Below, piece after piece: positions 1-64,000 of a DNA stretch of 64,000 nucleotides. The stretch is from the sequence record MT150133.1; one strand, written 5' to 3'. The notes below the pieces were generated by a model. That model was not told the DNA's origin. It saw only the letters and a list, made by a program, of their open reading frames with translations, and ran no database searches. Each line of letters opens with the position of its first letter. Within the stretch, counting starts at the first letter, position 1. Made by a program: the position numbers and the translations under genes. Origin of the DNA: Enterobacteria phage vB_EcoM_IME540.

Positions 1-253
1 TCAATTTAGGATTACGCAGAATAGCTCTACGAGCATTTTCAACCGACCGGTTAAAGAGTTGTTCGGCTTCAGCCATAGTAATACGACCATTGCAAACTCG
101 ACCCATAAGCTTATCAAGTTCAGCCCGAGCAACATCTTTAGAAGGATTCTTAGTAATCAATTGGCCAATACCAATAGTATAGTATCCCTCAGTATCCTTA
201 TATAAGTCTAATTTACAGCCTTCATCAAGGCGTAACATATCAAAAATATCCAT
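1..253 (-). CDS. e: T4-type endolysin (lysozyme), N-terminal 84 codons only; gene continues past window start
   Basis: Minus-strand ATG at 253-251 gives [35 protein letters not shown]..., matching the T4 lysozyme N-terminus as recalled; frame open to position 1. Confidence 0.9.
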
Positions 254-284
254 AATACCTCCTGAGTATAGGAGGTATTTATAT
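254..284 (-). promoter_or_regulatory. Late promoter TATAAATA (plus 277-284) followed by a 9-bp inverted repeat (254-262 / 270-278) that pairs the e Shine-Dalgarno AGGAGG with CCTCCT
   Basis: Minus strand reads TATAAATACCTCCTATACTCAGGAGGTATT-ATG; same arrangement as the known T4 e-gene SD-sequestering hairpin. Confidence 0.7.
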
Positions 285-733
285 CAAAAGAGCGAGTCTA
301 AAACCTTAAACATCGACGGGCCCATGACATATTCCCATTGAGGTCGTTTAATCAAGGCGAACGCATCGAATTCAGGAATAGTACGACCCTCAGGGAATGT
401 ATGGTAAGCCGTACATTTGCAATCCTTGAACTGCTCGTGTTCCACAGGCACCGTATATAAGAACAGATGTAGATTCTTATTGCTTGAATATTTGAACTCA
501 CCTAGGTCTTTCAGGAATGCAGGATCGTATGCTGTGAATCCAATCTCTTCTTCGGTTTCGCGCATTGCCGCTTGAATAGGCTCTTCGCCTGGTTCGACAT
601 GACCTTTAGGAATGTCCCATTTATGACGCATATTCTCTGGATTACGAGAGCCTGTTACACGACCCATGACCAGTTCTTTATCAACGGTCATGAATAAAAT
701 ACCTGCCGATAATTCCTTAGCTTTCTTACTCAT
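284..733 (-). CDS. nudE: Nudix hydrolase
   Basis: 150 aa from ATG 733-731 (RBS GGAACGAGACG upstream); Nudix box GHVEPGEEPIQAAMRETEEEIGF; same position as T4 nudE next to e. Confidence 0.85.
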   Translation of the reverse strand: MSKKAKELSAGILFMTVDKELVMGRVTGSRNPENMRHKWDIPKGHVEPGEEPIQAAMRETEEEIGFTAYDPAFLKDLGEFKYSSNKNLHLFLYTVPVEHEQFKDCKCTAYHTFPEGRTIPEFDAFALIKRPQWEYVMGPSMFKVLDSLF

Positions 734-962
734 CGTCTCGTTCCCATGATTGTTTAAAAATATCTTGCATAATAATTTGAAGTCTATTTTCTGTTGATGG
801 ACTTTCACTATCAGACACTTGAAGCATATAGTCACCAATAGGACAGAACATATCCAAGTCGCTTTCTAAATCTTCTTTGATTTTCTCTTCTGACGTTCCG
901 GTATCATAGGAATACAGATAAGAATCACATGACTCGGATTTAATATAAATCGCAATACTCAT
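726..962 (-). CDS. hypothetical protein, 78 aa, acidic
   Basis: ORF with ATGA start/stop overlap to the upstream gene and RBS GAGGAA inside the upstream coding sequence. Confidence 0.5.
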   Translation of the reverse strand: MSIAIYIKSESCDSYLYSYDTGTSEEKIKEDLESDLDMFCPIGDYMLQVSDSESPSTENRLQIIMQDIFKQSWERDDE

Positions 963-1552
963 TTACGGCATTCCTCAATAAACTCATTTAAATTCCGTTT
1001 GATTTTACCTTCGTCGTAAAGACGTTGTTGACGACGTAAACGCCATGGCATTTCAATAGCCAAGCACCAAATACTTAAAGCAGCGCCAGCTGTGAAAAGG
1101 TTCATTAATCCAGCACCAATAATAGTTCGTTCTAGCGCATCATTCCAGTTAGCATCGATTAAAAATGAACTCAACACTAACATTGGAAGTAAAGTAATAA
1201 AATATGCTACAACATATCGTCTGAACGTAAGCCATTCAGTATCGATGAGCTTAGCCTTTCCATCTTGGAGACAAATATACTTATCGTCAGTGCGGGTGAT
1301 TTTCTTTACTGGTTGCCAGCCGTTTACGATATAGCCCATTTTATATTCCTCAATTAAAAGCTGTTTCATTTCGGCAGTACAACCTGACCAATCTATTGTA
1401 CTGGCTGAAATTCCTTCATCACCGTCATCGATATTTCGCCAGGACTTTTTAATAATCATATGTTCACCACTTGGGATAATAATTCCAGCATTTTCCGACC
1501 GACGGATGAAGTTTGTATCAATACCCATACAACCGGGTTCATAAAGGGCCAT
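959..1552 (-). CDS. hypothetical membrane protein, 197 aa, with C-terminal RRQQR...NEFIEECRK tail
   Basis: TAATG overlap with upstream gene; hydrophobic segments YFITLLPMLVLSSFLI and IIGAGLMNLFTAGAALSIWCLAI. Confidence 0.6.
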   Translation of the reverse strand: MALYEPGCMGIDTNFIRRSENAGIIIPSGEHMIIKKSWRNIDDGDEGISASTIDWSGCTAEMKQLLIEEYKMGYIVNGWQPVKKITRTDDKYICLQDGKAKLIDTEWLTFRRYVVAYFITLLPMLVLSSFLIDANWNDALERTIIGAGLMNLFTAGAALSIWCLAIEMPWRLRRQQRLYDEGKIKRNLNEFIEECRK

Positions 1553-2241
1553 TACCAGCCCTCCATAGGGAATTCCAGATATACTTGAGCATTAACGCGG
1601 ATTTCATTAGTAATCTTTTTAACTCGGTCGGTATTACGAGACACACGACCAAACCAGCGCCAACCGTTACTTACTGCACGAGAACCTGTATGCCATGTCT
1701 GCCAATCAAACTGGAGCAACGTGCGGTCGGGGGCATCCCACTTGGTTAATTCATTAGACTCAATTTTTTCCAGAACTTCTTTATGCCACTGGCGATAGAT
1801 AAGTTCGCCTTCAGGAATCTGACTGAATTGTGCAGTTCCGGTTGCAAAATGAGTAGGACACACATCAGCGTTAACAAGACCAAGAATATGTTCAGAATGG
1901 TATCGAGGATTATCATAATCAGGTTGCCCTGCGGTAATAAAGTGTTGACCCACCGGAATATCCGGGCGTGGTACATCATCATGGTGGAAGCCTGGAATTG
2001 CAGGGTACCAGCCAGGCATTAACATGTGTACACGGGAATCAAATACAATATCAGGGCCACATTGCCAATCTTCAGGCAGGTTTTCAATAAAGCTACGAGT
2101 AATAGGACCGCCATGTTTATGAGCAAAATAAGCATCGCAATTAAAGAACATAGGCTCATTTTTAATCATATCATTACTGATATCTTGAGCAAAACCACCT
2201 ACTGCACGAGCTTTAGAATTAAAAATTTTTGGACCGTTCAT
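1552..2241 (-). CDS. hypothetical protein, 229 aa
   Basis: Long ORF in operon context; His/Asp-rich segment PGFHHDDVPRPD...HSEH could be a metal site; no family recognised. Confidence 0.6.
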   Translation of the reverse strand: MNGPKIFNSKARAVGGFAQDISNDMIKNEPMFFNCDAYFAHKHGGPITRSFIENLPEDWQCGPDIVFDSRVHMLMPGWYPAIPGFHHDDVPRPDIPVGQHFITAGQPDYDNPRYHSEHILGLVNADVCPTHFATGTAQFSQIPEGELIYRQWHKEVLEKIESNELTKWDAPDRTLLQFDWQTWHTGSRAVSNGWRWFGRVSRNTDRVKKITNEIRVNAQVYLEFPMEGW

Positions 2242-2255
2242 AATATTTTCCTCAC

Positions 2256-2468
2256 TTACTTTTTGTTGAAAAAGTACATTTTACCTTTAGGGGATAAGGA
2301 TACACGAAGTGCGTTACCAATACCAACTGAACATTTAACCAGGTCAGCAGATTTCAATTCACCAAATGCTTGACGAAGGTCACCGTCACGAGTGTTAACC
2401 ATCAGGCATTTAGCACCAGCTGCACGAACTTCGTTTAACATGTTGATTGCTTGGTTAGAAAGTTTCAT
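2256..2468 (-). CDS. hypothetical protein, 70 aa
   Basis: Start moved to internal ATG 2468-2466 with RBS GGAG (leader ...GGAGAATAAA-ATG) directly downstream of an early promoter cassette. Confidence 0.5.
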   Translation of the reverse strand: MKLSNQAINMLNEVRAAGAKCLMVNTRDGDLRQAFGELKSADLVKCSVGIGNALRVSLSPKGKMYFFNKK

Positions 2469-2505
2469 TTTATTCTCCATTTCACTCTGTTGTTTTGATA
2501 GGTCT

Positions 2506-2534
2506 ATAGTATCACACCTATAGACCTTGTACAC
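2506..2534 (-). promoter_or_regulatory. sigma70-type early promoter cassette (-35 GTGTAC, 17-bp spacer, -10 TACTAT) with 10-bp inverted repeat AGGTCTATAG/CTATAGACCT
   Basis: Minus strand ...GTGTACAAGGTCTATAGGTGTGATACTATAGACCTATCAAAACAACAGAGTGAAATGGAGAATAAA-ATG. Confidence 0.55.
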
Positions 2535-2546
2535 TGTTTTGTGCAA

Positions 2547-3506
2547 TTATTTTTCGAAAGGACGAATTAAATGTTGGTTACGCTTAAACCGTTCAATGTA
2601 GTCGTTTTCACCTAAAGTCTTGTACATATTAACCACAGCTTGGTAGTTTTCCCATGCATAAGTGCGGAACCAACCTGAAGTGATTGAGGTGCACACTTTC
2701 TCAAGGGCCATATAGAAACTTAATGATGGTGAAATATTGAAGTCATTAGGAACCTGTGAACGTTCTAGTGCCAGGACACAAGTTTCTTCATACACACCAG
2801 CCAGTTTAATAGCTTCAGGCAAAGCCTCGAACTTCTCACGAGAGGTCATGACTTCAGAACCTTCCTTCATATAAAAGGTATATGCAGGGCGCCCTGCCAA
2901 TGCCACTGCTTCATGGATAGAGTCGTGGTCCAGAGTATAAATGGGATCATTAAAGAACGATGATTTGTTTACATCCAATTTAGGGTGGGAATAGCTCAAC
3001 GTTTCTTTTTGACGTTGCAACATAATTTCCTGGAGTTCTTCGTTAAGGGTGATACCTTTATTACGAAGGTATTTGATGTGGGACATGGTTTTCAAGAAGA
3101 ACGGATTATTCTTCAAGAAACGATGGGAGGTTTTGATAGCCAGACAGATATCAGGGGTTGCCCAATAGAAACCTGTAAGACGGTCCTTTTTAATATGATT
3201 TTCGGCATATTTCAGGAGACGATAACTTGAGGTGAAATCTTCGTCTTGAAGCTCACCGGTAATTTCTCGTACGTTAGTCAGGGCACGAACGATATAAGCT
3301 TCAAAATAGGTTTCTTTACCATTGTACATGCATTTAAAAGCCTGGACATCAGGGTTATCCACAGGAACATGGGCACCAAACATCCGAGCTTTAAAGTGAT
3401 TCCATGAGCCTTGGTCGGCAATGAAATCCCAATCAGAATTTTCGATATGCTTACTTTCAATCAGACCAGCGTGGTGCAGTGCACGAGAACCAATAACTAA
3501 CATCAT
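2547..3506 (-). CDS. hypothetical protein, 319 aa; possible Pol-beta-type nucleotidyltransferase-like motif
   Basis: Start at ATG 3506-3504 with RBS GAGGAAA; N-terminal IGSRALHHAGLIESKHIENSDWDFIAD loosely resembles the hG[GS]...DxD signature. Confidence 0.6.
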   Translation of the reverse strand: MMLVIGSRALHHAGLIESKHIENSDWDFIADQGSWNHFKARMFGAHVPVDNPDVQAFKCMYNGKETYFEAYIVRALTNVREITGELQDEDFTSSYRLLKYAENHIKKDRLTGFYWATPDICLAIKTSHRFLKNNPFFLKTMSHIKYLRNKGITLNEELQEIMLQRQKETLSYSHPKLDVNKSSFFNDPIYTLDHDSIHEAVALAGRPAYTFYMKEGSEVMTSREKFEALPEAIKLAGVYEETCVLALERSQVPNDFNISPSLSFYMALEKVCTSITSGWFRTYAWENYQAVVNMYKTLGENDYIERFKRNQHLIRPFEK

Positions 3507-3525
3507 AATATTTTCCTCAGTAAAC

Positions 3526-3765
3526 TTAAATTTCAGCGACGTAATCGTTATGCAATTCCCACATATCATCAGAATTATTCTTAATGATAGGAATTATCTC
3601 ATTAGAGATTTCTTCAGCATAAGGGTCATTGATACAGTGGGCATCTTCAAAACGAACACCGTAATCAGACTTCTTATAAGAGAAGCCATAAATCTTTTTA
3701 AACTTGGCGCGAGTAATGCGTACCGGTTCATTAGACTTATCGGACATCGGAGCGTAATACCACAT
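3526..3765 (-). CDS. hypothetical protein, 79 aa
   Basis: ATG 3765 preceded by RBS GAGGAG in conserved leader ACACAAACATGAGGAGAACAT. Confidence 0.55.
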   Translation of the reverse strand: MWYYAPMSDKSNEPVRITRAKFKKIYGFSYKKSDYGVRFEDAHCINDPYAEEISNEIIPIIKNNSDDMWELHNDYVAEI

Positions 3766-3792
3766 ATGTTCTCCTCATGTTTGTGTAGGGTA

Positions 3793-3821
3793 ATAGTAAC
3801 ATGATTTTCTAGAGTTGTACA
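3793..3821 (-). promoter_or_regulatory. early promoter (-35 TGTACA, -10 TACTAT) with conserved leader
   Basis: Minus strand TGTACAACTCTAGAAAATCATGTTACTATTACCCTACACAAACATGAGGAGAACAT-ATG; leader near-identical to the one at 62501-62557. Confidence 0.45.
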
Positions 3822-4138
3822 TCACTTCTGCAATATTCTAAAAATAATTTATCATTGTCTACTGTATCCCAACGACGCCAAGACGGGTTCCAGACCAAAG
3901 CGTTGTCACCACAATCATTGAGCTTAAAATGGTCGTAGTACATAGCTATGTGTCTAGTCTCGTCACCAGAGAACCCCAGTATAGGCTCACCGTGGGTGTG
4001 ATACATATGATGGTGCATTGAGAGGTCGCATTTGTAAAACATCTCACGTTTACCACGAACGAACAAGAAGGCCTGTCCATTCATATAGAATTCTTTATTT
4101 GTTTTCAAAAGATATTTGAATACTGAATCTTTATGCAT
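3809..4138 (-). CDS. hypothetical protein, 109 aa, His-rich (MHHHMYHTHGE)
   Basis: Start at internal ATG 4138-4136 with strong RBS AGGAGGA. Confidence 0.5.
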   Translation of the reverse strand: MHKDSVFKYLLKTNKEFYMNGQAFLFVRGKREMFYKCDLSMHHHMYHTHGEPILGFSGDETRHIAMYYDHFKLNDCGDNALVWNPSWRRWDTVDNDKLFLEYCRSDVQL

Positions 4139-4168
4139 AAGTCCTCCTACCACATCCATGTGGTTAAA

Positions 4169-4396
4169 TTATTTTCCTAACGAAATACGAGTAGGTTTTT
4201 TACCGAAATAGTCTTCATAAGAACCATCTAAACGACCTGCTTTAGACCGACAATATGAATCGTACTTTTTGTAATAAGTCATCTCAGTATTATAACGCGG
4301 GTGTCTATCAGCCATAATAATACTTAACGGCCAACCTTTGGCATAATCGCGAAGACCATTTATTTTACGAATGTATCTTTTCTTTAATTTTAGCAT
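4169..4396 (-). CDS. possible small basic protein, 75 aa
   Basis: ORF only; no convincing RBS at either candidate ATG. Confidence 0.3.
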   Translation of the reverse strand: MLKLKKRYIRKINGLRDYAKGWPLSIIMADRHPRYNTEMTYYKKYDSYCRSKAGRLDGSYEDYFGKKPTRISLGK

Positions 4397-4614
4397 GAGC
4401 TCGGATACCAGATTTTACCATCGGCCTGAGCAACGAAGGTGCGTCCAGCTTCTTCACCATAACAAGAGCTATTCAGCCAATCTTCGAGACGAACTTCACC
4501 GTCATAATCGTCGAGCTCAACACCAAAACTTTGAGCAGAAGCCATATCTTTTACTTTCTTATACAGTGCAGCCAGTTCAAGTGCGGCTTTTTCTAATTCA
4601 TTAATATCAGTCAT
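4390..4614 (-). CDS. small acidic protein, 74 aa, member 1 of a four-gene paralog array (C-terminus WYPSSC)
   Basis: Start at internal ATG 4614-4612 with RBS AAGGTGA; shares N-terminal MTDINELEK and C-terminal W-x-SS-x-C pattern with neighbours. Confidence 0.55.
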   Translation of the reverse strand: MTDINELEKAALELAALYKKVKDMASAQSFGVELDDYDGEVRLEDWLNSSCYGEEAGRTFVAQADGKIWYPSSC

Positions 4615-4624
4615 TTTTATCACC

Positions 4625-4837
4625 TTAGCAAGACATAGAGGATGTAAACCAGAAACCTTCACCATCTGGGATACCGTAATCATCACGGGCCCATTCATAA
4701 TCATCATATTCCGGATTCTTTGGAGAAATGTATTGTCCACGACCAGAAACATGGAACTCTTCACCCGTTTCGTCAGCCACGGCCTGGCCTTTACGTACTA
4801 ATTCGCGGATTTGTTTTTCAATTTCATCAATAGTCAT
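4625..4837 (-). CDS. small acidic protein, 70 aa, paralog 2 (C-terminus WFTSSMSC)
   Basis: RBS AAGGAAA upstream of ATG 4837; N-terminal MTIDEIEK. Confidence 0.55.
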   Translation of the reverse strand: MTIDEIEKQIRELVRKGQAVADETGEEFHVSGRGQYISPKNPEYDDYEWARDDYGIPDGEGFWFTSSMSC

Positions 4838-4846
4838 TTTATTTCC

Positions 4847-5128
4847 TTAACATTCAGAAGAAGAGGACACCCAACCGCCATTTTCTAGGCTGGTGGTGTA
4901 ATCATGCTGGTTTACAATAGCATACTGGGCTTCACCGTATTCTTCCCAGTGGGCAAGGTCGGCTTTCAAGGCGCCAGGAGAATAATAGTCACCGCCCATA
5001 CCGCGAGCAGGGTATATATTAAAATGAGTCTCATATTTGTTAGCAATTTCCTCGGCACGACGAATAGCTTTATGGATATCATTTACTGCGTCAGCCAGCT
5101 CTTTATTTTTACGGTAATCATTCATCAT
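4847..5128 (-). CDS. small acidic protein, 93 aa, paralog 3 (C-terminus WVSSSSEC)
   Basis: RBS AAGGAAA upstream of ATG 5128. Confidence 0.55.
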   Translation of the reverse strand: MMNDYRKNKELADAVNDIHKAIRRAEEIANKYETHFNIYPARGMGGDYYSPGALKADLAHWEEYGEAQYAIVNQHDYTTSLENGGWVSSSSEC

Positions 5129-5137
5129 AGCGTTTCC

Positions 5138-5428
5138 TTAGCACATTGCCGAAGAGGAGACCCAAGCACCAACTGTAACGACACCGTTTTCAACTTCACC
5201 GCCATTGTTTTCAATTTCATCTTTAAACCATTGGGAGCATTCATAACCGACAGGATAATATGTACGGCCTGAACCATAACCACCGGTACTGAATTCAATA
5301 CCATATTCATCTGCGATTTCTTCACATTTGGATTCGATGGTGCCTACTTTACCCAGCAGGTCATAGATAGCCTTTTCTGCGGACAGCGCGCTGTTGTATT
5401 CAGGGATTTCAATTTCAATTTTATTCAT
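5138..5428 (-). CDS. small acidic protein, 96 aa, paralog 4 (C-terminus WVSSSAMC)
   Basis: RBS AAGGAA upstream; start overlaps stop of upstream gene. Confidence 0.55.
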   Translation of the reverse strand: MNKIEIEIPEYNSALSAEKAIYDLLGKVGTIESKCEEIADEYGIEFSTGGYGSGRTYYPVGYECSQWFKDEIENNGGEVENGVVTVGAWVSSSAMC

Positions 5429-5778
5429 GATTTACATTCCTTAATAAAGGTTTCAAGGTCATTACGTTTAGTTTGTTTTACATACTCATTATAATTAACC
5501 ATAGCTAAAGCATATCTCTTTTTACGCGGCTTGTTTATTTTATTAGTTTGGGCAATATCAAAGACCCATGGGATAAAAAATCCTATTAAAGCCGGAACCC
5601 AAATCCATGCAAGGCTCATATCTTCAAACGGATGGCGAGGCATACCATTAATAATCCCACCGACAAGAAATCCAATTATCCCTGCAGTCATACTAGTAGC
5701 AATGCCGAGGAATAAGGAAATAGCTATATCATAATCTGCTAATGCGTAACCAGGGTCGGTTTTACTAGGCTTATGCAT
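5425..5778 (-). CDS. hypothetical membrane protein, 117 aa, with C-terminal ...NDLETFIKECKS tail
   Basis: Start at internal ATG 5778-5776; two hydrophobic helices (IAISLFLGIATSMTAGIIGFLVGGII; AWIWVPALIGFFIPWVF). Confidence 0.55.
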   Translation of the reverse strand: MHKPSKTDPGYALADYDIAISLFLGIATSMTAGIIGFLVGGIINGMPRHPFEDMSLAWIWVPALIGFFIPWVFDIAQTNKINKPRKKRYALAMVNYNEYVKQTKRNDLETFIKECKS

Positions 5779-6307
5779 TTTGAACCTCTTTAGCGTATTC
5801 GCGACATTCAGTAATAAAACGATTAAGTTTACGTTGTTGTTTACGAATCTCTGATGTATACTCATTGGCTAAAATAATAAGCTCATCTTTATCGTAATTT
5901 TTAATATCCGAATAACTCGGGCGGCGGTCGACCATACCAAAGTGGTCACCATTTTCTAACATCAAATAGCATACTAAATGGTAATCATCGTCGGCATCAA
6001 CAAGCTGTTTATAATCGCTTGGTTCATTTAAAGAGTATACTGAATAGCGTAGCCCAGCGAATTCCACTCGTTGAATAGCCAGATTTACGTCAATAATTTC
6101 TAAAGCATCTGCAAAAGAAAGGTCCTCAGCTAAAGCAAAGATAAAGGGTAATTTGGTAGTATGCCCACGGCTAGATGTTCTGCTTAAGAAATCGTTTGAA
6201 TAACCTAGGTCTTGGCGAATTCTATAAAGAACTGCATTAGTTTCATGTGAAAGACCACTATGTTTAAACCAATCAATATTTGATATCAGGTCGTCGTATA
6301 AACTCAT
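5771..6307 (-). CDS. hypothetical protein, 178 aa, with C-terminal IRKQQRKLNRFITECREY module
   Basis: ORF with RBS GGAGGAGAGGAG upstream of ATG 6307. Confidence 0.6.
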   Translation of the reverse strand: MSLYDDLISNIDWFKHSGLSHETNAVLYRIRQDLGYSNDFLSRTSSRGHTTKLPFIFALAEDLSFADALEIIDVNLAIQRVEFAGLRYSVYSLNEPSDYKQLVDADDDYHLVCYLMLENGDHFGMVDRRPSYSDIKNYDKDELIILANEYTSEIRKQQRKLNRFITECREYAKEVQNA

Positions 6308-6330
6308 AATATTCTCCTCTCCTCCAAATA

Positions 6331-6348
6331 GGGAGACCGAAGTCTCCC
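6331..6348. terminator. stem-loop GGGAGAC-CGAA-GTCTCCC
   Basis: Perfect 7-bp stem with tetraloop between two minus-strand genes; same stem sequence recurs at 46366-46383. Confidence 0.45.
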
Positions 6349-6355
6349 GGTAACA

Positions 6356-6949
6356 TTACTTAAGTGAATTAATGTAGTCTTCGATATCAGCAGAAGTCGT
6401 ATCCATTCCAACTTGCGGGCCTTTAAACGTTTCTACGCGCATCAGGGTGTCTTCGATATCAATCTTGGTCAGTGCAGCAATTTCAACAACATCGTCGGCA
6501 GTAGCAATACCAAGGGCAGCCATATTACGAGTTTCACGGATGTACTCGAGCTTAACAGCCAGTTCCTGACGAGAGTCATCAAGTTCCTTAACCTTCAGTT
6601 TAATTTCATTACGCATTTCGATATAATCATCGGCTTTCTTACGAAGCTGAGTAGCTGTACGACGATAAAGGAGACCGAGTTTAGCATGTACCTGGACATC
6701 AGAGCCTTCGGCAATCAGTTTACGAATTTCACGTTCTTTAGAAGCAGCGAGCTGGTCTTTTTCATTAGCCAAAGCACGAATACGTTTTTCTTCATTCACA
6801 GACTTAACATGAGCAGTCTGGAGTTCAGTGATTTTATCAATCAGAGTAGAAGCAGCTTTGGTGTATTGGTCTTCGATTGACAGGTTCTGAGCCATTGCGG
6901 TGCCCAGTTTAGAACGAATGAATTCAACGATTTTCTTTAAAGTGTTCAT
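6356..6949 (-). CDS. PspA/IM30 (phage-shock protein A / Vipp1)-like coiled-coil protein, 197 aa
   Basis: Start at ATG 6949-6947 with RBS GAAGGAAA; heptad-rich sequence with segments resembling PspA ([13 protein letters not shown] vs RALAEKKQL; [18 protein letters not shown] vs ELENKLSETRARQQAL), from memory. Confidence 0.5.
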
Positions 6950-7025
6950 AGTATTTCCTTCAGTTGGTTGATATTTTGTAATCCATGAGGACATTATACC
7001 CTGTCCTCTGAGGTTTGTAAACATT

Positions 7026-7424
7026 TTATTTCATTTTTGCGAGGCAGATTTCATTGGCTTCCCATTGAGCTTGCTTAATAATAGCTTTGGATACAGGAGC
7101 CCTTTGCCCATAAGTTTTTGACGTTGAGAGAACAATACATTTGTTTGCTTCATTATGCCAGCCCCATGATTTTTCGCCATGAGTACCTTTAACTACAGCT
7201 GACACCTCAACAGAGCAACCGCCATCAGAAATCTTGGTTTCGACAACCCATTCATTTCTCTCAGCAGCTTCAATTTCTAATCTAGTTTTTTCTTCATACA
7301 TCGCGGCCCAATCAGTTTTTGCCAAGTTGAAAGTAAGAGCTTTCTCTAATTCTTTGGCATATTTTTGTTGTTCAGGTGTTAATGAATTATACAACTCTTG
7401 CATTTCTTTATCTTCGATATTCAT
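7026..7424 (-). CDS. hypothetical protein, 132 aa
   Basis: ATG 7424 with RBS GAGGAG in leader TTTGAGGAGAACATA; early promoter upstream. Confidence 0.55.
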
Positions 7425-7449
7425 TATGTTCTCCTCAAATTATGGGCTC

Positions 7450-7479
7450 ATAATATCTTAATCATGAGCCCATGTAAAC
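7450..7479 (-). promoter_or_regulatory. early promoter (-35 GTTTAC, 18-bp spacer, -10 TATTAT) inside inverted repeat TGGGCTCA/TGAGCCCA
   Basis: Minus strand GTTTACATGGGCTCATGATTAAGATATTATGAGCCCATAATTTGAGGAGAACATA-ATG. Confidence 0.5.
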
Positions 7480-7482
7480 GTT

Positions 7483-7746
7483 TTATTTCATATTATTGAA
7501 ATAATTTTCTGCATCAAAATCATTACCATGGTAAACTTTGGTAGACGATTTGGCGTAACCTTCAGCTGAGAACATATTAATCACAACTTTAATTGTATAC
7601 CACTGTCCATCTTCATTACCCATTACTGCATAGGTTTCATACACCGGGTGTTCAGGACCGATAACCTTAATATCGTTAACTGTGGCACCAAATTCTTCCG
7701 GAACGCATTTCATAAAGAAATTAAACACTTCACCATAATTATCCAT
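7483..7746 (-). CDS. hypothetical protein, 87 aa
   Basis: Track ORF begins at a GTG; real start taken as ATG 7746-7744 with RBS AAGGAG. Confidence 0.5.
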   Translation of the reverse strand: MDNYGEVFNFFMKCVPEEFGATVNDIKVIGPEHPVYETYAVMGNEDGQWYTIKVVINMFSAEGYAKSSTKVYHGNDFDAENYFNNMK

Positions 7747-7781
7747 TTTACTCTCCTTCACTCTGTTGTTTTGATAGGTCT

Positions 7782-7810
7782 ATAGTATCATGTTTAAAGG
7801 AGGTGTAAAC
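7782..7810 (-). promoter_or_regulatory. early promoter cassette (-35 GTTTAC, 17 bp, -10 TACTAT)
   Basis: Minus strand GTTTACACCTCCTTTAAACATGATACTATAGACCTATCAAAACAACAGAGTGAAGGAGAGTAAA-ATG. Confidence 0.55.
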
Positions 7811-7833
7811 ATCTTTTTTAAACTTTTAGAAAC

Positions 7834-7861
7834 AAAAAAGGCCCAACCTTTCGGAAGGGCC
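7834..7861 (-). terminator. rho-independent terminator, copy 1 of identical 30-bp element ACAAAAAAGGCCCAACCTTTCGGAAGGGCC
   Basis: Minus strand reads GGCCCTTCCGAAAGGTTGGGCC + TTTTTT directly after the stop of gene 7867-8421. Confidence 0.65.
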
Positions 7862-7866
7862 GTGAA

Positions 7867-8421
7867 TCAGTTCTTGTAGAACCGGAACGGGTTTATGTGG
7901 AAGGCTAACATAGCCTTAGGGATTTTACGAGACAAAAGACTCTTAAGTTTCCAACCACAGTACACGCGAAGGTAAAAGGTAATTCCACCTACTTTAAGAT
8001 ACGGAACCGAAGCAAAGACTCCCCATGCTTCATCATTCCACATCCATAACCAACCATGGTGAGCTTTATCAGGAGAACCAGATTCTACATCAGGATTACC
8101 GCGATAATGGAATTCTGAACTACAATCACGTCCTAGTTTATGATAAGCAAAGTTATAAGCTTTATTTCGCCATAGCCAAGCTACTCTCTGGAGGTAAACA
8201 CCACCAGGCATTTTCCTGATTTTAGCCCAACGTTTAATATGACCTTTGTCGCCATCAATTGGATTATCGTATGTCATCATCCAATCAAAGCCATAAGGCA
8301 ATTTACCGGTCTTTTTATTGTAGAAAGGAACTACAAAAGGCGCAAGGATAACGGCTAGAACCATAGAGATAAAATCCAGCGGGACCAACAGAATCCAACT
8401 CAAATATTTTAAAAGTTTCAT
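7867..8421 (-). CDS. hypothetical membrane-anchored protein, 184 aa, Trp/His-rich C-terminal domain
   Basis: N-terminal hydrophobic segment LSWILLVPLDFISMVLAVILAPFVVPF; RBS AGGAAATAAT; late-type TATAAATA box 27 nt upstream. Confidence 0.6.
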   Translation of the reverse strand: MKLLKYLSWILLVPLDFISMVLAVILAPFVVPFYNKKTGKLPYGFDWMMTYDNPIDGDKGHIKRWAKIRKMPGGVYLQRVAWLWRNKAYNFAYHKLGRDCSSEFHYRGNPDVESGSPDKAHHGWLWMWNDEAWGVFASVPYLKVGGITFYLRVYCGWKLKSLLSRKIPKAMLAFHINPFRFYKN

Positions 8422-8447
8422 ATTATTTCCTAAGTTAGTTTACTACA

Positions 8448-8455
8448 TATTTATA
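8448..8455 (-). promoter_or_regulatory. late promoter TATAAATA for gene 7867-8421
   Basis: Minus strand TTTTTTGTATAAATATGTAGTAAACTAACTTAGGAAATAAT-ATG. Confidence 0.5.
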
Positions 8456-8456
8456 C

Positions 8457-8484
8457 AAAAAAGGCCCAACCTTTCGGAAGGGCC
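8457..8484 (-). terminator. rho-independent terminator, copy 2 of the identical 30-bp element
   Basis: Same hairpin + T-run downstream of the tRNA/ncRNA region. Confidence 0.65.
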
Positions 8485-8490
8485 TTTAAC

Positions 8491-8715
8491 CTAGGGTAAC
8501 CTTGTCGGGGTTCCACCTGCTAGGCAAGTGTTCGGTGCGCCGTTTCAGCTGTGATAGTAAAGAGCCAGAACACAGTAAAACTGTGGGAGGAACTATACTC
8601 CAGGGAACATCAGTCCGACGACTTACCGGTAGCGACCCGGTTTCTTGTTTGGTGCGCCGGTGAATGCTGGTAATCAGTCTTCATACGACGGCTTGACTAT
8701 ATAATAGTCTTCATT
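8491..8715 (-). ncRNA. candidate small stable RNA(s) downstream of tRNA-Arg, analogous in position to T4 RNA species C/D
   Basis: 225 nt with no credible ORF, between tRNA-Arg and a terminator; internal repeats GGTGCGCCG and AGTCTTCAT; not folded. Confidence 0.3.
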
Positions 8716-8790
8716 TGGTATCCCGCCCTGGGATCGAACCAGGACCGCAAACTTAGAAGGATCGTATGCTATCCATTACACCAGCGGGAC
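8716..8790 (-). tRNA. tRNA-Arg (anticodon UCU), CCA encoded
   Basis: Minus strand GTCCCGC...TTCTAAG...CCTGGTTCGATCCCAGGGCGGGATACCA; 7-bp acceptor stem, T-arm CCTGG-TTCGATC-CCAGG, anticodon loop CTTCTAA. Confidence 0.85.
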
Positions 8791-8795
8791 GTAAT

Positions 8796-9461
8796 TCAAA
8801 ATTTTATTTTACGGCCTTTATTCCAACCTTCAGGAATAATATCCGTTTTGTTAATACGTTTAGAAACTTTTTCTTCTAAAGAATGAATCCACATTTTTCC
8901 ATATCCGGAATTATTTTCACCTTGTTGGTGTTTATTTCTGGCGTGAGATTCTTTCATTTTATTTTTGGTTTCATCTGAATGGGTCTTACCCAAGAAAGAT
9001 TTAGTATTTGAAAATTTCTCTCTATACTTAGGATTATCCCAAAGTTGTTTAAACCTTTCCGAACCCATTTTACGATATTTTTCTTTAAGGTCTGGGTCGT
9101 TCTCAAATCTGGTTTTAAAAGCGGCAACTCCTTTTAAGGAAGCTTCTTTCTTTTTATCTAAATATTCTTCAGTGTTTAAATGGTCCCAACCACCTTCACC
9201 ACCTAATTTCAAATTATAAACATCAGGGCGCTTTAAAAACTCTTCAGTCACAATATTCTTTTCTGACTCAAACATAGAGGTTTTATCGTCAAAGAACTCT
9301 AATATTTCTTTAGAGAAATTTTCTATACCGTATTTGACCTGGGCCCTTTTTAAGAGTTTACCAGAACCAAAATATGCATCATTCAAATTTTCGGTTGAAT
9401 GGGCGCCTATATAGATTTTATTATTAATTTTGTTTGTTATTTTATAAGTGTAATGGAACAT
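8796..9461 (-). CDS. segB: GIY-YIG homing endonuclease, segB-like, inside the tRNA cluster
   Basis: 221 aa; N-terminal YKITNKINNKIYIGAHST...GSGK motif; basic NUMOD-like C-terminus; RBS AGGAGA; same position as T4 segB. Confidence 0.8.
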   Translation of the reverse strand: MFHYTYKITNKINNKIYIGAHSTENLNDAYFGSGKLLKRAQVKYGIENFSKEILEFFDDKTSMFESEKNIVTEEFLKRPDVYNLKLGGEGGWDHLNTEEYLDKKKEASLKGVAAFKTRFENDPDLKEKYRKMGSERFKQLWDNPKYREKFSNTKSFLGKTHSDETKNKMKESHARNKHQQGENNSGYGKMWIHSLEEKVSKRINKTDIIPEGWNKGRKIKF

Positions 9462-9502
9462 AAATATCTCCTATTTCTAAGAGTATTTATGTTCTCAAAA
9501 TA

Positions 9503-9573
9503 TGGCCCTGGGTGGAATCGAACCACCATCCAGCGATTATGAGTCGCTCGCTTGACCGTCCAGCTACAGGGCC
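9503..9573 (-). tRNA. tRNA with CAU anticodon (Met, or Ile if lysidine-modified), CCA not encoded
   Basis: Minus strand GGCCCTG...AGCGA-CTCATAA-TCGCT...GGTGG-TTCGATT-CCACC-CAGGGCC-A. Confidence 0.8.
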
Positions 9574-9578
9574 TTAAA

Positions 9579-9851
9579 TCAAACTACAAATCCAGCAGGA
9601 GCATTATCATCTTTAGCCATGTGCTGAATTGTATGATAAGTCATTTCTTCAGGAGCAACCAGATAAGCCGCAGCGTTAACTAGTGGAATTATTTTTGGTT
9701 TAGCGAATGTGCTATCGGCAATTGCCATAAAGGGCTCGCCATCAGTCTCAACTTCGCCAAATTGACATTCATATGAAATAGAACAACGTTTGGTAGTTGT
9801 TGTCTTGGTTTCTGGGTCGTAAAAAGCTAATTTTAATACTAACATAAACAC
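9579..9851 (-). CDS. hypothetical protein, 90 aa
   Basis: ORF only, immediately upstream of the tRNA. Confidence 0.4.
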   Translation of the reverse strand: MFMLVLKLAFYDPETKTTTTKRCSISYECQFGEVETDGEPFMAIADSTFAKPKIIPLVNAAAYLVAPEEMTYHTIQHMAKDDNAPAGFVV

Positions 9852-9903
9852 CTCAAATAAAATTAAGTAAAGTAAGTTTGATTAATAGACCTTGTCTATT
9901 ATG

Positions 9904-9929
9904 AAAGGTTCTTTGAGGGAAGAACCTTT
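9904..9929. other. 10-bp-stem hairpin AAAGGTTCTT-TGAGGG-AAGAACCTTT in an intergenic region
   Basis: Perfect inverted repeat in 170-nt noncoding stretch 9852-10019. Confidence 0.4.
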
Positions 9930-10019
9930 GGTAATAGAGGGTATTAATGATAGAGTAATAATAACACATTACTCTTAAAGCATATTACTATTTTTAGGAA
10001 TAGTCTGGTCAAATTTGAT

Positions 10020-10310
10020 TCATTGTGGCCACATATTAATGTAATCAAGTTTAATAGAAGCAATCTTCAAAGGATTTTTAAAGATGTCGTATTCGATCAA
10101 TCCGTTTTCAGTTGCGGTGTAGAAAGTAAAGTTAACAGAATTATAACGGCGACCATTAACTTTTAGTTTAACGTCGCTTGAACTACGACCAATATTAACC
10201 TGTTGGACATCAAGCACAGCACCTTTGCCAAAGTTGCGAATCAGTAGCTCTGCTGCAACCTGGTCTGAATTATAGCCATTCTCTGGATTAGTAACCTTAA
10301 CGTATAGCAT
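10020..10310 (-). CDS. hypothetical protein, 96 aa
   Basis: ORF with RBS GAGGG; stop/start juxtaposed to the upstream gene. Confidence 0.5.
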   Translation of the reverse strand: MLYVKVTNPENGYNSDQVAAELLIRNFGKGAVLDVQQVNIGRSSSDVKLKVNGRRYNSVNFTFYTATENGLIEYDIFKNPLKIASIKLDYINMWPQ

Positions 10311-10718
10311 TTAACCCTCGTCTACAATAGTATGGGTATTAGCATTAACAATCTGCCACCAGTCACAGTCAAAACGATTAGAACCGTAACGAGGCTTTTT
10401 CTCATTTTCGTTAATAATATCACGTAGTTCGTCTTCAGAAAATGCTTTAGCGATTAAATCGGTATAGCCGCCACGTGGATAATAGTTATCACCTGCGAAC
10501 AGAAGGAAATTTACTTTACCAGAAGGAACATATGCTTCCTTAGGATACTTGTTTCCTGCTTGGTCTACCACTTCAATATAACGGTAAGGAATATCGGTAC
10601 TTTCAACCCATTGCCAAGCTGCAGCAGGGGATTCAAAAGCATCTACACCTAAACGGTTATCTTCATCTTTAGACGGATTATTTTCATAATCCGCATATAC
10701 ATAATATTCAATGTTCAT
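10311..10718 (-). CDS. hypothetical protein, 135 aa
   Basis: ORF with TAATG overlap to the upstream gene. Confidence 0.55.
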   Translation of the reverse strand: MNIEYYVYADYENNPSKDEDNRLGVDAFESPAAAWQWVESTDIPYRYIEVVDQAGNKYPKEAYVPSGKVNFLLFAGDNYYPRGGYTDLIAKAFSEDELRDIINENEKKPRYGSNRFDCDWWQIVNANTHTIVDEG

Positions 10719-10903
10719 TATTCACCTTTAGAGATTTTATCCATAACGAAAGAAATTGAACCAATTAAGAATGCCACTACTAAAGAGATTATATTCTCGG
10801 AAGTTGAAAGCATATCGAGCATGAATCCTGCAAACATACTAAAGCCAAAAGCAGTAACAGCGGCCAGTGCAGTAACATTTCTAATTAATTCACAAGGTTT
10901 CAT
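10718..10903 (-). CDS. small hydrophobic membrane protein, 61 aa
   Basis: Track ORF begins at TTG; real start ATG 10903-10901 with RBS GGAG in leader GGAGAATAAA-ATG; two hydrophobic stretches. Confidence 0.5.
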   Translation of the reverse strand: MKPCELIRNVTALAAVTAFGFSMFAGFMLDMLSTSENIISLVVAFLIGSISFVMDKISKGE

Positions 10904-10939
10904 TTTATTCTCCAATCACTCATTTGTTTTGATAGGGCT

Positions 10940-10969
10940 ATAGTACCATCACTAAAGCCCGTTGTAAAC
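10940..10969 (-). promoter_or_regulatory. early promoter cassette (-35 GTTTAC, -10 TACTAT) with inverted repeat GGGCTATAG/CTAAAGCCC
   Basis: Minus strand GTTTACAACGGGCTTTAGTGATGGTACTATAGCCCTATCAAAACAAATGAGTGATTGGAGAATAAA-ATG. Confidence 0.55.
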
Positions 10970-10971
10970 AA

Positions 10972-11244
10972 TTATTTTAAATAAATTGCATATTTTTTAT
11001 AACCAGCCGTCTCGTGGCGCAGCCCTTTTTCATTAGCAAAACGTTCAATATTGTTAATTTGATTCTGGTCGAGTTCTGAAGTATCAAATACAAAAAAGTT
11101 TCGCTTATTGCCTAAAGTTACGTGATTAGTCAAATCGATGTTATAGAGATGATTTATATTATCAATCATGGTCTTAACAGATTTGTTAATTTTTACTTCT
11201 TCATTAAGAATAGATTCAGCGATAAATTCTTGGTATGATTTCAT
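10972..11244 (-). CDS. internal-protein-like, 90 aa, with N-terminal capsid-targeting sequence MKSYQEFIAES
   Basis: N-terminus matches the T4 internal protein (IPI/IPII/IPIII) capsid-targeting sequence MKTYQEFIAEA; body differs from the neighbour. Confidence 0.65.
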   Translation of the reverse strand: MKSYQEFIAESILNEEVKINKSVKTMIDNINHLYNIDLTNHVTLGNKRNFFVFDTSELDQNQINNIERFANEKGLRHETAGYKKYAIYLK

Positions 11245-11245
11245 T

Positions 11246-11470
11246 TTATTCAGCGCCAGCAGCTTTCAAAAGTTTTTTAAGATTGGCTATGCCGCCAGCA
11301 GAAAACGTGACCTTGCCACCTTTTTCATTGATAGAGCCAGTCAATTTAGCAAGCTTATCACTAGGGACTTTTTTAAAATCAGCCAGTGTGCCATCAAAGG
11401 TTTTTGTAACAATTGGCAGTTCATCTTCATGTCTTTTAGCTTCGGTGATAAATTCTTGATAAGTTTTCAT
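11246..11470 (-). CDS. internal-protein-like, 74 aa, with N-terminal capsid-targeting sequence MKTYQEFITEA
   Basis: Capsid-targeting-type N-terminus; early promoter cassette upstream. Confidence 0.65.
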   Translation of the reverse strand: MKTYQEFITEAKRHEDELPIVTKTFDGTLADFKKVPSDKLAKLTGSINEKGGKVTFSAGGIANLKKLLKAAGAE

Positions 11471-11507
11471 TTTGATTTCCGTTTGGTTAGTTTGTTTTGA
11501 TAGGTCT

Positions 11508-11536
11508 ATAGTATCATGCCTATAGACCTTGTAAAC
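11508..11536 (-). promoter_or_regulatory. early promoter cassette (-35 GTTTAC, 17 bp, -10 TACTAT) with 10-bp inverted repeat AGGTCTATAG/CTATAGACCT
   Basis: Minus strand GTTTACAAGGTCTATAGGCATGATACTATAGACCTATCAAAACAAACTAACCAAACGGAAATCAAA-ATG. Confidence 0.55.
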
Positions 11537-11547
11537 AACTTTTTAAA

Positions 11548-12240
<693 letters not shown>

Positions 12241-12248
<8 letters not shown>

Positions 12249-13002
12249 TTTTATTTCCTAATAATTTATCAATAGTGGTGTATAGTTCAGAAAGAGTGCC
12301 GTTATTTTCAACAACAACGTCACCAGGTAAAATTGGTAGACCCGCTTCAGTGATGTGCGAGTCTTGTACTTGACCGGTTTCAGCGCGAACTACATGAATA
12401 ATCGTAGCACCCATCGCTCTGAGCGAATCAATTTCGTGTGTTTGACGAACATCAGGTACGACATAGTATTTCGCATCAGAGTATATTTTATCAAAATAGT
12501 CTAAAGCGAACAACTTAACCCAATACATCTTATCAAATTGGTTAACAATAATATCAGTCCCAAGGGTCTGCATGAGACGACGTACTGACCAATTGTTATT
12601 TTTATTTATTACTTCAAACAGTTGGTCTTTTGTTTCTTCAGACAGATACTGGACTGCGGTAAGACCATAATGATATGCGGTACGAACATCCATTCCTGGA
12701 ATAGGAAGGATATTATTCAGTTTGACAATAGCATTTTCAAAGATATCAATCACATCATATGGTTTTAAAGGAATGATTTCTTCACGGTCGTAACCGATAC
12801 CTTCAAAACAGTTAAAATCTAGTTTAGGCATGTAACTACGGTCGAATACAGGGTCATCAGAGATGTATTCATAGGCTTCAGCCAGATACTTTTTAATAGG
12901 ACCTGCGAGCTGAAATTTTACCGAATCCATATTTTCGATTACATAGTTAGCAACGGTATCCTTACCGCTACGTTTGATTCCTACAATTGATATTAGTTTC
13001 AT
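12241..13002 (-). CDS. 1: deoxynucleoside monophosphate kinase gp1
   Basis: 253 aa with P-loop GIKRSGKDT and RRLMQTLGTDIIVNQFDKMYWVKLFALDY, matches T4 gp1. Confidence 0.9.
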
Positions 13003-13592
13003 TATTTTCTCATAGATGGATGCATAGACATACGAGCCACTCGTTGTTCGGCATACGAATCAATTTGTGGACGACCTGTAACTATTGTACCATCTATTTC
13101 TACAGCAAACGATTTGAAGTTGAATGTTGCTGTAGCGATTATCGCTGGGTCAGAATCCTCTTTATAAGAGTACTGGATTTCCGAGAGGTCAGATGGCCAA
13201 CCACCGTAGTAATGAATGCTCATTACGATTTTTTGTTTGTTGTTATCAAGGATGTGGAGGGTGATAGCTTCCGGTTGTCCTTTAGGGTGCCAGGCTTCTG
13301 AATCATGGGTTACATAGTTGTTTAATGACAACATCCACTTATAAACACCAAGCCATGATTTCAATTCACGGTCTACAAGAAAGTTCACAATCAATGGATC
13401 GAATTCTACCGTAGAACCTGGCAGCTTAGCACGATGTATGCCCTGGGTCGATCCCGGGACGTCTGAGACCGGAATATGGATACCCGGTAGTGTTACATCT
13501 TGTACGTTCAATTTGAATGCCTGCGTCATTCCTGCGTCACTAACCTCTAAGATAAAGTTAGTAGTGTTAGTTTGGTTAAATAAACCGTTCAT
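13002..13592 (-). CDS. 3: gp3-like tail completion / sheath stabiliser protein
   Basis: Positional equivalent of T4 gene 3; start taken at ATG 13592 (RBS AGGAA) rather than the upstream extension; exact start uncertain. Confidence 0.7.
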   Translation of the reverse strand: MNGLFNQTNTTNFILEVSDAGMTQAFKLNVQDVTLPGIHIPVSDVPGSTQGIHRAKLPGSTVEFDPLIVNFLVDRELKSWLGVYKWMLSLNNYVTHDSEAWHPKGQPEAITLHILDNNKQKIVMSIHYYGGWPSDLSEIQYSYKEDSDPAIIATATFNFKSFAVEIDGTIVTGRPQIDSYAEQRVARMSMHPSMRK

Positions 13593-13674
13593 AGGGTTCC
13601 TATATTGCTTAAGTCCCAGACAGTGTATAATGGTCCTAGGTCTGTTCCATTCAATAACTGGCTGGGATAATAGA

Positions 13675-14511
13675 TTAAGAATTCTTCCATACTTTCTGAG
13701 CTGAGTAACGCTTACCTTTCGATACAAATTGCTGAAGCGGTAATCCTATTACATTAGCCCAATCAGACGGTTTTATCTCTACTAAAGGTCCCTTGATATT
13801 TCCAGGGATATAAGCTTTAATCATCACGTCGGCGCCAGCGAATCCTTTTACCTTACTCCAATCGATTTTTAATTTAGTCGAGTTCGTAATGGTAGGCGTA
13901 CTCGCGTATTGCTTCAGCAATTCTTCCAGAAATTGTTGACGTGCTTTAGGTGGAATATAGTGTAAGTTCAGTCCGTACATTAAATTATGCTTACCTAACC
14001 CAAGATAAATTATTAAAGGATATTTGTCCCAGTATGGTAGGGTATCCTTATGTTTGGCATCATAGATATAAGCATAAAGCTTACCAGGAGACGGTTTAGA
14101 TACCTGGTGTCCACGAATTCCTTTCTTTAATGTTTCTGTAAACCATTTAGCTGATTTATTGTTTATGGCAGCGCCTTCGTTAGCAATCTTATCGCGAATA
14201 CTCTTTCTAAAACTATTCACCAAAATTAATTGACGTTCTGCTTTGGTTAATTTATTGCCAGGTTTCTTCTGAAGTTTTTCAACCTGTACAGCAGTTTTAA
14301 TTCGACTCGAGTATCGAGACATCGCAGATGTAAAGCTAGAATACTTGATGCCTTTATCTTCAGCGAATTTCTTAGCCGAAACACCTTTAGCCTTAGCGTT
14401 GGCATATTCAACGCCTAAAGTTATCCATTGTTGTTCTGAACGAGTAGGCTTGGAACCTTTTGTAGTTTCAGTAGCCTCGTTGATGTAAGAAAATATACTC
14501 ATCCTTTCCAT
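13675..14511 (-). CDS. 2: gp2 DNA end-protector protein
   Basis: 278 aa, basic; order 4-2-3-1 and size match T4 gp2. Confidence 0.8.
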
Positions 14512-14948
14512 CCTAATTTTTTCAGTGAGTTTTCGGTAATCAATCTGAAATTAATTCCCATTTTATCTGCTGTAGCTTTAGCAGCTTTCCATTTATCTTT
14601 ATTTACACTCCATGTATAATGTTCGTTGATATATCTCTTTTTAGCAGCTGTAGTCATTTTAGCAGGCGCCGCTGGAGGATGGGTCTCTTTAAAAGGTTTG
14701 ACTTCGAAAAAGAATTGTTGACCATTGTCGAACTTCACCCAGAAGTCCATAAAATACCGACGTTTCTTTCCATCAGCGTTACTAAAATATGGAATCACAA
14801 CCTCTTCCGAGTTCCACTGGACGACATTAGGATGGTTATCAAGCCAACGCATAAGCCATGCTTCCCAAGAGGAACGATATTGGATTTTCTTCCAATCACC
14901 TTTATATTTTTGTAAGTTTGTAGGTTTAAATTTCCCTGAGTAGGCCAT
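14499..14948 (-). CDS. 4: gp4 head completion protein
   Basis: 149 aa [29 protein letters not shown]..., matches T4 gp4. Confidence 0.85.
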
Positions 14949-14958
14949 AGTGCCTCCT

Positions 14959-14966
14959 TATAAATA
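14959..14966 (+). promoter_or_regulatory. late promoter TATAAATA for gene 53
   Basis: Exact T4 late consensus 28 nt upstream of ATG 14994. Confidence 0.6.
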
Positions 14967-14973
14967 TTAATAT

Positions 14974-14981
14974 TATTTATA
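14974..14981 (-). promoter_or_regulatory. late promoter TATAAATA for gene 4 (divergent)
   Basis: Exact consensus on minus strand upstream of gene 4 start at 14948. Confidence 0.6.
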
Positions 14982-14993
14982 CTCGGAGGCACT

Positions 14994-15596
14994 ATGCTCT
15001 TCTCATTTTTCGATCCCATCGATTACGAATCAAAAACAGTCAAGCCAGATTCCGGCTCATTAACTGATGCCGATGTACTGAGCGTACCGATGACTGATAT
15101 ATTTAGAAACTATAAAGAATATTTTGATAAAGTGGCTAAAAATTATACACTTAAAACATATTATATCAGTGGGGCCCCTCGTCCAGAAGAATTAGCCCAT
15201 CAACTTTATGGTAACGTGCAATTATATTGGGTCCTTTTAATGTGTAACAATATCTATGACCCTTATTACGGCTGGATTACAGGCCAAGAATCTGCGTATC
15301 AAGCAGCTATTCAACGTTATGCTACTGCAGGCGGAAACCAAGTCCTTTATCATGTCAATGAAAAGGGTGAGAAATTCTGGAATCTAGTAAATACTCCGGA
15401 AAATCCTTATACTTGGTACGATAAAGGTGATACAGAAAAACGTTATCCTCAATATGAAGGTCCTTTGGCTGCAGTAGATATTTACGAGGACGCCATTCGT
15501 AAAAATGAATATAAGCGCGAAATAAAGATTATAGACCCTAATGACATCGAGTCCTTTGTTTCCGCTTTAATTAGAGAAATGGAGAAGTCACTCTAA
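14994..15596 (+). CDS. 53: baseplate wedge protein gp53
   Basis: 200 aa MLFSFFDPIDYESKTV...PMTDIFRNYKEYF...YWVLLMCNNIYDPYYGWIT, matches T4 gp53. Confidence 0.85.
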   Translation: MLFSFFDPIDYESKTVKPDSGSLTDADVLSVPMTDIFRNYKEYFDKVAKNYTLKTYYISGAPRPEELAHQLYGNVQLYWVLLMCNNIYDPYYGWITGQESAYQAAIQRYATAGGNQVLYHVNEKGEKFWNLVNTPENPYTWYDKGDTEKRYPQYEGPLAAVDIYEDAIRKNEYKREIKIIDPNDIESFVSALIREMEKSL

Positions 15597-16231
15597 TGTT
15601 TTATTACGTCTATAAAATAACCAATATAATTAATGGTAAATTTTATATCGGTGCTCATAGTACATCAAATATGGATGACGGTTATATGGGCTCAGGTAAA
15701 TTAATTAAACGCGCTATACTAAAATATGGCATTGAAAATTTCAAAAAAGAAATATTAAAATTTGTTGATTCTAAAAAAGAAATGTATGAACTCGAAAAAG
15801 AACTTGTTGTCCTTACTGAAAATTCATACAATTTAAAACCGGGCGGTTCCGGTGGGTTTTTAAAACATGATAACTTTAAAGGCAGGTCCCATAGTCAGAA
15901 AACCAAAGATATTATGAGCGCTAATAACTCAGGCAAAAACAATCCTATGTATGGTAGAAAACGAGACCAACACGGAGAAAAAGCACCTAATTATGGTAAA
16001 AAGTGCTCTGAGGCTAAAAGAAAATTACTTTCTGAAAAATCTAAATCCTATTTTGAAAACCTTCAAACCATAACTAAAAATCTCGGCTTTGGTCCTACAT
16101 CGGTTGAAACTAGATATGTATCAAGACATATTAAAAAGCTAGGATTAGATTTTTATAAATTTAATCGTGATATAACAGAAACTAATGTTTCCATAGTTAG
16201 AAATATTTTAGAACAAAGGAAAGCGCTATGA
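15596..16231 (+). CDS. GIY-YIG homing endonuclease (seg-like) inserted between genes 53 and 5
   Basis: 211 aa; N-terminus MFYYVYKITNIINGKFYIGAHST...GSGK is a close paralog of the segB-like protein; ATGA overlap with gene 5. Confidence 0.8.
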   Translation: MFYYVYKITNIINGKFYIGAHSTSNMDDGYMGSGKLIKRAILKYGIENFKKEILKFVDSKKEMYELEKELVVLTENSYNLKPGGSGGFLKHDNFKGRSHSQKTKDIMSANNSGKNNPMYGRKRDQHGEKAPNYGKKCSEAKRKLLSEKSKSYFENLQTITKNLGFGPTSVETRYVSRHIKKLGLDFYKFNRDITETNVSIVRNILEQRKAL

Positions 16232-17970
16232 TTAACATGTCTGATAATGTAAGTTGGTTCGTCGGTGTGGTTGAAGACCGTATGGACCCACTCCAACAAG
16301 GACGCGTTCGAGTTCGTGTCTGGGGCCTGCATCCTTACGAAAAGGTCCAAGGTCCTGTAAAAGGCCTTCGTACAGAGGATTTACCGTGGATGTCCGTATT
16401 AATGCCTACATCTTCTGCCTCTGTTTCTGGTATCCAAACCGCTATGACTGGTATGGTTCCAGGTACTCAGGTTTATGGGCACTTTCTTGATAAGTGGAAA
16501 TTAAACGGGCTTGTCCTCGGTACATATGGTTCCGCTTCAAGACAAAAGGCTAATCCTAATGAAGGTTTTAGTGACCCGACAGGTCAATACCCACTTTATT
16601 TGGGTAATGATGCTGCAGCACTAAACCGAGGTGGTGAAGTTGGATACGATGCCACTTCTAACGTAATACAAGATGCAAACACCGATGTAGGTATTAACCC
16701 AGACGGTTTGGATTTGAGCCAAGTCAAGCCTGATGATAATCCTAATTTCACAATAGAAAACATGCTTCATCGTGATGAAGGGCTTAGACTGAAGGTATAT
16801 TGGGATACCGAAGGTTATCCTACTATAGGTATAGGCCACCTTATCACACCACAACCTATTAGAGATATGAATCGAATAAACAAAATATTATCTAATCAGG
16901 TAGGACGAGAAGTTAAAGGTAACCCTGGTGCAATATCAATGGATGAGGCTTCTAAATTATTCCAAGAAGACCTTAAAAAAGTCCAAAACGATATAGGTCG
17001 GCATAGTGTTGTAGGTCCTGTTTACAATAAAGAAAACCGTTCAAGACAAATGGCTCTTGAAAACATGGCTTTCCAAATGGGATTAGGTGGATTGGCTAAA
17101 TTCCGTGGAATGCTTAGTGCAATGCTAATAGGCGATTATAAAAAGGCATTTGAGGAAGCTCGTAATTCAGTATGGTTTAACCAAACTAAAGGTCGCGCAT
17201 CAAGGGTGTCAATGATTATCCTCACAGGTAACATGGAATCATATGGTATTATGGCCCCTAAAGAAAGGTCATTTAATGGCCGTTCGTATAGAATGATTCA
17301 AACCTTTGTGGCCCCTACAAATTCAGACCCTGCCGACCCGTGGACTCCAGAAGACACAAGGATTCTTTTTAAAGAACCTGATTCTAGTTATAAAGGCGAA
17401 TATCCATATGTCCAAACCATGCAAACTGAAGGCGGGCATATCCAAGAATTCGATAATACCCCAGGGCAAGAACGATACCGTTTAATCCATCCTACCGGTA
17501 GTTATGAAGAAGTTGCTCCTGACGGACGTAAAACTTCTAAGACGGTAGCCGATGGTTATTATATGACCCAAGGCGATTCAAATACTTATGTTGGTGGTAA
17601 TAATAAGGTCAATATAGGCGGCGATGAAACCTATTATAATATGGCAAACGTTCGTCGTCAAACTGACGGGTCTGAAAGCATCCATATTCGTGGTAATGAA
17701 ACTAAAACAGTAGAAGGTGACGGAACCCTTATTGTTAAAGGAAACGTAACAATTCTTGTCGAGGGTAGTGCTGATATAACTGTTAAGGGCGATGCTAAAA
17801 CATTAGTTGAAGGCAATCATGACTATACCGTAAATGGAAACGTTAAATGGTCTGTAAATGGAAACGTTGATATGACTGTTGCAGGTAATTGGTCTGAAAC
17901 TATGTCAACTATGAGTTCTATTGCATCAGGTCAATATACTATTGATGGTTCGAGGATTGACATTGGCTAA
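16228..17970 (+). CDS. 5: baseplate central spike gp5 with lysozyme domain
   Basis: 580 aa; lysozyme segment GYPTIGIGHLI...; C-terminal VxGxxxV beta-helix repeats. Confidence 0.9.
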   Translation: MINMSDNVSWFVGVVEDRMDPLQQGRVRVRVWGLHPYEKVQGPVKGLRTEDLPWMSVLMPTSSASVSGIQTAMTGMVPGTQVYGHFLDKWKLNGLVLGTYGSASRQKANPNEGFSDPTGQYPLYLGNDAAALNRGGEVGYDATSNVIQDANTDVGINPDGLDLSQVKPDDNPNFTIENMLHRDEGLRLKVYWDTEGYPTIGIGHLITPQPIRDMNRINKILSNQVGREVKGNPGAISMDEASKLFQEDLKKVQNDIGRHSVVGPVYNKENRSRQMALENMAFQMGLGGLAKFRGMLSAMLIGDYKKAFEEARNSVWFNQTKGRASRVSMIILTGNMESYGIMAPKERSFNGRSYRMIQTFVAPTNSDPADPWTPEDTRILFKEPDSSYKGEYPYVQTMQTEGGHIQEFDNTPGQERYRLIHPTGSYEEVAPDGRKTSKTVADGYYMTQGDSNTYVGGNNKVNIGGDETYYNMANVRRQTDGSESIHIRGNETKTVEGDGTLIVKGNVTILVEGSADITVKGDAKTLVEGNHDYTVNGNVKWSVNGNVDMTVAGNWSETMSTMSSIASGQYTIDGSRIDIG

Positions 17971-18004
17971 TATCCTACCGATGAGCACTGATTTAGGAGA
18001 TTCC

Positions 18005-18502
18005 ATGGAAGGAAGCTCTATCGATGTTACGTTTACCGCTCAACTAGAAACAAACGAAACATTAGTCGAAATAAATATAACAGAATATGAGCCAACAGAA
18101 GGCATCACAGTTGATGGAGCTCATTTATATGGAACCTACGAATCGGTATTTGGATTCTCTGAGGATGCATTAAAATACCGATTAGGTGACGAATTTAAAA
18201 CTGCTGGTTCATGGAAAGATTTACCGGAGGACGAGAGCACCCAATTATACCTCTGGAAAGCCCCTAGTAATCTCCAGAAGACTTTTTCTTATACGGTCAC
18301 ATTAATCTATGACTTTCAGGAAGAGACGTCAGGAGGTGATACAGGGAACTCAGGAGGTAGTAATTCCAGAGCCGGTAACGAAACCGATCCGCCTCCTGCT
18401 CCAATAAGAAAAACCCTTACTAAGGTTTATACCAAGGTTATAGTGGGTAATTGGAGTCGCTGGGGAGACCAATTAAGAGAATATGTATATGCGAGGCCAT
18501 AA
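18005..18502 (+). CDS. 5.1: gp5.1-like conserved hypothetical protein
   Basis: Start at ATG 18005 with RBS AGGAGA; positional equivalent of T4 5.1. Confidence 0.55.
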
Positions 18503-18795
18503 TGTCGGGCTTAAGTTATAACCAATGCGTAACCGCAGGTCATGAAGCATGGCCTCCTACAGTAATAAACGCCACCCAAGGTAAAGTATTTACGGGTGGT
18601 ATTCCTGTATTAGTAGATGGTGACCCTATTACAGAACACACCGAAATTAAAAAACCATATGAAACCCATGGTGGGGTAACCCAACCTAGAACATCAAAGG
18701 TATATGTTACAGGCAAAAAGGCCGTCCAGATGGCAGACCCTATTTCGTGCGGAGATACAGTCGCACAAGCCTCATCTAAAGTATTCATAAAATAG
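18502..18795 (+). CDS. 5.4: PAAR-repeat spike-tip protein gp5.4
   Basis: 97 aa from TAATG overlap; same size and position as T4 gp5.4. Confidence 0.7.
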
Positions 18796-18803
18796 GAATT
18801 AAA

Positions 18804-20762
18804 ATGGCTACTCCTACGAATTACCAATTAACAAGAACCGTTAACGCTATCCCAAAAGTATTTGTGGGAGCTACGTTTGAAGAGATTAAAAAGAATATTA
18901 TCGATTGGCTTTCTAGTCAGAAAGAATTCCAGGATTATGATTTCGTAGGTTCGCGAATGAATATCCTGATTGACATGTTAGCTTACAATACCCTGTATAT
19001 GCAGCAATTTGCTAACACTGCTGTATATGAATCATTTATTGGCACAGCTAACTTGCGTTCCTCTGTAGTCCAGGCTGCACAGGATAATGGCTACCTTCCT
19101 AGTTCTAAATCAGCAGCAAAAACAAGTATCATGTTGACCTGTACCCAGGCTCTTAATGAAAAGAATATTCGTATCCCACGTGGTACTAAATTCTTGGCTT
19201 ATGCCCGTGATACTTCGGCCGACCCGTATGCTTTTGTTACCACGGAAAACGTTATTGCCGTACGTGATGTTAACAACCAATATCTTCCTATTGTATCTTT
19301 AGCACAGGGTCGTATTATCCGTACCGAACTCAAGTATGACCCTAAAACTCCTATTCTTATTCGCGACCCGGATATCGACCGTCAAGAAGTTAAGCTTTAT
19401 GTTGATGGTGCAGAATGGATTAACTGGACTAATAAATCAATGGTTCACGCTGGTAGCACATCTACCATTTATTATATGCGCGAAACCGTAGATGGTAATA
19501 CAGAATTCTTCTTTGGTGAGGGTGAAGCTGAGAAATCTGTTGCTGGTGGAGTATTGGAAGCTAATTATATTGGTGGTCTAAAACCGGTTAAAGATTCTAC
19601 CATTGTTATAGAATACCTTCGAACAGATGGTGAAGTTGCAAACGGTGCAGTTGACTTTAGTTATGCTGACTCCTTAGCATATATTACGGTAGAAAAAATT
19701 ACTGAAAACTACAACAACGACCCTGATTATGTGGGTGCTGATGGTGGTGGTGACCCTGAAGATATTGAACGTATTCGTGAATTGGCTGTAGTTAAGCGCG
19801 AAGCCCAGATGCGTGCTGTAACTGGTACAGATTATGATACATTCGTTTCGGAACGATTTGGGTCTATTGTACAAGCAGTACAAACCTTTACCGATTCAAA
19901 TAAACCAGGTTATGCTTTTGTTACTATTAAGCCTAAATCCGGATTATATTTGACGGCGGTACAACGCGAAGATATCCAAAATTATCTTTCAGAATTTAAC
20001 TTGGCACCTATTACTCCTTCGGTTATTTCTCCTGACTACTTGTTCTTGAAGCATAAAATTAAGGTTTCATATGCACTGAACAAATTACAGGAATCTGAAC
20101 AGTGGTTGTCAGCCCAAATCCTTTCCCAAATAGACCGTTATTATATTAACGAAGTTGAGATATTCAACCATGGGTTCGCTAAGTCTAAAATGTTGTCTTA
20201 TATTGATAATGCCGACCATAGTATCCTTGGTTCTTCTGCTACGGTGACCATGGTTCGCGAGGTATTGAACTTTTTCAAAACACCTGAATCAGGTATTAAA
20301 TACTATAATCAATACACCAACCGTTCTGTAGCTTCTAGTGAATTTGAGTTCGTCCCAACAAACGTATCTGATGATATTAAATCTTATAACGTGCGTATTG
20401 TTGCTACAGATAAAGACGAACGGGGCGATGGTAAAATGGTTATAGGTCCTTTCCGACCTGGTGATGTAATTGAAAACCAATACATCCAACCTTATACCGG
20501 AGATGACTTCGATAAAATGGCAGCGCCTGCAGACCAATCAGTTTACTATGTTATTGGCGAAATTGATTATTACTCAGACTTTATTTTCTGGGATATCGCC
20601 GCAATAGGCCTTACTTCAGATCGTTTTGAAGTCCAGTCTATTGAACTTTATGCAGGGCCAGACCAAGACAACATCTTTACCAAAGACGGTTCTTTAATCG
20701 TATTTGAAGATGACCTTCGCCCTCAGTACACAACTATAGAGTTGGAACCCATTACAATATAA
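18804..20762 (+). CDS. 6: baseplate wedge protein gp6
   Basis: 652 aa MATPTNYQLTRTVNAIPKVFVGATFEEIK..., matches T4 gp6. Confidence 0.9.
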   Translation: MATPTNYQLTRTVNAIPKVFVGATFEEIKKNIIDWLSSQKEFQDYDFVGSRMNILIDMLAYNTLYMQQFANTAVYESFIGTANLRSSVVQAAQDNGYLPSSKSAAKTSIMLTCTQALNEKNIRIPRGTKFLAYARDTSADPYAFVTTENVIAVRDVNNQYLPIVSLAQGRIIRTELKYDPKTPILIRDPDIDRQEVKLYVDGAEWINWTNKSMVHAGSTSTIYYMRETVDGNTEFFFGEGEAEKSVAGGVLEANYIGGLKPVKDSTIVIEYLRTDGEVANGAVDFSYADSLAYITVEKITENYNNDPDYVGADGGGDPEDIERIRELAVVKREAQMRAVTGTDYDTFVSERFGSIVQAVQTFTDSNKPGYAFVTIKPKSGLYLTAVQREDIQNYLSEFNLAPITPSVISPDYLFLKHKIKVSYALNKLQESEQWLSAQILSQIDRYYINEVEIFNHGFAKSKMLSYIDNADHSILGSSATVTMVREVLNFFKTPESGIKYYNQYTNRSVASSEFEFVPTNVSDDIKSYNVRIVATDKDERGDGKMVIGPFRPGDVIENQYIQPYTGDDFDKMAAPADQSVYYVIGEIDYYSDFIFWDIAAIGLTSDRFEVQSIELYAGPDQDNIFTKDGSLIVFEDDLRPQYTTIELEPITI

Positions 20763-20789
20763 GCCTCTTCGGAGGTTTAAGGAGATTTA

Positions 20790-23700
20790 ATGTCTGTACA
20801 AGCGCCTTATGTTACTAGTCTGAGAATTGATAAACTCTCGGCTAACCATGTGAGCATTCTTTGGGATGACGTAGGCGCCAACTTCTATTATTTTGTAGAA
20901 CTGGCCCAAACGAAGGATGCGGGTGTAGAAATTCCCGACGATAGATTATTTTGGAGAAATTTAGGTTACACCCCTAACAACGAATGGTTTGAAGAGGCAT
21001 TCATTTCTCCTAATTCGTTTTATAAAATGCGAGTTGCGGTGGCAGCCCAGGGGTTTGAGCAGTCTGAATGGGTTTATACTGAAGAATTTGAAACTTTCTC
21101 TACCAACGCATATACATTTGAGCATATGCGTGAATTCACTTTGTCTAATAAGTTTATTGAAGAAAAATTCACAAACAATAACCAGAATTATGTGAACTTT
21201 AATACTGACGCCATTATGGCTTCTTTGATGAGTGAAGATTTTAACTTTACCCCTGCATATTCGCATTTGTCATCTATATCGAATTATGTTTTAAAAGCCG
21301 ATCGTTTCCATGAAATCCAAGGAAGCATCCAAGCTGTTTGTAAAGACCCTAAACGTTCTATTTTAATGGAACTTGGTGGTGTACTTTACCTTTTAGAAAG
21401 ATTCCAAAGCACCGCTAAGGTTTCTAATGATAAAGGGCAGAACTGGCATTATATCCGTTTGTTTAATGACCGGGTAGGTAATCCTGTTTCACGTACGGTA
21501 CATTACCAAACCGACACGACCACTTATGTTCTAGGTTATGACCAAATATTTTACGGGCGTAAATCAAGTGATATTCGTTGGTCTGCTGATGATGTTAGAT
21601 TTAGTTCCCAAGATGTAACATTTGCTAAAATCGGTAGTGATATTGACCTTCCATTTGAAATCGAGATATTTGGTTCTTATGCGAAACTTCCTTTGCCTAT
21701 TTCCACTATTGCTGAAGCTATGTGTGCTTCGGACGATTTCATTTATGTTGCAGGTAGAGACAGGGTTTATAAAGCAAAAACATCTGAGGCCCCTATCGAC
21801 ACGGACCCTAGTTCTCCGACTTACGGGGAGAAGATATTTGAAAGCGGTTATTCAACCATCACAGGGAACCCTAAAGCTGTTTGTTATAAATTAGATTCGA
21901 TTCAAGGAAATACCTTTGCTTTAATTACAGGTGAAGTTAAAGAAGAGAAAATGGACCCTACAGTCGAATCCAATGTTATTGATTCTGAATCTAAAGGTGT
22001 TTATTGGTTAGACACTTCAACCGATACATGGACCCGTGTATTTGGAAACACCGAAGAAGAACGTCGTCGTATAGAACACGGATATACTAGCATGTCTACC
22101 GACGGAGAGGAATTATTTTTCAGTTCAAGCAACTTTAGATATGAAGTAGAGGTTGATTCTGAACTTCCTTTGGAATATCCTGAAATTGTTACCTCAGCCG
22201 TTAAATATGTTAAAGACGAACAATGGATTCATGATAAGCATTATTTGATGATGAGTTTTAGGTCCAACTCTAAATCAGATTTTAAAGAATTTAAACCAGG
22301 GCGTATGGCTTATTATGCCGAACCATTCTTTAGTTGGTCCCGTCGTGATGGAACCCGTTCGTGGATTACTACTAGCGACCATGCGATGGTTGTTTATAAT
22401 GATGCTTTATATCAGAAAATTATCGACCTGAACAGTGGTTCTTCACCTGAACGTATTGTTCATGAGATTTGGAATAAAGGTTTTTGTAAAGTCACATCTC
22501 CTAATATAGAGTTTAATGGCTTTAAGAAATATTCTTCAGGAATGATGATTCATAAATCGACAGGTGAATTGGTTGGATATTTTGAATTCGACTATCGTGT
22601 ACGTGATGAAGTTCGCGTCATTTGGAAGCCTAAAGAAATTATGTTTACGGCCGAATTACAAAACCAGGAACATGAAATCCCATGGAAACCTAAAGAGGAA
22701 GTTGGTGAGCAGGACCCAGACCTCCAGCCTTTACTGGTTAAAATGATTCCAGATAGTTATTTGCTTCAAGATTCTAACTTTGAAAAATTCTGCGAATACT
22801 ATCTCCAATTTATTAGTGATGGTTCCGGTACACACTATAATAATTTGTTGAATCTTATTCGTAACCAATACCCACGTGAAGAAGATTCATGGGAATATTT
22901 GTGGTCAGAAATCTATAAGCGTAATATCTATTTGTCGAAGGAAAAACGTGATGAAGTTGTTCGTTTTTTCCAGGCACGCCAAAGCGATTTTTGGTCTACT
23001 AAAGGTACCGAAGCTTCTTATAAGTTCCTGTTTAAATTGCTTTATAACGAAGATGTTGAAATTGATATCGAGTCCAAGAACTCTATTGAATACGATATCA
23101 TCGTAGAATCTGATAATATCAGTGAAGATATTGTCGGCCAAACCATTTATACTCCTACAGGACGTAGTAATGTTACTTATATTGAACGTAACTATAAACA
23201 AGGTAAACTGCAATGGCGTTTAACCATTCATAACCTTTTGGGTCGTTTTATAGTCGGCCAGGAAATTAAATCTGAACGTACTTCGTTCAAGGGTATGATT
23301 GTGCGTGGTGTACGTGGTAAAGAACTTTTAAGTAACAATATAGACTATATCAACCGTAACCGCTCTTATTACGTGATGACTATTAAATCTAATCTCCCTA
23401 CCTCTCGTTATCGCAACGATGTTTTGAGATTTGTCCATCCGGTAGGTTTCGGCTTTGTAGGTATAACTTTGCTTTCTATGTTTGTTAACGTTGGTTTAAC
23501 GCTAAAACATACAGAAACTATTATTAATGTCCTTAAGAACTACAAATGGGACTCTGGTTTGCCATCTGAATGGTATGATAGAGTTGCTGTAATAGGTTTT
23601 GATGGTAATATAGAACGAGACCCTCGTACAGGTGCTCCGATGTACAACGTCGGCCCTAAAGCAGGTGAACCGTTTGATATTCCTGCCGATTATGATGCAG

Positions 23701-23885
23701 AAAACGATTTCTCTGTATTCCAAGGTCAATTACCACACGAACGTATTAAAAAGCATAGTCCATTGTTTGACCAAAGTGCTGTGACCTTTGCCAATTGGCG
23801 TGCACTGGTTGATAAACGTCTTAAAGACGATATTGGAAATCCTAGAGACCCTAAAGTTCCAACTCAGGTAAAAATTAATGATTAA
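20790..23885 (+). CDS. 7: baseplate wedge protein gp7
   Basis: 1031 aa (T4 gp7 is 1032 aa); RBS AAGGAGA; conserved position. Confidence 0.9.
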   Translation: MSVQAPYVTSLRIDKLSANHVSILWDDVGANFYYFVELAQTKDAGVEIPDDRLFWRNLGYTPNNEWFEEAFISPNSFYKMRVAVAAQGFEQSEWVYTEEFETFSTNAYTFEHMREFTLSNKFIEEKFTNNNQNYVNFNTDAIMASLMSEDFNFTPAYSHLSSISNYVLKADRFHEIQGSIQAVCKDPKRSILMELGGVLYLLERFQSTAKVSNDKGQNWHYIRLFNDRVGNPVSRTVHYQTDTTTYVLGYDQIFYGRKSSDIRWSADDVRFSSQDVTFAKIGSDIDLPFEIEIFGSYAKLPLPISTIAEAMCASDDFIYVAGRDRVYKAKTSEAPIDTDPSSPTYGEKIFESGYSTITGNPKAVCYKLDSIQGNTFALITGEVKEEKMDPTVESNVIDSESKGVYWLDTSTDTWTRVFGNTEEERRRIEHGYTSMSTDGEELFFSSSNFRYEVEVDSELPLEYPEIVTSAVKYVKDEQWIHDKHYLMMSFRSNSKSDFKEFKPGRMAYYAEPFFSWSRRDGTRSWITTSDHAMVVYNDALYQKIIDLNSGSSPERIVHEIWNKGFCKVTSPNIEFNGFKKYSSGMMIHKSTGELVGYFEFDYRVRDEVRVIWKPKEIMFTAELQNQEHEIPWKPKEEVGEQDPDLQPLLVKMIPDSYLLQDSNFEKFCEYYLQFISDGSGTHYNNLLNLIRNQYPREEDSWEYLWSEIYKRNIYLSKEKRDEVVRFFQARQSDFWSTKGTEASYKFLFKLLYNEDVEIDIESKNSIEYDIIVESDNISEDIVGQTIYTPTGRSNVTYIERNYKQGKLQWRLTIHNLLGRFIVGQEIKSERTSFKGMIVRGVRGKELLSNNIDYINRNRSYYVMTIKSNLPTSRYRNDVLRFVHPVGFGFVGITLLSMFVNVGLTLKHTETIINVLKNYKWDSGLPSEWYDRVAVIGFDGNIERDPRTGAPMYNVGPKAGEPFDIPADYDAENDFSVFQGQLPHERIKKHSPLFDQSAVTFANWRALVDKRLKDDIGNPRDPKVPTQVKIND

Positions 23886-24882
23886 TTCTACAGTAGTTTA
23901 CCGTTCTATTGTTACTTCAAAATTTAGAACGGAAAAAATGTACAACTTTTACAGAACAATAGGTGATGGTGAAGATCAGAACACTATGTATGTATCTTTC
24001 GGAAGGGCCCGACCATGGGCCGATAACGAAAATGACCCAGGTTTTGCACCACCATATCCTGTAGATGATTCTGAAGGCGTAGAAGACGTCTGGACCAACA
24101 TGATGGGTTGTGTTAAGGTTTATAAGAGTATGCTGGATTGTGTTGTCCCTCGCAAAGACTGGGGTGACACCTCTTATCCTAACCCGTTTACTTTCCAGAT
24201 TGGTGAAATTGTAGTGGCGAACAGCCAGCCGCAAAACCGTACTGATGTCGGCGCTGGATGGATGGTTTATCGTTGTGTAGATATTCCTGAATCGGGTACA
24301 TGTTCTATTTTGTCCCTTGATAATAAAACCGAGTGTATTAAACTTGGTGGTAAATGGACTTCAAATGTACAGTCGGTTAAAGCCCCTGCAGGACAAGGCG
24401 ATACGGAAGGTATGGTTGATACAGGAGATGGTTATCTCTGGGAATATTTGTATGAGATTCCACCTGATGTAAGTATCAACCGTTGCACTAATGAATATAT
24501 TGTGGTTCCATGGCCAGAAGAAATTGCTGAAGACCCAGAACGTTGGGGATACGAGAATAACCTTACTTGGCAGCAAGACGATTATGGATTGATTTATCGT
24601 ATTAAAGGCAATACCATTCGTTTTAAAGCATTCTTAGATTCAGTTTACTTCCCTGAATTTAGTCTTCCCGGTAACAAAGGATTTAGACAGCTTTCGATAA
24701 TTTCTAATCCATTAGAAGCTAAAGCTCACCCATCCGATCCGATCATTAAAGCCGAAAAAGAGTACTATGATGTTATAGACCTCTCCCGCCATTCAGGTGA
24801 AATGATTTATATGGAAAACCGTCCTCCGGTTATTCGTTCCATGGACCAAACAGAAGAAATTAACATTATCTTCGAATTCTAA
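23878..24882 (+). CDS. 8: baseplate wedge protein gp8
   Basis: 334 aa MINSTVVYRSIVTSKFRTEKM..., matches T4 gp8. Confidence 0.9.
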   Translation: MINSTVVYRSIVTSKFRTEKMYNFYRTIGDGEDQNTMYVSFGRARPWADNENDPGFAPPYPVDDSEGVEDVWTNMMGCVKVYKSMLDCVVPRKDWGDTSYPNPFTFQIGEIVVANSQPQNRTDVGAGWMVYRCVDIPESGTCSILSLDNKTECIKLGGKWTSNVQSVKAPAGQGDTEGMVDTGDGYLWEYLYEIPPDVSINRCTNEYIVVPWPEEIAEDPERWGYENNLTWQQDDYGLIYRIKGNTIRFKAFLDSVYFPEFSLPGNKGFRQLSIISNPLEAKAHPSDPIIKAEKEYYDVIDLSRHSGEMIYMENRPPVIRSMDQTEEINIIFEF

Positions 24883-24884
24883 TA

Positions 24885-24918
24885 AGGGCCGCAAGGCCCT
24901 TTCGGGGTTTAATAAATA
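24885..24918 (+). terminator. hairpin GGGCC-GCAA-GGCCC followed by a near-consensus late box TAATAAATA upstream of gene 9
   Basis: Perfect 6-bp GC stem with tetraloop, then TTTCGGGGTTTAATAAATA. Confidence 0.45.
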
Positions 24919-24944
24919 CAGTATATCAATAATGAGGCATACCT

Positions 24945-25805
24945 ATGATTAAGCAAACTGGTAAAGAACTAATTGACGTCGGTGAAATTGGTAATGCCAG
25001 CACCGGCGACATTCTTTATGACGGCGGTGTTAAACTGAACACTGACTTAAACAACATCTATAATACTTTTGGCGACCAACGTAAAACTGCTTTAACCGGC
25101 GAATTAACAGGTCAGAAATTACACGCTACAGGCTACTATCAAAAATTTGGTGATACCGACCAAGCAAGTTCAGTTGATTTAGGCTCCTTGGTAGATATCG
25201 ATGCTTCTACCGGTTCTATCGTATTAACCACTGTAAAAGGTGCAGTCGGTGAAGGAATCGAGATTATCAACTCTAATGGAAGTATTTCTTCCACTAATTA
25301 TCTTGAAATCCGTATATTGGATACTTTTGCAAGCCATTCAACTTCGACTTTGCGCATCGTAACACCTTATACACGAGTTCTTTTATGGTGTGTATCGGAT
25401 ACAAACGGCGTTGCGGTATGGGATTATTCAATTGAAAGTATGTTTGGCGATAAACGAGTTCCATTAAATAAGACATATAATATATCTTCTGTCGCTCGTG
25501 ATATCCCGGTGGTTTATTCCGGCCAGTACTCATTGCTCAAACTTTTAGTTACGGCAGTGAATGCTAATGAAACCATTTACAAAGCTTCAGAATATCTTGT
25601 GTTTATCGACAACCAAGCTAAAAAGATTTATTCCACTGAATACGGTGTTATTAAACGTGGACAAACTTCAGATGATGACGAAATTTATTCTCTAGATTTT
25701 AAATTCGATACATCAAACTATATTATCGCGACCGCTTCTTCTGTCAACCCTATGAGGCTTGCAATTAAGGTCGTAGAAACCCAAACTATTGGAGTTCCAG
25801 TATAA
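24945..25805 (+). CDS. 9: baseplate protein gp9 (long tail fiber socket)
   Basis: 286 aa ...LIDVGEIGNASTGDILYDGG..., matches T4 gp9. Confidence 0.9.
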   Translation: MIKQTGKELIDVGEIGNASTGDILYDGGVKLNTDLNNIYNTFGDQRKTALTGELTGQKLHATGYYQKFGDTDQASSVDLGSLVDIDASTGSIVLTTVKGAVGEGIEIINSNGSISSTNYLEIRILDTFASHSTSTLRIVTPYTRVLLWCVSDTNGVAVWDYSIESMFGDKRVPLNKTYNISSVARDIPVVYSGQYSLLKLLVTAVNANETIYKASEYLVFIDNQAKKIYSTEYGVIKRGQTSDDDEIYSLDFKFDTSNYIIATASSVNPMRLAIKVVETQTIGVPV

Positions 25806-27616
25806 TGAAACAAGACTTAAAAGTAGGTTCCGCTGTTGATGACGGGTCCGGTGATTACCTGCGCGCAGGTGGTCTTAAAATTAATAACAACTTCAATGAG
25901 CTTTATTACCAATTAGGCGATGGCAATAACCCGCATGCAGCAGGTGCTTGGAAACAACATTCTACTGAAGATGGTGCTTTGTTGAACGCCGTAATGGGTC
26001 ATAGCTATACCCTGAATACCCAAGGCGGACGTATTAACGTTCAGCTTCCTAAAGGCTCCCCTGAAGAATATAACTTTGTTATCCGTGTACGTGACGTGTA
26101 TTCTTCATGGCAAGCTAACCCGGTGACCCTAATCCCTGCCACAGGTGATACCATTAAGGGTTCAGCTACTCAAGTAGAAATTGCTCGCAACTTCTCTGAC
26201 CTTGAATTAGTTTATTGTGCCCCAGGACGTTGGGAATATGTTGAAAATAAGCAAGTAAACCGTATTCCAAATAACGACCTTGCTACTGTAGCAACCAAGC
26301 AGTTTATTGCCACCGAAGGTCAAACAGATTTTCTAGATGTTTTCCCAGGTCTTTCTTATAACGTAGCAAGTTTAAGCGTTTCACAACGTGGTAACAATTT
26401 GTTCTACGGTATTGATGATATTTTTGATGCGGCTACTGCAGAGTTCGGTTCCCCAGGTGCTCAACCAGGTGAATTGGTTGCCTTGAATGGTAAGGACATC
26501 CGTTTAAAATATCCTTGTGAAGCAGGTGATACTGTTATTATCAAATCGTATAATGACGGGCTTGCTCAATGGCGTAGTTCTTATAACCGTCGTGATATAA
26601 CAATCCAAAGTTCAGAATTGACTAAAAATGTTTCTGTTCCTGGTTCTTCTTTCGTCGGAGATTTGAATACTTCACATGTTATATCGGCCGCAGATTTGAA
26701 TATTTCTGTTAATAGTCCTATCAACCCAAATGCTTGCCAAGTTATGCTGAATAGCACATTACTTCATCAAGCTGGTACGGCAGGACTTCCTTCGTTTTAT
26801 TGTGAAGGCGCTGATGGTCGTACTGCTACCGAGTGTTTTAATGCTGGTGGCCAATGGACCCGATCTAAATCTGATTATATTTTTAATTTGACTCCTGAAG
26901 ATAAGATTGAATCCATCGAATTTGGACGTAACTTCGAACATGGCGATATTCTTACAGTAATTTGGTACAATAATGATATCGGTACTACCATGGAAATTGA
27001 TGAGATTTTGGATTATACCAACAACATCTATATTTCTAAAGGTCCATCTATTGATATAACAGGCCAGGTTCGTATTACTGATGTAGATAATCCTTTTGCA
27101 CCTAACGTTGAGCCGGTTGCCTCGTCTAATATTACAATAGACACAGCAGCAACATTTTTTGATTTAATTTACCCTATAGGAACTATCTACGAGAACACCG
27201 TGAATCCTAATAACCCTAAAACTTATATGGGCTTTGGGTCATGGAAGCGTTTATCTGATGTGTTCTTGGTAGGTTGGTCTCCTGACGCGGCTTCTTTGTT
27301 TAATGCAAATAATAACGATCTGGATTCTGCTGGTATTCCACAGTCAACTGCAGGTGGTACTGGTGGTGCTCATGTGGCTAATTTGAAATATGAGAATATC
27401 CCTGAACTTAATACTGATGATAAAGTCCTTATTGCTGATAACGATGGCCCTATTTTTGTAGGTGGATGTTTAGTTGACCCTGATTCACAAGGACCGGCTT
27501 ATACAAAATATCGTGAAGATAAAGCCAGTATTAATAAGGCTCAAGGAACCACTCCTATCCCGGTTAATACTCTACCACCATACTTAACTGTTCATCGCTG
27601 GATGAGGATTGCATAA
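25805..27616 (+). CDS. 10: baseplate wedge protein gp10
   Basis: 603 aa, TAATG-coupled to gene 9; size and position match T4 gp10. Confidence 0.9.
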   Translation: MKQDLKVGSAVDDGSGDYLRAGGLKINNNFNELYYQLGDGNNPHAAGAWKQHSTEDGALLNAVMGHSYTLNTQGGRINVQLPKGSPEEYNFVIRVRDVYSSWQANPVTLIPATGDTIKGSATQVEIARNFSDLELVYCAPGRWEYVENKQVNRIPNNDLATVATKQFIATEGQTDFLDVFPGLSYNVASLSVSQRGNNLFYGIDDIFDAATAEFGSPGAQPGELVALNGKDIRLKYPCEAGDTVIIKSYNDGLAQWRSSYNRRDITIQSSELTKNVSVPGSSFVGDLNTSHVISAADLNISVNSPINPNACQVMLNSTLLHQAGTAGLPSFYCEGADGRTATECFNAGGQWTRSKSDYIFNLTPEDKIESIEFGRNFEHGDILTVIWYNNDIGTTMEIDEILDYTNNIYISKGPSIDITGQVRITDVDNPFAPNVEPVASSNITIDTAATFFDLIYPIGTIYENTVNPNNPKTYMGFGSWKRLSDVFLVGWSPDAASLFNANNNDLDSAGIPQSTAGGTGGAHVANLKYENIPELNTDDKVLIADNDGPIFVGGCLVDPDSQGPAYTKYREDKASINKAQGTTPIPVNTLPPYLTVHRWMRIA

Positions 27617-28281
27617 TGACTTTAACTGAAATGAAAAGCGGGTTAAAATCCCGCTTAGCTGATTATTTGGAATTATCTTATACCAGTGACAAGCCTACTG
27701 CTGTCGCTGACCAACGACCTATTGGTGGCCCTTCTGCAAACCAAACCCAGAAGGGTGTTTATTTTCCTACGGTCCAAAGTGCAATAGATGATATTGCATT
27801 TAGAGCAGAGCTTCCTGTGAACTCTGTTATTGTTACTACGGAAAATAGAGCCCCCGGATTTATTCAGCAATCTGATAAAATTACATTTACTGGTTCTATT
27901 TCTTCGGGTGGTGAACTTGGCGACCCGGTTATTATTAAAGTGTTTGGACTTCCTGTAGAGGTCTTAGTTGGTGATTCATCCGTATTGGTTGCATCTAAAG
28001 TAAATGATGTGTTTTTAGACGCTATTGCTAATAGCTATATTTTGGCCGAAACTGCTATTGATGCCTTAGACCAATCTACCTTGAATATTAAATACAATGA
28101 CTATCAGAATCATATTTTTTCACCATATAAACAATCGGGTTGTACAATTTCCCATACCATAGTCCAACAGCCGAGGGCTGGATACGGCAAGTGGGAATAC
28201 TTAGGTAACTCTACCCAATCGTTAGCAGGTGGTACAGTTAACGGCACGATTCCTTTATATTACTATAAGAGATTATATTAA
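27616..28281 (+). CDS. 11: baseplate wedge protein gp11
   Basis: 221 aa, TAATG-coupled; matches T4 gp11. Confidence 0.9.
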   Translation: MTLTEMKSGLKSRLADYLELSYTSDKPTAVADQRPIGGPSANQTQKGVYFPTVQSAIDDIAFRAELPVNSVIVTTENRAPGFIQQSDKITFTGSISSGGELGDPVIIKVFGLPVEVLVGDSSVLVASKVNDVFLDAIANSYILAETAIDALDQSTLNIKYNDYQNHIFSPYKQSGCTISHTIVQQPRAGYGKWEYLGNSTQSLAGGTVNGTIPLYYYKRLY

Positions 28282-29807
28282 TGTCAACAAACACACTAAA
28301 ACACATTAGTGATAAATCGGAATTCAAATCATTCGACCCTACTGGGTCGAATTTCCCACCTGATATTACTAATGTTCAAGAAGCATTGGCAACTATTTCA
28401 TTAATCGGTGTCACAGGTAATGTTCCTTCAGCCACAGAAACATCCCAAGGTATTATTCGTCTGGCCACAACACAAGAAGTAATGGATGGATTGGATGCTT
28501 ATAGTGCAGTGACCCCAGCAACTTTAAAAGCCCGTTTAGATATTCCTACTCAGGCAACAGAAACTTATGTAGGTATCACCCGTTACGCTACTAACGCTGA
28601 AGCTATAGCAGGCACAGAGCCCCAGGCTGCAATCGTAGCAACCTCTTTGAAAGCGGTAATGGATTATACATTTGAGAACCGTTTATCAACAGAGAACGCC
28701 ACAGGCGTTATCAAGATTTCAACTACACCTGCTGCATTAGCTGGTACCGATGATACCACAGCGATGTCCCCACTTAAAGTATCGCAAGCAATTGGTGCAG
28801 CGACAGCAGCTTTACCGGTTTATTCTACGGCAACGACTACAAATGAAGGTTTAGTTCGTTTAGCGACTAATGCTGAAGTTGGTAATGGAAATCTTTCTGT
28901 AGGTATCGCTATTTCTCCAGCAGGATTAGCCACATTAACTTCCACCGAAGAACGAAGCGGTATTATTAAACTCGCTGGTTGGGATATGGTATCTAATGGT
29001 ACTGACCACACCGCCGCTGTTACACCTGCTTCTTTGTTAGCTCGTACAGGTAATACCGGACGCATTGGATTGGTTCGATTATCTACTACCGTAGGTCAAG
29101 GCGACGGTAATACAGCACTGGCTTATAATGCTAACGTTATTTCTACTTCAGGCGGTGAAATATGGGGTACTTTAAACGTTAATGGCGCATTACGCCGTAA
29201 TGGTGTTGATGTTGTTACCCACGACCAATTATCAGATAGCGTCCCGGTAGGTACTATTTGTATGTGGGGTGGCCATGAAGGTAATATACCTGGTAAATGG
29301 CGTGCTTGTGTAGGTGGGACTTACACCGGTGGAGCATATTTAAATGCTGTTGGTGGACGTTGGGGATGGTGGGGTGCTATTCCGGATTTCCGTGGATTAT
29401 ATCCTCGTGGCGCTAACATGGTTGGCGGATATTCTGAAGGCGAAGTTAACCCACATATTGCCGGTAACCGAGGAGAAGACGGTAAAGGTAAAGCCCGTTT
29501 AGGTAATGGTGTTGGTTCGTTCCCACAATCTTCCGTTCAAGCCCAAGCATTACGTTATCATAAACATGCTGGTGGTTTTGGTGAACACGATAACTATGGC
29601 GCTTTTGGTAACACCGCTAACTCCGGATATGTTGGTACTCGTAAAGGACTTGACTGGGATAACCGTAGTTATTTTACTAACGAAGGGTTTGAAACCACCG
29701 ATCCTTGGAACCGTGATGGCCATAGCACACTGAATAGTGAAGGACTTATTGCAAATGAAACACGTCCTTGGACAATGTCCGTTCTTTTTATTATTAAAGT
29801 AGAATAA
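28281..29807 (+). CDS. 12: short tail fiber protein gp12
   Basis: 508 aa with internal repeats (GIIRLATTQEVMDG, GITRYATNAEAIAG, GLVRLATNAEVGNG) typical of gp12. Confidence 0.9.
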   Translation: MSTNTLKHISDKSEFKSFDPTGSNFPPDITNVQEALATISLIGVTGNVPSATETSQGIIRLATTQEVMDGLDAYSAVTPATLKARLDIPTQATETYVGITRYATNAEAIAGTEPQAAIVATSLKAVMDYTFENRLSTENATGVIKISTTPAALAGTDDTTAMSPLKVSQAIGAATAALPVYSTATTTNEGLVRLATNAEVGNGNLSVGIAISPAGLATLTSTEERSGIIKLAGWDMVSNGTDHTAAVTPASLLARTGNTGRIGLVRLSTTVGQGDGNTALAYNANVISTSGGEIWGTLNVNGALRRNGVDVVTHDQLSDSVPVGTICMWGGHEGNIPGKWRACVGGTYTGGAYLNAVGGRWGWWGAIPDFRGLYPRGANMVGGYSEGEVNPHIAGNRGEDGKGKARLGNGVGSFPQSSVQAQALRYHKHAGGFGEHDNYGAFGNTANSGYVGTRKGLDWDNRSYFTNEGFETTDPWNRDGHSTLNSEGLIANETRPWTMSVLFIIKVE

Positions 29808-29816
29808 GGGTAAAAA

Positions 29817-31979
29817 ATGATTAACAAATTGGAACTTAGTGAGTTACCATTTGTTGACGGCGTACCTGATGCTCCTCAAAAGCGTATCCAATGGATACGC
29901 GAGGGTGATTGTATGTCTGCAGCAAAAACAAAATACGGCAATGAAGGTAATTTGAACGCTGCTGCTTTAGGAGTTCAGAAAAACGTTGAAGCTCTTGATG
30001 CGAATGATTTGAAAACAGCAGATAAAGTTAACGAACTGGTAGAAAACGTTAATAATATCAATGATGCCTTAGAAATGGCTACTGATATTTCCGTCATCCA
30101 GCAAATTGAGAAAAACCGTGTTGATATCGTGGACCTTAAAAAGGTTACTTCAGAAACAACAGGAAAATTGGATGAGTTAACCACCAATTTTGATTACTTG
30201 CGTGAAGACGTTGGTTACCATGACCCTTTACAAGACGGCCCATATTTAACTGTACGTGAAAATATTGTTCTTCTTAAAACCGAAATAGGTCATTATGAAA
30301 ACCAGGATATAAATGGCAATCCATTGCCTCCGGGTGAAACCAATGAAGCCACTGGTATGAAACGTCGCATCATTGATAATACCACTCAATTGGTCGACCA
30401 TCGTCTTCGCATTGATACCCTTGAAAGGAATTATGAAGATTCTGACGTCGGGCAACTAGGTATTAAATTAAATGAAATTCGTGCTGAACTTGGCCCTCAT
30501 TCTGATACTGTAGGTAAACAACCGGCTTATACCCGAATTTCTGTATTAGAAACGGCTGCAATTAATTTCAATACATCTATCGACGAAATTAAGACTAATA
30601 TTGATTTCTCCGGTATGCCTATAAAGGACCGAGTAACTACTTTAGAAAGCAAAACTCTTACCCTAGAAAATTCAGTCAACGTTGATTTAAAACCTCGTGT
30701 AACATCAATTGAAACCCAAATAGGATCCGAATCAACTCCTACTTCTATTAATGGGCGTTTGAGCGGTCTTCGCACCGATGTAAATGACCTTAAAACCATA
30801 GTAGGTGTTAGTTCAAGTGATGGCTTACGTTTCCAAGTTACTGATATCAACCGCCGTTTAGGTGGTGAAGTATCTCCGGCAGCTGGGACCATTAATAAGC
30901 GTTTAAATGACGTTATTATCCAAGCAAACCAATCTACTTCATCTATCCAGGATATTCAAGTAGAAATTGGAAATAACCAATCCGGTATTAAGGGTACTTT
31001 ACTTAAACTCACCAATAAGGTTGACGGGACAAACCCTAACGGTGCTACTGTAGAAGAACGTGGTCTTATTAACGCGGTTACTTCTTTAGAAACCCAGATG
31101 TTAGGTAAGTTGAATGATGCCCCTTCCGATGGTAAACTTTATGCTCGTCGTAATGCTACATGGACCGAAGTTCCTAACGTTTCTACTGAAATAGAATCTG
31201 TTAAGGATGATTTAGTTGTTACCGATGGTAAAGTGGCAGCTTTAACTTCTAGAGTCGATGGTAATGATACCTCAATTTCTTCTCTTGATACTCGCACCGG
31301 TGCATTAAACACTTCGGTTGGTGAGATTAAAGCAGATATCGTTACTATAAAGGCTAAAGACCTTGAACAGGACAGTCGTTTAACAGCACTTGAATCTAGT
31401 GATGTTACTGTTAATGGAAAAATAACGGCACTTGAATCTAAAACCGATACCACCGATTCTGATGTTACCGCTTTGGCCTTAGATGTGAGTTCTATAGAAT
31501 CACAATTAATTCCTATTAAAGCTGATATAACTAAGAACAAAGGCGATATAGTTACTTTAACCGGACGAGTAGCTGCTAATGAAGGTGAAATTGCCGATAT
31601 TAAATTAGACACCGCTAAAATAGCTCCTTTGGCTACTCGAGTCACTACTGCTGAAGGTAAAATTACCACCTTAGAAACAGGTTTGGCAGCAGTTAAAGTT
31701 GAATCCGATAAAGTTGCAGGAATCAATACCCGTTTAGGTACGGTAGAAGGTAAAGTTGGTACTCTTGAAACAGGTTTAGCAGCGGTTAAAGTTGAATCTG
31801 ATAAAGTTGCTGATTTAGGAACCCGTTTAACTGCGGCTGAAGGTAAAATCACTGCACTAGAAACTGAGTTGGCCAAACGCCCTCCTGTTGCTCCTGTTGC
31901 TGATGGACTTCCATATGTTCTTGTTGATAATGCGTGGGTGCTATTGTCAGATTTTGTGACTTTAAACCCAGCACCATAA
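29817..31979 (+). CDS. wac: fibritin (whisker antigen control, neck whiskers), extended form
   Basis: 720 aa; N-terminus MINKLELSELPFVDGVPDAPQKRIQWIREGD; long coiled coil; foldon-like C-terminus GLPYVLVDNAWVLLSDF. Confidence 0.85.
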   Translation: MINKLELSELPFVDGVPDAPQKRIQWIREGDCMSAAKTKYGNEGNLNAAALGVQKNVEALDANDLKTADKVNELVENVNNINDALEMATDISVIQQIEKNRVDIVDLKKVTSETTGKLDELTTNFDYLREDVGYHDPLQDGPYLTVRENIVLLKTEIGHYENQDINGNPLPPGETNEATGMKRRIIDNTTQLVDHRLRIDTLERNYEDSDVGQLGIKLNEIRAELGPHSDTVGKQPAYTRISVLETAAINFNTSIDEIKTNIDFSGMPIKDRVTTLESKTLTLENSVNVDLKPRVTSIETQIGSESTPTSINGRLSGLRTDVNDLKTIVGVSSSDGLRFQVTDINRRLGGEVSPAAGTINKRLNDVIIQANQSTSSIQDIQVEIGNNQSGIKGTLLKLTNKVDGTNPNGATVEERGLINAVTSLETQMLGKLNDAPSDGKLYARRNATWTEVPNVSTEIESVKDDLVVTDGKVAALTSRVDGNDTSISSLDTRTGALNTSVGEIKADIVTIKAKDLEQDSRLTALESSDVTVNGKITALESKTDTTDSDVTALALDVSSIESQLIPIKADITKNKGDIVTLTGRVAANEGEIADIKLDTAKIAPLATRVTTAEGKITTLETGLAAVKVESDKVAGINTRLGTVEGKVGTLETGLAAVKVESDKVADLGTRLTAAEGKITALETELAKRPPVAPVADGLPYVLVDNAWVLLSDFVTLNPAP
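31650..31870 (+). repeat. tandem ~90-bp direct repeat inside wac
   Basis: Near-identical DNA segments (cttgaaacaggtttagcagcggttaaagttgaatctgataaagttgc) encode repeated EGK.TTLETGLAAVKVESDKVA. Confidence 0.7.
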
Positions 31980-31980
31980 T

Positions 31981-32012
31981 AAAAGGGCTTCGGCCCTTTT
32001 TTGCTATAAATA
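31981..32012 (+). terminator. rho-independent terminator (AAAAGGGC-TTCG-GCCCTTTTTT) followed by late promoter TATAAATA (32005-32012) for gene 13
   Basis: GC stem, TTCG loop, T-run, then exact late consensus. Confidence 0.65.
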
Positions 32013-32033
32013 CGGTTATTAGAGGAATAAACC

Positions 32034-32969
32034 ATGGCAAGTGAATCATATAACCCTAAGCAACTCAAGGACGCAATCCTGCGCCGCCTGGGTGCACCGA
32101 TTACGAATATTGAAGTAACTACAGACCAAGTATACGATTGCATCCAGCGCGCCCTGGAGCTCTACGGTGAGTATCATTATAACGGCTATAACAAAGGTTA
32201 TCAGGCTTTTTATATAGGCCATGATGACGAAGAAAAATTCCGTAACGGCGTATTTGACCTTAAAGGCCGTAATATATTTGCGGTAACACAAATTTTAAGA
32301 ACTAATGTAGGTTCTTTAACATCTATGGATGGCCAAGCGACTTATCCATGGTTTACTGATTTTGTATTAGGCCTAGCTGGTATTAATGGCGGTCTTGGAA
32401 CTTCTTGTAACAGCTTTGGGCCTAATGCCTTTGGTGCTGACCTCGGGTATTTTACACAATTAATGCAATATCGTTCTATGATGCAGGACCTTTTGGTTCC
32501 ATTGCCTGATTATTGGTATAACGATGCCACTGAACAGTTGAAGGTAATGGGTAACTTTGTTAAAGGCGATTTTATTGTAATTGAAGTTTATACTCGCTCT
32601 TTTAATGGGGTCGATTCTATGGTAGGAAATACCGCAGGATATGGATATGCCTCTGGTGGGTGCGACGAAAATGAATGGAGCCCCGGAGCTATTTGGGATA
32701 ACCCGGCTCGTCGTATTTCAGGTATGAGGGCAGGTGAAGACCTTGGTTTGCAAGATGGTTCATATAATAACCGTTGGGTCAAAGATTATGCGACGGCATT
32801 GGTTAAAGAAGTCAATGGTAATATTTTGGCCAAACACCAAGGCATGCAACTTGCGGGTGGAACCACTGTAGATGGTATTCGATTGATTGAAGAAGCTCGT
32901 TTAGAAAAAGAACGCCTTCGCGAAGAATTAGATTTACTCGACCCACCAACACCTATTTTAATTGGATAA
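32034..32969 (+). CDS. 13: neck protein gp13
   Basis: 311 aa; RBS AGAGGAA; matches T4 gp13. Confidence 0.9.
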
Positions 32970-32971
32970 TT

Positions 32972-33745
32972 ATGGCTACTTTCGATTCGAGTTTATTTGC
33001 CAAGCTGGAAAATAATACTGGCTATGCTAACACGAACGAAACTGAAATAATGAATCCGTTCGTCAACTTCTACAAGCATGAGAATACCCAAACATTGGCT
33101 GATGCTTTAGTTGCTGAGTCTATTCAAATGCGTGGTATTGAGCTTTATTATATACCACGTGAATACGTTAATCCAGACCAGATATTTGGCGAAGACCTTC
33201 AGAACAAATTTACTAAAGCCTGGAAATTTGCAGGTTATTTGGATTCCTTTGAAGGTTATTCCGGTGACAATACTTATTTCAGTAAGTTCGGTATGATGGT
33301 TAATGATGAAGTAACAATCACAATTAACCCTAACCTTTTTAAACATCAATGCAATGGCACTGAACCTGTTTCAGGTGATTTGATTTATTTCCCTATGGAT
33401 AACAGCCTATTCGAAATTAACTGGGTGCAACCTTATGACCCGTTCTATCAAGTGGGTGCTAATGTCCAGCGTCGAATCACTGCTACCAAGTTCATTTACA
33501 ATGGTGAAGAACTTCGTCCTGAATTACAGAGAAATGAAGGTATTAATATTCCTGAGTTTAGTGAGCTTGATTTAATGCCTGTTAAGAATATCGACGGATT
33601 GGCTGATATCTCCGACATTCAATATGAAGAGGTCAATGAGATTAATGCTGAAGCGGCGGAATTCGTACATCCTTATGTTGTAATTAATGGACGAGGAGAA
33701 GATGCTCCTCCTACAGCATTCGATGATGCTTTTTTAGATGATTAA
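32972..33745 (+). CDS. 14: neck protein gp14
   Basis: 257 aa; matches T4 gp14. Confidence 0.9.
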
Positions 33746-33752
33746 ATAATAC

Positions 33753-33775
33753 ATGGCGCATGGTGCGCCATTTTA
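33753..33775 (+). terminator. hairpin TGGCGCA-TGG-TGCGCCA + TTTT after gene 14
   Basis: 7-bp stem followed by T-run and the gene 15 RBS AGGAGG. Confidence 0.5.
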
Positions 33776-33784
33776 GGAGGTTTG

Positions 33785-34647
33785 ATGTTTGGACATTGGT
33801 ATAATAGTTCGCTACGTCGCTATATTGTTTTGATGGGTGATTTATTTTCCCATGTTCAAGTAGCACGTCAAAGAGAAGATACAGGGCTTAAATTTATTAA
33901 AGTTCCTATTACGTATGCTTCTAAAGAAAGATTTATGGCAAATTTGGGTAAATGGACGGCAGTACAGAATATTCCAAATCCTAATATGACAGCTAAAGAA
34001 CGGGCCGAACAAAAAGCTAAAGTGGAAACAGTTCTTCCGCGTATGAACCTCCAAATGGTTGATATGCTTTACAACTCACAATATAAAACAGCCCTTCAAA
34101 ACAGAACACAAATTCAATTTGAGAATGGCGACCCACGTAAGCGTGTCAGCCAATATTCTCCTACTCCGGTTAAAATGATTTTCGAACTGGGTATTTACAC
34201 TAGAACCCAAGATGATATGTTCCAAATTGTAGAACAGATTATGCCTTATTTCCAACCTCACTTCAATACAACTATCACTGAACTCTATACAAACGAAATT
34301 AAATTTGACCGTGATATCCGTATTGTGTTCCAATCTATAGCAATGGATGAACAATTAGAAGGTGATACCACTTCTAGACGTCGCTTAGAGTGGTCTATGA
34401 TGTTTGAGGTTAATGGTTGGTTATATCCTCCTGTGAAGGAAATGGAAGGCGAAATTAAAACCATTTATCTTGATTTCTTTGCCAACTCAAAGGAACTCGC
34501 TCCTGAAGGTAATTTCGAATCGGTTGATAGCGAAGTGGTTCCTAGAGGTGTAGAAGAAAAAGAATGGGACGGTAAGTCCATTCAAACATATTCACAAGAT
34601 ATTCCAGTGCCTGTCGAGCCAGCGCCTCCAGCACCAAGGAGAAACCC

Positions 34648-34651
<4 letters not shown>
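33785..34651 (+). CDS. 15: tail sheath stabiliser / completion protein gp15
   Basis: Start at ATG 33785 (track began at TTG); [23 protein letters not shown] matches T4 gp15. Confidence 0.9.
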
Positions 34652-36961
<2,310 letters not shown>

Positions 36962-36990
36962 ACAATAAAGCATAACCAAGAGGATTCAAA

Positions 36991-38973
36991 ATGGCTTTAT
37001 TATCACCGGGCATTGAGCTCAAAGAAACGTCCGTACAGAGTACTGTCGTTCGTAACGCAACGGGTCGTGCAGCGCTGGTTGGTAAATTCCAGTGGGGCCC
37101 TGCTTTCCAGGTAACTCAAATTACTAACGAAGTTGAACTGGTGGATTTGTTTGGAGGTCCTAATAACGAAGTTGCTGATTACTTCATGTCGGGTATGAAC
37201 TTCCTCCAGTATGGTAACGACCTTCGTACTGTTCGTGTTGTTAACCGTGAATTCGCTAAAAACGCGTCTCCGGTAGCGGGTAACGTCCAAACCACTATTA
37301 CTACTGCAGGTTCTAACTATGCGGTAGGCGATAAAATTAATATCAAATATAACCAGACTGTTGTTGAATCTGAAGGTCGTGTAACTTCGGTCGATACAGA
37401 CGGTAAAATTCTATCAGTGTTTATTCCTACCGGCAAGATTATTTCTTATGCTCGTTCTGTTAACCAGTATCCGAACCTAGGCCCTGCGTGGACTGCTGAA
37501 GTTACTTCTGCCTCTTCCGGTGTTTCTGGTACTATTACTGTCGGTAAAATTGTAACCGATTCCGGTATTCTGTTGACTGAAGCAGAGAACAGTGAAGAAG
37601 CTATTACTTCCCTGGAGTTCCAAGCATCTCTTAAACAGTTTGGTATGCCTGGTGTGGTCGCCCTTTATCCTGGTGAAATTGGTAGTACTCTAGAAGTTGA
37701 AATTGTTTCTAAAGCGGCTTATGATGCTGGTTCTACTAAAATGTTGGATATTTATCCAAACGGTGGTACTCGTGCTTCTGTAGCTAAAGCGGTATTCAAC
37801 TACGGCCCTCAGTCCGATAACCAGTATGCTATTATTGTTCGTCGTGATGGTGCAATCGTAGAATCCGTCGTACTTTCTACCAAAGAAGGCGAAAAAGACG
37901 TTTACGGTAATAACATCTATCTGGATGATTATTTCGCTAAAGGCACTTCGAACTATATCTTCGCTACCTCTCTGAACTGGCCGGCCGGTTTTAGTGGTAT
38001 CATCAATCTTATGGGTGGTGTATCTGCTAACGATCAGGTTACTGCGAGTGATTTGATGCAGGGTTGGGATTTGTTTGCCGACCGTGAAGCACTCCATATT
38101 AACCTTTTGATTGCTGGTGCCGTTGCCGGTGAAGGTGATGAAGTTGCTTCTACCGTCCAGAAACACGTTGTTAGTATTGCTGATGAACGTCAGGATTGCT
38201 TGGCATTTATTTCTCCTCCTAAAGGACTGTTGGTTAACGTTCCATTGACTCGTGCAGTAGATAATCTTATCGACTGGCGTACCGGTGCAGGTACTTTCGA
38301 TACCAACAACATGAACATTAGCACCACTTATGCTGCTATTGATGGTAACTATAAATATCAGTATGACAAATATAATGACGTAAACCGTTGGGTGCCTCTG
38401 GCCGCTGATATGGCTGGTTTGTGTGCACGTACTGATGATGTTTCTCAGCCTTGGATGTCTCCGGCAGGTTATAACCGTGGCCAGATTCTTAACGTTCTGA
38501 AATTGGCAATTGAACCACGTCAAGCACAACGTGACCGCATGTACCAGGAAGCTATTAACCCAGTTGTTGGTTTTGCTGGCGGTGATGGTTTCGTATTGTT
38601 TGGTGATAAGACTGCAACTAAAGTTCCATCTCCGATGGACCACATTAACGTTCGCCGTCTGTTCAACATGCTTAAGAAAAATATCGGTGATGCCTCTAAA
38701 TATAAACTGTTTGAATTGAACGACAACTTCACTCGTTCAAGCTTCCGTATGGAAGTTTCTCAGTACTTAGATGGTATTAAGGCACTTGGTGGGATTTATG
38801 AAGGACGCGTGGTTTGTGATACTACAGTGAACACCCCTGCGGTTATCGACCGTAATGAGTTTATTGCTAATATCTACGTTAAACCGGCCCGTTCTATTAA
38901 CTACATCACGTTGAACTTCGTTGCAACGAGCACTGGTGCTGATTTTGATGAATTGATTGGACCTTTAGTATAA
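36991..38973 (+). CDS. 18: tail sheath protein gp18
   Basis: 660 aa MALLSPGIELKETSVQSTVVRNATGRAALVGKFQWGP..., matches T4 gp18. Confidence 0.95.
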   Translation: MALLSPGIELKETSVQSTVVRNATGRAALVGKFQWGPAFQVTQITNEVELVDLFGGPNNEVADYFMSGMNFLQYGNDLRTVRVVNREFAKNASPVAGNVQTTITTAGSNYAVGDKINIKYNQTVVESEGRVTSVDTDGKILSVFIPTGKIISYARSVNQYPNLGPAWTAEVTSASSGVSGTITVGKIVTDSGILLTEAENSEEAITSLEFQASLKQFGMPGVVALYPGEIGSTLEVEIVSKAAYDAGSTKMLDIYPNGGTRASVAKAVFNYGPQSDNQYAIIVRRDGAIVESVVLSTKEGEKDVYGNNIYLDDYFAKGTSNYIFATSLNWPAGFSGIINLMGGVSANDQVTASDLMQGWDLFADREALHINLLIAGAVAGEGDEVASTVQKHVVSIADERQDCLAFISPPKGLLVNVPLTRAVDNLIDWRTGAGTFDTNNMNISTTYAAIDGNYKYQYDKYNDVNRWVPLAADMAGLCARTDDVSQPWMSPAGYNRGQILNVLKLAIEPRQAQRDRMYQEAINPVVGFAGGDGFVLFGDKTATKVPSPMDHINVRRLFNMLKKNIGDASKYKLFELNDNFTRSSFRMEVSQYLDGIKALGGIYEGRVVCDTTVNTPAVIDRNEFIANIYVKPARSINYITLNFVATSTGADFDELIGPLV

Positions 38974-39109
38974 TCTATTATCCCAGGCTGTAATATAAAG
39001 AACCTAAAACCATTATACCATGTGTTTGGTTACAGCGTACATCACGTAGAATTGCGCCTGGGATTGATTATTCTCTTGGAATATGATTTATCAACTGTAT
39101 AACTAAAAA

Positions 39110-39138
39110 CGTCGCAGGCGCAATCCTGCGACTTTCTG
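39110..39138 (+). terminator. terminator hairpin GTCGCAGG-CGCAAT-CCTGCGAC + TTTCT after gene 18
   Basis: Perfect 8-bp stem; A-run before and T-run after. Confidence 0.6.
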
Positions 39139-39141
39139 GTA

Positions 39142-39149
39142 TATAAATA
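39142..39149 (+). promoter_or_regulatory. late-type TATAAATA box immediately upstream of the HNH endonuclease gene
   Basis: Exact consensus only 5 nt before ATG 39155; function uncertain. Confidence 0.35.
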
Positions 39150-39154
39150 TAAGT

Positions 39155-39838
39155 ATGATTACTAATACTCTATTTGAAATACCTATAACAAATCGTAACG
39201 TTTCTGCTTTTAAAAATCTTGGGTATCAAGTTAAAAGTGGGAGCTCCCATTTAATAAAATTAGAAGACTGCCCTGGAAAAATTGCTGTTACGTGTAAATG
39301 TGATAAATGTGGCACTTATTATACTGTAACAAAAGGGCGACTTAATGAAACCAATTCTAAGTTCTGTAAAGAGCATCGTTGGGAAGTCTATTCAGAAACA
39401 AGAAAAGAATATTGGAATTCTGATGAAGGCATAAAAATCCGTAAAACCAAAGGGCCTAAAATTTCTAAGTCTAAAAAAGGTATAAAGATTGAAGCTTGTT
39501 CAGGACCTAAAAACGGAAGATGGAATCCTAACAAATCTGAACGTAATAAATATTATTATTCAGTGAGGTCTTTTACTAATAAGACTTTTAAAGAAGAAGT
39601 TGATAATCTACCAAATAGACATCTAAGCGGGATATGTGGTGTTAAAGGAGCTTATCAATTAGACCATAGGGTATCTATCAAATATGGATTTGAAAATGGC
39701 GTCCCTCCCGAAATAATAGGACACATTTGCAATCTAGAAATGATTCCTTGGGAAAAGAATCGAAGTAAAGATTCTAAAAATAGTATAGATTTAGATATGC
39801 TATTCCATTTAATTGAAGAATATGATAGGAAACACTAA
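39155..39838 (+). CDS. HNH homing endonuclease inserted between genes 18 and 19
   Basis: 227 aa; HNH core QLDHRVSIKYGFENGVPPEIIGHICNLEMIPWEKNRSK; Cys cluster CKCDKCGTYY; no gene at this position in T4. Confidence 0.75.
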   Translation: MITNTLFEIPITNRNVSAFKNLGYQVKSGSSHLIKLEDCPGKIAVTCKCDKCGTYYTVTKGRLNETNSKFCKEHRWEVYSETRKEYWNSDEGIKIRKTKGPKISKSKKGIKIEACSGPKNGRWNPNKSERNKYYYSVRSFTNKTFKEEVDNLPNRHLSGICGVKGAYQLDHRVSIKYGFENGVPPEIIGHICNLEMIPWEKNRSKDSKNSIDLDMLFHLIEEYDRKH

Positions 39839-39841
39839 CTT

Positions 39842-40333
39842 ATGGAACTTACGGATATCACTAGGGCCTTCGAGTCAGGTGACTTTGCACGCCCTAACCT
39901 TTTCGAAGTGGAAATTCCATTTCTGGGTAAAAACTTTAGCTTTAAATGTAAAGCAGCACCTATGCCGGCAGGCATTGTAGAAAAAGTACCGGTTGGCTAC
40001 ATGAACCGTAAAATTAACGTAGCCGGTGACCGTACGTTTGATGATTGGACCATTACCATTTATAACGATGATGCACATGACACCCGTCAAGCAATTGTCG
40101 ATTGGCAGAATCTCTGTCACGGTATGACCAATGAAATTACCGGTGCAGCACCTGCAGAATATAAGAAACAAGCAGTAGTTCGCCAGTTCCATCGTGACGG
40201 CAAGACTGTGACCAAAGAAGTTACAATTTACGGCTTATGGCCTACTAACGTTGGTGAAGTCCAGATGGACTGGGACTCGAATAACGAGGTAGAAACATTT
40301 GAAAGCACATTTGCTATTGACTGGTGGGAATAA
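39842..40333 (+). CDS. 19: tail tube protein gp19
   Basis: 163 aa ...TRAFESGDFARPNLFEVEIPFLGKNFSFKCKAAPMPAGIVEK..., matches T4 gp19. Confidence 0.95.
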   Translation: MELTDITRAFESGDFARPNLFEVEIPFLGKNFSFKCKAAPMPAGIVEKVPVGYMNRKINVAGDRTFDDWTITIYNDDAHDTRQAIVDWQNLCHGMTNEITGAAPAEYKKQAVVRQFHRDGKTVTKEVTIYGLWPTNVGEVQMDWDSNNEVETFESTFAIDWWE

Positions 40334-40362
40334 GTTTTTACTTTTATAGCAAATTATGATAG

Positions 40363-40370
40363 TATAAATA
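40363..40370 (+). promoter_or_regulatory. late promoter TATAAATA upstream of the GIY-YIG gene
   Basis: Exact consensus 31 nt upstream of ATG 40401. Confidence 0.45.
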
Positions 40371-40400
40371 CATTCAAACAATGAAGTCAAGGAGTTTAGA

Positions 40401-40982
40401 ATGTATTGTACTTACTTAACCATATACACGGGGTCTAAACTACCCCGTCGTTATATTGGCTCAACATACGTTGAAAGGATTCTCAAAGAAGGATATAATG
40501 GTTCTGTATTATCCCAAGCATATAAAAAGATTTGGAATCTAGAACGTAAAGAAAATCCGCACCTTTTCAAAACCAGAATTTTATCTTTATTTGAAACCGA
40601 TAAAGAAGCTCGTATAGCTGAGAAAGAGCTTCAAATAAAGTATAATGTAGTTAAATCTAAAAACTATATAAATATGTCATTAGCTCAGCCTGACGGGTTC
40701 TTTGGAATGTCTCGTAAAGGGATTCCAATGAGTGAACATGCCAAACAGCTACAAAGAGATTGTAGGTTAGGTAAAAAGAGGCCTGAACATTCTAAAGCTC
40801 TAAAAGGACGTAAGCGACCAGACCAAGCCAAAGCTATGTCTGGTGAAGGTAATCCGATGTTTGGTAAAGAACATCCGGCTAAAGGCAAAAAGATTAATCA
40901 GCCAAGGATGATTTGCCCTATCTGTGGTGTTGAATCAACTCGTTCGGCTATAACACGTTATCACAAACATGAAAATGAATGA
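40401..40982 (+). CDS. GIY-YIG-type homing endonuclease (seg-like) with NUMOD-like repeats and C-terminal zinc finger, inserted between genes 19 and 20
   Basis: 193 aa; N-terminal YLTIYTGSKLPRRYIGSTY; repeated basic GKKRPEHSKA / GKEHPAKGKK; CPICGV...H. Confidence 0.7.
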   Translation: MYCTYLTIYTGSKLPRRYIGSTYVERILKEGYNGSVLSQAYKKIWNLERKENPHLFKTRILSLFETDKEARIAEKELQIKYNVVKSKNYINMSLAQPDGFFGMSRKGIPMSEHAKQLQRDCRLGKKRPEHSKALKGRKRPDQAKAMSGEGNPMFGKEHPAKGKKINQPRMICPICGVESTRSAITRYHKHENE

Positions 40983-40983
40983 G

Positions 40984-41018
40984 TATAAATAGAATTATCA
41001 AGGAGCTTCGGCTCCTTA
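40984..41018 (+). promoter_or_regulatory. late promoter TATAAATA (40984-40991) plus leader hairpin AAGGAGC-TTCG-GCTCCTT upstream of gene 20
   Basis: Exact consensus, then a perfect 7-bp stem with TTCG loop, then RBS GGAGA. Confidence 0.55.
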
Positions 41019-41039
41019 TCCCATTCATCGGAGACTCTA

Positions 41040-42614
41040 ATGGCAAACTTTAATACAATATTAAGTTTTCTTAAGCCATGGGCTAATGAAGACGAAAAAG
41101 AATATAAACAACAAATTAATAACAATTTAGAGTCTGTCACCGCACCTAAGCTTGATGATGGCGCTCGCGAAATTGAGACACAAGAGCAAAATATTCCTTA
41201 TAATGCTCTTATGCAACAGATGTTTGGTAGTAATGAGCCTGAAGTTAAAAATACCAGGGAACTTATTGATACCTACCGTAATTTAATGAACAACTATGAA
41301 GTCGACAATGCCGTACAGGAAATTGTGTCTGACGCTATTGTCTATGAGGATGATAAAGAAGTAGTTGCATTGAATTTAGACGGGACAGAATTTAGTCAAG
41401 CAATTAAAGATAAAATCTTGGCCGAATTCAGTGAAGTTTTAAACCTTTTAAATTTCCAACGTAAAGGTACTGACCATTTCCAACGCTGGTATGTAGACTC
41501 AAGAATTTTCTTTCATAAAATTATAAACCCTAAAAAAATGAAAGATGGCGTACAAGAGCTTCGTCGCTTAGACCCACGCCAAGTCCAATATATTCGTGAA
41601 ATCGTTACACGTATGGAAGATGGCGTTAAAGTTGTAGACGGATATCGCGAGTTTTTCGTTTATGATACAGGCCATGAAAGTTATTGCGCTGATGGACGCA
41701 TTTATTCAGCCGGGACTAAAGTTAAAATTCCTCGTGCTGCAGTGGTTTATGCTCATTCTGGATTATTAGATTGTTGTGGTAAAAACATCATTGGCTATTT
41801 GCAACGTGCTATTAAGCCTGCAAACCAGCTTAAATTGATGGAAGACGCAATGGTCATCTACCGTATTACACGTGCTCCTGACCGTCGTGTGTTTTATATC
41901 GATACAGGTAATATGCCTTCACGTAAGGCTGCAGCACAAATGCAACATATCATGAACACGATGAAAAACCGTGTGGTGTATGATGCTTCGACAGGTAAAA
42001 TTAAAAACCAACAACACAATATGTCCATGACTGAAGACTATTGGTTGCAACGTCGTGATGGTAAAGCGGTAACAGAAGTTGATACAATGCCAGGTGCTAC
42101 TGGTATGAGTGATATGGATGACGTTCTTTATTTCCGCACAGCACTTTACCGTGCGTTGCGTGTTCCTGAATCACGTATCCCTAGCGAGTCTAATTCTGGT
42201 GTTATGTTTGATGCCGGTACAGCAATCACTCGTGACGAATTAAAATTCTCTAAATGGATTCGTCAACTACAAAACAAATTTGAAGAAATTTTCCTAGACC
42301 CGTTAAAAACAAACCTCATTCTTAAAAAGATTATTACAGAAGATGAGTGGGAAAAGGAAATAAATAATATTAAAGTTACGTTTAACCGTGATAGCTATTT
42401 CAGTGAAATGAAAGATGCTGAAATCATGGAACGCAGAATCAATATGCTAACGATGGCTGAACCATTTATTGGTAAGTATATTTCACATCAAACGGCTATG
42501 AAAGATTTCCTCCAAATGACCGACGAAGAAATTAATCAAGAAGCTAAGCAAATTGAAGAAGAGTCTAAAGAGGCTCGTTTCCAAAACCCAGATGAAGAAG
42601 AAGAGGATTTCTAA
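41040..42614 (+). CDS. 20: portal vertex protein gp20
   Basis: 524 aa (T4 gp20 is 524 aa); conserved position. Confidence 0.95.
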
Positions 42615-42859
42615 TGGAAGATTTAATCGAAGCTATTAAATCAAACGACCTCGTAGCAGTTCGTAAAGCAGCAGCCCCGCTTATCGAATCTCGAGTAACC
42701 GCTTTGATTGAAGCCCGTAAAGCAGAAATTGCTCGCTCCGTTATGATTGAAGGCGAAGAAGCTGACGAAGATGACGAAGACGACGAAAAATCCGATAAAG
42801 CAGATAAGAAAGACAAAAAAGAATCTGACGATGCGGATGATGACGAGGACGACGAATAA
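42614..42859 (+). CDS. 67: prohead core protein gp67
   Basis: 81 aa with poly-acidic C-terminus; TAATG-coupled. Confidence 0.8.
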
Positions 42860-43287
42860 TGTTCCTTATCCCTGATGATTACGAATTAACTCTAGAAAGC
42901 GTAGAGGCCAAAATTCCAGAAGCACAGGGACGTTTTGCTGCTCTTTCTGAAGCGCTCGAGAAAAGCGATATAAATAATCTTGTAGAGAACATGATTGCTG
43001 AAGGCGATATCGAATGTGCTATCGCTCTTGGTTCTTTAAATGAATCAATGGCTCTTAACGAATTTATAGTTAAACACGTTTCCTCTAAAGGTGAGCTTAC
43101 TCGTACTAAAGATATTAAAACCCGTCAACGTAATGCGTTCCAAACGACAGGTTTATCTAAAGCAAAACGCCGTCAGATTGCTCGTAAAGCATCTAAAACC
43201 AAACGTGCTAATCCGTCTACTCAAGTACGTGCCGAACGTAAGCGTAAGAAAGCCCGTTCTAAACGTAAAGCTTTTGGACTCAACTAA
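42859..43287 (+). CDS. 68: prohead core protein gp68
   Basis: 142 aa with basic C-terminus; TAATG-coupled. Confidence 0.8.
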
Positions 43288-43922
43288 TGAAACCTGAATT
43301 GCTCATCGAACATTGGGGACAACCAGGTGAAATTATCGATGGGGTTCCTATGTTGGAATCTCATGATGGAAAAAATTCTGGGCTTGCTCCCGGCCTTTAT
43401 ATAGAAGGCATTTTCATGCAAGCAGAGGTAGTTAACCGTAATAAACGCCTTTACCCAAAACCTATTTTGGAAAAAGCCGTTGCCGATTATATGGCAGAAC
43501 AGGTTGCTACTAAACAAGCTTTAGGAGAATTAAACCACCCACCTCGTGCTAACGTTGACCCTATGCAAGCTGCTATCATTATTGAAGATATGTGGTGGAA
43601 AGGTAATGATGTTTATGGACGTGCACGTATCATCGAAGGTGACCATGGCCCTGGTGATAAACTAGCTGCAAATATCCGAGCTGGCTGGGTTCCTGGTGTT
43701 AGTTCTCGCGGTCTTGGTTCTTTAACTGAAACCAATAAAGGATATAAGCGTGTAAACGAAGGTTATAAATTAACCGTCGGTGTTGATGCAGTATGGGGAC
43801 CATCTGCTCCTGATGCTTATGTAACTCCGAAGCAAATTACAGAATCACAAACGGTAGAAACCGATACCAGTGCCGATGACGCCTTTATGGCTCTCGCAGA
43901 GGCCATGAAAAAAGCGTTATAA
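43287..43922 (+). CDS. 21: prohead core protease gp21
   Basis: 211 aa ...LIEHWGQPGEIIDGVPMLESHDGK...GELNHPPRANVDPMQAAIIIEDMWWKGNDVYGRARIIEGDHGPGDKLAANIRAGW, matches T4 gp21. Confidence 0.95.
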   Translation: MKPELLIEHWGQPGEIIDGVPMLESHDGKNSGLAPGLYIEGIFMQAEVVNRNKRLYPKPILEKAVADYMAEQVATKQALGELNHPPRANVDPMQAAIIIEDMWWKGNDVYGRARIIEGDHGPGDKLAANIRAGWVPGVSSRGLGSLTETNKGYKRVNEGYKLTVGVDAVWGPSAPDAYVTPKQITESQTVETDTSADDAFMALAEAMKKAL

Positions 43923-43952
43923 ATATTATTATCTAAACAACAGGACTACAAA

Positions 43953-44768
43953 ATGCTTAAAGAACAACTGATCGCCGAAGCACAGAATATTGATGCTTCC
44001 GTTGCTCTTGACAGTATTTTCGAATCAGTTAATATTTCTCCGGAAGCAAAAGAAACTTTCGGCACTGTATTCGAAGCTACCGTCAAGCAACACGCCGTGA
44101 AACTGGCTGAATCTCACATCGCTAAAATCGCTGAAAAAGCGGAAGAAGAAGTCGAGAAAAATAAAGAAGAAGCTGAAGAAAAAGCCGATAAGAAAATCCA
44201 AGAAGCTGCCGGTCGTTTCCTTGACCACGTTGCTAAAGAATGGATGGCTGAAAACCAGCTGGCTGTTGATAAAGGTATTAAAGCCGAACTGTTCGAATCC
44301 ATGTTGATGGGTATGAAAGAACTGTTTGTTGAACACAATGTGGTTGTTCCAGAAGAAGCAGTAGATGTTGTTGCTGAAATGGAAGAAGAACTCCAAGAGC
44401 AGAAAGATGAAACCGCTCGTCTGTTCGAAGAAGTTGGTAAGCGCGACGCGTATATTAATTACGTACAGCGTGAAGTTGCTGTTACGGAAGCAACTAAAGA
44501 CCTGACTGAATCCCAAAAAGAAAAAGTTAGTTCTCTGGTAGAAGGCATGGATTATTCCGATGCATTCGGTAAAAAAATTGGCGCTATTGTTGAAATGGTT
44601 AAAGGTCAATCTGACGTTGAAAACCCAATCACCGAAGCCGCTATAAATAAAAATGTAGACGATGCTGCGGCACTGAATTACATTTCAGAAGCAGTTGAAG
44701 AAAAAGGCGCTAAGCCTACCCTGTCCTTCGCGGACCTGTCTGCAATCGCAGCATCACGAATTTCTTAA
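43953..44768 (+). CDS. 22: prohead core scaffold protein gp22
   Basis: 271 aa, acidic coiled-coil protein; conserved position. Confidence 0.9.
   Translation: MLKEQLIAEAQNIDASVALDSIFESVNISPEAKETFGTVFEATVKQHAVKLAESHIAKIAEKAEEEVEKNKEEAEEKADKKIQEAAGRFLDHVAKEWMAENQLAVDKGIKAELFESMLMGMKELFVEHNVVVPEEAVDVVAEMEEELQEQKDETARLFEEVGKRDAYINYVQREVAVTEATKDLTESQKEKVSSLVEGMDYSDAFGKKIGAIVEMVKGQSDVENPITEAAINKNVDDAAALNYISEAVEEKGAKPTLSFADLSAIAASRIS
44642..44649 (+). promoter_or_regulatory. candidate late promoter TATAAATA for gene 23, inside the 3' end of gene 22
   Basis: Exact consensus ~140 nt upstream of gene 23 ATG; no consensus box in the short 22-23 spacer. Confidence 0.4.
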
Positions 44769-44789
44769 TTTAATAAGGTTATACAACAC

Positions 44790-46349
44790 ATGAAAAAGAA
44801 TGCATTAGTTCAAAAATGGTCCGCTCTGCTGGAAAACGAAGCCCTTCCTGAAATCGTGGGTGCTTCTAAACAAGCTATCATTGCTAAAATTTTCGAAAAC
44901 CAGGAACAAGATATTCTGACCGCTCCTGAATACCGTGACGAAAAAATCTCCGAAGCATTTGGTTCTTTCCTGACCGAAGCTGAAATTGGCGGTGACCACG
45001 GTTATGATGCTACCAATATCGCAGCTGGCCAGACTTCTGGTGCTGTAACTCAGATTGGGCCGGCAGTAATGGGTATGGTTCGTCGTGCTATTCCTCATCT
45101 GATTGCTTTTGATATTTGTGGTGTTCAGCCTCTGAATAACCCTACCGGCCAGGTATTTGCCCTTCGTGCAGTTTATGGTAAAGACCCTATCGCTGCTGGC
45201 GCTAAAGAAGCTTTCCATCCGATGTATTCTCCGGACGCTATGTTCTCTGGTCAGGGCGCTGCTGAAACTTTCGAAGCACTGGCTGCAAGCAAAGTTCTGG
45301 AAGTTGGTAAAATTTATTCTCACTTCTTCGAAGCTACCGGTGCTGCACACTTCCAGGCTGTTGAAGCCGTAACCGTTGATGCTGCTGCTACTGATGCCGC
45401 TAAACTGGATGCTGCTATTACCGCTTTGATTGAAGCTGGTAAGTTGGCTGAATTGGCTGAAGGTATGGCTACTTCTATCGCTGAACTTCAGGAAGGCTTT
45501 AACGGTTCCCAGGACAACCCGTGGAACGAAATGGGCTTCCGCATCGACAAACAAGTTATCGAAGCTAAATCCCGTCAGCTGAAAGCAAGCTATTCTATCG
45601 AACTGGCACAGGACCTTCGTGCAGTACACGGTATGGATGCAGATGCTGAACTGTCCGGTATCCTTGCTACCGAAATTATGCTCGAAATCAACCGTGAAGT
45701 TATCGATTGGATTAACTACTCTGCACAGGTTGGTAAATCTGGTATGACCAACACCGTTGGCGCTAAAGCTGGTGTGTTTGACTTCCAGGACCCGATTGAT
45801 ATCCGTGGTGCTCGTTGGGCCGGTGAGAGCTTTAAAGCCCTTCTGTTCCAGATTGATAAAGAAGCAGCCGAAATCGCTCGTCAGACCGGTCGTGGTGCTG
45901 GTAACTTCATCATCGCTTCCCGTAACGTAGTTAACGTACTGGCTGCAGTTGATACTTCTGTAAGTTATGCAGCTCAAGGTCTGGGTCAAGGTTTCAACGT
46001 TGACACAACCAAAGCAGTATTTGCCGGTGTTCTTGGTGGTAAATATCGCGTTTACATCGACCAGTATGCACGTTCCGATTACTTCACCATCGGTTATAAA
46101 GGCGCTAACGAAATGGACGCAGGTATCTACTATGCTCCGTACGTTGCACTGACCCCGCTGCGTGGTTCCGATCCGAAGAACTTCCAACCGGTAATGGGCT
46201 TCAAAACTCGTTACGGTATCGGTATCAACCCGTTCGCTGACCCGTCTGCACAGGCTCCTACCAAACGTATTCAGAGCGGTATGCCTGACATCGTTAACAG
46301 CCTTGGTCTGAATGGTTACTTCCGTCGCGTATATGTTAAAGGTATCTAA
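44790..46349 (+). CDS. 23: major capsid protein gp23
   Basis: 519 aa; extensive match to T4 gp23. Confidence 0.95.
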   Translation: MKKNALVQKWSALLENEALPEIVGASKQAIIAKIFENQEQDILTAPEYRDEKISEAFGSFLTEAEIGGDHGYDATNIAAGQTSGAVTQIGPAVMGMVRRAIPHLIAFDICGVQPLNNPTGQVFALRAVYGKDPIAAGAKEAFHPMYSPDAMFSGQGAAETFEALAASKVLEVGKIYSHFFEATGAAHFQAVEAVTVDAAATDAAKLDAAITALIEAGKLAELAEGMATSIAELQEGFNGSQDNPWNEMGFRIDKQVIEAKSRQLKASYSIELAQDLRAVHGMDADAELSGILATEIMLEINREVIDWINYSAQVGKSGMTNTVGAKAGVFDFQDPIDIRGARWAGESFKALLFQIDKEAAEIARQTGRGAGNFIIASRNVVNVLAAVDTSVSYAAQGLGQGFNVDTTKAVFAGVLGGKYRVYIDQYARSDYFTIGYKGANEMDAGIYYAPYVALTPLRGSDPKNFQPVMGFKTRYGIGINPFADPSAQAPTKRIQSGMPDIVNSLGLNGYFRRVYVKGI

Positions 46350-46365
46350 GATATAACCTTATTAT

Positions 46366-46383
46366 GGGAGACTTCGGTCTCCC
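46366..46383. terminator. stem-loop GGGAGAC-TTCG-GTCTCCC after gene 23
   Basis: Perfect 7-bp stem with UUCG-type loop followed by T-rich sequence; same stem as at 6331-6348. Confidence 0.6.
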
Positions 46384-46398
46384 ATTCTTGTTTCTGTA

Positions 46399-46665
46399 TT
46401 ATGCAATCTTAACTCGGCGGTTGATGATATCACGGAAGTCAATACGATTTTCTTGGATTTTCAGCCAGTTACCAGATTTGTCTTTGGTATGGGTAGAGTA
46501 TTCACCGTTCCACCAGAAGTCGGTAGCATAAGCCATGGCTTCGTATTTCTTAACTAAGGCATTCACTGCATTACCATTAGGATTGTTACCGAATTTTTCT
46601 ACCAGAGCTTTGATGTCTTTATCAAGAGCGGAAAGAGTAGTACGAATAAAGTTTAACTTGTTCAT
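46399..46665 (-). CDS. hypothetical protein, 88 aa, on the opposite strand between genes 23 and 24
   Basis: Start at ATG 46665-46663 with RBS GAGGAG; own early promoter cassette upstream. Confidence 0.5.
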   Translation of the reverse strand: MNKLNFIRTTLSALDKDIKALVEKFGNNPNGNAVNALVKKYEAMAYATDFWWNGEYSTHTKDKSGNWLKIQENRIDFRDIINRRVKIA

Positions 46666-46694
46666 TTTTAATCTCCTCATGTTTTGATAGGTCT

Positions 46695-46724
46695 ATAGTA
46701 ACATGTGAGAATCTTGCTGTAAAC
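46695..46724 (-). promoter_or_regulatory. early promoter cassette (-35 GTTTAC, 18 bp, -10 TACTAT)
   Basis: Minus strand GTTTACAGCAAGATTCTCACATGTTACTATAGACCTATCAAAACATGAGGAGATTAAAA-ATG. Confidence 0.5.
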
Positions 46725-46730
46725 AACTTT

Positions 46731-46738
46731 TATAAATA
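46731..46738 (+). promoter_or_regulatory. late promoter TATAAATA for gene 24
   Basis: Exact consensus 29 nt upstream of ATG 46767, back-to-back with the minus-strand early promoter. Confidence 0.6.
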
Positions 46739-46766
46739 AACATATACCCTCAATAAGGAAAGCGCA

Positions 46767-48050
46767 ATGGCAAAGATTAACGAATTACTGCGCGAGTCAA
46801 CAACTACTTCCAGCAACTCATTGGGTCGCCCTAATCTTGTTGCTTTGACCCGTGCTACAACCAAATTGATTTACCGTGATATTATCGCCGAACAACGTAC
46901 TAGCCAGCCTATTGCTGCACTGTATGGTGTCAAATATCTTACCCCTGATAATGAATTTAGTTTCCAGACAGGTGCCTCTTATGGTGGTGAAGTTGGTTCT
47001 AAAGACCGTGAAACTATCCCAGAACTCACAGATAAGGCCCAGGCGATTGCTCAGGGTGAATATTTCAAGTACCAGAATGTGGTTTATAAGGCTCTTAAAG
47101 CAAGCCCACTCGCGTCCACTAGCGCCACAGAATTGGCTGATGCTCTTCAAGAAGGTTTAGTGTCATTAACATGTCGTCTGGTTCCTGATGCTGCCCATAC
47201 CACTAAATTTGAAGCGAGTGATGTAGAAATCTCTGATGCTGTATTCCAGGTTAATAAATGGAATGCTCCGGTTAAGACCCGTAAATTGAAGACGGCTTTG
47301 ACTGTAGAATTAGCGCAGGATATGGAATCAAATGGCTTTGACGCGCCGGCGTTCTTAGAAGACCTCTTGGCTACAGTAATGGCAGATGAAATTAATAAAG
47401 ACGTTCTGCAATCTCTAATAACCGTATCCAAACGTTATAAAGTTACTGGTGTATCTGATAACGGCATCATCGATTTGTCTTATGACAGTGCTCCTGAATC
47501 TGCACGTAAACTTTATGAACTCGTTTGTGAGATGAATTCTGAAATCCAGAAAACTACTTCTTATTCTGGCACGTTTGTTGTGGCTTCAAGTCGTGTGGCT
47601 GCAATGCTTGCAGGTTCTGGCTGGTTAAAACATAAACCCGAAGATAATAATTGGCTTCCGGAAACTGCATACGGATATTTGTTGAATGGTCTGCCTCTGT
47701 TTTGTGACGTTAACAGTCCATTAGATTATGTTACCGTTGGTGTTAAAGAGAATTACGGCGGTAATGAAGTTGTCGGTTCTATTTTCTACGCTCCCTATAC
47801 CGAAGGCTTAGATTTAGATGACCAAGAACACGTCGGTGCTTATAAGGTTATTGTTGACCCGGATTCATTACAACCTTCTATTTCTCTGATGGTTCGTTAT
47901 GCACTATCAGCTAACCCGTACACCGTGGCTAAAGACGATAAAGAAGCTCGTGTTATCGATGCAACCAATATGGATTTAATGGCTGGACAGAGCAATATGT
48001 CTTATCTGGTTGGCGTTAAACTTCCGGCAATTATTTACGAGGCTGATTAA
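46767..48050 (+). CDS. 24: head vertex protein gp24
   Basis: 427 aa MAKINELLRESTTTSSNSLGRPNLVALTRATTKLIYRD..., matches T4 gp24. Confidence 0.9.
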   Translation: MAKINELLRESTTTSSNSLGRPNLVALTRATTKLIYRDIIAEQRTSQPIAALYGVKYLTPDNEFSFQTGASYGGEVGSKDRETIPELTDKAQAIAQGEYFKYQNVVYKALKASPLASTSATELADALQEGLVSLTCRLVPDAAHTTKFEASDVEISDAVFQVNKWNAPVKTRKLKTALTVELAQDMESNGFDAPAFLEDLLATVMADEINKDVLQSLITVSKRYKVTGVSDNGIIDLSYDSAPESARKLYELVCEMNSEIQKTTSYSGTFVVASSRVAAMLAGSGWLKHKPEDNNWLPETAYGYLLNGLPLFCDVNSPLDYVTVGVKENYGGNEVVGSIFYAPYTEGLDLDDQEHVGAYKVIVDPDSLQPSISLMVRYALSANPYTVAKDDKEARVIDATNMDLMAGQSNMSYLVGVKLPAIIYEAD

Positions 48051-49330
48051 TGTCTAAGATTGTAGACCTAATTAAAGAATCCACATTGACGGCTGCCAGC
48101 TCGGTTGGCCGTCCTGCTCTTCTTTCATACACCCAAGCAACTAATAAACGAATCTTTAAAGCCCTAGTTGCTGAACAAAAAACAAATCAACCGGTTGCTG
48201 CTCTGTATGGGGTACGTGTACTGAATCCTGACGACAAAATGACTTATCTTGGTGGAGCAACATTTGCGGGCCAGATTGGTATGACGGAACGTGAAAATAT
48301 TCCAGAATTTACTGATTCATCTACAGCTTATGCGGTCGGTGATATGTTCCAGTTTGAAAGCGTAGTGTTTAAAGTTCTAGAAGCATCTCCTTTCGCCGGA
48401 ACCACAGAAACCAACCTCAGCGAAGTTATTTCTGAAGCAGTGGCAGCCGGCCATATCCGTATGGCGTCGGATGCTGCTATTACTTCTAAATTTGAACAAG
48501 GCCATCCTGAAATTGCTGAAACCGGATTCCGTATCGACAAATGGCAATCTGAAGTTAAATCGCGTAAACTGAAAACTTCATTGACAGTCGAATTAGCCCA
48601 AGACCTAGAATCTAACGGGTTTAATGCTCCTAATTTCGTTGAAAATCTGCTAGGCATTCAAATGGCAGAAGAAATTAATAAGGATGTATTACAGTCATTA
48701 ATTACCGTGAGCTCTCGTTTTAAAGTCCAGGGTGTTTCTGAAAAGGGTGTATTAGACCTTACCAACCCTCGCTACGATAATGCCCAGGACCGTGCTCGCA
48801 CATTATATTATTATATGTGTGAGATGAACTCTGCCGTCCAACGACAGACTTCTTTTGCCGGGACTTATGCAGTAGCTAGTTCTCGTTGTGCTGCTATTCT
48901 CGCCGCCTCTGGTTGGGTTGAGAAAAAGGAAGACCAGGACGAATTGGCTTATGGTATATTAAAGAATGGCCTACCACTTTATGCTGATATGAATAGTCCA
49001 TGTGATTATGTTATTGTTGGTGTAAATGCCCAGATGGGTGAAGGACAGACGGTCGCATCTTTATATTATGCGCCTTATACGGAAGGTTTGAATGTGGTTG
49101 ACGAAGAAGGTGATACTTCAGTTGGTGAATTTAAGGTTATTGTTGACCCGGAAAGCTTACAACCTACAGTAGCATTGCTTGCTCGTTATGCATTGACTGC
49201 AAACCCTTATACCGTCGCTAAGGACGATAAAGAAGCCCGCATTATTGATGGTTCTGATATGGACAAAATGGCTAATCAAAGTCAATTGAGTTCTTATCTC
49301 GGCGTAAAATTACCGCCTTTAGAAAAATAA
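48050..49330 (+). CDS. second gp24-family head vertex paralog
   Basis: 426 aa MSKIVDLIKESTLTAASSVGRPALLSYTQATNKRIFKALVAEQKTNQP...; collinear with the upstream gp24 at roughly half of positions identical by eye; TAATG-coupled. Confidence 0.85.
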   Translation: MSKIVDLIKESTLTAASSVGRPALLSYTQATNKRIFKALVAEQKTNQPVAALYGVRVLNPDDKMTYLGGATFAGQIGMTERENIPEFTDSSTAYAVGDMFQFESVVFKVLEASPFAGTTETNLSEVISEAVAAGHIRMASDAAITSKFEQGHPEIAETGFRIDKWQSEVKSRKLKTSLTVELAQDLESNGFNAPNFVENLLGIQMAEEINKDVLQSLITVSSRFKVQGVSEKGVLDLTNPRYDNAQDRARTLYYYMCEMNSAVQRQTSFAGTYAVASSRCAAILAASGWVEKKEDQDELAYGILKNGLPLYADMNSPCDYVIVGVNAQMGEGQTVASLYYAPYTEGLNVVDEEGDTSVGEFKVIVDPESLQPTVALLARYALTANPYTVAKDDKEARIIDGSDMDKMANQSQLSSYLGVKLPPLEK

Positions 49331-49352
49331 AAGGGACCTTGCGGCCCTTTAT
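49329..49352. terminator. bidirectional terminator hairpin between the gp24 paralog and rnlB
   Basis: AAGGGACC-TTGC-GGCCCTTT with T-rich flank on both strands. Confidence 0.5.
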
Positions 49353-49355
49353 CAT

Positions 49356-50363
49356 TTATTTGGATACTAGTTCAATCCATACGGCTCGTAGGGTATCTTT
49401 TACACACTCAACGAGCTGCTTTTTAACTTCAACAGGATTTTCTGCATCAGTTAATTCTAATTCTTCACGGGCAGCTTCTTCTAAGATATCTTGGACTGCC
49501 AAGCCCATTACCTTTCCAAAATCCTTCGGCGATACTTCGCCAATCTTACTGATAACGTTGTTAATACGGTTAACAGTCACATAATCAGTGAATTGCCACA
49601 TCAAATCCATATCGTCTTGGGACAAAACTACAGCCGCCTTAATAGGCTTATCAGACTTTTTCTTCTCGCTGAATTTAGAGTTCTTACATTTAATCGCCAC
49701 GCGATTTCCATTAGGAAGCCAGATAGGAATATCGGGTTTAAGTACAAAGCCTTCAGCCGTGAATACTTTACCTTCTACCTTAGGAATAAAGTCTGTAGAG
49801 TTTGCAATAGTTAGGCCTGCGTTATCAACCGCAAAATTATAATCAGGAATAACTGAATCAAAGTCATTAGGTAATTTAATAAGGTCTTCAAAGCTACCAG
49901 TAGCCAGACATGGCGCGACCTTAAACTTATGGATAATACAGAAGGCTTCCATCAATGTATCGGTTAGAACAGATTCTGAACCATCTTCTTTAGTAACTCG
50001 GATATCGAACACATAAAAGTCTTTATCGCCGTAGTCCACATTCTTCTGGATGCCTGTCCCAGCGAATTCGCCATAAATCTGGTATGACTGATAATTAATC
50101 GATTCAATTAGATGTTGAACTGATTTAATAGAATCAGCGTAGTTCTTAAGTACAATTTCATAACCATAGAAATCTTCAGCAGGGAGGATAGGGCCAGTGC
50201 GCTTGGCGCATGTGACTGCGTCACGTTCTATGATTAAACTAAAGTTGGTTCCATGAATCTTCTCACGTGCTACCCATTCACCACCAGTCAAACCGTTAGT
50301 ACGGAGTTTTTCGATAAACTTACTGTTGTAGTGGTTTTCGAGACTGCTATATTTCTTGAACAT
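49356..50363 (-). CDS. rnlB: RNA ligase 2
   Basis: 335 aa; [20 protein letters not shown]...[10 protein letters not shown] (KxHG adenylation motif)...[22 protein letters not shown], matches T4 Rnl2 nearly residue for residue. Confidence 0.95.
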
Positions 50364-50477
50364 AAATCACCATAATAAATATAATTAAATAGAAGAGCTA
50401 GTAGTCTTCTGTCACCAAGCCAAATGGGTTAACGGAAGGACCTAGACCCATTATATCACACCTAAATTTAAAGCATA

Positions 50478-50687
50478 TTACTTTGAACTAGAACGCGCTT
50501 TGCGCCGAACCTTGTTGTTCAATCTTTTACGATAAACAACCTTTTCTTTCGCTTTAAATTTGGCCTTGGCTTGTTCTACATCAACCCATGCTTTGGCCAT
50601 GTCCTTAGCGGTCCCACCCATTTTTTTAGCAATTTCTATAAAATTCAACCCAGATTCGTGTAAAAAATGTACTTTAACCTTATCCAT
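50478..50687 (-). CDS. small basic protein with possible helix-turn-helix, 69 aa
   Basis: Start at internal ATG 50687 with RBS GAGAGAA; segment GLNFIEIAKKMGGTAKDMAKAW looks HTH-like; Lys/Arg-rich C-terminus. Confidence 0.45.
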   Translation of the reverse strand: MDKVKVHFLHESGLNFIEIAKKMGGTAKDMAKAWVDVEQAKAKFKAKEKVVYRKRLNNKVRRKARSSSK

Positions 50688-50770
50688 AACAATTCTCTCG
50701 TTGAGTTGGTAAACCCATCTTAACATAGAATTTTTAACTTGTAAACAGGAATTTTGTACTTTAACGCAAA

Positions 50771-50788
50771 ATGGGCCTTGCGGCCCAT
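50771..50788. terminator. hairpin ATGGGCC-TTGC-GGCCCAT downstream of hoc
   Basis: Perfect 7-bp stem with tetraloop. Confidence 0.5.
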
Positions 50789-50790
50789 TA

Positions 50791-51639
50791 TTAATAAATG
50801 TAATCGTATATAATACCAGCTTCTAAAGCGGTGCGATGAATAATTCGACCATTACGAGATTCTTGTACATCAACCTCTGAATAGTCGGTAATCATTTTTT
50901 GAAGTGTATATCGGTGCAAATAATACGGGCTATCCGGGTCATCTGTTTTCCAGTCTTTGCCTTCAAGAGTCATTTTCTGGATTTCATCCATAACCCACCA
51001 ACCAACCCAAATATATGCTGAATTACGAACAGGGAGTGGATGAACGTAAGGTAATTCGCCATCCGGAACCGGTGCGACTTTAGCCGTGACTGTTACATTA
51101 CCGGTTTTTGTGACAGTCGCCGGGTTATAATCAGTCGCCGAAACCACAACAGAAACTTCAATAACCTGCGAACCTTCAGTGCTTGTATCGATTGCTAGAG
51201 TATCCGTGGTGCCAACTACAGGAGAACCGTCTTTCTTCCAAGAATAGGCAAAAGTAGCACCAGCAGGAGCGCCGACCACATCCGCTTTAAAAGAAGCTGG
51301 AGTGCCTTCCGGAACATTAATCGAAGCTGGGGTTAATGTCACAGAAACACCGGAAATGGTTTTATTCTGGATAGTTAAAGTTGTTTCAGCTTCAGCTGTT
51401 TCTGGTTCGCCGTCCGCCGGTGTAGTTGTTGCAACAACTTTAATAGTCTTGCTGCCTGCCGGGCCAACAGCAACATAATCCATTGCAGCAGTCACAGAAG
51501 ATTGAGGAACGCCATCAACGGTCCAGACAAATGATTCGGTACCTTCAGCTGCAGCACCGGAACCGGTCGCAGTGAAATTGGTTGTTGCTCCAATAACGGC
51601 CGTAGCCGCCAAAGGAGCCATATCTACGGTATAAGCCAT
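50791..51639 (-). CDS. hoc: Hoc outer capsid decoration protein, short form
   Basis: 282 aa; Ig-like domains plus C-terminal GELPYVHPLPVRNSAYIWVGWWVMDEIQKM...DWKTDDPDSPYYLHRYTLQKM matching the T4 Hoc capsid-binding domain. Confidence 0.85.
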   Translation of the reverse strand: MAYTVDMAPLAATAVIGATTNFTATGSGAAAEGTESFVWTVDGVPQSSVTAAMDYVAVGPAGSKTIKVVATTTPADGEPETAEAETTLTIQNKTISGVSVTLTPASINVPEGTPASFKADVVGAPAGATFAYSWKKDGSPVVGTTDTLAIDTSTEGSQVIEVSVVVSATDYNPATVTKTGNVTVTAKVAPVPDGELPYVHPLPVRNSAYIWVGWWVMDEIQKMTLEGKDWKTDDPDSPYYLHRYTLQKMITDYSEVDVQESRNGRIIHRTALEAGIIYDYIY

Positions 51640-51648
51640 AATAAACCC

Positions 51649-52320
51649 TTATTTTAAAGTGACAAAAGATGAGTTACGAGTTTCACGTACTAATACTGAA
51701 CCATTACGATTAATGTAATAAATCAGACTAAATAATGTTTGGTGGGCAGAAGGATGTTGGAAAGCAGTTGGACGTTCTTTCCAATCCGGAGTCTCAGAAA
51801 TCCATTGGTAAATCCACCAAGGAACGGTGCAATAACCTGGGTTCTTACCGATAAGCAAAAGATTAGGACTGAAGTTTTCAGGTAAAGAGAATACAGGTTT
51901 TTCAGATTCAACAACCTTGGCTATAGCCCCTTTGAATTTCTCTTCGTCAAATGGAACATCCTCTTCGATAATCTCTACCTTAGGAAGTTCGGCTACCTCA
52001 ACGACTTCTACTGCAGCCTCAGGGGCATCGAACAACAGGGTGGCTTCTTCTTTAGCTGGTTCAGCACCATCAACAAATTCGTTAGCACCTGTAAGTTCGT
52101 CGGCAGCATCAATCAAATCAGAAATGGACAACCCTTCGGTTTCTGGAAGTGGTTCGTCAGCCAAGGCTTTAAAGCCTTCAGAGATATCGATAATCAAATT
52201 ATCAAACGAACGGGTTTTCTTAAGTTTTAAACCGAACTGTTCGCCGTATTCGATTAACTTAGCTTTAGCTTCTTTTTTATCTTCGAGTGCACGAAGCTCT
52301 TCAATATATTGAGTATCCAT
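51649..52320 (-). CDS. inh: Inh-like prohead protease inhibitor
   Basis: 223 aa; acidic N-terminal part; C-terminus CTVPWWIYQWISETPDWKERP...ETRNSSF shares the Hoc-type motif; same position as T4 inh. Confidence 0.65.
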   Translation of the reverse strand: MDTQYIEELRALEDKKEAKAKLIEYGEQFGLKLKKTRSFDNLIIDISEGFKALADEPLPETEGLSISDLIDAADELTGANEFVDGAEPAKEEATLLFDAPEAAVEVVEVAELPKVEIIEEDVPFDEEKFKGAIAKVVESEKPVFSLPENFSPNLLLIGKNPGYCTVPWWIYQWISETPDWKERPTAFQHPSAHQTLFSLIYYINRNGSVLVRETRNSSFVTLK

Positions 52321-52339
52321 AATTAGTCTCTTGTTGGTG

Positions 52340-52361
52340 TATAAATATAACTATATTTATA
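52340..52361. promoter_or_regulatory. divergent late promoters: TATAAATA on plus (52340-52347, uvsW) and on minus (52354-52361, inh)
   Basis: Two exact consensus boxes back to back in the inh-uvsW intergenic region. Confidence 0.55.
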
Positions 52362-52375
52362 ACTGAGAATTACTT

Positions 52376-53872
52376 ATGCAAATTCAAGTACATTTTGATA
52401 ATTTTAGTCATGTCCGTATTGAATGCGATGAATCTACATTCTACGAACTCAGAGACTATTTTAGCTTTGAAGCTGATGGATATAAATTCAACCCTAAATT
52501 TCGTTATGGCCAATGGGACGGACGTATTCGCCTTCTGGATTACAACCGTAAACTTCCTTATGGATTGGTCCCTCAAATTAAAAAGTTCGCTGAACAATTT
52601 GAATACTCTCTGTGGATTGACCCACGTATTCTTGAACAGGAAGATATTTCTCGTGAAGATTTTGATTCATGGGTAGCTTCTCAAGAAATTTATTCAGGGT
52701 CTACCAAGATTGAGCCTCATTGGTATCAGAATGAAGCCGTATACAACGGCCTGACAAAACGTCGTGCAATTCTGAATTTACCTACATCCGCAGGTAAATC
52801 ATTAATCCAGGCGCTCCTGAGTCGATATTACGTTGAGAACTATGAAGGTAAAATCCTCATCTTAGTTCCTACTACTGCACTTGTCGACCAGATGATTAAT
52901 GACTTCATCGATTATCGATTGTTCCCTAAAGCAGCAATGCTTGGTATTCGTTCAGGTACTGCTCGTGATTCCGATGCAATGATTTATGTTTCAACTTATC
53001 AAACCGCTATCAAGCAACCTAAAGAATGGTTTGCTCAGTTCGGTATGTTTATGAACGACGAATGCCATTTGGCTACAGGTAAATCTATTTCTACTATCAT
53101 CGAAGGCCTAACCAACTGTATGTTTAAATTCGGTTTGTCGGGTTCTTTAAAAGATGGTAAAGCTAATTTAATGCAATATATGGGCTTGTTTGGTGATGTG
53201 TTTAAGCCAGTATCCACCTCCCAATTAATGGAAGAAGGACAGGTTACTGACCTTAAAATCAACAGTATTTTCCTTCGATACCCAGACGAATTCACGGTTA
53301 AAATGAAAGGTAAAGATTACCAATCAGAAATCAAGGTCATTACTAAGGCTACTCGTCGTAATAAATGGGTTGCTAATTTAGCTGTTAAACTCGCTAAGAA
53401 AGAAGAGAACGTATTCCTGATGTTTAAAAACATCGAACACGGTAAAACTCTTTTTGAAATGGTTAAAGAGCAACATAAAGAAGTTTATTACGTATCAGGT
53501 GAAGTTAATACCGAAACGCGTAATGCTCTGAAGGTAATGGCGGAAAATGGTAAGGGTATTATTGTTGTGGCAAGTTATGGTGTGTTCTCTACAGGTATTT
53601 CCGTTAAGAACCTTCACCACGTTGTATTTGCCCATCCAGTAAAATCTAAAATCATTGTACTCCAGACAATTGGTCGTGTACTCCGTAAACATGCCTCTAA
53701 ATCAACAGCACAGGTGTGGGATATCATCGACGACATGGGTGTTAAGCCTAAATCAGCTACGGCTAAAAAGAAATATGTTCATTTGAACTACGCCCTCAAA
53801 CACGCTTTAGAACGTATTCAACGTTATGCTGATGAGAAATTTAATTACGTAATGAAACAGGTGGATTTATGA
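52376..53872 (+). CDS. uvsW: UvsW RNA-DNA / DNA helicase
   Basis: 498 aa; MQIQVHFDNFSHVRIECDESTFYELRDYFSFEADGYKFNP...; Walker A PTSAGKS; matches T4 UvsW. Confidence 0.95.
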   Translation: MQIQVHFDNFSHVRIECDESTFYELRDYFSFEADGYKFNPKFRYGQWDGRIRLLDYNRKLPYGLVPQIKKFAEQFEYSLWIDPRILEQEDISREDFDSWVASQEIYSGSTKIEPHWYQNEAVYNGLTKRRAILNLPTSAGKSLIQALLSRYYVENYEGKILILVPTTALVDQMINDFIDYRLFPKAAMLGIRSGTARDSDAMIYVSTYQTAIKQPKEWFAQFGMFMNDECHLATGKSISTIIEGLTNCMFKFGLSGSLKDGKANLMQYMGLFGDVFKPVSTSQLMEEGQVTDLKINSIFLRYPDEFTVKMKGKDYQSEIKVITKATRRNKWVANLAVKLAKKEENVFLMFKNIEHGKTLFEMVKEQHKEVYYVSGEVNTETRNALKVMAENGKGIIVVASYGVFSTGISVKNLHHVVFAHPVKSKIIVLQTIGRVLRKHASKSTAQVWDIIDDMGVKPKSATAKKKYVHLNYALKHALERIQRYADEKFNYVMKQVDL

Positions 53873-54096
53873 AAACCTTTAAAGAAGTTATTCAAGAAGC
53901 ATCTATTGAAAGCTTCATGGCTAAAATTGGTTCTTGTCAGACTATGGATGGTCTGAAGGAATTGGAAAAGTATTACAAAACTCGTAGTAAGGAAGCCGAA
54001 CTTCGTGATTCGGATGATATTAGCGTGCGTGATGCATTGGCCGGTAAGAGAGCTGAATTGGAGTCGATGGACGACGAGGAAGAGGAAGATTTCTAA
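53869..54096 (+). CDS. uvsW.1: UvsW.1-like small acidic protein
   Basis: 75 aa, ATGA-coupled to uvsW, acidic C-terminus DDEEEEDF. Confidence 0.75.
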   Translation: MKTFKEVIQEASIESFMAKIGSCQTMDGLKELEKYYKTRSKEAELRDSDDISVRDALAGKRAELESMDDEEEEDF

Positions 54097-54098
54097 AC

Positions 54099-54126
54099 AA
54101 AAAAGGCCCAACCTTTCGGAAGGGCC
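54099..54126 (-). terminator. rho-independent terminator, copy 3 of the identical 30-bp element
   Basis: Same sequence as at 7834-7861 and 8457-8484; T-run on the minus strand. Confidence 0.6.
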
Positions 54127-54155
54127 AATAACCATAAATGGCTATACACACTAGA

Positions 54156-54323
54156 CTAAAGTAGTAATTGGGTTTCGTTCAGCTGTTCTTCAGTGTTTTC
54201 CGTAACCGGCAAGCTTTGAACGTAATTATAGCATGAGCCCGGATGAACCGGACCTTTTTCTGTTTCAACAACCAATGCAGCATCGATTGGAGTTTTACAG
54301 ACAACGCAAATCTTATCTGACAT
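54156..54323 (-). CDS. small Cys-containing protein, 55 aa (below the ORF-track size cutoff)
   Basis: Minus ATG 54323 with strong RBS AAGGAGA; translation MSDKICVVCKTPIDAALVVETEKGPVHPGSCYNYVQSLPVTENTEEQLNETQLLL. Confidence 0.5.
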   Translation of the reverse strand: MSDKICVVCKTPIDAALVVETEKGPVHPGSCYNYVQSLPVTENTEEQLNETQLLL

Positions 54324-54448
54324 GATTGTCTCCTTAGTTTAACTTACATACCTATTTATTACTTGCTAAAGCAGCATTAATGAATTCTTGGAGAAGTTTC
54401 ATCTTATCGGCATCTACTTTAATGGGTTTGGTATTTTAGTACGTCTCA

Positions 54449-54883
54449 TTATTTACCCGCCTCAAATTGTCTCATCTCATGCATGGTCTTAAGGTTAAAA
54501 CCACGCGCCTTAATAGCATCAAGTGCTGAACTACAAAAGTCCTGTAATAAAGCCCAATACTGGATTGACGTATCGATTTTAATTACACTAGAATCTGCAG
54601 CCATTACGGTCTTTAATTCAGACTTCTCATACTGGTCCATACAAACCTCATCACCAGGCTCTCCACGTCCCGTGTAGAAATCTAATCGCTTCTTAAGTGA
54701 GGTCTTTTTCTGGATTTCTAATCTCATTATTTCTTTCTTACAATTCGTATACAGTCTTAGCCATTTGCTGTGCAGCAAAACGTTGTTCTGTACTTCATAT
54801 TGTAAACGAGTTCCATCAATCTTTAAATCCTCGTCTAATGCGTCCTGGAATGATTCTAACTTATATTCAATCTCTTTACTCAT
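54449..54883 (-). CDS. uvsY: UvsY recombination mediator
   Basis: Start at ATG 54883 with RBS AGGAAA; ...LQYEVQNNVLLHSKWLRLY...KSELKTVMAADSSVIKIDTSIQYWALLQDFCSSALDAIKARGF matches T4 UvsY. Confidence 0.9.
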   Translation of the reverse strand: MSKEIEYKLESFQDALDEDLKIDGTRLQYEVQNNVLLHSKWLRLYTNCKKEIMRLEIQKKTSLKKRLDFYTGRGEPGDEVCMDQYEKSELKTVMAADSSVIKIDTSIQYWALLQDFCSSALDAIKARGFNLKTMHEMRQFEAGK

Positions 54884-54941
54884 CGCATGTTTCCTGTGTA
54901 ATAACCATAGGACCATTATACACTATTCATTTGAACAGCAA

Positions 54942-55331
54942 TTAACCACTCTGTGAGAGCTGGATTCTAATTTGCTCTAATGTATCCGGGTCATCAACAA
55001 TACTAAACTGTACCGTCACGATAATCGAGTTGTCATCATACACAGGTGTAACGCCTACGGCAAGAGCAGAAATTCTAGGTTCGAAGTTCCGCACAGCGGA
55101 AACTATATTACGCTTAATGGTGTCTGTGATTAATGGAGTAATATTCTCAAACAATTGGTTGCTGATGTCACAACCGAATTCAGGCATAAAAGGGCGCGAA
55201 CCTTTGCGAGTGGTAATAATACCTAACAAGCTATTTTTTACTGCACGAGCCCCTGTAGCTTTAGCAACGTCTCTATCCCAAGACGTTCTCATCTCAGGGT
55301 CTAAATCTGAATACATCTTATTAATATTCAT
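54942..55331 (-). CDS. 25: baseplate wedge protein gp25
   Basis: 129 aa ...LLGIITTRKGSRPFMPEFGCDISNQLFE..., matches T4 gp25. Confidence 0.9.
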   Translation of the reverse strand: MNINKMYSDLDPEMRTSWDRDVAKATGARAVKNSLLGIITTRKGSRPFMPEFGCDISNQLFENITPLITDTIKRNIVSAVRNFEPRISALAVGVTPVYDDNSIIVTVQFSIVDDPDTLEQIRIQLSQSG

Positions 55332-55954
55332 TACATCACCTTAAAGAACTCTTTAAGTCCCTCAATAACGTGGACGGTATGCTCACCACATTCACAAGAA
55401 ATAGGTATAGCCAAAATAGGCTTAGGGGCGACTAGAGCATCATAAACTTCTTTTATGTCTTTTTCTGTTATCACAGAATAAAGGTCATCAAGTTCCGCAT
55501 CGCTTAAATCGGAAAGAAGAAGCTTTTCGCCTGCAGAAGTTAAAATATGATCGATACACCCAGCGACCATCATAGCCCTATTTTTGTCTTCAAAGAGTTT
55601 AGGGTAGCTGAAAACAATTTTAAAATTGCCAAAGTCTTTAATAACATCAGGCTCTTTACCTAATGTAGCTCGAGTTAACGTCATAGGGACCATCTGTGAG
55701 CGACCACAACCACAAACCCACTCACGTTCTATATTCACTTCGGCCAATGAATGGGCCCACAGGTTTATCACCAGGAGCTCAGATTCCTGCTTGTTTAAAT
55801 CACGGCCATCTGTGCAATTCGAAATGAGTTCATTGATAAAGGACTCTATTCTGCCTTCTAATTTAGCTTGGAGCAAGTCCTTATACTCTCTGAGGGTAAA
55901 TGCTCTGCATTTTATGGTTTTGTTTTTAATTTTTACGTCAAAAGTATAATTCAT
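55331..55954 (-). CDS. 26: baseplate hub protein gp26
   Basis: 207 aa; RBS AAAGGAG; position between 25 and 51 as in T4. Confidence 0.85.
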   Translation of the reverse strand: MNYTFDVKIKNKTIKCRAFTLREYKDLLQAKLEGRIESFINELISNCTDGRDLNKQESELLVINLWAHSLAEVNIEREWVCGCGRSQMVPMTLTRATLGKEPDVIKDFGNFKIVFSYPKLFEDKNRAMMVAGCIDHILTSAGEKLLLSDLSDAELDDLYSVITEKDIKEVYDALVAPKPILAIPISCECGEHTVHVIEGLKEFFKVM

Positions 55955-55972
55955 TGTCTTCTCCTTTAAGCT

Positions 55973-55984
55973 TATTTATAAATA
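55973..55984. promoter_or_regulatory. overlapping divergent late promoters TATTTATAAATA (minus box 55973-55980 for gene 26, plus box 55977-55984 for gene 51)
   Basis: Two exact TATAAATA boxes sharing the central TATA. Confidence 0.55.
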
Positions 55985-56005
55985 CATCAATAAGAGGATA
56001 CCCTT

Positions 56006-56758
56006 ATGGCTAATATAGTACGTTGCGAAATGCCTGATGGAGTCCACCGATTTAAACCTTTTACAGTAGCTGATTATCGTGATTTTATTTTGATTCGAAA
56101 TGATATGAATAATAAATCACCTGAAGAGCAAAAACAAATTTTAGATGAGTTACTGGAAGAATACTTCGGCGAGTACCCTATGTCATGGCGTCCATACATG
56201 TTTATTGAATTGTATACGTCATCACTCGGCAAGACCAAAATTCCTATCCGATACACTTGCAGTAAGTGCGAAAAAGATAGACAAGTTTTATTCAATTTGA
56301 AACAGACCAAGTTAGATAATCCCACAATTGAAGTGGCCGGCTTGAAGCTAACATTCAAATTTCCGGAAATAGAATATAACGACAAATCTGAATTGATTTT
56401 GAACACCATTCAAACCGTAGAAGATGAAAACGGGACTTATAATTGGTCGGACCTTTCTGAAGAAGACCAATTGGCCGTTATTGATGCTATTGACCTAAAA
56501 ACATTAGAAAATATAGTTAAGCAAACTAGCCCTATTCATTTTGAACTGAAATACGGATGTTGTAATCGTAGGACTATCGTTTATGGCGATATCCTAGAGG
56601 TGTTTAAGCTTATAGTCAATCCGGACGAGATATTTTTATTTTACCAAATAAACCATTTACTGGTAAAGAACAATTATTCATTAGAAAGCGTTATGCAGAT
56701 GATTCCAATCGAACGCGGTATTGCTTTGTCTTTGGTTGAAAAGGACCTTAAGAAATGA
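56006..56758 (+). CDS. 51: baseplate hub assembly catalyst gp51
   Basis: 250 aa; RBS AAGAGGA; conserved position. Confidence 0.85.
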
Positions 56759-57924
56759 GTTCAAAAACTATGCAGCGTGAAGGCTTTCCTAATATCAGTA
56801 TACGCCTTTACGAAGATTATGACGCCTGGTTAGAGCATCGTTTTGTTGAACTAGGCGCAACATTTACTACCCTAACAATGAGGGACGGTCTTTACGGAAG
56901 TAATGAAGGTTTGCTTCAGTTTTATGATGCAAAGAACCTTCATACCAAAATGGATGGTGAACAGATTATCCAGATTTCTGTTAAGAATGCCAACTCTGAA
57001 CGTACCCAGTCCAGAATTTATGGAAGCAAACACTTTGCAGTAGGAGTGGATTCAAAGGGCGACAATATCATAACAATACAACTCGCCCCAATCCACTTTT
57101 TAGAAAACCTTAAATTTAGTCGTATGTTCTTCCCGAGCGTACAGGAAACATTGACCGAAATGATTGGGGTGATTTATCAAGACCGTCCATTACTTGCTCC
57201 TCCTTTGAACGGGATAAACGTTTATGTTCCTAATGTCCCATGGTGCGATTCGATGGACCGTTATATGGAATTTGTACGTGAGGTAGGTTTGGCCGTTGAA
57301 TCTGATAAGTTTGTATTCGTATGGGAAGATATAGATGGTATTTCTATTATGGACTACGAATTTATGGTTAATCAAGAGCCAATTAATTTTGTGGTAGGTG
57401 AGCCGCGTTTAATAGGCCAATACGTTCAAGATATGGATACTCCTATCGCATTTGATTTTGAATGGTTAACTAAAGCCAACCAGCATTCCAGAAAGCCATA
57501 TGAAAACGCTACTATATACGCCCACTCTTTCTTAGACAAAAACGCCACACGAATTACTTTTGGCGATGGGCAAAACAGTATATTGGTTTCTCGCTCTGGC
57601 GGATATTCCGATTATACCTATCGAAATGGATATGAAGAAGCTGATAGATTAGTTACAATGGCCCAATACGACGGCTACGCGCATTGTAAGGTATACGGTA
57701 ACTTTGAACTAACTCCAGGCGATAAGATTAATTTCTATGACCCTAAAAACCAATTCCAATACGATTTTTATGTAGACGAAGTTATTCATGAAGTGAGTAA
57801 CAATACATCAATTACAAACCTTTATATGTTTACTAATGGTAAGCCTATTAAGATTGAAGAACCACCGAAGGTTAAAAATGAACTTAAAACTGATACTCCC
57901 TATCAAGAAAATAACGCTGGGTGA
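56755..57924 (+). CDS. 27: baseplate hub protein gp27
   Basis: 389 aa; ATGA-coupled; size and position match T4 gp27. Confidence 0.9.
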
Positions 57925-58405
57925 TAAAGAGATTTCTATTCCTAAATTGGGTCTTAAACACCAGAAATTGGTTAAAGATGAAAAAGACCCTTACAAGGCT
58001 CTTCACATATTAATGAATTCCATTTATAAAGATTTATCCGCGGCAGAGACTGATTTTGCCGCTCTTCACCTTTTAGAATTCAATGGAAGATTAAAAAGTA
58101 AAGTAACCAAAGACGGGTTTACTTATAACTTAAATGACCTTTATATTTGCCAACGACTTGAATTCCAATTCCAAGGTAAAACATTTAAATTTAAATCACA
58201 TGAACCATTTCAAACATTTGGGCCTGTTGATAGTGTATTACAGTCCCTTTACCTTGGTGATGATGTACCAGATTTTCTGGATATGCCTGCCTTTGTTGCT
58301 ACATGGGCCGACGATATAACTTCTACTATAGCTATCCCTGGTCCTAATGGTCCTATCAAAGGATTGCTTAAAATCATGGATATCTTAAATGAAGAACGAA
58401 TCTAA
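57878..58405 (+). CDS. 28: baseplate hub distal subunit gp28
   Basis: Start at internal ATG 57878 (RBS AAGG), 175 aa; [28 protein letters not shown]. Confidence 0.8.
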
Positions 58406-60125
58406 TCAGAATAGTTTTCGTCGCAATAAACTGATTGAAGAAATGGCTCCTCAGCGTCGTGCTGAGGCGCTAGCCCAAACTCAGAACGACGAATTAGGAA
58501 ATATATCAGATGTTTTATCCGATTCCCAGGCGGCGTCTGAATTGCTCTCTGAAGTTGTTGAGACAAAGTCTAACCAGATTATTAATTCTGTAGACCGAGT
58601 AGACAAAAGCGTCCAAGATGTTGTCGCTGGAACAGAATTAACGGCCGAAGCCATATCAGAACAAACCCAACAGTCTAAAGCTCTTTCGGATGCATTAAAC
58701 GAAAAGATTAATAAGCTTTCTAATATGTTGGAGGCTAAATTTTCTGGTATTTCTATTCCACCGGAAGGGAGCTCATTAAAGGTTATTGAAGACTCTATTC
58801 CAGAAGAACCTAAGGCCGAAACTCCTAAAGTTCCTGCTGTTGTTGAAGATATTCTTCCACCTGAAGATAATAAACCTGACGCCGAATTTATGCCTGAGCC
58901 TCCTAAAAATTCAGATGAAGGTAAAGAAGGTGATAAGACTTCTCTTTCCGAGAAAATCGAAGCCCTTACTAAAATAACTGAAAAGGGATTTAAAGCTTCT
59001 GTAGGCGTCGCTGATAGAATTTCAGGTATGCTTTTTAAGTATACCGTTACCGCCGCCGCTGAAGCCGCTAAACTCGCCGCAGGTCTGGTTCTTTTAATAT
59101 TTGGTATAGATGCCATTCGTGTATACTTCCAATATTTCATGGACCAATTTGAGTCAGGATGGAAAGAATTTAACGATAAGTTTAAAGAGTGGGGACCCTT
59201 ACTTGAAGGGCTAATGACATGGGCCAAGAATGCCGAAGCCATGTTTAGTGAAGGAAACTGGTTAGGGCTGGCCGAAGCTATTATTCGCGGTATGGTTAAT
59301 CTTACTAAAAATATGGCCCAGCTTTTAATGCTTGGTATTTCTAAGTTGATTTCTGCTATTTTAAGTAAAATACCTGGTATGGGTGATTTGGCTGAAAACG
59401 TAGAGGCTTCCGCTTTAATGTCGTATCAACAAAATACCGGAGCTACTTTAGATGACGAGGACCAAACTAAGATAGCCAAGTACCATGATAGACGTTCTGC
59501 CGAGGCTTTAGAAACAGCCGAGAAAATGAATAAGAAGTATAAGGATAAACCTGAGCTTATAAACCAAGCAGAGAAATACGGCAATCTTACTAAAGAACAA
59601 GCTGACCAGTTACGCGCTGGTGGAATTGACACAAGCTTCCGTGACCTCCCTGAAGAAGAACGTTTAGAGTATTTCAAGAAACGTGATAAAGCCCAGGCCG
59701 ATATTATTCGTTTGACCCAAACTGCTGATAATATAATGAAGCCTGATTCTAAAGATATCGAAAATGCCAAAGCATTTAAAGCTGATATCGAGAAACAATT
59801 GGCAGACCCTATTATGGCTAAAGGTGGAGCACCGAAGGACCTTAATATCCAGCAATTACTTGATAAGATGAATAAATCTTTAGAGAAATTTAATGAAGCT
59901 GAAAAGCCTAAACCTGCTTCTGTAGCTGAATCTCCTGAAAATACCCAGGTTAAAAAGGTTGACGAACAAATGAAAGCAAAGGAAAATGCTAAATATAGTC
60001 AGCAAGCTCCAACCCAAATAAATCAGCAAACGAATATCAAGAAAACGAGTAAGACAAGCTATAATATGCCTCCTCAATCCTCTACTCCGGCCCCTGGTAT
60101 GCGTCAAGCTACTAAAGTTAATTAG
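58389..60125 (+). CDS. 29: baseplate hub / tail length determinator gp29
   Basis: 578 aa; conserved position. Confidence 0.85.
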   Translation: MKNESNQNSFRRNKLIEEMAPQRRAEALAQTQNDELGNISDVLSDSQAASELLSEVVETKSNQIINSVDRVDKSVQDVVAGTELTAEAISEQTQQSKALSDALNEKINKLSNMLEAKFSGISIPPEGSSLKVIEDSIPEEPKAETPKVPAVVEDILPPEDNKPDAEFMPEPPKNSDEGKEGDKTSLSEKIEALTKITEKGFKASVGVADRISGMLFKYTVTAAAEAAKLAAGLVLLIFGIDAIRVYFQYFMDQFESGWKEFNDKFKEWGPLLEGLMTWAKNAEAMFSEGNWLGLAEAIIRGMVNLTKNMAQLLMLGISKLISAILSKIPGMGDLAENVEASALMSYQQNTGATLDDEDQTKIAKYHDRRSAEALETAEKMNKKYKDKPELINQAEKYGNLTKEQADQLRAGGIDTSFRDLPEEERLEYFKKRDKAQADIIRLTQTADNIMKPDSKDIENAKAFKADIEKQLADPIMAKGGAPKDLNIQQLLDKMNKSLEKFNEAEKPKPASVAESPENTQVKKVDEQMKAKENAKYSQQAPTQINQQTNIKKTSKTSYNMPPQSSTPAPGMRQATKVN

Positions 60126-60133
60126 GATTAATA

Positions 60134-61222
60134 ATGAAAGTAAAAGAACTTGACTTTGATGTAGCCTCCTTGTTTAAAGGAGGTTCAAAGACCTCCGCAG
60201 GTCAATCTAAAACACCACCAATAAAAACCACGGTAACCGCTCAGTATCCAGCTGAGCGGGCTTCAGGTAATGATACCTCAACCGATATGGTATTAAACGA
60301 CCTCTATAAAAATGGATTGCTTTTTACCGCATATAATTTTAGCTCTCGTGTATCTCCTGATTTACGTAATGACCGTTCGAGTCAAATGACTAAAAAGTTC
60401 TCAAGTGCAGCCAGCAAATTAACAGGCAATAGTGGAACATATAGTGCTGTTAAAAACTTATTTGGTGGAAATACTAAGGGCGTTAAATTTGATAGCCAAG
60501 CCTTAGCCAATATTCTTTTACCTCGTTCTAAATCTGATGTGGATTCCGTGTCACATAAATTTAATGATGTTGGTGAGTCCTTAATTACTAAAGGCGGTGG
60601 TACTGCTACAGGTATTTTAAGTAACGTTGCTAGTACCGCGGTATTTGGTGCATTAGAATCTGTGACTAACGGCGTAATGGCTGATTCAGGCGAACAGATA
60701 TACACTACAGCTCGTAGTATGTACGCCGGTCCGGATAACCGTACTAAGGTATTCACTTGGGAAATGACTCCACGAAATGCCCAAGACCTTATCCAGATTA
60801 TTAAAATATACGAAATCTTCAACTATTATTCTTACGGCGAAACGGGTAATTCGGCTTTCGCAGGTGAATTAAAAGAGAAGATTGATACTTGGTATCGTTC
60901 TACATTTAAAAAAGAAGCTATTGACAAGTTTGATGGTAAGCTATTAGGGGAAAGTATTACAAGCTTCCTTTCTAATGTTATTGTGGTAAGTAACCCAACC
61001 ATTTGGTATATCCGAAACTTTGGTGATAGCAGTTCATATGATGGTCGTGAAGATATTTTTGGCCCATGCCAAATCCAGAGTATCCGTTTTGATAAAACTC
61101 CGGACGGCCATTTTAACGGATTGGCTATTGCTCCTAACTTACCATCTACGTTTAGTTTAGAAGTTACTTTCCGTGAAATTATTACTCTGAACCGTGGCTC
61201 ACTTTATACGGAAGGATTCTAA
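60134..61222 (+). CDS. 48: baseplate tail tube cap gp48
   Basis: 362 aa; RBS AGGA; conserved position. Confidence 0.9.
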   Translation: MKVKELDFDVASLFKGGSKTSAGQSKTPPIKTTVTAQYPAERASGNDTSTDMVLNDLYKNGLLFTAYNFSSRVSPDLRNDRSSQMTKKFSSAASKLTGNSGTYSAVKNLFGGNTKGVKFDSQALANILLPRSKSDVDSVSHKFNDVGESLITKGGGTATGILSNVASTAVFGALESVTNGVMADSGEQIYTTARSMYAGPDNRTKVFTWEMTPRNAQDLIQIIKIYEIFNYYSYGETGNSAFAGELKEKIDTWYRSTFKKEAIDKFDGKLLGESITSFLSNVIVVSNPTIWYIRNFGDSSSYDGREDIFGPCQIQSIRFDKTPDGHFNGLAIAPNLPSTFSLEVTFREIITLNRGSLYTEGF

Positions 61223-62163
61223 TGTATACTTTACAAGAATTTCAGAATCAGGCAATTAATATTGACCTACAAAGGAATAACCTGTTTAGTGTGGTATTTG
61301 CCACAGTTCCTTCTTCTAAATCTCAGACGCTCCTCGACCAGTTCGGTGGAGCTTTATTTAACAATATCCCATTGAATAGCGATTTGTTTGGTATTACACA
61401 AGGAGAGTTGACCCAAGGTGTTACGACATTAGTGACAGCGGGCACTCAGAAGTTGATTCGTAAGTCAGGCATAAGTAAATATTTGATTGGAGCTATGTCA
61501 TCCAGGGTTGTGCAGAGCTTACTAGGAGAGTTTGAAGTAGGTACATATCTGATGGATTTTTTCAATATGGCCTATCCTACGGCAGGTCTTTTAGTCCACG
61601 CCGTTAAAATCCCGGATAATACTTTGAACTATGAAATGGATTTGAACCACAACTCACCTAACATCAAAATTACCGGAAGAGAATATTCTCCATTAGTATT
61701 AAGCTTCCGTATGGATTCTGAAGCTGCTAACTACCGTGCTTTTAATGATTGGGTCAATAGTGTTCAAGACCCTATTACACAATTAAGAGCATTACCGGAG
61801 GATGTTGAAGCTGACATTCAAGTCAACCTTCATTCCCGTAATGGATTACCACATACGGTAGTAATGCTTAATGGTTGCGTTCCAATGAGCGTATCTTCCC
61901 CGGAATTATCTTACGACGGTGATAACCAAATTGCTTCATTTGATGTTACATTTGCTTATAGAAGTGTACAGACTGGTGCAGTTGGCAAACAAGCTGCTTA
62001 TGAATGGTTGGAAGATAAAGTCCTTAAAGGCGTGGCGGGTATAAGTGAGAGCAATTCCCTGAGTTCTTCAGTGGCCAAATTAAGTAGACTTTCAGGAGCT
62101 TCTAGTGGATTAACAGGATTAGTTAATACATTCGGCGGGCGTGCTATTAATAATGGAATATAG
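61222..62163 (+). CDS. 54: baseplate tail tube initiator gp54
   Basis: 313 aa; TAATG-coupled to gene 48. Confidence 0.9.
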   Translation: MYTLQEFQNQAINIDLQRNNLFSVVFATVPSSKSQTLLDQFGGALFNNIPLNSDLFGITQGELTQGVTTLVTAGTQKLIRKSGISKYLIGAMSSRVVQSLLGEFEVGTYLMDFFNMAYPTAGLLVHAVKIPDNTLNYEMDLNHNSPNIKITGREYSPLVLSFRMDSEAANYRAFNDWVNSVQDPITQLRALPEDVEADIQVNLHSRNGLPHTVVMLNGCVPMSVSSPELSYDGDNQIASFDVTFAYRSVQTGAVGKQAAYEWLEDKVLKGVAGISESNSLSSSVAKLSRLSGASSGLTGLVNTFGGRAINNGI

Positions 62164-62175
62164 AGGTTGCTATAA

Positions 62176-62203
62176 CAAAAAAGGAGAGCGTACGCTCTCC
62201 TTT
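62176..62203. terminator. bidirectional terminator AAAAAA-GGAGAGCG-TA-CGCTCTCC-TTT
   Basis: Perfect 8-bp stem flanked by an A-run and a T-run between convergent genes. Confidence 0.65.
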
Positions 62204-62209
62204 AGGGGT

Positions 62210-62500
62210 TTATTTACGGAACGAAATGAAACCTGCTGCAGTCATTAGTGGTTGCTTTTTAACAAACACCGTGACTGAAATAGGAGCTTCAGATTCGAGT
62301 TGTCCTGTCACTACACCATTAAAGATATTTTCAGTTTGTTCCGGCTGAGAAAAGTTCTCAACAGGACGGATATCAAATTGCTTATCTTCACCGAAAACTC
62401 GACGCAATTCATTACCAACTGCACTGTCAAACTCTTCGGAAGCAGGGATAACGTTTTCAACTACCAGTTCTTGACCATTAAAACGGAATGCAGATTTCAT
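62210..62500 (-). CDS. hypothetical protein, 96 aa
   Basis: ATG 62500 with RBS GAGGAG in conserved leader ACACAAACATGAGGAGAACATT. Confidence 0.5.
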   Translation of the reverse strand: MKSAFRFNGQELVVENVIPASEEFDSAVGNELRRVFGEDKQFDIRPVENFSQPEQTENIFNGVVTGQLESEAPISVTVFVKKQPLMTAAGFISFRK

Positions 62501-62528
62501 AATGTTCTCCTCATGTTTGTGTAAGGTA

Positions 62529-62558
62529 ATAGTAACACCATCCTTGGCGTTTGTAAAC
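62529..62558 (-). promoter_or_regulatory. early promoter (-35 GTTTAC, 18 bp, -10 TACTAT) with conserved leader
   Basis: Minus strand GTTTACAAACGCCAAGGATGGTGTTACTATTACCTTACACAAACATGAGGAGAACATT-ATG. Confidence 0.5.
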
Positions 62559-64000
62559 TACCCTTGTACAAATTTATATTGGAGAGCGTCGATATCTATA
62601 CAAGAAGCTAACAAGCCAAGACCTCTGTCTGAGTTCTTTTTCTTCTCATTAGAAACAAATGAATCAAAAGAAAGCTCACCACCATCTTTATAGACAACGA
62701 GTTCTCCTGTTTCCATTAGGGCATCACCGTCGTATACTACAGCTTCATTAAGTTCATCTGCAGTCATTACTTCGGCTTGAATAAACTTATTGTTAGAACG
62801 AGTAGTCCCGTTGTTATATGAGGCATCTGTAATTTTATTGATTTTAACCATCAACCCTCTAGGAAGAATTACTTCCATTTCGTTAGAAGGGGCTAGGTCT
62901 CCACCAGGTAAAACGACATTTACTTTATTAGCACCAGTAATGGCCCAACCGATACCTACTAAGGTATCTTTAACTGAATATACCAAGCCTTCATCAGATT
63001 TATCTAAAGCAACATCTCGACGCTTTTCATCAGGTAAAACACCAACACCAGAATCAGTCATCCATGTACCAAAAATATTTGGATAAAGTGATGTTGATAC
63101 AAAGTTCCTGAAATAGAATACTTTGTTTTTAACCATAGCCAGGTAAATATCAGGAATCATTCGTTGAGAACGATAAAGCGTGATACCTTCCGGAAGTTGT
63201 TCACCATTTTCAAAAGCAGAATCTAAGTTATTGATAGCTTTTTCTATCTCTTCATTAGTCAAAATACTGGTTCTTGTATTAGGGTCGCGGATTCCTAAAA
63301 GAACATTATTCATATCTTCGTAACCGGAGCCAACGTATTCACGAATACCACGCTTCTGTGCTGGTGTATAACGAGATACGTCTTTATTTTCTACAATAGA
63401 ATGTAATTGCCAACCCGCGGTAAGAGCATAAACACGCAGTTCGCGCTGAATAATTTTGGTCTTTATAGCATTCCAAGAATTTTCGGCTAACTCTATGGCT
63501 TCGTGATAACCTAAGTGAGAATGCCAGGCCATTAGTTTTTGAAGCCAAGGGCCTTTATATTCTTCGATGACATCATCAACCACTGAAGCATAATTTTCTA
63601 GAGCTTTTACTGAAGTCACATTTAATCCATGTAATTTCTCAAAAGCTCTCATTTTTATGTCGGTATTAATTTCTTCCATTTTATCTTCTGGAATAAGAAG
63701 GTTGTCTTTAAACGACATACCGCCGGTATTAGCACTAATGGTATTTTCTAAAGCCAAGAAAGAATTAGAAATAACCTTTATTTCATTTGCTTCCGGCATT
63801 AAAGGACCTGTAGCAGGTTTATTCAATTCGACAGCATTAGACTCAAATTTCTTAAACATTGGAGTTTCGAAACGAGATGATTCTAAGGATTGCGACATAG
63901 CAATAGCACGACGTGAAATCTTAGTCTTGGTAATGACAGCCTTATCAGTACGTTTCTCTTCAACTTTAGCTATACTTGCCGAGACGGCTTCGGCCTTACT
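62558..64000 (-). CDS. alt: Alt-type ADP-ribosyltransferase, C-terminal ~480 codons; start lies beyond the window end
   Basis: Frame open from 64000 to stop at 62558; R-S-E ADP-ribosyltransferase triad candidates LYRSQR, FVSTSL, EMEVIL; position next to 54 as in T4. Confidence 0.75.
   Translation of the reverse strand, partial: SKAEAVSASIAKVEEKRTDKAVITKTKISRRAIAMSQSLESSRFETPMFKKFESNAVELNKPATGPLMPEANEIKVISNSFLALENTISANTGGMSFKDNLLIPEDKMEEINTDIKMRAFEKLHGLNVTSVKALENYASVVDDVIEEYKGPWLQKLMAWHSHLGYHEAIELAENSWNAIKTKIIQRELRVYALTAGWQLHSIVENKDVSRYTPAQKRGIREYVGSGYEDMNNVLLGIRDPNTRTSILTNEEIEKAINNLDSAFENGEQLPEGITLYRSQRMIPDIYLAMVKNKVFYFRNFVSTSLYPNIFGTWMTDSGVGVLPDEKRRDVALDKSDEGLVYSVKDTLVGIGWAITGANKVNVVLPGGDLAPSNEMEVILPRGLMVKINKITDASYNNGTTRSNNKFIQAEVMTADELNEAVVYDGDALMETGELVVYKDGGELSFDSFVSNEKKKNSDRGLGLLASCIDIDALQYKFVQG

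Follow-up and report, generated by a model that had tools for sequence, protein, structure and literature searches.

The junction between gene 23 and gene 24 of Enterobacteria phage vB_EcoM_IME540 holds a small open reading frame (ORF) on the strand opposite to both head genes, which raises the question of whether this ORF is a genuine gene, from which signals it is expressed and whether it is a resident of the junction or a cassette exchanged between phages. The window analysed here (64,000 nucleotides of sequence record MT150133.1) is that of a JS98-like T4-type phage, a Dhakavirus according to the classification given in the JS98, IME08 and AnYang records. Over the interval and its flanking DNA, the window shows 99.1-99.6% identity to Escherichia phages LHE83, PSD2002, Bp7 and QL01, and 96% identity to JS98. 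Gene 23 (44790-46349, plus strand), which codes for the major capsid protein (Pfam PF07068, E=2.9e-122; 97.7% amino acid identity to JS98 gp23), forms the left flank of the slot, and gene 24a (46767-48050, plus strand), which codes for the vertex protein (PF07068, E=2.9e-98) and takes its name from JS98, forms the right one; the gap between the stop of gene 23 (46349) and the start of gene 24a (46767) is exactly 46350-46766. The small ORF lies inside this gap on the minus strand (46399-46665, stop codon included), and beyond gene 24a come gene 24b (48050-49330, plus strand) and rnlB (49356-50363, minus strand), a gene order that agrees with the JS98 annotation. The two tandem gene 24 paralogues (46767-48050 and 48050-49330), annotated as 24a and 24b in JS98, are 55% identical at the amino acid level; this duplication is present in VR7, Q7622 and CF-SP2 and missing in AnYang, PhAPEC2 and T4, and a literature search found no publication on it in JS98. 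A link between the ORF and the duplication was ruled out, because AnYang and PhAPEC2 carry the ORF with one gp24 copy, and CF-SP2 and Q7622 carry two gp24 copies and no ORF.

An earlier note, made from the letters of the DNA alone, had described an 88-amino acid minus-strand ORF between genes 23 and 24, and this was confirmed: counted from the ATG at 46665, the reading frame covers 46402-46665 and is followed by a stop codon at 46399-46401. A ribosome-binding site (GAGGAG, 46678-46673, minus strand) can be read from the sequence 7 nt upstream of this ATG, in a leader that is unstructured according to RNA folding (-0.4 kcal/mol). Some GenBank records annotate a 93-amino acid version that starts at an ATG at 46680, but this extension is missing in the homologues of Gaprivervirus and Mosigvirus and lacks a ribosome-binding site, so that 88 amino acids is the better call. 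The product matches the PHROG 6003 profile (phrog_6003, E=6.8e-50) from residue 1 to 88, along profile positions 1-88 of 90, and it belongs to the JS98 orf173c/VR7ORF190c/RB69ORF188c family, whose members are already annotated as 'hypothetical protein'. It is identical (100%) to the copies of Bp7, LHE83 and ABTNLS3 and 97.7% identical to that of JS98, with which the gene shares slot, strand, promoter and hairpin, nothing being different between them. A tblastn search retrieved 233 phage records with a PHROG 6003 gene, nearly all of them from phages with Escherichia or Shigella hosts.

This gene is under purifying selection, with dN/dS values of 0.08-0.12 when compared with JS98, AnYang, IME08 and VR7, although it evolves faster than its neighbours: against VR7, dN is 0.02 for gp23, 0.08 for gp24 and 0.26 for the small ORF, whose dN is overall about 3-10 times that of the neighbouring genes. 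Length and register are kept in homologues down to 27% identity, and an AlphaFold2 model built on a 16-sequence alignment (pLDDT 94.1, pTM 0.79) predicts two helices (residues 3-25 and 31-48), a beta-hairpin (52-61/67-71) and a final helix (77-87). The ORF is thus confirmed as a real gene by its dN/dS of about 0.1, its conserved length and register, the pLDDT of 94.1 and the ribosome-binding site in an unstructured leader. That it might be a chance reading frame in an intergenic spacer is barely conceivable; it is short and matches nothing in Pfam or NCBIfam, as such a frame would, but a chance frame accounts neither for purifying selection nor for a 233-record family of conserved length, a predicted fold with a pLDDT of 94 and the presence of both a ribosome-binding site and a promoter, and conservation of length and register, the AlphaFold2 model and dN/dS effectively refute it already. 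The gene looks dispensable, to judge from truncated forms of the PHROG 6003 gene, which do exist, and from the RB69 reference (NC_004928), in which the copy is broken into two fragments, ORF189c (29 amino acids) and ORF188c (41 amino acids), at 5292-5532 of the extracted locus (L013). Compared with PhAPEC2, the RB69 copy has one +1 and one -1 indel, and its split could mean either that a dispensable gene is decaying or that the old sequence contains an error.

The earlier note had also given this opposite-strand gene an early promoter of its own, a claim that held up well. Motif enrichment revealed a -35 hexamer of the T4 early type (GTTTAC, 46724-46719, minus strand), separated by 18 nt from a -10 hexamer (TACTAT, 46700-46695, minus strand) that is preceded by TG. 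The motif GTTTAC-N17/18-TAnnAT occurs eight times in the window, always on the minus strand (8/8), against 0.59 occurrences expected, and both hexamers of the promoter are kept in Dhaka-, Gapriver- and Mosigvirus, in which the spacer has diverged. The -10 hexamer and the conserved initial transcribed leader that follows it (AGACCTATCAAAACA, 46700-46680, minus strand) make up one of five copies of a 21-mer, TACTATAGACCTATCAAAACA, which comprises the -10 element and the first 15 transcribed bases (2491-2511, 7767-7787, 10925-10945, 11493-11513 and 46680-46700). All five are on the minus strand, four being exact and one having a single mismatch, none would be expected, and a small ORF is found 3' of each. 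In two of these copies (2511 and 11513), CTATAGACCT has its reverse complement in the spacer AGGTCTATAG, so that a stem enclosing the -10 element could form. Another copy of the module drives a homologue of internal virion proteins (11249-11470) that has a true capsid-targeting sequence (MKTYQEFI).

The window promoter shares with those of T4 early genes the GTTTAC -35 and TAnnAT -10 hexamers and an A-rich, UP-like upstream region, and fits the sigma-70 early promoter consensus of T4-type phages (Nolan et al. 2006, PMC1524935); unlike the T4 early genes described there, it lies within a cluster of late genes and is back to back with a late promoter. In the same work, 13 of 57 predicted early promoters of RB69 were found 5' of a novel ORF, as is the case in the window. 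Literature searches found nothing on the early promoters of Dhakavirus and no transcript data on the small ORF, whose putative early timing is based on promoter consensus and conservation. The gene would probably be transcribed by the host sigma-70 RNA polymerase during the first minutes of infection.

The late promoter at this junction is that of gene 24a (TATAAATA, 46731-46738, plus strand), which is found in occupied and empty junctions alike and doubles as the A/T-rich upstream DNA of the divergent early promoter; besides it, only the gene 24 start codon lies upstream of the early promoter. No TATAAATA was found on the minus strand near the small ORF. The two promoters had been proposed to overlap, which is correct for the A/T-rich upstream region of the early promoter but not for the core elements, since TATAAATA is 6 nt away from the early -35 hexamer. 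This back-to-back arrangement is kept in four genera, T4 included, and the two promoters, sharing their A/T-rich DNA, would presumably fire at different times. Closely spaced or overlapping pairs of TATAAATA, divergent and on opposite strands, were also observed at 14959-14981, 52340-52361 and 55973-55984, and these three pairs may be back-to-back late promoters.

On the other side of the ORF there is a hairpin that had been taken as the terminator of the small gene and as one end of its cassette. The hairpin is real, formed by the stem ATGGGAGAC-TTCG-GTCTCCCAT (46364-46385) with a folding energy of -16.3 kcal/mol (z = -4.1), and with the tail TCTTGTTTCT that follows it constitutes the intrinsic terminator of gene 23 (46364-46395, plus strand). 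A terminator scan called it on the plus strand only, where the T-rich tail lies. Read on the minus strand, the hairpin (-14.8 kcal/mol) is followed by a U-poor tail, AAUAAGGUUAUAUC, and an intrinsic terminator for the minus-strand ORF was therefore rejected, as this strand has no U-tract. In the empty junctions of ime09, KPV15, CF-SP2 and Q7622, the UUCG-loop hairpin, the T-rich tail and TATAAATA are all kept, the changes in the stem being compensatory. The hairpin, conserved in empty sites of four genera and with its U-tract on the gene 23 strand, is thus the resident terminator of gene 23 and stands outside the cassette; for the minus-strand transcript, it would be at best a weak stop or a stabiliser of the 3' end. 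A search of Rfam with the interval gave one sub-threshold match, to this hairpin. The 18-nt hairpin, GGGAGACTTCGGTCTCCC, recurs without any mismatch at 6331-6348 (minus strand), with its UUCG loop on the minus strand, between the minus-strand ORFs at 6356-7024 and 5771-6307.

This arrangement of signals would also suit a functional product other than a protein, namely the RNA made early from the minus strand or the promoter as such, acting as antisense into gene 23 or by occluding the late promoter of gene 24 until early shut-off, with the ORF being incidental. Since the hairpin has no U-tract on the minus strand, read-through could plausibly yield RNA antisense to the 3' end of gene 23, and the 6 nt between the early -35 hexamer and the late TATAAATA, in a back-to-back arrangement kept in four genera including T4, point in the same direction. 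Nevertheless, a dN/dS of about 0.1, a frame maintained across alleles that are about 30% identical, a fold predicted with confidence and a strong ribosome-binding site show that the protein itself is selected, and phages with an empty junction manage genes 23 and 24 without such a promoter, all of which makes a purely regulatory role very improbable.

A comparison of the 23-24 junction in relatives, which the earlier note had proposed, showed that it is variable, being found empty, with the ORF, with the ORF and segD, or with segD alone. Empty junctions are those of ime09 (Tequatrovirus), Q7622 (Kanagawavirus), KPV15 (Jiaodavirus) and CF-SP2 (Gelderlandvirus), and the ORF is present between genes 24 and 23, on the opposite strand, in JS98, IME08, AnYang, VR7, PhAPEC2, EP32B and RB69, and also in three metagenomic contigs (L014, L016 and L018). 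In T4 the junction contains segD, in AugustSocin a homing endonuclease, in the LF82 series and AV109 an ORF and a homing endonuclease, and in IME08 the series promoter, ORF, 4 nt, segD and hairpin. The empty site of Q7622 reads ATGGGAGACTTCGGTCTCCCATTCTTGTTTCTGTA|GC|TTTATAAATA, and both of its flanks are identical to those of the window, so that the extra DNA in the window can be delimited to 46399-46728 (minus strand), about 330 bp that are missing from empty junctions and that extend from the stop codon of the ORF to 4 nt beyond the -35 hexamer. The inserted unit thus consists of promoter, ribosome-binding site and ORF only, and the cassette borrows the A/T tract of the late promoter as its upstream region. 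A 12-nt inverted repeat that flanks the cassette (46357-46368/46747-46758, 83%), detected in a repeat search of the interval, was judged to be due to chance.

According to the earlier note, T4 has a homing endonuclease at this junction instead of the small gene. T4 does carry segD there, but the two are not mutually exclusive, since IME08 holds the ORF and segD behind one promoter, and in T4 segD itself lies behind a homologue of the early promoter of the window. The DNA upstream of the endonuclease in T4 (NC_000866, L004, 7233-7323) and in AugustSocin (L009, 3801-3862) aligns column for column with the window promoter, reading TATTTATAAAGTTATTTACA, 18 nt and TATTAT (ATTTAC-18-TATTAT) beside the TATAAATA box of gene 24. 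No segD-specific promoter had been identified according to a 2010 review (Edgell et al. 2010, PMC2988022), and our literature search found nothing on segD transcriptomics. T4 segD and the 88-amino acid gene thus share the slot, the opposite-strand orientation, the downstream hairpin and a homologous upstream promoter region, while their products are unrelated (a 223-amino acid GIY-YIG protein versus 88 amino acids with no nuclease signature) and coexist in tandem in IME08.

This proximity suggests another explanation, in which the ORF would be a passenger or partner of the segD element, for instance a landing-pad or immunity gene that governs cleavage by SegD or its inheritance. In IME08 and the LF82-type phages segD begins 4 nt past the stop codon of the ORF, with promoter and hairpin common to both genes, the T4 segD has a homologous promoter and no ORF, and both ORF and segD are found in exactly one slot and orientation. 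However, segD is missing in all six of the other ORF-bearing reference records opened besides IME08 (6/6) and in the three metagenomic contigs examined (3/3), purifying selection acts on the ORF in lineages that lack segD, and the ORF gives no signal of a nuclease or DNA-binding family. In addition, the SegD proteins of IME08 and T4 are only 56% identical, so that the association with the ORF is neither recent nor tight. A partnership with segD appears, accordingly, improbable.

The small gene had also been regarded as part of a cassette exchanged at a recombination-prone site. It is, however, an old resident of this slot and no recent insertion. Every homologue that was examined for context, including metagenomic copies at 27-57% identity, lies between genes 24 and 23 and in one orientation, indicating that the family is locus-bound and old. 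Two allele types of the ORF, only about 30-40% identical to each other, can be distinguished: type A is present in Dhakavirus, Gaprivervirus and L016, and type B in Mosigvirus, L014 and L018. In a single-gene neighbour-joining tree of gp23, Mosigvirus groups with Tequatrovirus, and Dhaka- and Gaprivervirus group with Kanagawavirus, which has an empty junction; the ORF-bearing genera are, therefore, not monophyletic in this tree.

Exchange at the junction is supported by its variable states and by an allele swap in L014, an uncultured T4-type phage from a metagenome (ERZ27245996 k123_278436, 173 kb; locus at 2121-5386). Its gene 24 is 76-89% identical to the window at the nucleotide level and less so to PhAPEC2 (53-79%); inside the ORF, identity is 30-48% to the window and 62-76% to PhAPEC2, and in gene 23 the similarity to the window returns. 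These identity breakpoints are located at the promoter and at the hairpin, and L014 reads as a mosaic in which a Mosigvirus-type allele is placed between Dhakavirus-like flanks, pointing to allele replacement within a conserved frame. Exchange is clearly shown for L014 only; for Dhaka-, Gapriver- and Mosigvirus, the order in which their ORFs diverge is also compatible with a largely vertical descent at a fast rate. The proposal of a recombination-prone site was thus supported in its substance, but the cassette is narrower than had been supposed, because the hairpin is outside it. The slot is an exchange point among co-infecting phages, and it can be empty or contain either ORF allele, the ORF with segD, or segD alone behind a homologous promoter. 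Exchange would probably proceed by homologous recombination, for which genes 23 and 24 and the conserved frame, made up of promoter region and hairpin, would be the substrates.

A cassette of this kind resembles the association of PeSL and ORFans that has been described in T4-type phages (Arbiol et al. 2010, PMC2839356; Comeau et al. 2014, PMC4122927). The two have in common a small orphan ORF, a sigma-70-like early promoter that is repeated and preceded by A/T-rich DNA, a stable stem-loop at the opposite end and a conserved regulatory frame with a cargo that varies among related phages (empty, type A, type B, ORF with segD, or segD). In contrast to PeSL, there is no stem-loop beside the window promoter; the single hairpin lies past the ORF at a distance of about 310 nt, is already present when the site is empty and has the orientation of the opposite strand. 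The cassette also resides in the conserved head-gene core (genes 23 and 24) instead of a hyperplastic region of non-essential genes. Membership of the PeSL group was rejected, as two of its defining features, the stem-loop beside the promoter and the hyperplastic region, are absent.

With regard to the function of the product, searches of Pfam, NCBIfam and PADLOC, with single sequences and with all 16 family members, returned nothing but noise below threshold, with DUF5380 coming closest (E=0.075; 12.8 bits against a cutoff of 29 bits). A profile search of PDB sequences had a non-specific best match (E=0.026), Foldseek found no match in the PDB with an E-value below 2, and BFVD contained only the family itself. 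An exhaustive HMMER search of 1.84 billion representatives retrieved only a handful of true homologues (87-90 amino acids when full length), the rest being low-complexity matches in long proteins. In the records and papers found, no function is given for the JS98 orf173c family, and a literature search on RB69ORF188c found nothing. A GIY-YIG homing endonuclease was rejected, because the protein has only 88 amino acids, no match in Pfam or NCBIfam and no invariant catalytic residues. The invariant positions of the family alignment are M1, K3, F6, L21, N30, G31, N32, A33, A45, W51 and Q71, with no His, Asp or Cys among them, and, with the exception of the NGNA helix cap, they look mostly structural. 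The protein is basic, with a pI of about 9.6, and all 16 members examined (16/16), of both allele types, have a pI of 9.2-10.1.

A small and basic protein (pI 9.6) encoded between genes 23 and 24 recalls the T4 internal proteins, and could be a head-associated or late protein, either internal or a decoration, especially as the same promoter and leader module precedes the internal virion protein homologue at 11249-11470. On the other hand, it has no late promoter upstream on the minus strand, the gene is missing in many genera that have the same capsid genes, and its N-terminus (MNKLNFIRTT) is not of the MKTYQEFIAE type. A capsid-targeted internal protein like those of T4 was discarded on the basis of this N-terminus, which in the AlphaFold2 model is part of helix 3-25 and integral to the fold. 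A role in the head is, for these reasons, highly improbable. Instead, its size, its charge and the fact that no invariant residue looks catalytic suggest, with low confidence, that the 88-amino acid product is a non-essential, non-enzymatic binding protein. With equally low confidence, the protein could bind a nucleic acid or an acidic partner in Escherichia or Shigella hosts, in which it might participate in host takeover or counter-defence.

The explanation that is likely to account for these results jointly is that of a genuine, conserved accessory gene of T4-type coliphages, probably early, located in an exchange slot and coding, with low confidence, for a binding protein. A bolder version, which is possible but rather doubtful, holds that the 23-24 junction of T-even-type coliphages is a dedicated cargo slot. 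Its fixed regulatory frame would have the gene 23 terminator hairpin at one end and, at the opposite end, the early promoter joined to the late promoter of gene 24, and co-infecting phages would exchange within it a GIY-YIG homing endonuclease and two deeply divergent alleles of a small, basic protein of novel fold. In this version the protein would act in host takeover or counter-defence specifically in Escherichia and Shigella, and its rapid divergence would be driven by an arms race.

As a whole, the accessory cassette is of a kind that is ordinary in phages, and the understanding of T4-type genomes is unchanged by it, given that ORFan cassettes with early promoters have been well described, as have homing endonucleases located at junctions between genes. 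What it provides is nucleotide-level boundaries for one small accessory cassette within the head-gene core of T4-type phages, which is otherwise rigid, together with a case of allele replacement at the 23-24 site, the practical value of which is modest. It also suggests that T4 segD, which had been reported to lack its own promoter, is preceded by a promoter homologous to a conserved early one. Finally, a compact orphan with a confidently predicted fold, found in phages of Escherichia and Shigella, is a reasonable candidate for host-factor or anti-defence screens.

Follow-up and report, generated by a model that had tools for sequence, protein, structure and literature searches.

Large prolate capsids have phage T4 as their reference system. 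The textbook case of a major-capsid copy specialised for vertices is T4 gp24, whose pentamers occupy the 11 non-portal vertices of the capsid, with about 55 copies per virion. This protein is considered a gp23 duplicate optimised for pentamers (PMC9958956; PMC10580926), and loses 10 N-terminal residues on maturation (PMC9958956; PMC9546572). T4 and about 92% of the T4-like records have one copy of gp24, whereas two coupled copies lie in the DNA described here. Such a pair is already annotated in public genomes since the JS98 record, under the names 24a/24b in JS98, JS10 and IME08, 24(1)/24(2) in vB_EcoM-VR7, and “capsid vertex protein I/II” in the VR5 and VR20 records; these records name the genes only. 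The JS98 genome paper reportedly notes the duplication of g24. In the literature covered by our full-text search, no account of the function of the second copy or of the evolution of the pair was found, nor were virion proteomics or cryo-EM results for any pair-bearing phage, and a second gene 24 goes unmentioned in the T4-genomes review (PMC2993671), the T4 head review and the F48 paper (PMC6163469), among others.

The stretch analysed (64,000 nucleotides of Enterobacteria phage vB_EcoM_IME540, record MT150133.1; hereafter, the window) belongs to Dhakavirus and is 99.7% identical to phage Bp7. Its list of open reading frames contains two adjoining + strand ORFs, exactly the two collinear, back-to-back gp24-family genes of 427 and 426 aa that an initial annotation of the sequence had proposed. 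We will refer to them as c1 and c2. BLASTP aligns both products with 55% identity and 77% positives over 428 columns (E = 3e-176), far above chance and in agreement with the earlier impression that roughly half of the positions are identical; the remark that T4 has a single gene 24 is likewise borne out by the RB10 and RB69 loci, with one gene 24 at the same position. The order of the head cluster is gp20, gp67, gp68, gp21, gp22, gp23, a minus-strand ORF, c1, c2, rnlB and, further on, hoc. Both the location downstream of gene 23 and the late transcription signal TATAAATA upstream of c1 fit the gp24 family. The features of the locus are the following:

46364-46385, + strand: terminator-like hairpin and T-run after gene 23 (9-bp stem, 5 G-C pairs, TCTTGTTTCT tail)
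46731-46738, + strand: T4 late-promoter motif TATAAATA, 29 nt upstream of the c1 ATG
46755-46759, + strand: AAGGA, putative ribosome-binding site of c1, read from the sequence, with 7-nt spacing to the ATG
46767-48050, + strand: c1, named 24a in JS98; the canonical gp24 of capsid vertices, 427 aa, carrying LLRE↓S (residues 7-11)
48039-48042, + strand: GAGG, putative ribosome-binding site (Shine-Dalgarno) of c2, inside the 3' end of c1, 7 nt from the c2 ATG
48048-48052, + strand: TAATG, stop/start overlap from c1 to c2, as read in the sequence
48050-49330, + strand: c2, named 24b in JS98; the second, diverged paralogue of the vertex protein, 426 aa, carrying LIKE↓S (residues 7-11)
49334-49347, no strand assigned: G+C-rich hairpin GGACCTTGCGGCCC following c2, with T-runs on both strands

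The order and context of the pair are the same in Bp7, whose two head vertex proteins are 100% (c1) and 99.8% (c2) identical to those of the window, and in JS98 (EF469154; c1 95%, c2 91%). No difference of substance separates the pairs of JS98, JS10, IME08, VR7, VR5, VR20 and Bp7 from that of the window, which is another isolate.

Sequence comparison confirms c1 and c2 as full-length gp24 homologues, nearer to gp24 than to gp23. In phmmer searches of PDB chains, T4 gp24 (1YUE) is matched by c1 over residues 1-424 (E = 8e-198) and by c2 over residues 1-423 (E = 2e-150), whereas gp23 chains reach only about 1e-11 for both; the Gp23/Gp24 capsid family PF07068 gives 330 bits for c1 and 324 bits for c2 (gathering cutoff 24.4), and the head family phrog_138 gives E-values of 2e-131 and 1.8e-122, respectively. 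Identity to T4-type gp24 is 70% for c1 and 56-57% for c2, and the pair shares with T4 gp24 (PDB 1YUE, 5VF3, 7VS5; PF07068) its length, the 10-residue propeptide motif, the position after gene 23 and the late-promoter motif. A predicted cleavage motif, L-[LI]-x-E↓S, stands at the T4 position in the ten c1 and the ten c2 sequences compared, and the mature T4 gp24 chain in 5VF3 begins at residue 11. The AF2 monomer model of c2 has low overall confidence (pLDDT 60.7, with 82-87 in the I-domain stretch), and was therefore used for the fold match alone, with no residue mapping; its best PDB match is T4 gp24* chain 5vf3_a (TM 0.74-0.76, E = 1.5e-38), next come 1YUE and 7VRT, and gp23 chains give a TM of about 0.5. 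Because these matches go together with 56-70% sequence identity to 1YUE, we accept an HK97-type fold with the T4-specific insertion (I) domain as the predicted structure.

The motif TATAAATA, which we take to be the T4 late-promoter consensus, occurs 20 times in the whole window against 7.6 expected; the copy at 46731-46738 is the only one on the + strand within 44649 to 52340, and is thus the sole late-promoter candidate for both c1 and c2. It is also found 33-37 nt 5' of c1 in JS98, VR7, S16, F48 and two metagenome pair loci, and none was found ahead of c2, either in the window or in the other pair loci compared. The terminator-like hairpin at 46364-46385 would part the end of the gene 23 transcript from the gene 24 unit. 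At the junction of both genes, the final A of the c1 stop TAA (48048-48050) is the first base of the c2 ATG (48050-48052), and the gap or overlap between c1 and c2 ranges from -1 to +4 nt in 10 of 10 pair loci examined; the GAGG site of c2 is kept as GAGG in JS98, VR7 and S16. Given the TAATG overlap and the Shine-Dalgarno site, the translational coupling of c2 to c1 that had been proposed is real at the level of sequence. The GGACCTTGCGGCCC hairpin is likely a bidirectional terminator common to the + strand 24a-24b unit and the - strand rnlB, and an equivalent hairpin lies 3' of c2 in all ten pair loci.

The pair is present in about 120 of about 1,450 T4-like GenBank phage records (about 8%); 120 records have a c2-type best match and 117 extra gp24 places were counted, and among the matches listed a second gp24 accompanies the c2-type match in 40 of 40 records. 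A c2-type gene lacking a c1-type gene immediately upstream was found in none of the 13 or more contexts inspected. In the ten pair loci inspected (c2 identities of 66-100%), c2 abuts c1 downstream, with one promoter and one terminator, and this layout is common to Dhakavirus, Gaprivervirus, Gelderlandvirus, Marfavirus, the gene copy of Erwinia phage FBB1 and metagenome contigs. The hosts (Escherichia, Salmonella, Klebsiella, Erwinia, Yersinia) have no evident common niche.

On the other hand, some Dhakavirus and Gaprivervirus phages have one gp24 (MX01, AnYang, vB_EcoM_005, 04086, C6, KIT01 and SP18) in a head module near-isogenic with that of the window: nucleotide identity between single-gp24 species and the window is 98.8% for gp22, 97.8% for gp23, 96.2% for rnlB and 97.5% for hoc, and the flanking minus-strand ORF is common to both. 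In these species, a third-type gp24 of 426 aa, encoded by a 1.3-kb cassette in MX01, takes the place of the pair, which spans 2.6 kb; this third type shares 68% identity with c1, 55% with c2 and 74% with gp24 of Edwardsiella phage PEi20. With such near-isogenic relatives, the pair is therefore an exchangeable cassette and no structural necessity. For MX01, vB_EcoM_005 and SP18, an origin of the one gp24 as a c1/c2 chimera through unequal crossing-over was considered and rejected, as this gp24 is nearer to c1 than to c2 over most of its length and gp24 of PEi20 is closest overall. Dhakavirus MX01 and Gaprivervirus SP18 manage with one gp24 despite gp23 proteins 98.5% and 97.9% identical to that of the window, an observation that counts against the division of vertices preferred below.

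The locus had been described as a tandem duplication of gene 24. The two tandem gp24 genes stand, but the duplication is not specific to this lineage, and neither mark of a recent event was found: the copies are not sisters, and their synonymous divergence is not low. The proportion of synonymous differences between c1 and c2 (pS) is 0.68-0.75 in four phages, that is, saturated, with 0.40 in the lowest 30-codon window, and no gene-conversion tracts between them were found in synonymous-site windows. In gp24 trees (NJ, 300 bootstraps), c1 falls among the single-copy gp24 proteins of T4, RB69, Karamvirus, Moonvirus and PEi20, and the c2 set forms its own clade (100% support), outside all Tevenvirinae gp24 and on a long stem branch. 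Quartet site patterns agree, with 16.5-22 sites for (c1,T4-type)|(c2,outgroup) vs 5.5-9.6 for (c1,c2); for c2 vs Jiaodavirus and Acinetobacter-phage gp24, the quartet counts are 9.4, 9.0 and 10.4 and node support is 39-52%. With 99% bootstrap, T4-type gp24 falls in between the c1 genes of the two pair-bearing groups, and lineages with no more than 63% identity between their c1 proteins share the pair. Since c1 and c2 are not nearest relatives and their synonymous sites are saturated, the pair is old, inherited or exchanged as a two-gene cassette; judged from these trees, c2 appears to be an ancient paralogue that split about as deep as the base of Tevenvirinae. A gp23 species tree was tried for counting losses against transfers and discarded (deep nodes with 4-66% bootstrap; S16 grouping with Moonvirus), because gp23 is too conserved and too mosaic for reconciliation. 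Foreign composition as a mark of recent horizontal gain was not found in c2, its G+C and GC3 being equal to those of c1 in every phage compared.

Invariance was assessed on 12 single-copy gp24 proteins, with 91 invariant columns and 177 conserved in at least 10 of the 12, to which ten c1 and ten c2 sequences were compared. The c1 set varies at 5 of the 91 invariant columns, none of these changes being fixed in all ten, and the c2 set at 18, keeping 73; fixed changes in the 177 conserved columns are 1 in c1 and 12 in c2. At eight of the invariant columns, eight or more of the ten c2 sequences carry a different residue; five of these columns lie within aa 11-81 (positions 27, 29, 34, 57 and 72, placed by alignment to T4 numbering and not on structure; one-sided Fisher p = 0.015), a modest enrichment, with p = 0.056 for a looser column set. 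At residues otherwise invariant, c2 differs from every single-copy gp24 by L27Y/F, R29Q/K, L34R, Y57V, Y72F, T204I and E335Q; c1 has Leu34 and Tyr57 where c2 has Arg34 and Val57. Compared with T4 gp24, c2 also has an NPR insert after T4 residue 239 (c2 residues 241-243), a GDT insert in the T4 348-359 loop (c2 residues 355-357) and a 4-residue deletion near T4 residue 296. Once the T4 head has expanded, gp24* residues 26-29 beta-pair with an I-domain linker of the adjacent gp24* of the same pentamer, and residues 60-68/63-81 are part of linker 1 (PMC9546572); the c2-only replacements thus seem to concentrate, modestly, in the region of the N-arm and of linker 1 of the I domain, where the T4 intra-pentamer contact is made. 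c1 and c2 are least alike in the I domain (39% identity, aa 82-142), with 68% identity in the spine-helix region (aa 161-240) and the C-terminal part (aa 360-427). Measured against orthologues, dN/dS is 0.04-0.17 for c1 and 0.02-0.08 for c2, with 0.05 for T4 vs RB69, which indicates that strong purifying selection is acting on both genes alike.

The best reading, to which we give about an even chance, is that c1 and c2 are two co-assembled vertex subunits, c2 being the specialised one. The promoter, c1, the overlapping c2 and the terminator would constitute one late bicistronic unit encoding two vertex (penton) subunits; with a single promoter and a conserved overlap, c1 and c2 should be made together whenever the operon is expressed, each with a 10-residue propeptide and a predicted prohead-protease site. 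Since co-production and the propeptide with its cleavage motif hold for both, both most likely enter the prohead shell and mature there. c1 would be the canonical gp24, and c2 an old paralogue always downstream of a c1-type gene, which may form its own co-adapted pentamers; the 11 non-portal vertices would then be divided, c2 taking part of them and c1 the remainder, and both jointly doing the job of T4's one gp24. The different vertex types suggested by the initial annotation would fit the changes specific to c2 around the site of intra-pentamer contact. In T4, all 55 gp24* subunits are structurally alike (PMC9546572), and two kinds of penton are therefore not obviously needed by a prolate head. 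The gp23/gp24 pair would represent the same logic one step earlier, a capsid paralogue kept beside the gene that gave rise to it and adapted to some of the lattice positions; gp23 and gp24 are about 20% identical with established hexamer and pentamer roles, whereas c1 and c2 are 55% identical and their division of labour is inferred.

Alternatively, c1 and c2 could be interchangeable and partly redundant, fitting any of the 11 vertices and mixing randomly between or within pentons, with the second copy kept for robustness, capsid-surface (antigenic or environmental) heterogeneity or escape from a host factor; we consider this possible, if rather doubtful. T4 pentons are structurally equivalent (PMC9546572), one gp24 is enough in the near-isogenic relatives, one mRNA carries both genes, and the most divergent stretch between them is the I domain, which forms capsid-surface bumps (PMC9958956). 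However, dN/dS of about 0.05 on both copies, from Dhakavirus to Erwinia phages, would be rare under simple redundancy; the fixed replacements of c2 at single-copy-invariant residues fall in subunit-contact elements and not at the surface alone; and no locus inspected relies on c2 as its only vertex gene, an argument against c2 being sufficient by itself. We regard as unlikely that the paralogues occupy different fixed vertex classes (e.g., one apical vs ten shoulder vertices, or the portal-near cap ring vs the far ring) and that the two-gene state is ancestral for a large part of Tevenvirinae, the single gene 24 of T4 being a secondary simplification; the tree position of T4-type gp24, in between the c1 genes of the two pair-bearing groups, would fit such an ancestral state.

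It is quite improbable that c2 is an accessory gp24-like protein and not a stoichiometric shell subunit, for instance helping in assembly or maturation, triggering or modulating the gp21 protease at vertices, or serving as a decoy. c2 is indeed the derived partner, by its excess of fixed changes and its long stem branch, and gp24 attachment has been proposed as the trigger of protease activation in T4 (PMC9958956), so a gp24 variant could tune that step; but c2 retains the full length, the propeptide, the cleavage motif, the spine-helix and C-terminal parts and most of the invariant columns, its model matches in-capsid gp24* best, and its sequence carries no sign of another fold or function than that of a penton subunit. 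A condition- or host-dependent alternative use, with one copy serving at some temperatures or hosts and the other elsewhere, had also been raised, and we find it very improbable. The pair-bearing VR5 and VR7 have reportedly been described as low-temperature phages. T4 gene 24 mutants affect capsid stability (PMC10580926), yet the sole late promoter, the lack of a promoter motif for c2 in the loci compared and the stop/start overlap conserved in 10 independent pair loci disfavour separate expression, and the hosts point to no shared niche. Finally, the tandem, same-strand, same-length layout is typical of a fresh duplicate; a recent in-situ duplication with one copy decaying toward loss is scarcely credible, being refuted by the saturated synonymous sites, the intact state of both genes in every genome examined (dN/dS 0.02-0.17), the non-sister trees and the sharing of the pair by lineages with such divergent c1.

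A second vertex protein has thus been long conserved in about 8% of the sequenced T4-like phages, including the therapy candidates JS98 and CLB_P2. For annotation purposes, c1 and c2 are distinct orthologue groups, neither to be merged nor called “major head protein”. The near-isogenic phages with the one-gene or the two-gene cassette are ready material for swaps. If the vertices are distinct, the pair would be a natural further symmetry-breaking specialisation of an icosahedral shell, and one easily approached by cryo-EM; if the paralogues sit in fixed vertex classes, the capsid would have three specialised HK97-fold shell proteins; and if c1 and c2 mix, the pair would be a model for the coexistence of paralogous capsomers.

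The window carries two genes of the gp24 (capsid vertex protein) family, here called c1 (gene 24a type) and c2 (gene 24b type), at exactly the coordinates and lengths of the initial annotation:

46767..48050, + strand, c1, ORF of 427 aa
48050..49330, + strand, c2, ORF of 426 aa

Both products match T4 gp24 over the whole length (PDB 1YUE; E = 8e-198 for c1, 2e-150 for c2) and score above 320 bits against Pfam PF07068, their match to the major capsid protein gp23 being much weaker (about 1e-11), and every gp24-family trait testable by sequence was found in both. The proteins share 55% identity and 77% positives over their full length (BLASTP, E = 3e-176), in line with the half of positions first estimated by eye; identity to T4-type gp24 is 70% for c1 and 56-57% for c2. 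An AlphaFold2 model of c2, of low confidence (pLDDT 60.7) and used for the fold match only, had in-capsid mature T4 gp24 (gp24*; 5vf3_a, TM 0.74-0.76) as best structural match. The proposed translational coupling of c2 to c1 holds at the sequence level, the last base of the c1 stop (TAA, 48048-48050) being the first base of the c2 ATG, with GAGG 7 nt 5' of it.

The pair sits in the T4 head gene cluster. By order and sizes, the genes 5' of it are read as gp19, a homing-endonuclease-like ORF, gp20, gp67, gp68, gp21, gp22 and gp23; those 3' of it, on the minus strand, are read as rnlB, a 24.3-like gene, hoc and inh, in agreement with the JS98 and MX01 annotations. In a megablast of 46300-49400, Escherichia phages vB_EcoM_FB, Bp7, E33, QL01 and others matched at 99.6-99.8% identity, JS98 and JS10 at 86-93%; these relatives belong to the genus Dhakavirus, subfamily Tevenvirinae. 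As an observation the pair is already known, since public records annotate it (more than 100 genomes) and the Bp7 products are 100% (c1) and 99.8% (c2) identical. It is named 24a/24b in JS98 (EF469154; the same feature as c1 + c2), JS10 and IME08, 24(1)/24(2) in VR7, capsid vertex protein I/II in VR5 and VR20, and two head vertex proteins in Bp7, QL01, WG01 and S16. No account of the pair, of how it arose or of what it does was found in the literature searched, the JS98 genome paper lying outside that search.

Further features of the window were recorded as follows:

46399-46680, - strand, 93-aa ORF between gene 23 and c1, phrog_6003 match
40401-40982, + strand, 193-aa ORF with homing-endonuclease PHROG matches (phrog_314, E = 1e-29; phrog_10820, E = 2e-28)
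50478-50726, - strand, 82-aa DUF2774 protein, gp24.3-like, between rnlB and hoc (PF11242, E = 8.5e-30)
8716-8790 and 9503-9573, - strand, tRNA-Arg and tRNA-Met genes (anticodons tct and cat, in that order)

The 93-aa ORF (phrog_6003, unknown function, E = 8e-50; no Pfam match) is orf173 of JS98 and is also carried by VR7, SP18, MX01 and vB_EcoM_005; the gene 23-gene 24 interval of T4-type, S16 and F48 loci holds no annotated gene. A segD-like homing-endonuclease gene adjoins this ORF in vB_EcoM_005, IME08 and IME341, and the interval between gene 23 and c1 is therefore an insertion hot spot beside an exchangeable gp24 cassette. The 193-aa ORF, flanked by ORFs taken as tail-tube gene 19 (39842-40333) and portal gene 20 (41040-42614), has a weak Pfam SegE GIY-YIG match below cutoff (17.6 bits vs. 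25), and is probably a mobile endonuclease inserted into the structural gene cluster. Between rnlB and the 24.3-like gene the window showed no gp24.2 homologue, in which T4-type phages, RB69 and VR7 differ.

The signals around the pair include TATAAATA, the T4 late-promoter motif, which occurs 20 times in the window (7.6 expected):

46731-46738, + strand, TATAAATA, 29 nt 5' of c1
46364-46385, hairpin with a T-run, 3' of gp23 (sequence scan)
49334-49347, hairpin with T-runs flanking on both strands, 3' of c2 (sequence scan)

A motif search of the window found no TATAAATA on the + strand from 46738 to 52340. This layout of promoter, overlap and hairpin recurs, with minor gaps, in ten loci carrying both genes: the motif lies 33-37 nt 5' of c1 in seven of the ten, is upstream of the presumed true c1 start in the FBB1-like locus, and has no exact match 5' of c1 in two metagenome loci; in none of the ten does it precede c2. 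The stop/start distance runs from -1 to +4 nt, and a G+C hairpin lies 3' of c2. By these signals, c1 and c2 form one late bicistronic unit, which argues against independent or condition-specific expression.

Phage records were searched by tblastn with c1, c2 and a divergent c2. A gp24 was found in about 1,090-1,450 records, varying with the E-value limit, and two separate gp24 places in 117-126. The divergent query returned 120 records with a c2-type best match (60-80% identity), and all 40 records listed among the c2-type matches had two gp24 places. Carriers include Dhakavirus, Gaprivervirus (VR5, VR7), Gelderlandvirus (S16, STML-198), Marfavirus (F48), Erwinia phages (Cronus, IT22, FBB1) and one Yersinia phage. 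Five more c2-type genes, 66-70% identical to that of the window and one of them the Erwinia phage FBB1 gene, were located on Logan read-assembly contigs, each directly 3' of another gp24-type gene, itself after gp23 wherever upstream sequence was present. No lone c2-type gene was found in the 40 listed records or in the gene contexts inspected.

Other genes stand 3' of the gp24 genes in several comparison loci:

L020 4890-6427, L023 5326-6841, L024 2634-4140 and L025 2676-4506, + strand, extra genes 3' of c2
L003 5586-6149, L004 4288-4464, L005 5563-6108 and L011 3815-4360, DprA-like gene

The former are two + strand genes (about 332-352 and about 165-279 aa) of the Erwinia/metagenome group, placed before the minus-strand rnlB block and with no Pfam match except a faint collagen match in L025; in Jiaodavirus JEC the equivalent place is taken by a + strand ORF of 263 aa (L008 3832-4623). 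All of these may be further head-associated genes. The DprA-like gene, between the last gp24 gene and rnlB, is present in S16, F48 (annotated as a short 58-aa remnant), kv_tblp2, Moonvirus and Jiaodavirus, and absent from the window, JS98, VR7 and T4-type phages.

Neighbour-joining trees built on Kimura distances with 300 bootstraps gather every c2 in one clade (100% bootstrap) on a long stem, outside the group of every single-copy Tevenvirinae gp24 and all c1. Quartet site patterns with five different outgroups agree, with 16.5-22 sites for (c1,T4-type)/(c2,outgroup), 5.5-9.6 for (c1,c2) and 4.9-10.9 for (c2,T4-type). The tandem duplication initially described thus stands as two adjoining homologues but is not recent, as c1 groups with T4-type gp24, c2 falls outside, and synonymous sites between them are saturated (pS 0.68-0.75). 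The c2 clade has two branches, Dhakavirus-to-Marfavirus and Erwinia/metagenome, and the c1 partners split likewise, with mean identities between the groups of 63% for c1 and 69% for c2. Erwinia-group c1 is sister (99% bootstrap) to a clade with T4, RB69, Karamvirus, Moonvirus, PEi20 and Dhakavirus-group c1; the pair is therefore at least as old as the split of T4 gp24 from c1. Where a lineage has a single copy, c2 was lost or a single-gene cassette came in. Trees and quartets favour no one placement of c2 with respect to the gp24 of Jiaodavirus and Acinetobacter phages, and gp23 was rejected as a species tree for weighing losses against transfers, being too conserved and too mosaic. Identities of 95% (c1) and 91% (c2) between the window and JS98, and of 89% and 94% between JS98 and VR7, were also observed; these discordant histories suggest recombination breakpoints within or between c1 and c2 across the Dhakavirus/Gaprivervirus boundary.

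Ten c1 and ten c2 were compared with 12 single-copy gp24, from T4-type to Krischvirus. At the 91 columns invariant in all 12, c1 varies at five, none fixed in all ten, and c2 at 18; at the 177 columns on which ten or more of the 12 agree, one change is fixed in c1 and twelve in c2 (L34R, K56R, Y57V, T68G, Y72F, Y108F, T204I, I214V, P244Q, Y267F, E335Q and K422P in T4 numbering). Eight universally invariant columns (27, 29, 34, 57, 72, 200, 204 and 335) are replaced in at least 8 of 10 c2, five of them within residues 11-81 (one-sided Fisher p = 0.015; p = 0.056 with a looser column set). In the expanded T4 head, gp24* residues 11-20 extend onto the neighbouring gp23 hexamer, residues 26-29 pair in parallel beta fashion with one or other of the two I-domain linkers (the paper does not specify which) of the next gp24* subunit around the pentamer, and residues 60-68/63-81 are part of linker 1 (PMC9546572). 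The c2-specific replacements therefore lie in and beside the N-arm strand, and in linker 1 or shortly before it. If linker 1 pairs with the strand, both sides of one intra-pentamer contact would be altered in c2. We infer that c2 subunits may be co-adapted to neighbour other c2 subunits, which would mean that c2 forms its own pentons, with no free mixing with c1.

A single gp24 occupies this position in Dhakavirus MX01, AnYang, vB_EcoM_005, 04086, C6, KIT01 and others (13 records), and in Gaprivervirus SP18:

L026 (MX01) 2860-4140 and L027 (SP18) 2535-3815, also in L016 and L017, third-type single gp24

MX01 and the window share 98.8% nucleotide identity in gp22, 97.8% in gp23, 96.2% in rnlB, 99.5% in 24.3 and 97.5% in hoc; MX01 gp24 shares only 68.7% with c1 and 60.9% with c2 (protein identity 68% to c1, 55% to c2 and 74% to PEi20 gp24). 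The third-type gp24 is closest to that of Edwardsiella phage PEi20 (72-74% identity), its flanks being 96-99% identical to the window; a c1/c2 chimera was excluded by sliding-window comparison. This is a clean cassette polymorphism within two genera, Dhakavirus and Gaprivervirus, so a near-identical gp23 lattice is closed by c1 + c2 or by one third-type gp24. Because near-identical gp23 also goes with the single gene, two vertex proteins are not geometrically necessary for this capsid. The literature searched gave no sign of earlier publication of this alternation in near-isogenic phages, of c2 as an ancient, separately evolving orthologue group never found alone, of c1 as the canonical copy, with T4-type gp24 nested among c1 genes, or of the clustering of private c2 substitutions in the N-arm/I-linker region.

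By the Nei-Gojobori method, dN/dS among c1 orthologues is 0.04-0.17 and among c2 orthologues 0.02-0.08 (T4-type vs. RB69 gp24, 0.05), and both genes are maintained by selection; a decaying recent duplicate is refuted. A scan in 30-codon windows gave no hint of gene conversion, and c1 and c2 do not differ in G+C or GC3. T4 gp24 loses 10 residues (PMC9958956, PMC9546572), and the mature chain in 5VF3 starts at residue 11; at this cut position L-[LI]-x-E followed by Ser is found in all ten c1 and all ten c2. Retention in both of a protease site used only inside the prohead is indirect evidence that c1 and c2 both enter the capsid shell; an accessory, non-shell role for c2 is improbable.

We propose that a late bicistronic operon would yield c1, the canonical vertex protein, and c2, a specialised old paralogue, that the prohead protease would process both, and that they would divide the 11 non-portal vertices between them. 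That both are functional, co-expressed vertex subunits is very probable; the proposal as a whole has roughly an even chance, and that c2 forms pentons of its own at some of the vertices is suggested only tentatively. Random mixing of c1 and c2, or their redundancy, would suit the facts that all T4 pentons are equivalent and that relatives with one gene are viable; it is unlikely, since c2 has long been conserved, has changed at contact sites and is never the sole vertex gene. The condition-dependent use raised initially is disfavoured by the operon structure, with TATAAATA before c1 only and the c1 stop overlapping the c2 start, and is very improbable. The pair is a genuine, conserved departure from the textbook capsid and not a new kind of system.

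Follow-up and report, generated by a model that had tools for sequence, protein, structure and literature searches.

Recombination in bacteriophage T4, which employs gp32, UvsY, and UvsX, is the textbook model of mediator-assisted filament assembly; UvsY is the mediator, and gp32 is the analogue of RPA. DSS1, a small and highly acidic partner of BRCA2, is reported to be a DNA mimic that helps to displace RPA. Downstream of uvsY, the T4 genome carries uvsY.-1 and then uvsY.-2 (positions 114496 to 114663). In time-course omics tables, T4 uvsY.-2 (Q00778) belongs to the “middle” class by RNA and to the “late” class by protein (PMC9697503). A genome-wide dCas13d CRISPRi-ART screen scored it as “Semi-Fit,” which places it among just five T4 genes with that score whose function is purely unknown, and the effect was validated by single-guide plaque assays; complementation of the knockdown from a plasmid restored plating efficiency and plaque size (PMC11879866). 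In the same screen, uvsY, uvsX, and uvsW were “Not Fit” (PMC11879866).

The window analyzed here is a 64,000-nucleotide stretch of Enterobacteria phage vB_EcoM_IME540 (MT150133.1) that carries a counterpart of this gene (Table 1). Since uvsY.-2 has long been on the T4 map and has a Pfam family of its own, the gene call itself adds nothing. The new elements are the conservation of the putative metal ligands, a treble-clef model of the protein, two motifs in its tail, and its strict linkage to uvsY.

Table 1. Features of the uvsY.-2 locus and of its predicted product (nucleotide positions refer to the window)
Feature	Position	Strand	Description	Basis
uvsY.-2 coding sequence	54156..54323	-	55 aa, 6.0 kDa, pI 4.4	ORF list, Pfam, phrog
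uvsY, recombination mediator	54449..54883	-	144 aa; upstream cistron of the same operon	ORF list
Shine-Dalgarno sequence	54329..54335	-	AAGGAGA, 5 nt upstream of ATG	Read from sequence
Candidate late promoter	54353..54360	-	AATAAATA, 7/8 match to T4 late box TATAAATA	Window sequence
Intrinsic terminator hairpin	54105..54126	-	GGCCCTTCC-GAAA-GGTTGGGCC, G+C-rich; U-tract (T6) at 54099-54104	Repeat family D5, RNA fold
Second hairpin	54128..54145	-	A/U-rich, 7 bp, between stop codon and terminator	RNA fold
Zinc finger, predicted treble clef	residues 1-37		Putative ligands C6, C9, H27, C31	AF2 model and invariant columns
Acidic tail	residues 38-55		P-V-T-E-N (39-43) and L-N-E-T-Q-L-L-L (48-55)	Window protein

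Identity of the ORF and evidence for a coding gene

The first-pass annotation of the window had proposed an unlisted 55-amino-acid gene on the minus strand between uvsW.1 and uvsY, and its coordinates and translation agree exactly with the ORF list. The ORF begins with an ATG at 54323 to 54321, ends with a TAG at 54158 to 54156, and encodes MSDKICVVCKTPIDAALVVETEKGPVHPGSCYNYVQSLPVTENTEEQLNETQLLL; it is flanked by uvsW.1 (53869 to 54096, plus strand) and, 125 bp away on its own strand, by uvsY. The product matches Pfam family DUF2685 (PF10886) over profile positions 1 to 55 of 55 with 98.6 bits (cutoff, 25 bits; E = 2e-28) and also matches phrog_1043 (E = 5.6e-29). It is 100% identical to UvsY.-2 of phages Bp7 and QL01, and 47 of its 55 residues are identical to those of T4 UvsY.-2 (NP_049797, Q00778). 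Over the surrounding 1.2 kb, the window shares 99% identity with the Dhakavirus QL01, an Escherichia phage; the window uvsY is 100% identical to the annotated UvsY of vB_EcoM-VR5 (tblastn) and has the same start as in the QL01 annotation. The ORF is almost certainly the Dhakavirus ortholog of T4 uvsY.-2.

The description of the gene as unlisted holds in part. The ORF exists, but as T4 uvsY.-2 it was known already; it is annotated as uvsY.-2 or uvsY.2 in Bp7, JS98, JS10, and IME08, and its unlisted status is a product of the size cutoff in the ORF track that was first read. The further suggestion that such a gene is easy to miss in automated annotation mostly failed, as 2 of the 60 records among the tblastn matches listed were annotated yet had no feature at this place, while 4 more had no annotation at all. 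A separate case is Vibrio phage VH7D (KC131129), a sparse record in which a clear DUF2685 gene (E = 1e-22; about positions 5000 to 5169 of L015) located some 580 bp downstream from uvsY was left unannotated.

The locus resembles that of T4 in the length of the protein (55 amino acids), the spacing of the ribosome binding site, the stem of the terminator, and the place of the gene downstream of uvsY. In contrast to T4, where uvsY.-1 lies between uvsY and uvsY.-2, the window has no uvsY.-1 and has the 125-bp spacer instead. In QL01, JS98, and Bp7, the place of T4 uvsY.-1 is occupied by a 32-codon ORF, MRRTKNTKPIKVDADKMKLLQEFINAALASNK, whose ATG overlaps the uvsY stop codon (TAATGA); it has no similarity to uvsY.-1 and is annotated in QL01 only. 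At the corresponding place in the window (54352 to 54450, minus strand), a 1-nt deletion in an A5 run near 54437 cuts this ORF to 11 codons; the deletion is a genuine frameshift or else an error in sequencing the homopolymer. On the other side of the locus, Bp7 has an HNH homing endonuclease gene (L001, 2952 to 3734) between its annotated uvsW segment and a uvsW.1-like gene, and its uvsW is annotated in two pieces; uvsW is intact in the window (498 amino acids) and is directly followed by uvsW.1.

An ORF of 55 codons is by itself not significant, as many spurious ORFs of that size occur by chance in the AT-rich window, and the DNA around it is likewise highly conserved among close relatives. 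Both points would suit a chance ORF or a noncoding region conserved through a terminator, promoter, or RNA element. The gene is nevertheless under strong purifying selection (dN/dS of 0.05 to 0.13, Nei-Gojobori), including in the comparison with T4 uvsY.-2, where dN/dS is 0.09 at a dS of about 1.1 (21 synonymous and 12 nonsynonymous differences). Protein homologs reach down to about 31% identity with conserved length, and a search of 53700 to 55000 against Rfam found no RNA family. The ORF is more than a chance occurrence because of its Pfam match, its presence in 1193 phage records (tblastn; mainly Escherichia, Klebsiella, Shigella, Acinetobacter, and Aeromonas phages), and its dN/dS values. 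The first-pass annotation had looked to translation and to conservation in related phages for a check on the gene, and both bear it out: the records just given and the divergent family members for conservation and, for translation, detection of the T4 ortholog in the proteome time course (PMC9697503) and a protein-level knockdown phenotype that is complemented in trans (PMC11879866). A chance or noncoding origin has thereby already been refuted, and its probability is practically nil; family membership, selection, and the published T4 data support a genuine coding gene.

Translation and transcription signals

The strong ribosome binding site that had been pointed out upstream of the ORF is present as AAGGAGA (Table 1). 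It is identical in QL01, JS98, and Bp7; its T4 counterpart, equally spaced, reads GAGGAGA. A perfect late box, TATAAATA, precedes the start of T4 uvsY.-2 by 22 nt and overlaps the uvsY.-1 stop codon (...gTATAAATAgatataattcagaggagacaatcATG); at the equivalent position, the window has AATAAATA. On the minus strand, no perfect TATAAATA occurs between 54324 and 55972, and the nearest one, at 55973 to 55980, lies upstream of genes 26 and 25. Late transcripts from that box would run through gene 25, uvsY, and uvsY.-2 to the terminator. A MotA box-like TGCTTTA at 54373 to 54367 was considered as a middle promoter and rejected, as JS98 and Bp7 have CGCTTTA and it lacks a good -10 element. A scan for sigma-70 promoters upstream of the uvsY.-2 ORF gave nothing convincing.

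The ORF had been described as ending just before an identical 30-bp terminator, and three identical copies of this element are indeed found in the window, the hairpin of the relevant copy lying 29 nt beyond the end of the ORF. The 30-nt core, ACAAAAAAGGCCCAACCTTTCGGAAGGGCC, occurs at 7832 to 7861, 8455 to 8484, and 54097 to 54126 (repeat family D5). All three copies have an A-run before the hairpin on the plus strand and are oriented for minus-strand transcripts. Since the copy at 54097 to 54126 has its U-tract on the minus strand only, it terminates the uvsY/uvsY.-2 transcript and not that of uvsW.1. The terminator closes the 26-25-uvsY-uvsY.-2 transcription unit, of which uvsY.-2 is the last cistron. 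It is conserved in QL01, JS98, and Bp7; the T4 terminator shares the stem, but its loop is UUUUU, versus GAAA in the window. A simple terminator pattern scan missed the hairpin because of two U-U mismatches in its stem. The two hairpins downstream of the ORF fold with a dG of -20.7 kcal/mol (z = -3.2), and changes in Bp7 fall on both arms of the one at 54128 to 54145.

Elsewhere in the window, a repeat of about 38 to 90 nt containing GTTTTGATAGGTCTATAGTATCA is found next to gene starts (2444 to 2534, 7720 to 7810, 10923 to 10960, 11446 to 11536, and 46678 to 46715; families D2 and D3), where it probably serves several genes as a common promoter or regulatory cassette.

Linkage to uvsY across T4-like phages

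Genomic contexts were collected for 11 divergent family members in metagenome and genome assemblies and for annotated phage loci scanned with the family HMM. The window gene fits the family pattern, with a single domain of about 55 amino acids, a place next to uvsY, and a T4-like (Straboviridae) genome. In all 11 look-ups, as well as in T4, the Dhakaviruses, Maroon, phiAS5, and VH7D, DUF2685 shares the strand of uvsY and is no more than two genes away. The linkage is thus kept in every context examined, about 17 lineages; common ancestry may account for part of this adjacency, as synteny is strong in this phage family. Gene order is not fixed: uvsY comes first in L003/4, L009, L012/13, L017, L025, Maroon, and the T4-like phages, and DUF2685 comes first in L006, L010, L011, L018, L026, L027, and Aeromonas phage phiAS5. 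Where the two genes are directly adjacent, their stop and start codons overlap by 1 to 4 bp in most pairs, which suggests translational coupling. The flanking genes vary and include gp25/26, uvsW, denV, gp23, and genes for Dda-like helicases and Alt-like ADP-ribosyltransferases; in L012, for example, the neighbors are denV and gp23 and not uvsW. Cyanophage S-T4 and Paraglaciecola virus GD1 encode UvsY but showed no DUF2685 gene within 4 kb of it, and a need of UvsY for DUF2685 is therefore not universal.

The cluster often has a third gene, seen in several divergent T4-like phages, that encodes a YqeY/GatB-like domain (PF09424; L005, 531 to 962; L007, 739 to 1167; L010, 625 to 1035; L018, 3360 to 3830); in the phiAS5 cluster, the YqeY-domain gene is annotated as “tRNA amidotransferase.”

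A predicted treble-clef zinc finger

A family profile search of 1.84 billion representative proteins gave 60 clusters, 2 of them apparently spurious, which leaves about 58. Nearly all represent proteins of about 51 to 67 amino acids, and the domain architecture is single-domain throughout, with the sole exception of one N-terminally extended form. This exception, a 126-amino-acid protein with a 72-amino-acid extension (P0029, phrog_26998; L009, 487 to 867), is encoded by a gene that overlaps the uvsY stop codon. The extension matches nothing in Pfam, does not resemble T4 UvsY.-1, and is uninformative as a Rosetta-stone test.

In an alignment of 61 sequences reaching down to 31% identity, C6, C9, G29, C31, and E42 are invariant, and K10, G24, H27, and L53 are conserved in at least 90% of sequences. 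H27 is replaced by Cys only, in P0075 (...MVCQGQC...) and in Citrobacter phage Maroon (...PICGVVC...); a metal ligand would be expected to change in just this way, which supports a metal site. The C-x-x-C pair and further Cys/His that had been noticed in the translation can be sharpened to C6-x2-C9-x17-H27-x3-C31, within a family pattern of C-x2-C-x15-20-(H/C)-x3-C. An AF2 model built with the 61-sequence alignment has a pLDDT of 80 overall and of 82 to 90 over residues 1 to 40. It contains a CxxC knuckle, a β-hairpin at residues 19 to 26, and a helix at residues 30 to 37 whose N terminus gives the last ligand, the arrangement that characterizes a treble clef. On this model, UvsY.-2 is very probably a metal-binding treble clef in which C6 and C9 in the knuckle, H27 at the end of the β-hairpin, and C31 in the first helix turn would hold one metal ion, most likely zinc. 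The earlier suggestion that these residues could bind a metal gains support from the three invariant cysteines, the behavior of H27, and the predicted fold, and we infer binding of zinc.

Searches for relatives outside the family gave little. A sequence search against solved structures returned only noise (E ≥ 0.1), NCBIfam and PADLOC searches with UvsY.-2 had zero matches at E ≤ 10, and a BFVD fold search retrieved uncharacterized family members only. When UvsY.-2 was aligned by hhalign with YacG and L24e sequences, the register paired CxxC with CxxC and H-x3-C with C-x3-C in both cases. The treble clefs of the TRASH, L24e, and MYM types follow C-x2-C-x19-22-C-x3-C, whereas UvsY.-2 has a spacer of 17 and His as the third ligand. 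In addition, L24e is basic and binds rRNA, whereas UvsY.-2 is acidic, and the likeness is structural only. Membership in TRASH or L24e was rejected on the x17 spacing with His, an hhalign probability of 2.4% against L24e, and the absence of a Pfam match.

The acidic C-terminal tail

Every family member is acidic, with a median pI of 4.5 (maximum, 6.25) and a median tail charge of -4, which makes direct binding of nucleic acid unlikely. The tail of about 18 residues carries two conserved motifs, Phi-[STN]-E-[SN] around E42 and a C-terminal L-x-E-[TVI]-[QE]-[LM]-[LI]-[LMI]. Its pLDDT in the AF2 model is 58 to 71, a low confidence consistent with a segment that may fold only on a partner.

The bacterial β-clamp-binding motif is QL[SD]LF or QLxLxL with both hydrophobic anchors. 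The tails of 64 family members were used to build a position-specific matrix, which was run over 736 ORF C termini from the window, T4, and Maroon; UvsY.-2 orthologs scored 20 to 23 bits. The next-best score (8.0 bits) belonged to a 289-amino-acid ORF of the window (24936 to 25802, plus strand) with VVETQTI four residues from its end. A score of 5.6 bits was obtained for a 105-amino-acid stop-to-stop ORF of Maroon (L022, 34176 to 34490, plus strand) with LNETKLQ near its end; the corresponding annotated coding sequence (34203 to 34493) lies between gp47- and gp46-like nuclease-subunit genes. Both matches are probably due to chance.

The tails of several T4 replication and recombination proteins share a general character with that of UvsY.-2, namely, gp43 (...SLDFLFG), gp55 (...SLDFLYEAND), gp33 (...TLDFLL), gp32 (...DLDDLLNDL), and UvsX (...LEQLSDMEEFNE, with the end ...EQLSDMEEFNE). 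UvsY.-2 itself ends in ...EEQLNETQLLL; in Maroon, gp55 ends in TLEMFL and UvsY.-2 ends in EVQMLL. Clamp ligands have been described as “hydrophobic and acidic C-termini” that are attached through flexible linkers (PMC2988020). These resemblances could indicate a replisome “tool-belt” ligand or decoy, with a tail that binds the gp45 clamp or mimics the acidic tail of gp32 or UvsX and so tethers the protein to, or competes at, a hub. Such a role is very unlikely, as gp32, gp33, gp43, gp55, and UvsX all fall outside the top 30 of the 736 C termini in the matrix ranking, and family tails practically never carry the aromatic residue found in the clamp motif L-D-F-L-[FYL] (Phe at position 53 in 1 of 64 tails). 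The β-clamp motif, for its part, would lack its fifth anchor in UvsY.-2, and position 52 has Glu instead of Gln in 19 of the 64 sequences.

Three specific assignments of the tail were rejected. A gp45 clamp ligand ([ST]-L-D-F-L-[FYL]) does not agree with the E-T-Q-L-L-L of UvsY.-2, and the matrix fails to retrieve gp43, gp33, or gp55; the bacterial β-clamp motif does not agree with a chain that ends after QLL(L), with no fifth or sixth anchor; and mimicry of the gp32 tail was unsupported, as the matrix left the T4 and Maroon C termini of gp43, gp33, gp55, gp32, UvsX, gp59, and RNase H all outside its top 30. The UvsY.-2 tail is a motif distinct from known T4 docking peptides.

Possible roles of UvsY.-2

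Our leading reading of UvsY.-2, to which we give a probability of roughly 0.45, is that the small protein acts in the UvsY recombination-mediator pathway, as a protein-binding partner or as a regulator. Probably too acidic to bind nucleic acid, the protein would act as a protein-binding adaptor or regulator. The folded finger would attach to a partner and the tail would enter a groove, either as a peptide ligand or as an acidic decoy resembling single-stranded DNA (ssDNA). The partner would most likely be found within the UvsY/UvsX/gp32 presynaptic-filament machinery, with UvsY as the first candidate. An adaptor or regulator is the most economical interpretation of the acidity, the small putative zinc module, the terminal peptide on a flexible linker, the apparent cotranslation with UvsY, and the late accumulation of the protein. 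The linkage, the tail motifs, the selection, and the fitness effect in T4 are observations; a protein-binding rather than DNA-binding function and a partnership in the UvsY pathway are what we infer. DSS1 offers a functional analogy as another very small acidic protein tied to a recombination mediator, the tie between UvsY.-2 and UvsY being a genomic one. It differs from UvsY.-2 in having no zinc finger, and the two proteins are not homologous. Simple charge complementarity between UvsY.-2 and UvsY is not invoked here, as UvsY is not strongly basic, with a pI of only 6.2 in the window and 7.8 in T4.

The fitness data from T4 constrain the form that a link to UvsY could take. A “Semi-Fit” score for uvsY.-2 against “Not Fit” for uvsY makes it unlikely that UvsY.-2 is a mere positive helper of UvsY; the pattern fits a restraining regulator or an unrelated (e.g., host-directed) function, in a comparison for which guide efficiency differs between genes. 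The UvsXY system makes toxic intermediates when unchecked (PMC3016281). A more specific and rather doubtful form of the regulator reading is that UvsY.-2 is a dedicated fourth presynaptic component beside gp32, UvsY, and UvsX that times or restrains mediator activity, its acidic tail docking on UvsY or acting as a decoy of ssDNA or of the gp32 tail. If this were true, loss of uvsY.-2 would be harmful through toxic intermediates from unregulated UvsX/UvsY, which would account for the stronger phenotype of the uvsY.-2 knockdown relative to the uvsY knockdown.

The same fitness effect, found for uvsY.-2 but not for uvsY, uvsX, or uvsW in one screen, could also arise if UvsY.-2 were a host-directed inhibitor or counterdefense factor whose finger and acidic tail block a host enzyme, its adjacency to uvsY being historical. 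Precedents for such inhibitors are E. coli YacG, which blocks gyrase, and B. subtilis CsfB, which blocks sigma-G. YacG (PDB 4TMA chain I) has a ligand pattern of the same type (C-x2-C-x15-C-x3-C) and an acidic C-terminal tail, and the hhalign register places HPGSC of UvsY.-2 against CSKRC of YacG. The third ligand of YacG is Cys, in contrast to His in UvsY.-2, the tail motifs are unrelated, and YacG is chromosomal and targets GyrB, whereas nothing ties UvsY.-2 to a topoisomerase. Membership in the YacG family (PF03884) was rejected, with an hhalign probability of 2.0%, no Pfam YacG match at E ≤ 10, and His as the third ligand. The authors of the CRISPRi-ART screen proposed that genes of this kind may counter host defenses (PMC11879866). 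Antidefense genes are usually patchy and mobile, whereas DUF2685 is fixed beside uvsY and apparently coupled to it in translation, in both gene orders and in divergent lineages, and UvsY.-2 has no PADLOC match. Its “late” protein class and the T4 late promoter are atypical of host takeover factors, which are mostly early. Conservation of the tail motif in Escherichia, Vibrio, Aeromonas, and Acinetobacter phages fits a host target and a phage target equally. On balance, a host-directed role appears unlikely.

For a role of UvsY.-2 as a partner or regulator in the UvsY pathway, the four putative ligand residues, E42, and the C-terminal L-x-E-T-Q-L-L-L peptide provide handles. T4 recombination is a system well studied in vitro; a small partner or regulator, if real, would change it and could be tested easily.

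Follow-up and report, generated by a model that had tools for sequence, protein, structure and literature searches.

The minus-strand reading frame at the far edge of the window (the whole 64,000-nucleotide stretch of DNA that was analyzed) belongs to alt', the gene 54-proximal member of a tandem pair of genes, and sequence comparison supports its assignment to the Alt family of ADP-ribosyltransferases (ARTs), with the Arg, S-T-S, and E-x-E elements of the catalytic site intact. We consider it highly probable that alt' belongs to a tandem pair of Alt-family genes in a phage of the genus Dhakavirus and that it encodes an arginine-specific mono-ADP-ribosyltransferase of the R-S-E (Alt/VIP2) clade, which is packaged into the phage head and injected. 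Family membership, the intact triad, gene order, the C-terminal processing motif, and tandem paralogy can all be read from alignments with related phages. As a gene call, alt' is of little weight: the gene is an ordinary one, already annotated as alt' in phage Bp7 and as an ADP-ribosylase in phage vB_EcoM_IME540, and Alt has one of the longest histories of study among phage effectors. The mosaic pattern of the locus suggests a broader picture, in which injected effectors are shuffled among phages.

The alt' reading frame and its neighborhood

The window derives from a T4-like coliphage of the genus Dhakavirus and, in the alt' region, is 99.8% identical in DNA to phage vB_EcoM_FB (FB), the only record in the phage collection searched that is at least 99% identical to the window. 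Based on the open frame, the match to the FB gene FB_0198, and the match to PHROG 802, the window holds the 3' 70% of alt' (62558..64000, minus strand), that is, codons 204 to 683 of 683 and a TAG stop, with the 5' end past the window edge. From position 64000 the frame runs through 480 codons without a stop to the TAG at 62558-62560. The listing of open reading frames gives only a version that starts at an internal ATG (62558..63898, 446 amino acids [aa]), because frames running past the window edge were left out of it. FB_0198 is an intact ortholog of 683 aa (99.8% identity) that follows a 694-aa alt gene in tandem, and the fragment in the window differs from it by one amino acid, at residue 362, which is W in the window and R in FB. 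The N-terminal 203 codons lie outside the window and are read only from this 99.8%-identical FB gene, for which PHROG 802 spans residues 1 to 682 (E = 1e-254) and PF26846 (Tevenvirinae_ADPRT) is recorded; the window fragment begins after these codons.

The internal ATG matters for how the gene is read, since a 100%-identical protein of vB_EcoM_IME540 (QJA42731.1) was deposited as 446 aa from this position, beginning MSQSLESS, which raises the possibility that alt' is interrupted in the source genome or divided in two. Only the 446-residue C-terminal part would then be made from the ATG at 63898, as an unpackaged cytoplasmic late enzyme or the remainder of a decaying pseudogene. Such decay of the second slot is seen elsewhere, in the alt.-1/alt.-2 remnant of T4 and the split copy of Shigella phage sb1, and Acinetobacter phage ZZ1 carries a natural split into 229 and 463 aa (PMC4177764). 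However, the 34 codons upstream of the internal ATG are open to the window edge and match FB, and the genes of FB (683 aa) and Bp7 (684 aa) are intact. Moreover, the choice of M238 by a gene caller would require either a lesion within about 84 nt past the window or a deposited record that ends there, and the latter would be an annotation artifact from linearizing a circularly permuted genome. We hold truncation to be unlikely and read alt' as a probably intact member of a tandem pair.

The preliminary description located the frame next to gene 54, as alt is in T4. The T4-type gene order is indeed kept, with the refinement that alt.-3 separates gene 54 from alt', as it separates gene 54 from the alt genes in T4. 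Combining the window with its continuation in FB and Bp7, where alt, alt.1, and ligase come after alt' as in T4, the order is 54, alt.-3, alt', alt, alt.1, and ligase. The synteny anchor is the homolog of gene 54, the baseplate tail-tube initiator (61222..62163, plus strand; 64% identity to T4 gp54, E = 1e-146, in agreement with the Bp7 annotation), and the downstream neighbor of the alt genes is a 96-aa homolog of alt.-3 (62210..62500, minus strand) with a DUF5498 domain (Pfam PF17602, E = 2.6e-34) and 58% identity to T4 alt.-3. Between these two convergent genes, a terminator scan detected an intrinsic-terminator hairpin (62180..62203, minus strand) of 10 pairs followed by a T-run; an Rfam search gave sub-threshold matches only, at this terminator. 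Directly after the alt' stop and ahead of alt.-3, a promoter scan found a sigma-70/T4-early-type promoter-like site (62529..62557, minus strand), a consensus match of the form TTTACA-17-TACTAT with a TG, and T4 alt.-3 is preceded by an equivalent element, GTTTACA ... TATAGT. No TATAAATA late promoter occurs within 62000-64000; the visible part of alt' therefore lacks one of its own. In FB, alt and alt' are only 3 nt apart, and alt is preceded by a terminator and a CATAAATA late-promoter-like site; alt' would thus be made late, probably cotranscribed with the upstream alt. The plus-strand open reading frames inside alt' (98, 63, and 47 aa) have no PHROG matches.

Catalytic domain, predicted head processing, and proposed action

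The view that the frame encodes an ART, first put forward from short motifs, is borne out by profile searches. The alt' fragment matches PHROG 802, "Alt-like RNA polymerase ADP-ribosyltransferase," with E = 2.1e-140, and Pfam PF03496 (ADPrib_exo_Tox) with E = 1.6e-29 and 103 bits (cutoff, 23.4) over fragment residues 174 to 412, which include all three motifs. This match is far beyond chance and defines the catalytic domain of the R-S-E clade, Alt/VIP2 type (62765..63481, minus strand). A profile built from seven Alt modules additionally reaches the PDB toxins BECa, C3-like, Certhrax, VIP2, CDTa, and iota, down to E = 1.3e-8. These toxin ARTs are reached by the diverse-module profile only; a direct PDB sequence search with the full-length FB protein gave no match, and a search of NCBIfam gave none either.

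The candidate R-S-E elements named in the preliminary description, LYRSQR (63161-63178), FVSTSL (63086-63103), and EMEVIL (62864-62881), each occur once in the translation and align with the catalytic positions of T4 Alt and of the toxins iota, VIP2, and BECa. The Arg in GITLYRSQR (63170..63172, minus strand; R277 of the fragment, R480 of the full-length protein) is the putative catalytic, NAD-binding residue; it is invariant in 11 Alt paralogs, and its aligned counterpart in BECa is the Arg of "IITYR." Within the PF03496 match, the S-T-S motif S505-T506-S507 (full-length numbering) in FYFRNFVSTSL (63089..63097, minus strand) has a first Ser that is invariant in 11 of 11 paralogs, and positions 506 and 507 show one Ala substitution each. 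The Glu element is present as well but is better described as a full E-x-E motif than as a single Glu: E577-M-E579 (full-length numbering) in SNEMEVILPRG (62873..62881, minus strand) has both Glu residues invariant in all paralogs, aligns with E-Y-E of BECa, and is predicted, by analogy with arginine-specific ARTs, to supply the two catalytic Glu residues. In FB numbering, R480, S505-T506-S507, and E577/E579 align with R478, S503-T504-S505, and E574/E576 of T4 Alt, so that both the catalytic Arg and the Glu pair are kept in the full-length alignment made with the FB copy. An "E577A" mutant of T4 Alt is catalytically dead (PMC11404850); the published number is offset from E574 and E576 as counted in RefSeq NP_049811. 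AlphaFold2 models of the 480-aa fragment (18-sequence alignment; mean pLDDT, 35.6) and of the 261-aa ART core (48 sequences; mean pLDDT, 36.3) were both unusable; the available homologs are too similar (68 to 94% identity) to be of help.

Besides acting as an enzyme, T4 Alt has been described as a protein of the head core (PMC11404850), and the alt' product could in principle serve there as a purely structural part that keeps an ART-like fold but lacks catalysis. We consider this very improbable, since every catalytic residue is present in alt' and unchanged among paralogs that have otherwise diverged to 31 to 39% identity in the ART core, the pattern expected from selection on catalysis.

A role as a packaged enzyme is consistent with the processing motifs at the two ends of the protein. 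T4 Alt is processed at ITE-6 and LTE-619, the latter cleavage having been shown by mass spectrometry (PMC5694885). Motifs of the gp21 type, L/I-x-E, are found at both ends of alt', the N-terminal one in FB, where MENLNE aligns with MELITE of T4 and LNE-6 matches the position of ITE-6; this correspondence is at the level of motifs. At the C terminus, an L-N-E (62744..62752, minus strand) aligns with the L-T-E 617-619 of T4 Alt and is the predicted prohead-protease motif, with the cut after Glu622 of the full-length protein; we infer that the window phage cleaves here. T4 Alt has a C-terminal propeptide of 63 residues (PMC5694885), and its predicted homolog in alt', removed in head maturation, would comprise 61 residues (62561..62743, minus strand). 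All four module types share another sequence in this area, YDGDxLMETGE, without change, and its LMETGE was considered as the C-terminal protease site but dropped, given that the published LTE-619 aligns with LNE, 11 residues upstream (PMC5694885). Trimming at both ends of Alt proteins is expected of the prohead protease gp21, whose positional equivalent is a 211-aa open reading frame (43287..43922, plus strand); its place in the order gp20, gp67, gp68, gp21, gp22, and gp23 is syntenic with that of the "head maturation protease" of Bp7.

Drawing mainly on work with T4, we can propose how the activity, packaging, injection, and targets of the alt' product would fit together. The N-terminal part would take the protein into the prohead core, and packaging and injection depend on this part, which is beyond the window. 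The prohead protease would then trim the protein after LNE-6 and LNE-622, and a few tens of copies would remain in the head for injection together with the DNA; T4 Alt is present in about 40 copies per head and is ejected with the DNA (PMC9026906). In the host, the enzyme would use NAD+ to ADP-ribosylate arginines of host proteins. [quoted passage not shown]

Mosaic structure of the tandem alt locus

The alt locus holds one to three tandem genes in different phages, and genes of this locus occur in roughly 1200 phage genomes. In FB the pair consists of the 694-aa alt followed by the 683-aa alt', the ortholog of the window gene, so that the slot-equivalent of T4 alt lies just past the window edge; alt' carries the more T4-like enzyme module and the slot-equivalent a T2-like one. 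Most Dhakaviruses have a 707-aa gene of another type adjoining alt.-3 in place of the alt' type.

Sliding DNA identity between alt' and the second alt gene of phage MX01 reveals how these genes are composed. Identity is 90 to 97% over codons 1 to 146 and 72 to 82% up to about codon 236, falls to 32 to 48% between codon 237 and about codon 496, and recovers partially (42 to 71%) downstream. The switch to the exchangeable enzyme module thus lies at about codon 237, and the visible part of alt' begins with the tail of the preceding part (codons 204 to 237; 63899..64000, minus strand). The N-terminal ~236 residues are genus and slot specific, and the enzyme modules appear to have been swapped between genera, with alt' combining a Dhakavirus N terminus with a T4-type module. 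Between T4 and T2, conservation of the C-terminal propeptide equals that of the N-terminal part.

This mosaic pattern is evident in the sequences of the alt locus. It raises the possibility, to which we give slightly less than even chances, that the T-even alt locus is a cassette system, in which conserved flanks enclose an ART module of ~380 residues that is exchanged by recombination both within genera and between them and yields paralogs with distinct host targets. Functional diversification of the modules and a role of the flanks as packaging adaptors would be parts of such a system. If so, alt' is a chimera of a Dhakavirus slot 2 N terminus and a T4-type module. The sharp identity breakpoints mark natural junctions for the construction of chimeric head-delivered enzymes.

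Relation to T4 Alt and other ADP-ribosyltransferases

The identification of the frame as Alt type stands, in that the full-length FB copy is of the same length class as T4 Alt (NP_049811, 682 aa) and collinear with it at 59% identity, but the gene is more precisely alt', the gene 54-proximal member of the tandem pair. The likeness is uneven along the protein: identity reaches 80% in the ART core, which shares the motif blocks GITLYRSQRM, FYFRNFVSTSLYPNIFGTWMTDS, and LAPSNEMEVILPRGLMVK without change, and 75% in the last 310 residues, whereas it is only 40% in the N-terminal 200 residues and only 51% in residues 271 to 400, which connect the N-terminal part with the ART core. The latter value indicates that the targets of alt' may differ from those of T4 Alt. 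The alt' product may be an active injected paralog with host targets unlike those of the neighboring alt and perhaps unlike those of T4 Alt, the pair forming a small repertoire of injected effectors in which, for example, one enzyme acts on transcription and the other on translation or host defense proteins. The FB paralogs, which are 69% identical in residues 1 to 200, share only 34% identity in residues 271 to 400 and 60% in the ART core, and at least four module types, in copy numbers of 1 to 3, occur at the locus across phages. However, the ART core of alt' is so close to that of T4 Alt that overlapping targets are the simplest expectation, and we regard separate targets as possible but doubtful. 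This idea refines our main explanation, that of a packaged and injected Alt-family enzyme, and does not contradict it.

In both T4 and the window phage, the alt genes lie between gene 54/alt.-3 and alt.1/gene 30. T4 has a decayed remnant, alt.-1/alt.-2, in the slot where the window phage has an alt'-type gene, and it lacks the second full-length alt gene that the window phage carries. By analogy with T4, the phage group of the window would inject two distinct Alt enzymes instead of a single one, and results obtained with T4 alt mutants may therefore not be directly transferable. Duplication of Alt has been noted in print for Bp7 and JS98 (PMC4177764). The Bp7 alt' (YP_007004248) is an intact 684-aa ortholog of the window gene (94% identity), in tandem with alt at the same position, and differs in having Ala as the third residue of the S-T-S motif. 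The same architecture, an N-terminal Tevenvirinae_ADPRT domain followed by the ART domain and a C-terminal tail, is found in T2 genes 265/266 and MX01 ORF194-196, together with the R/S/ExE residues and the tandem locus, but the enzyme modules of these paralogs are of other types, 31 to 39% or ~60% identical to that of the window.

Among other phage proteins, T4 ModA and ModB are likewise R-S-E ARTs acting on the host transcription or translation machinery (PMC10468400). They differ from Alt in being ~200 aa long, expressed early, not packaged in the virion, and encoded at another locus, and neither was matched in the searches run with alt'. The internal proteins IPI to IPIII of T4 are packaged in the head, trimmed by the protease, and injected, and they combine a conserved targeting part with a variable mature part (PMC9026906). 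In contrast to Alt, they are small basic proteins outside this enzyme family with a targeting peptide of 10 to 19 residues, and T4 Alt, unlike them, additionally loses a C-terminal propeptide (PMC5694885). More distantly, alt' shares PF03496 and the R-S-E arrangement, with aligned Arg and E-x-E, with iota Ia, CDTa, VIP2, BECa, and Certhrax, although these binary-toxin and C3-like ARTs are related to alt' at E = 1e-8 only with a profile. The toxin ARTs are bacterial exotoxins that use a separate binding component to enter eukaryotic cells and mostly modify actin or Rho, whereas Alt is delivered from the phage head into a bacterium.

Enzyme class and catalytic residues of alt′

The gene at the window edge is alt′, not alt; in the Bp7 nomenclature, alt is the copy on the ligase side and alt′ the copy on the gene-54 side. 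Translation of the minus strand gives 480 open codons from base 64000 to a TAG at 62558-62560. The mechanical ORF list shows solely a 446-codon version starting at an internal ATG at 63898, because ORFs running off the window edge were excluded from it, and this version is 100% identical to the deposited vB_EcoM_IME540 “ADP-ribosylase” (QJA42731.1, 446 aa). Over its last 2 kb, the window shares 99.8% identity with Escherichia phage vB_EcoM_FB (here FB) and 92.8% with phage Bp7, two members of the genus Dhakavirus (Straboviridae, Tevenvirinae), and its last 24 kb match Bp7, FB, QL01, WG01, and relatives at 97%. Plus-strand ORFs within alt′ (98, 63, and 47 aa) matched no phage protein family.

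The preliminary description took this gene for an Alt-type ADP-ribosyltransferase (ART), and profile searches bear this out. In Pfam, the alt′ fragment hits PF03496 (ADP-ribosyltransferase exoenzyme; E = 1.6e-29, 103 bits with a cutoff of 23.4 bits) over residues 174 to 412, a range that contains all three motifs. It also hits PHROG 802 (“Alt-like RNA polymerase ADP-ribosyltransferase”; E = 2e-140), a profile that the full-length FB protein covers end to end (E = 1e-254). FB alt′ is 59% identical to T4 Alt over 691 aligned positions, and the window protein reaches ∼75% in its last 310 residues and 80% in the ART core (residues 401 to 620). An NCBIfam search returned nothing for alt′, a single-sequence PDB search returned nothing for the full-length FB alt′ protein, and two structure predictions gave unusable models (pLDDT, 35.6 and 36.3). 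The gene is thus a close, previously annotated member of the T4 Alt family.

The three triad elements proposed from the sequence, LYRSQR (63161-63178, minus strand), FVSTSL (63086-63103, minus), and EMEVIL (62864-62881, minus), each occur once in the alt′ translation and are conserved in T4 Alt, where the blocks around the catalytic residues, GITLYRSQRM, FYFRNFVSTSLYPNIFGTWMTDS, and LAPSNEMEVILPRGLMVK, match letter for letter. An alignment of 11 alt-locus proteins, whose ART cores diverge down to 31 to 39% identity, shows no change at the Arg, the first Ser, or either Glu. A seven-module profile searched against the PDB matches the BECa, C3-like, Certhrax, VIP2, CDTa, and iota-toxin ARTs (to E = 1.3e-8), with the toxins' catalytic Arg aligned to the Arg of Alt ITLYR and their E-x-E to that of Alt. 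Because the Arg and both Glu are invariant and line up with the toxin residues, the assignment does not fail for want of a catalytic Arg or Glu in the full-length alignment. The Glu element of alt′ is a complete E-x-E, the signature of arginine-specific transferases in the R-S-E ART clade. Catalytic activity of T4 Alt is abolished in a mutant published as E577A (PMC11404850); in the T4 RefSeq protein, the two glutamates count as E574 and E576, offset from the published number.

The tandem alt genes and their neighborhood

In FB and Bp7, alt′ is preceded across a 3-nt spacer by another Alt-like gene, also full length (694 aa). Earlier publications already mention the duplicated alt of Bp7 and JS98 (PMC4177764) and, in 2006, alt paralogues of further T4-like phages (PMC1524935). 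T4 alt.-1 and alt.-2 align to alt′ residues 1 to 63 and 65 to 115, so by alignment the T4 slot equivalent to alt′ holds only a decayed stump, as the T4 record's own notes agree, where the gene here is intact. This second-slot copy has shrunk in T4 to the two short ORFs alt.-2/alt.-1 (T4 locus L003, 6066-6451), and in Shigella phage sb1 it is split into ORFs of 177 and 415 aa (locus L006, 5446-5979 and 6256-7503) that lie inside a gene of normal length.

We consider it unlikely that alt′ is itself truncated in the source genome, with an interrupted frame and a 446-aa product from the internal ATG. The identical 446-aa deposit from IME540 starts at that ATG, and second-slot copies decay or split in T4, sb1, and ZZ1 (for ZZ1, PMC4177764), but the frame stays open for 34 further codons up to the window edge, matching FB, and the FB and Bp7 genes are full length (683 and 684 aa). 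Since the FB frame offers Met codons at residues 108, 121, 137, 149, and 175, the annotated start at M238 means either that the frame is broken no more than about 84 nt past the window edge or that the linear record ends inside the gene.

The T4-like position beside gene 54 was also correctly recognized, with alt.-3 intervening in both phages. The gene 54 homologue (61222..62163, plus; 64% identity to T4 gp54) is followed by a terminator hairpin (62180-62203, minus), an alt.-3 homologue (62210..62500, minus; DUF5498, 58% identity to T4 alt.-3), and the ART gene, matching the T4 order 54, alt.-3, alt.-2, alt.-1, alt, alt.1, and gene 30. The only Rfam matches near alt′, STnc390 and MicX (62171-62234, minus), are sub-threshold (E = 0.2 to 0.3, far below gathering scores) and most likely chance hits on the hairpin. 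Further away, the window carries two minus-strand tRNA genes, tRNA-Arg (TCT) at 8716-8790 and tRNA-Met (CAT) at 9503-9573, and a gp28 homologue whose longest ORF (57836-58405, plus; 189 aa) shares 89 nt with the end of the gp27 homologue; the annotated length of this gene varies (152 aa in FB, 175 or 189 aa in other relatives), and its true start is uncertain.

FB alt has a terminator upstream, as well as a CATAAATA late-promoter-like site, and no TATAAATA late-promoter core occurs within 62000-64000, so alt and alt′ are probably co-transcribed late. Over the whole window, this T4 late-promoter core occurs 20 times against 7.6 expected, a count that no shuffle reached; sites cluster on the plus strand over the structural-gene region at about 36 to 47 kb (for example, 36452, 36954, 38350, 39142, 40363, 40667, 40984, 42969, 43918, 44642, and 46731). 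Between the alt′ stop and alt.-3 lies a promoter-like element of the T4 early type (GTTTACA, 17 nt, TACTAT, and a TG upstream; 62529-62557, minus), and T4 has a counterpart before its own alt.-3 (GTTTACA ... TATAGT; L003, about 6060-6100, minus), which suggests early expression of alt.-3, independent of that of the late alt genes.

Predicted packaging, processing, and injection

T4 Alt enters the prohead core (PMC9026906, PMC5694885, PMC10468400) at about 40 copies per head (PMC9026906), loses six N-terminal residues (ITE-6) and 63 C-terminal ones (LTE-619) to the gp21 protease (PMC5694885), is ejected into the cell along with the DNA (PMC9026906), and ADP-ribosylates RNA polymerase and other host proteins (PMC10468400). 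In alt′, an L-N-E (62744-62752, minus) aligns with LTE-619 as a putative cleavage site, predicting a C-terminal propeptide of 61 residues (62561-62743, minus), and the N termini align as MENLNE (FB alt′) and MELITE (T4). A positional equivalent of gp21 (43287..43922, plus) lies within the usual gp20-gp67-gp68-gp21-gp22-gp23 block. Because the processing motifs align and the window has this gp21 equivalent, we favor the T4 mechanism as the explanation that fits best, and we consider the enzyme class, an Alt-family ADP-ribosyltransferase, very probable. By analogy, alt′ would be taken into the prohead core, trimmed by the gp21-type protease at LNE sites at both ends, ejected into the host with the phage DNA, and would there ADP-ribosylate RNA polymerase and other host proteins. 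For alt′ itself we infer the activity, packaging, injection, and targets, and its presumed packaging and RNA polymerase as a likely target deserve somewhat less confidence than the enzyme class.

Mosaic structure of the alt locus

Copy number at the alt locus varies from one plus a stump (T4) through two (T2, FB, and Bp7) to three (MX01 and AnYang). Protein identity by segment makes residues 1 to 200 genus and slot specific: those of alt′ are 95% identical to the second MX01 gene (MX01-2), 90% to the third (MX01-3), 69% to the neighboring alt, and 40% to T4. For the enzyme part, at least four types can be told apart, shared between genera: type 1 in FB alt, MX01-1, and T2-1, the first T2 gene (ART core, 93% identical); type 2 in the window alt′, Bp7 alt′, T4 alt, and sb1 (80%); type 3 in MX01-2 alone; and type 4 in MX01-3 and T2-2 (58%). 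In most Dhakavirus contigs with an identical alt.-3, the alt′ slot is filled by a gene of another type, 707 aa long. Only four records in the phage collection carry the alt′ module at ≥90% identity; the C-terminal 310 residues match 1803 places in 1222 records of the whole collection.

Codon-aligned DNA identity of alt-locus gene pairs shows sharp breakpoints. Window alt′ and MX01-2 are 90 to 97% identical over codons 1 to 146, 72 to 82% to about codon 236, and 32 to 48% from codon 237 to about 496. FB alt (FB locus L001, 8614-10698) and T2-1 share 83 to 96% in codons 407 to 613 and just 41 to 67% in the N-terminal part, which points to a fairly recent inter-genus swap of the enzyme module. 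At the sequence level the locus is thus mosaic, which may reflect diversification of host targets; that injected ART modules are exchanged like cassettes at this copy-number-variable locus is a tentative reading to which we give slightly less than even weight.

T4 alt (L003, 6455-8503) and T2-1 (T2 locus L005, 3379-5472) are 95 to 99% identical to about codon 236, 35 to 78% over the stretch ending near codon 613, and 93 to 98% thereafter. Given this drop between conserved ends, the classic Alt enzymes of T4 and T2 bear, as judged from DNA identity, in-frame catalytic modules that differ. Of the two breakpoints, the downstream one is near the C-terminal cleavage site known from the literature. 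Between these two genes, the module of the mature enzyme looks exchangeable, with the N-terminal part and the C-terminal propeptide near-identical.
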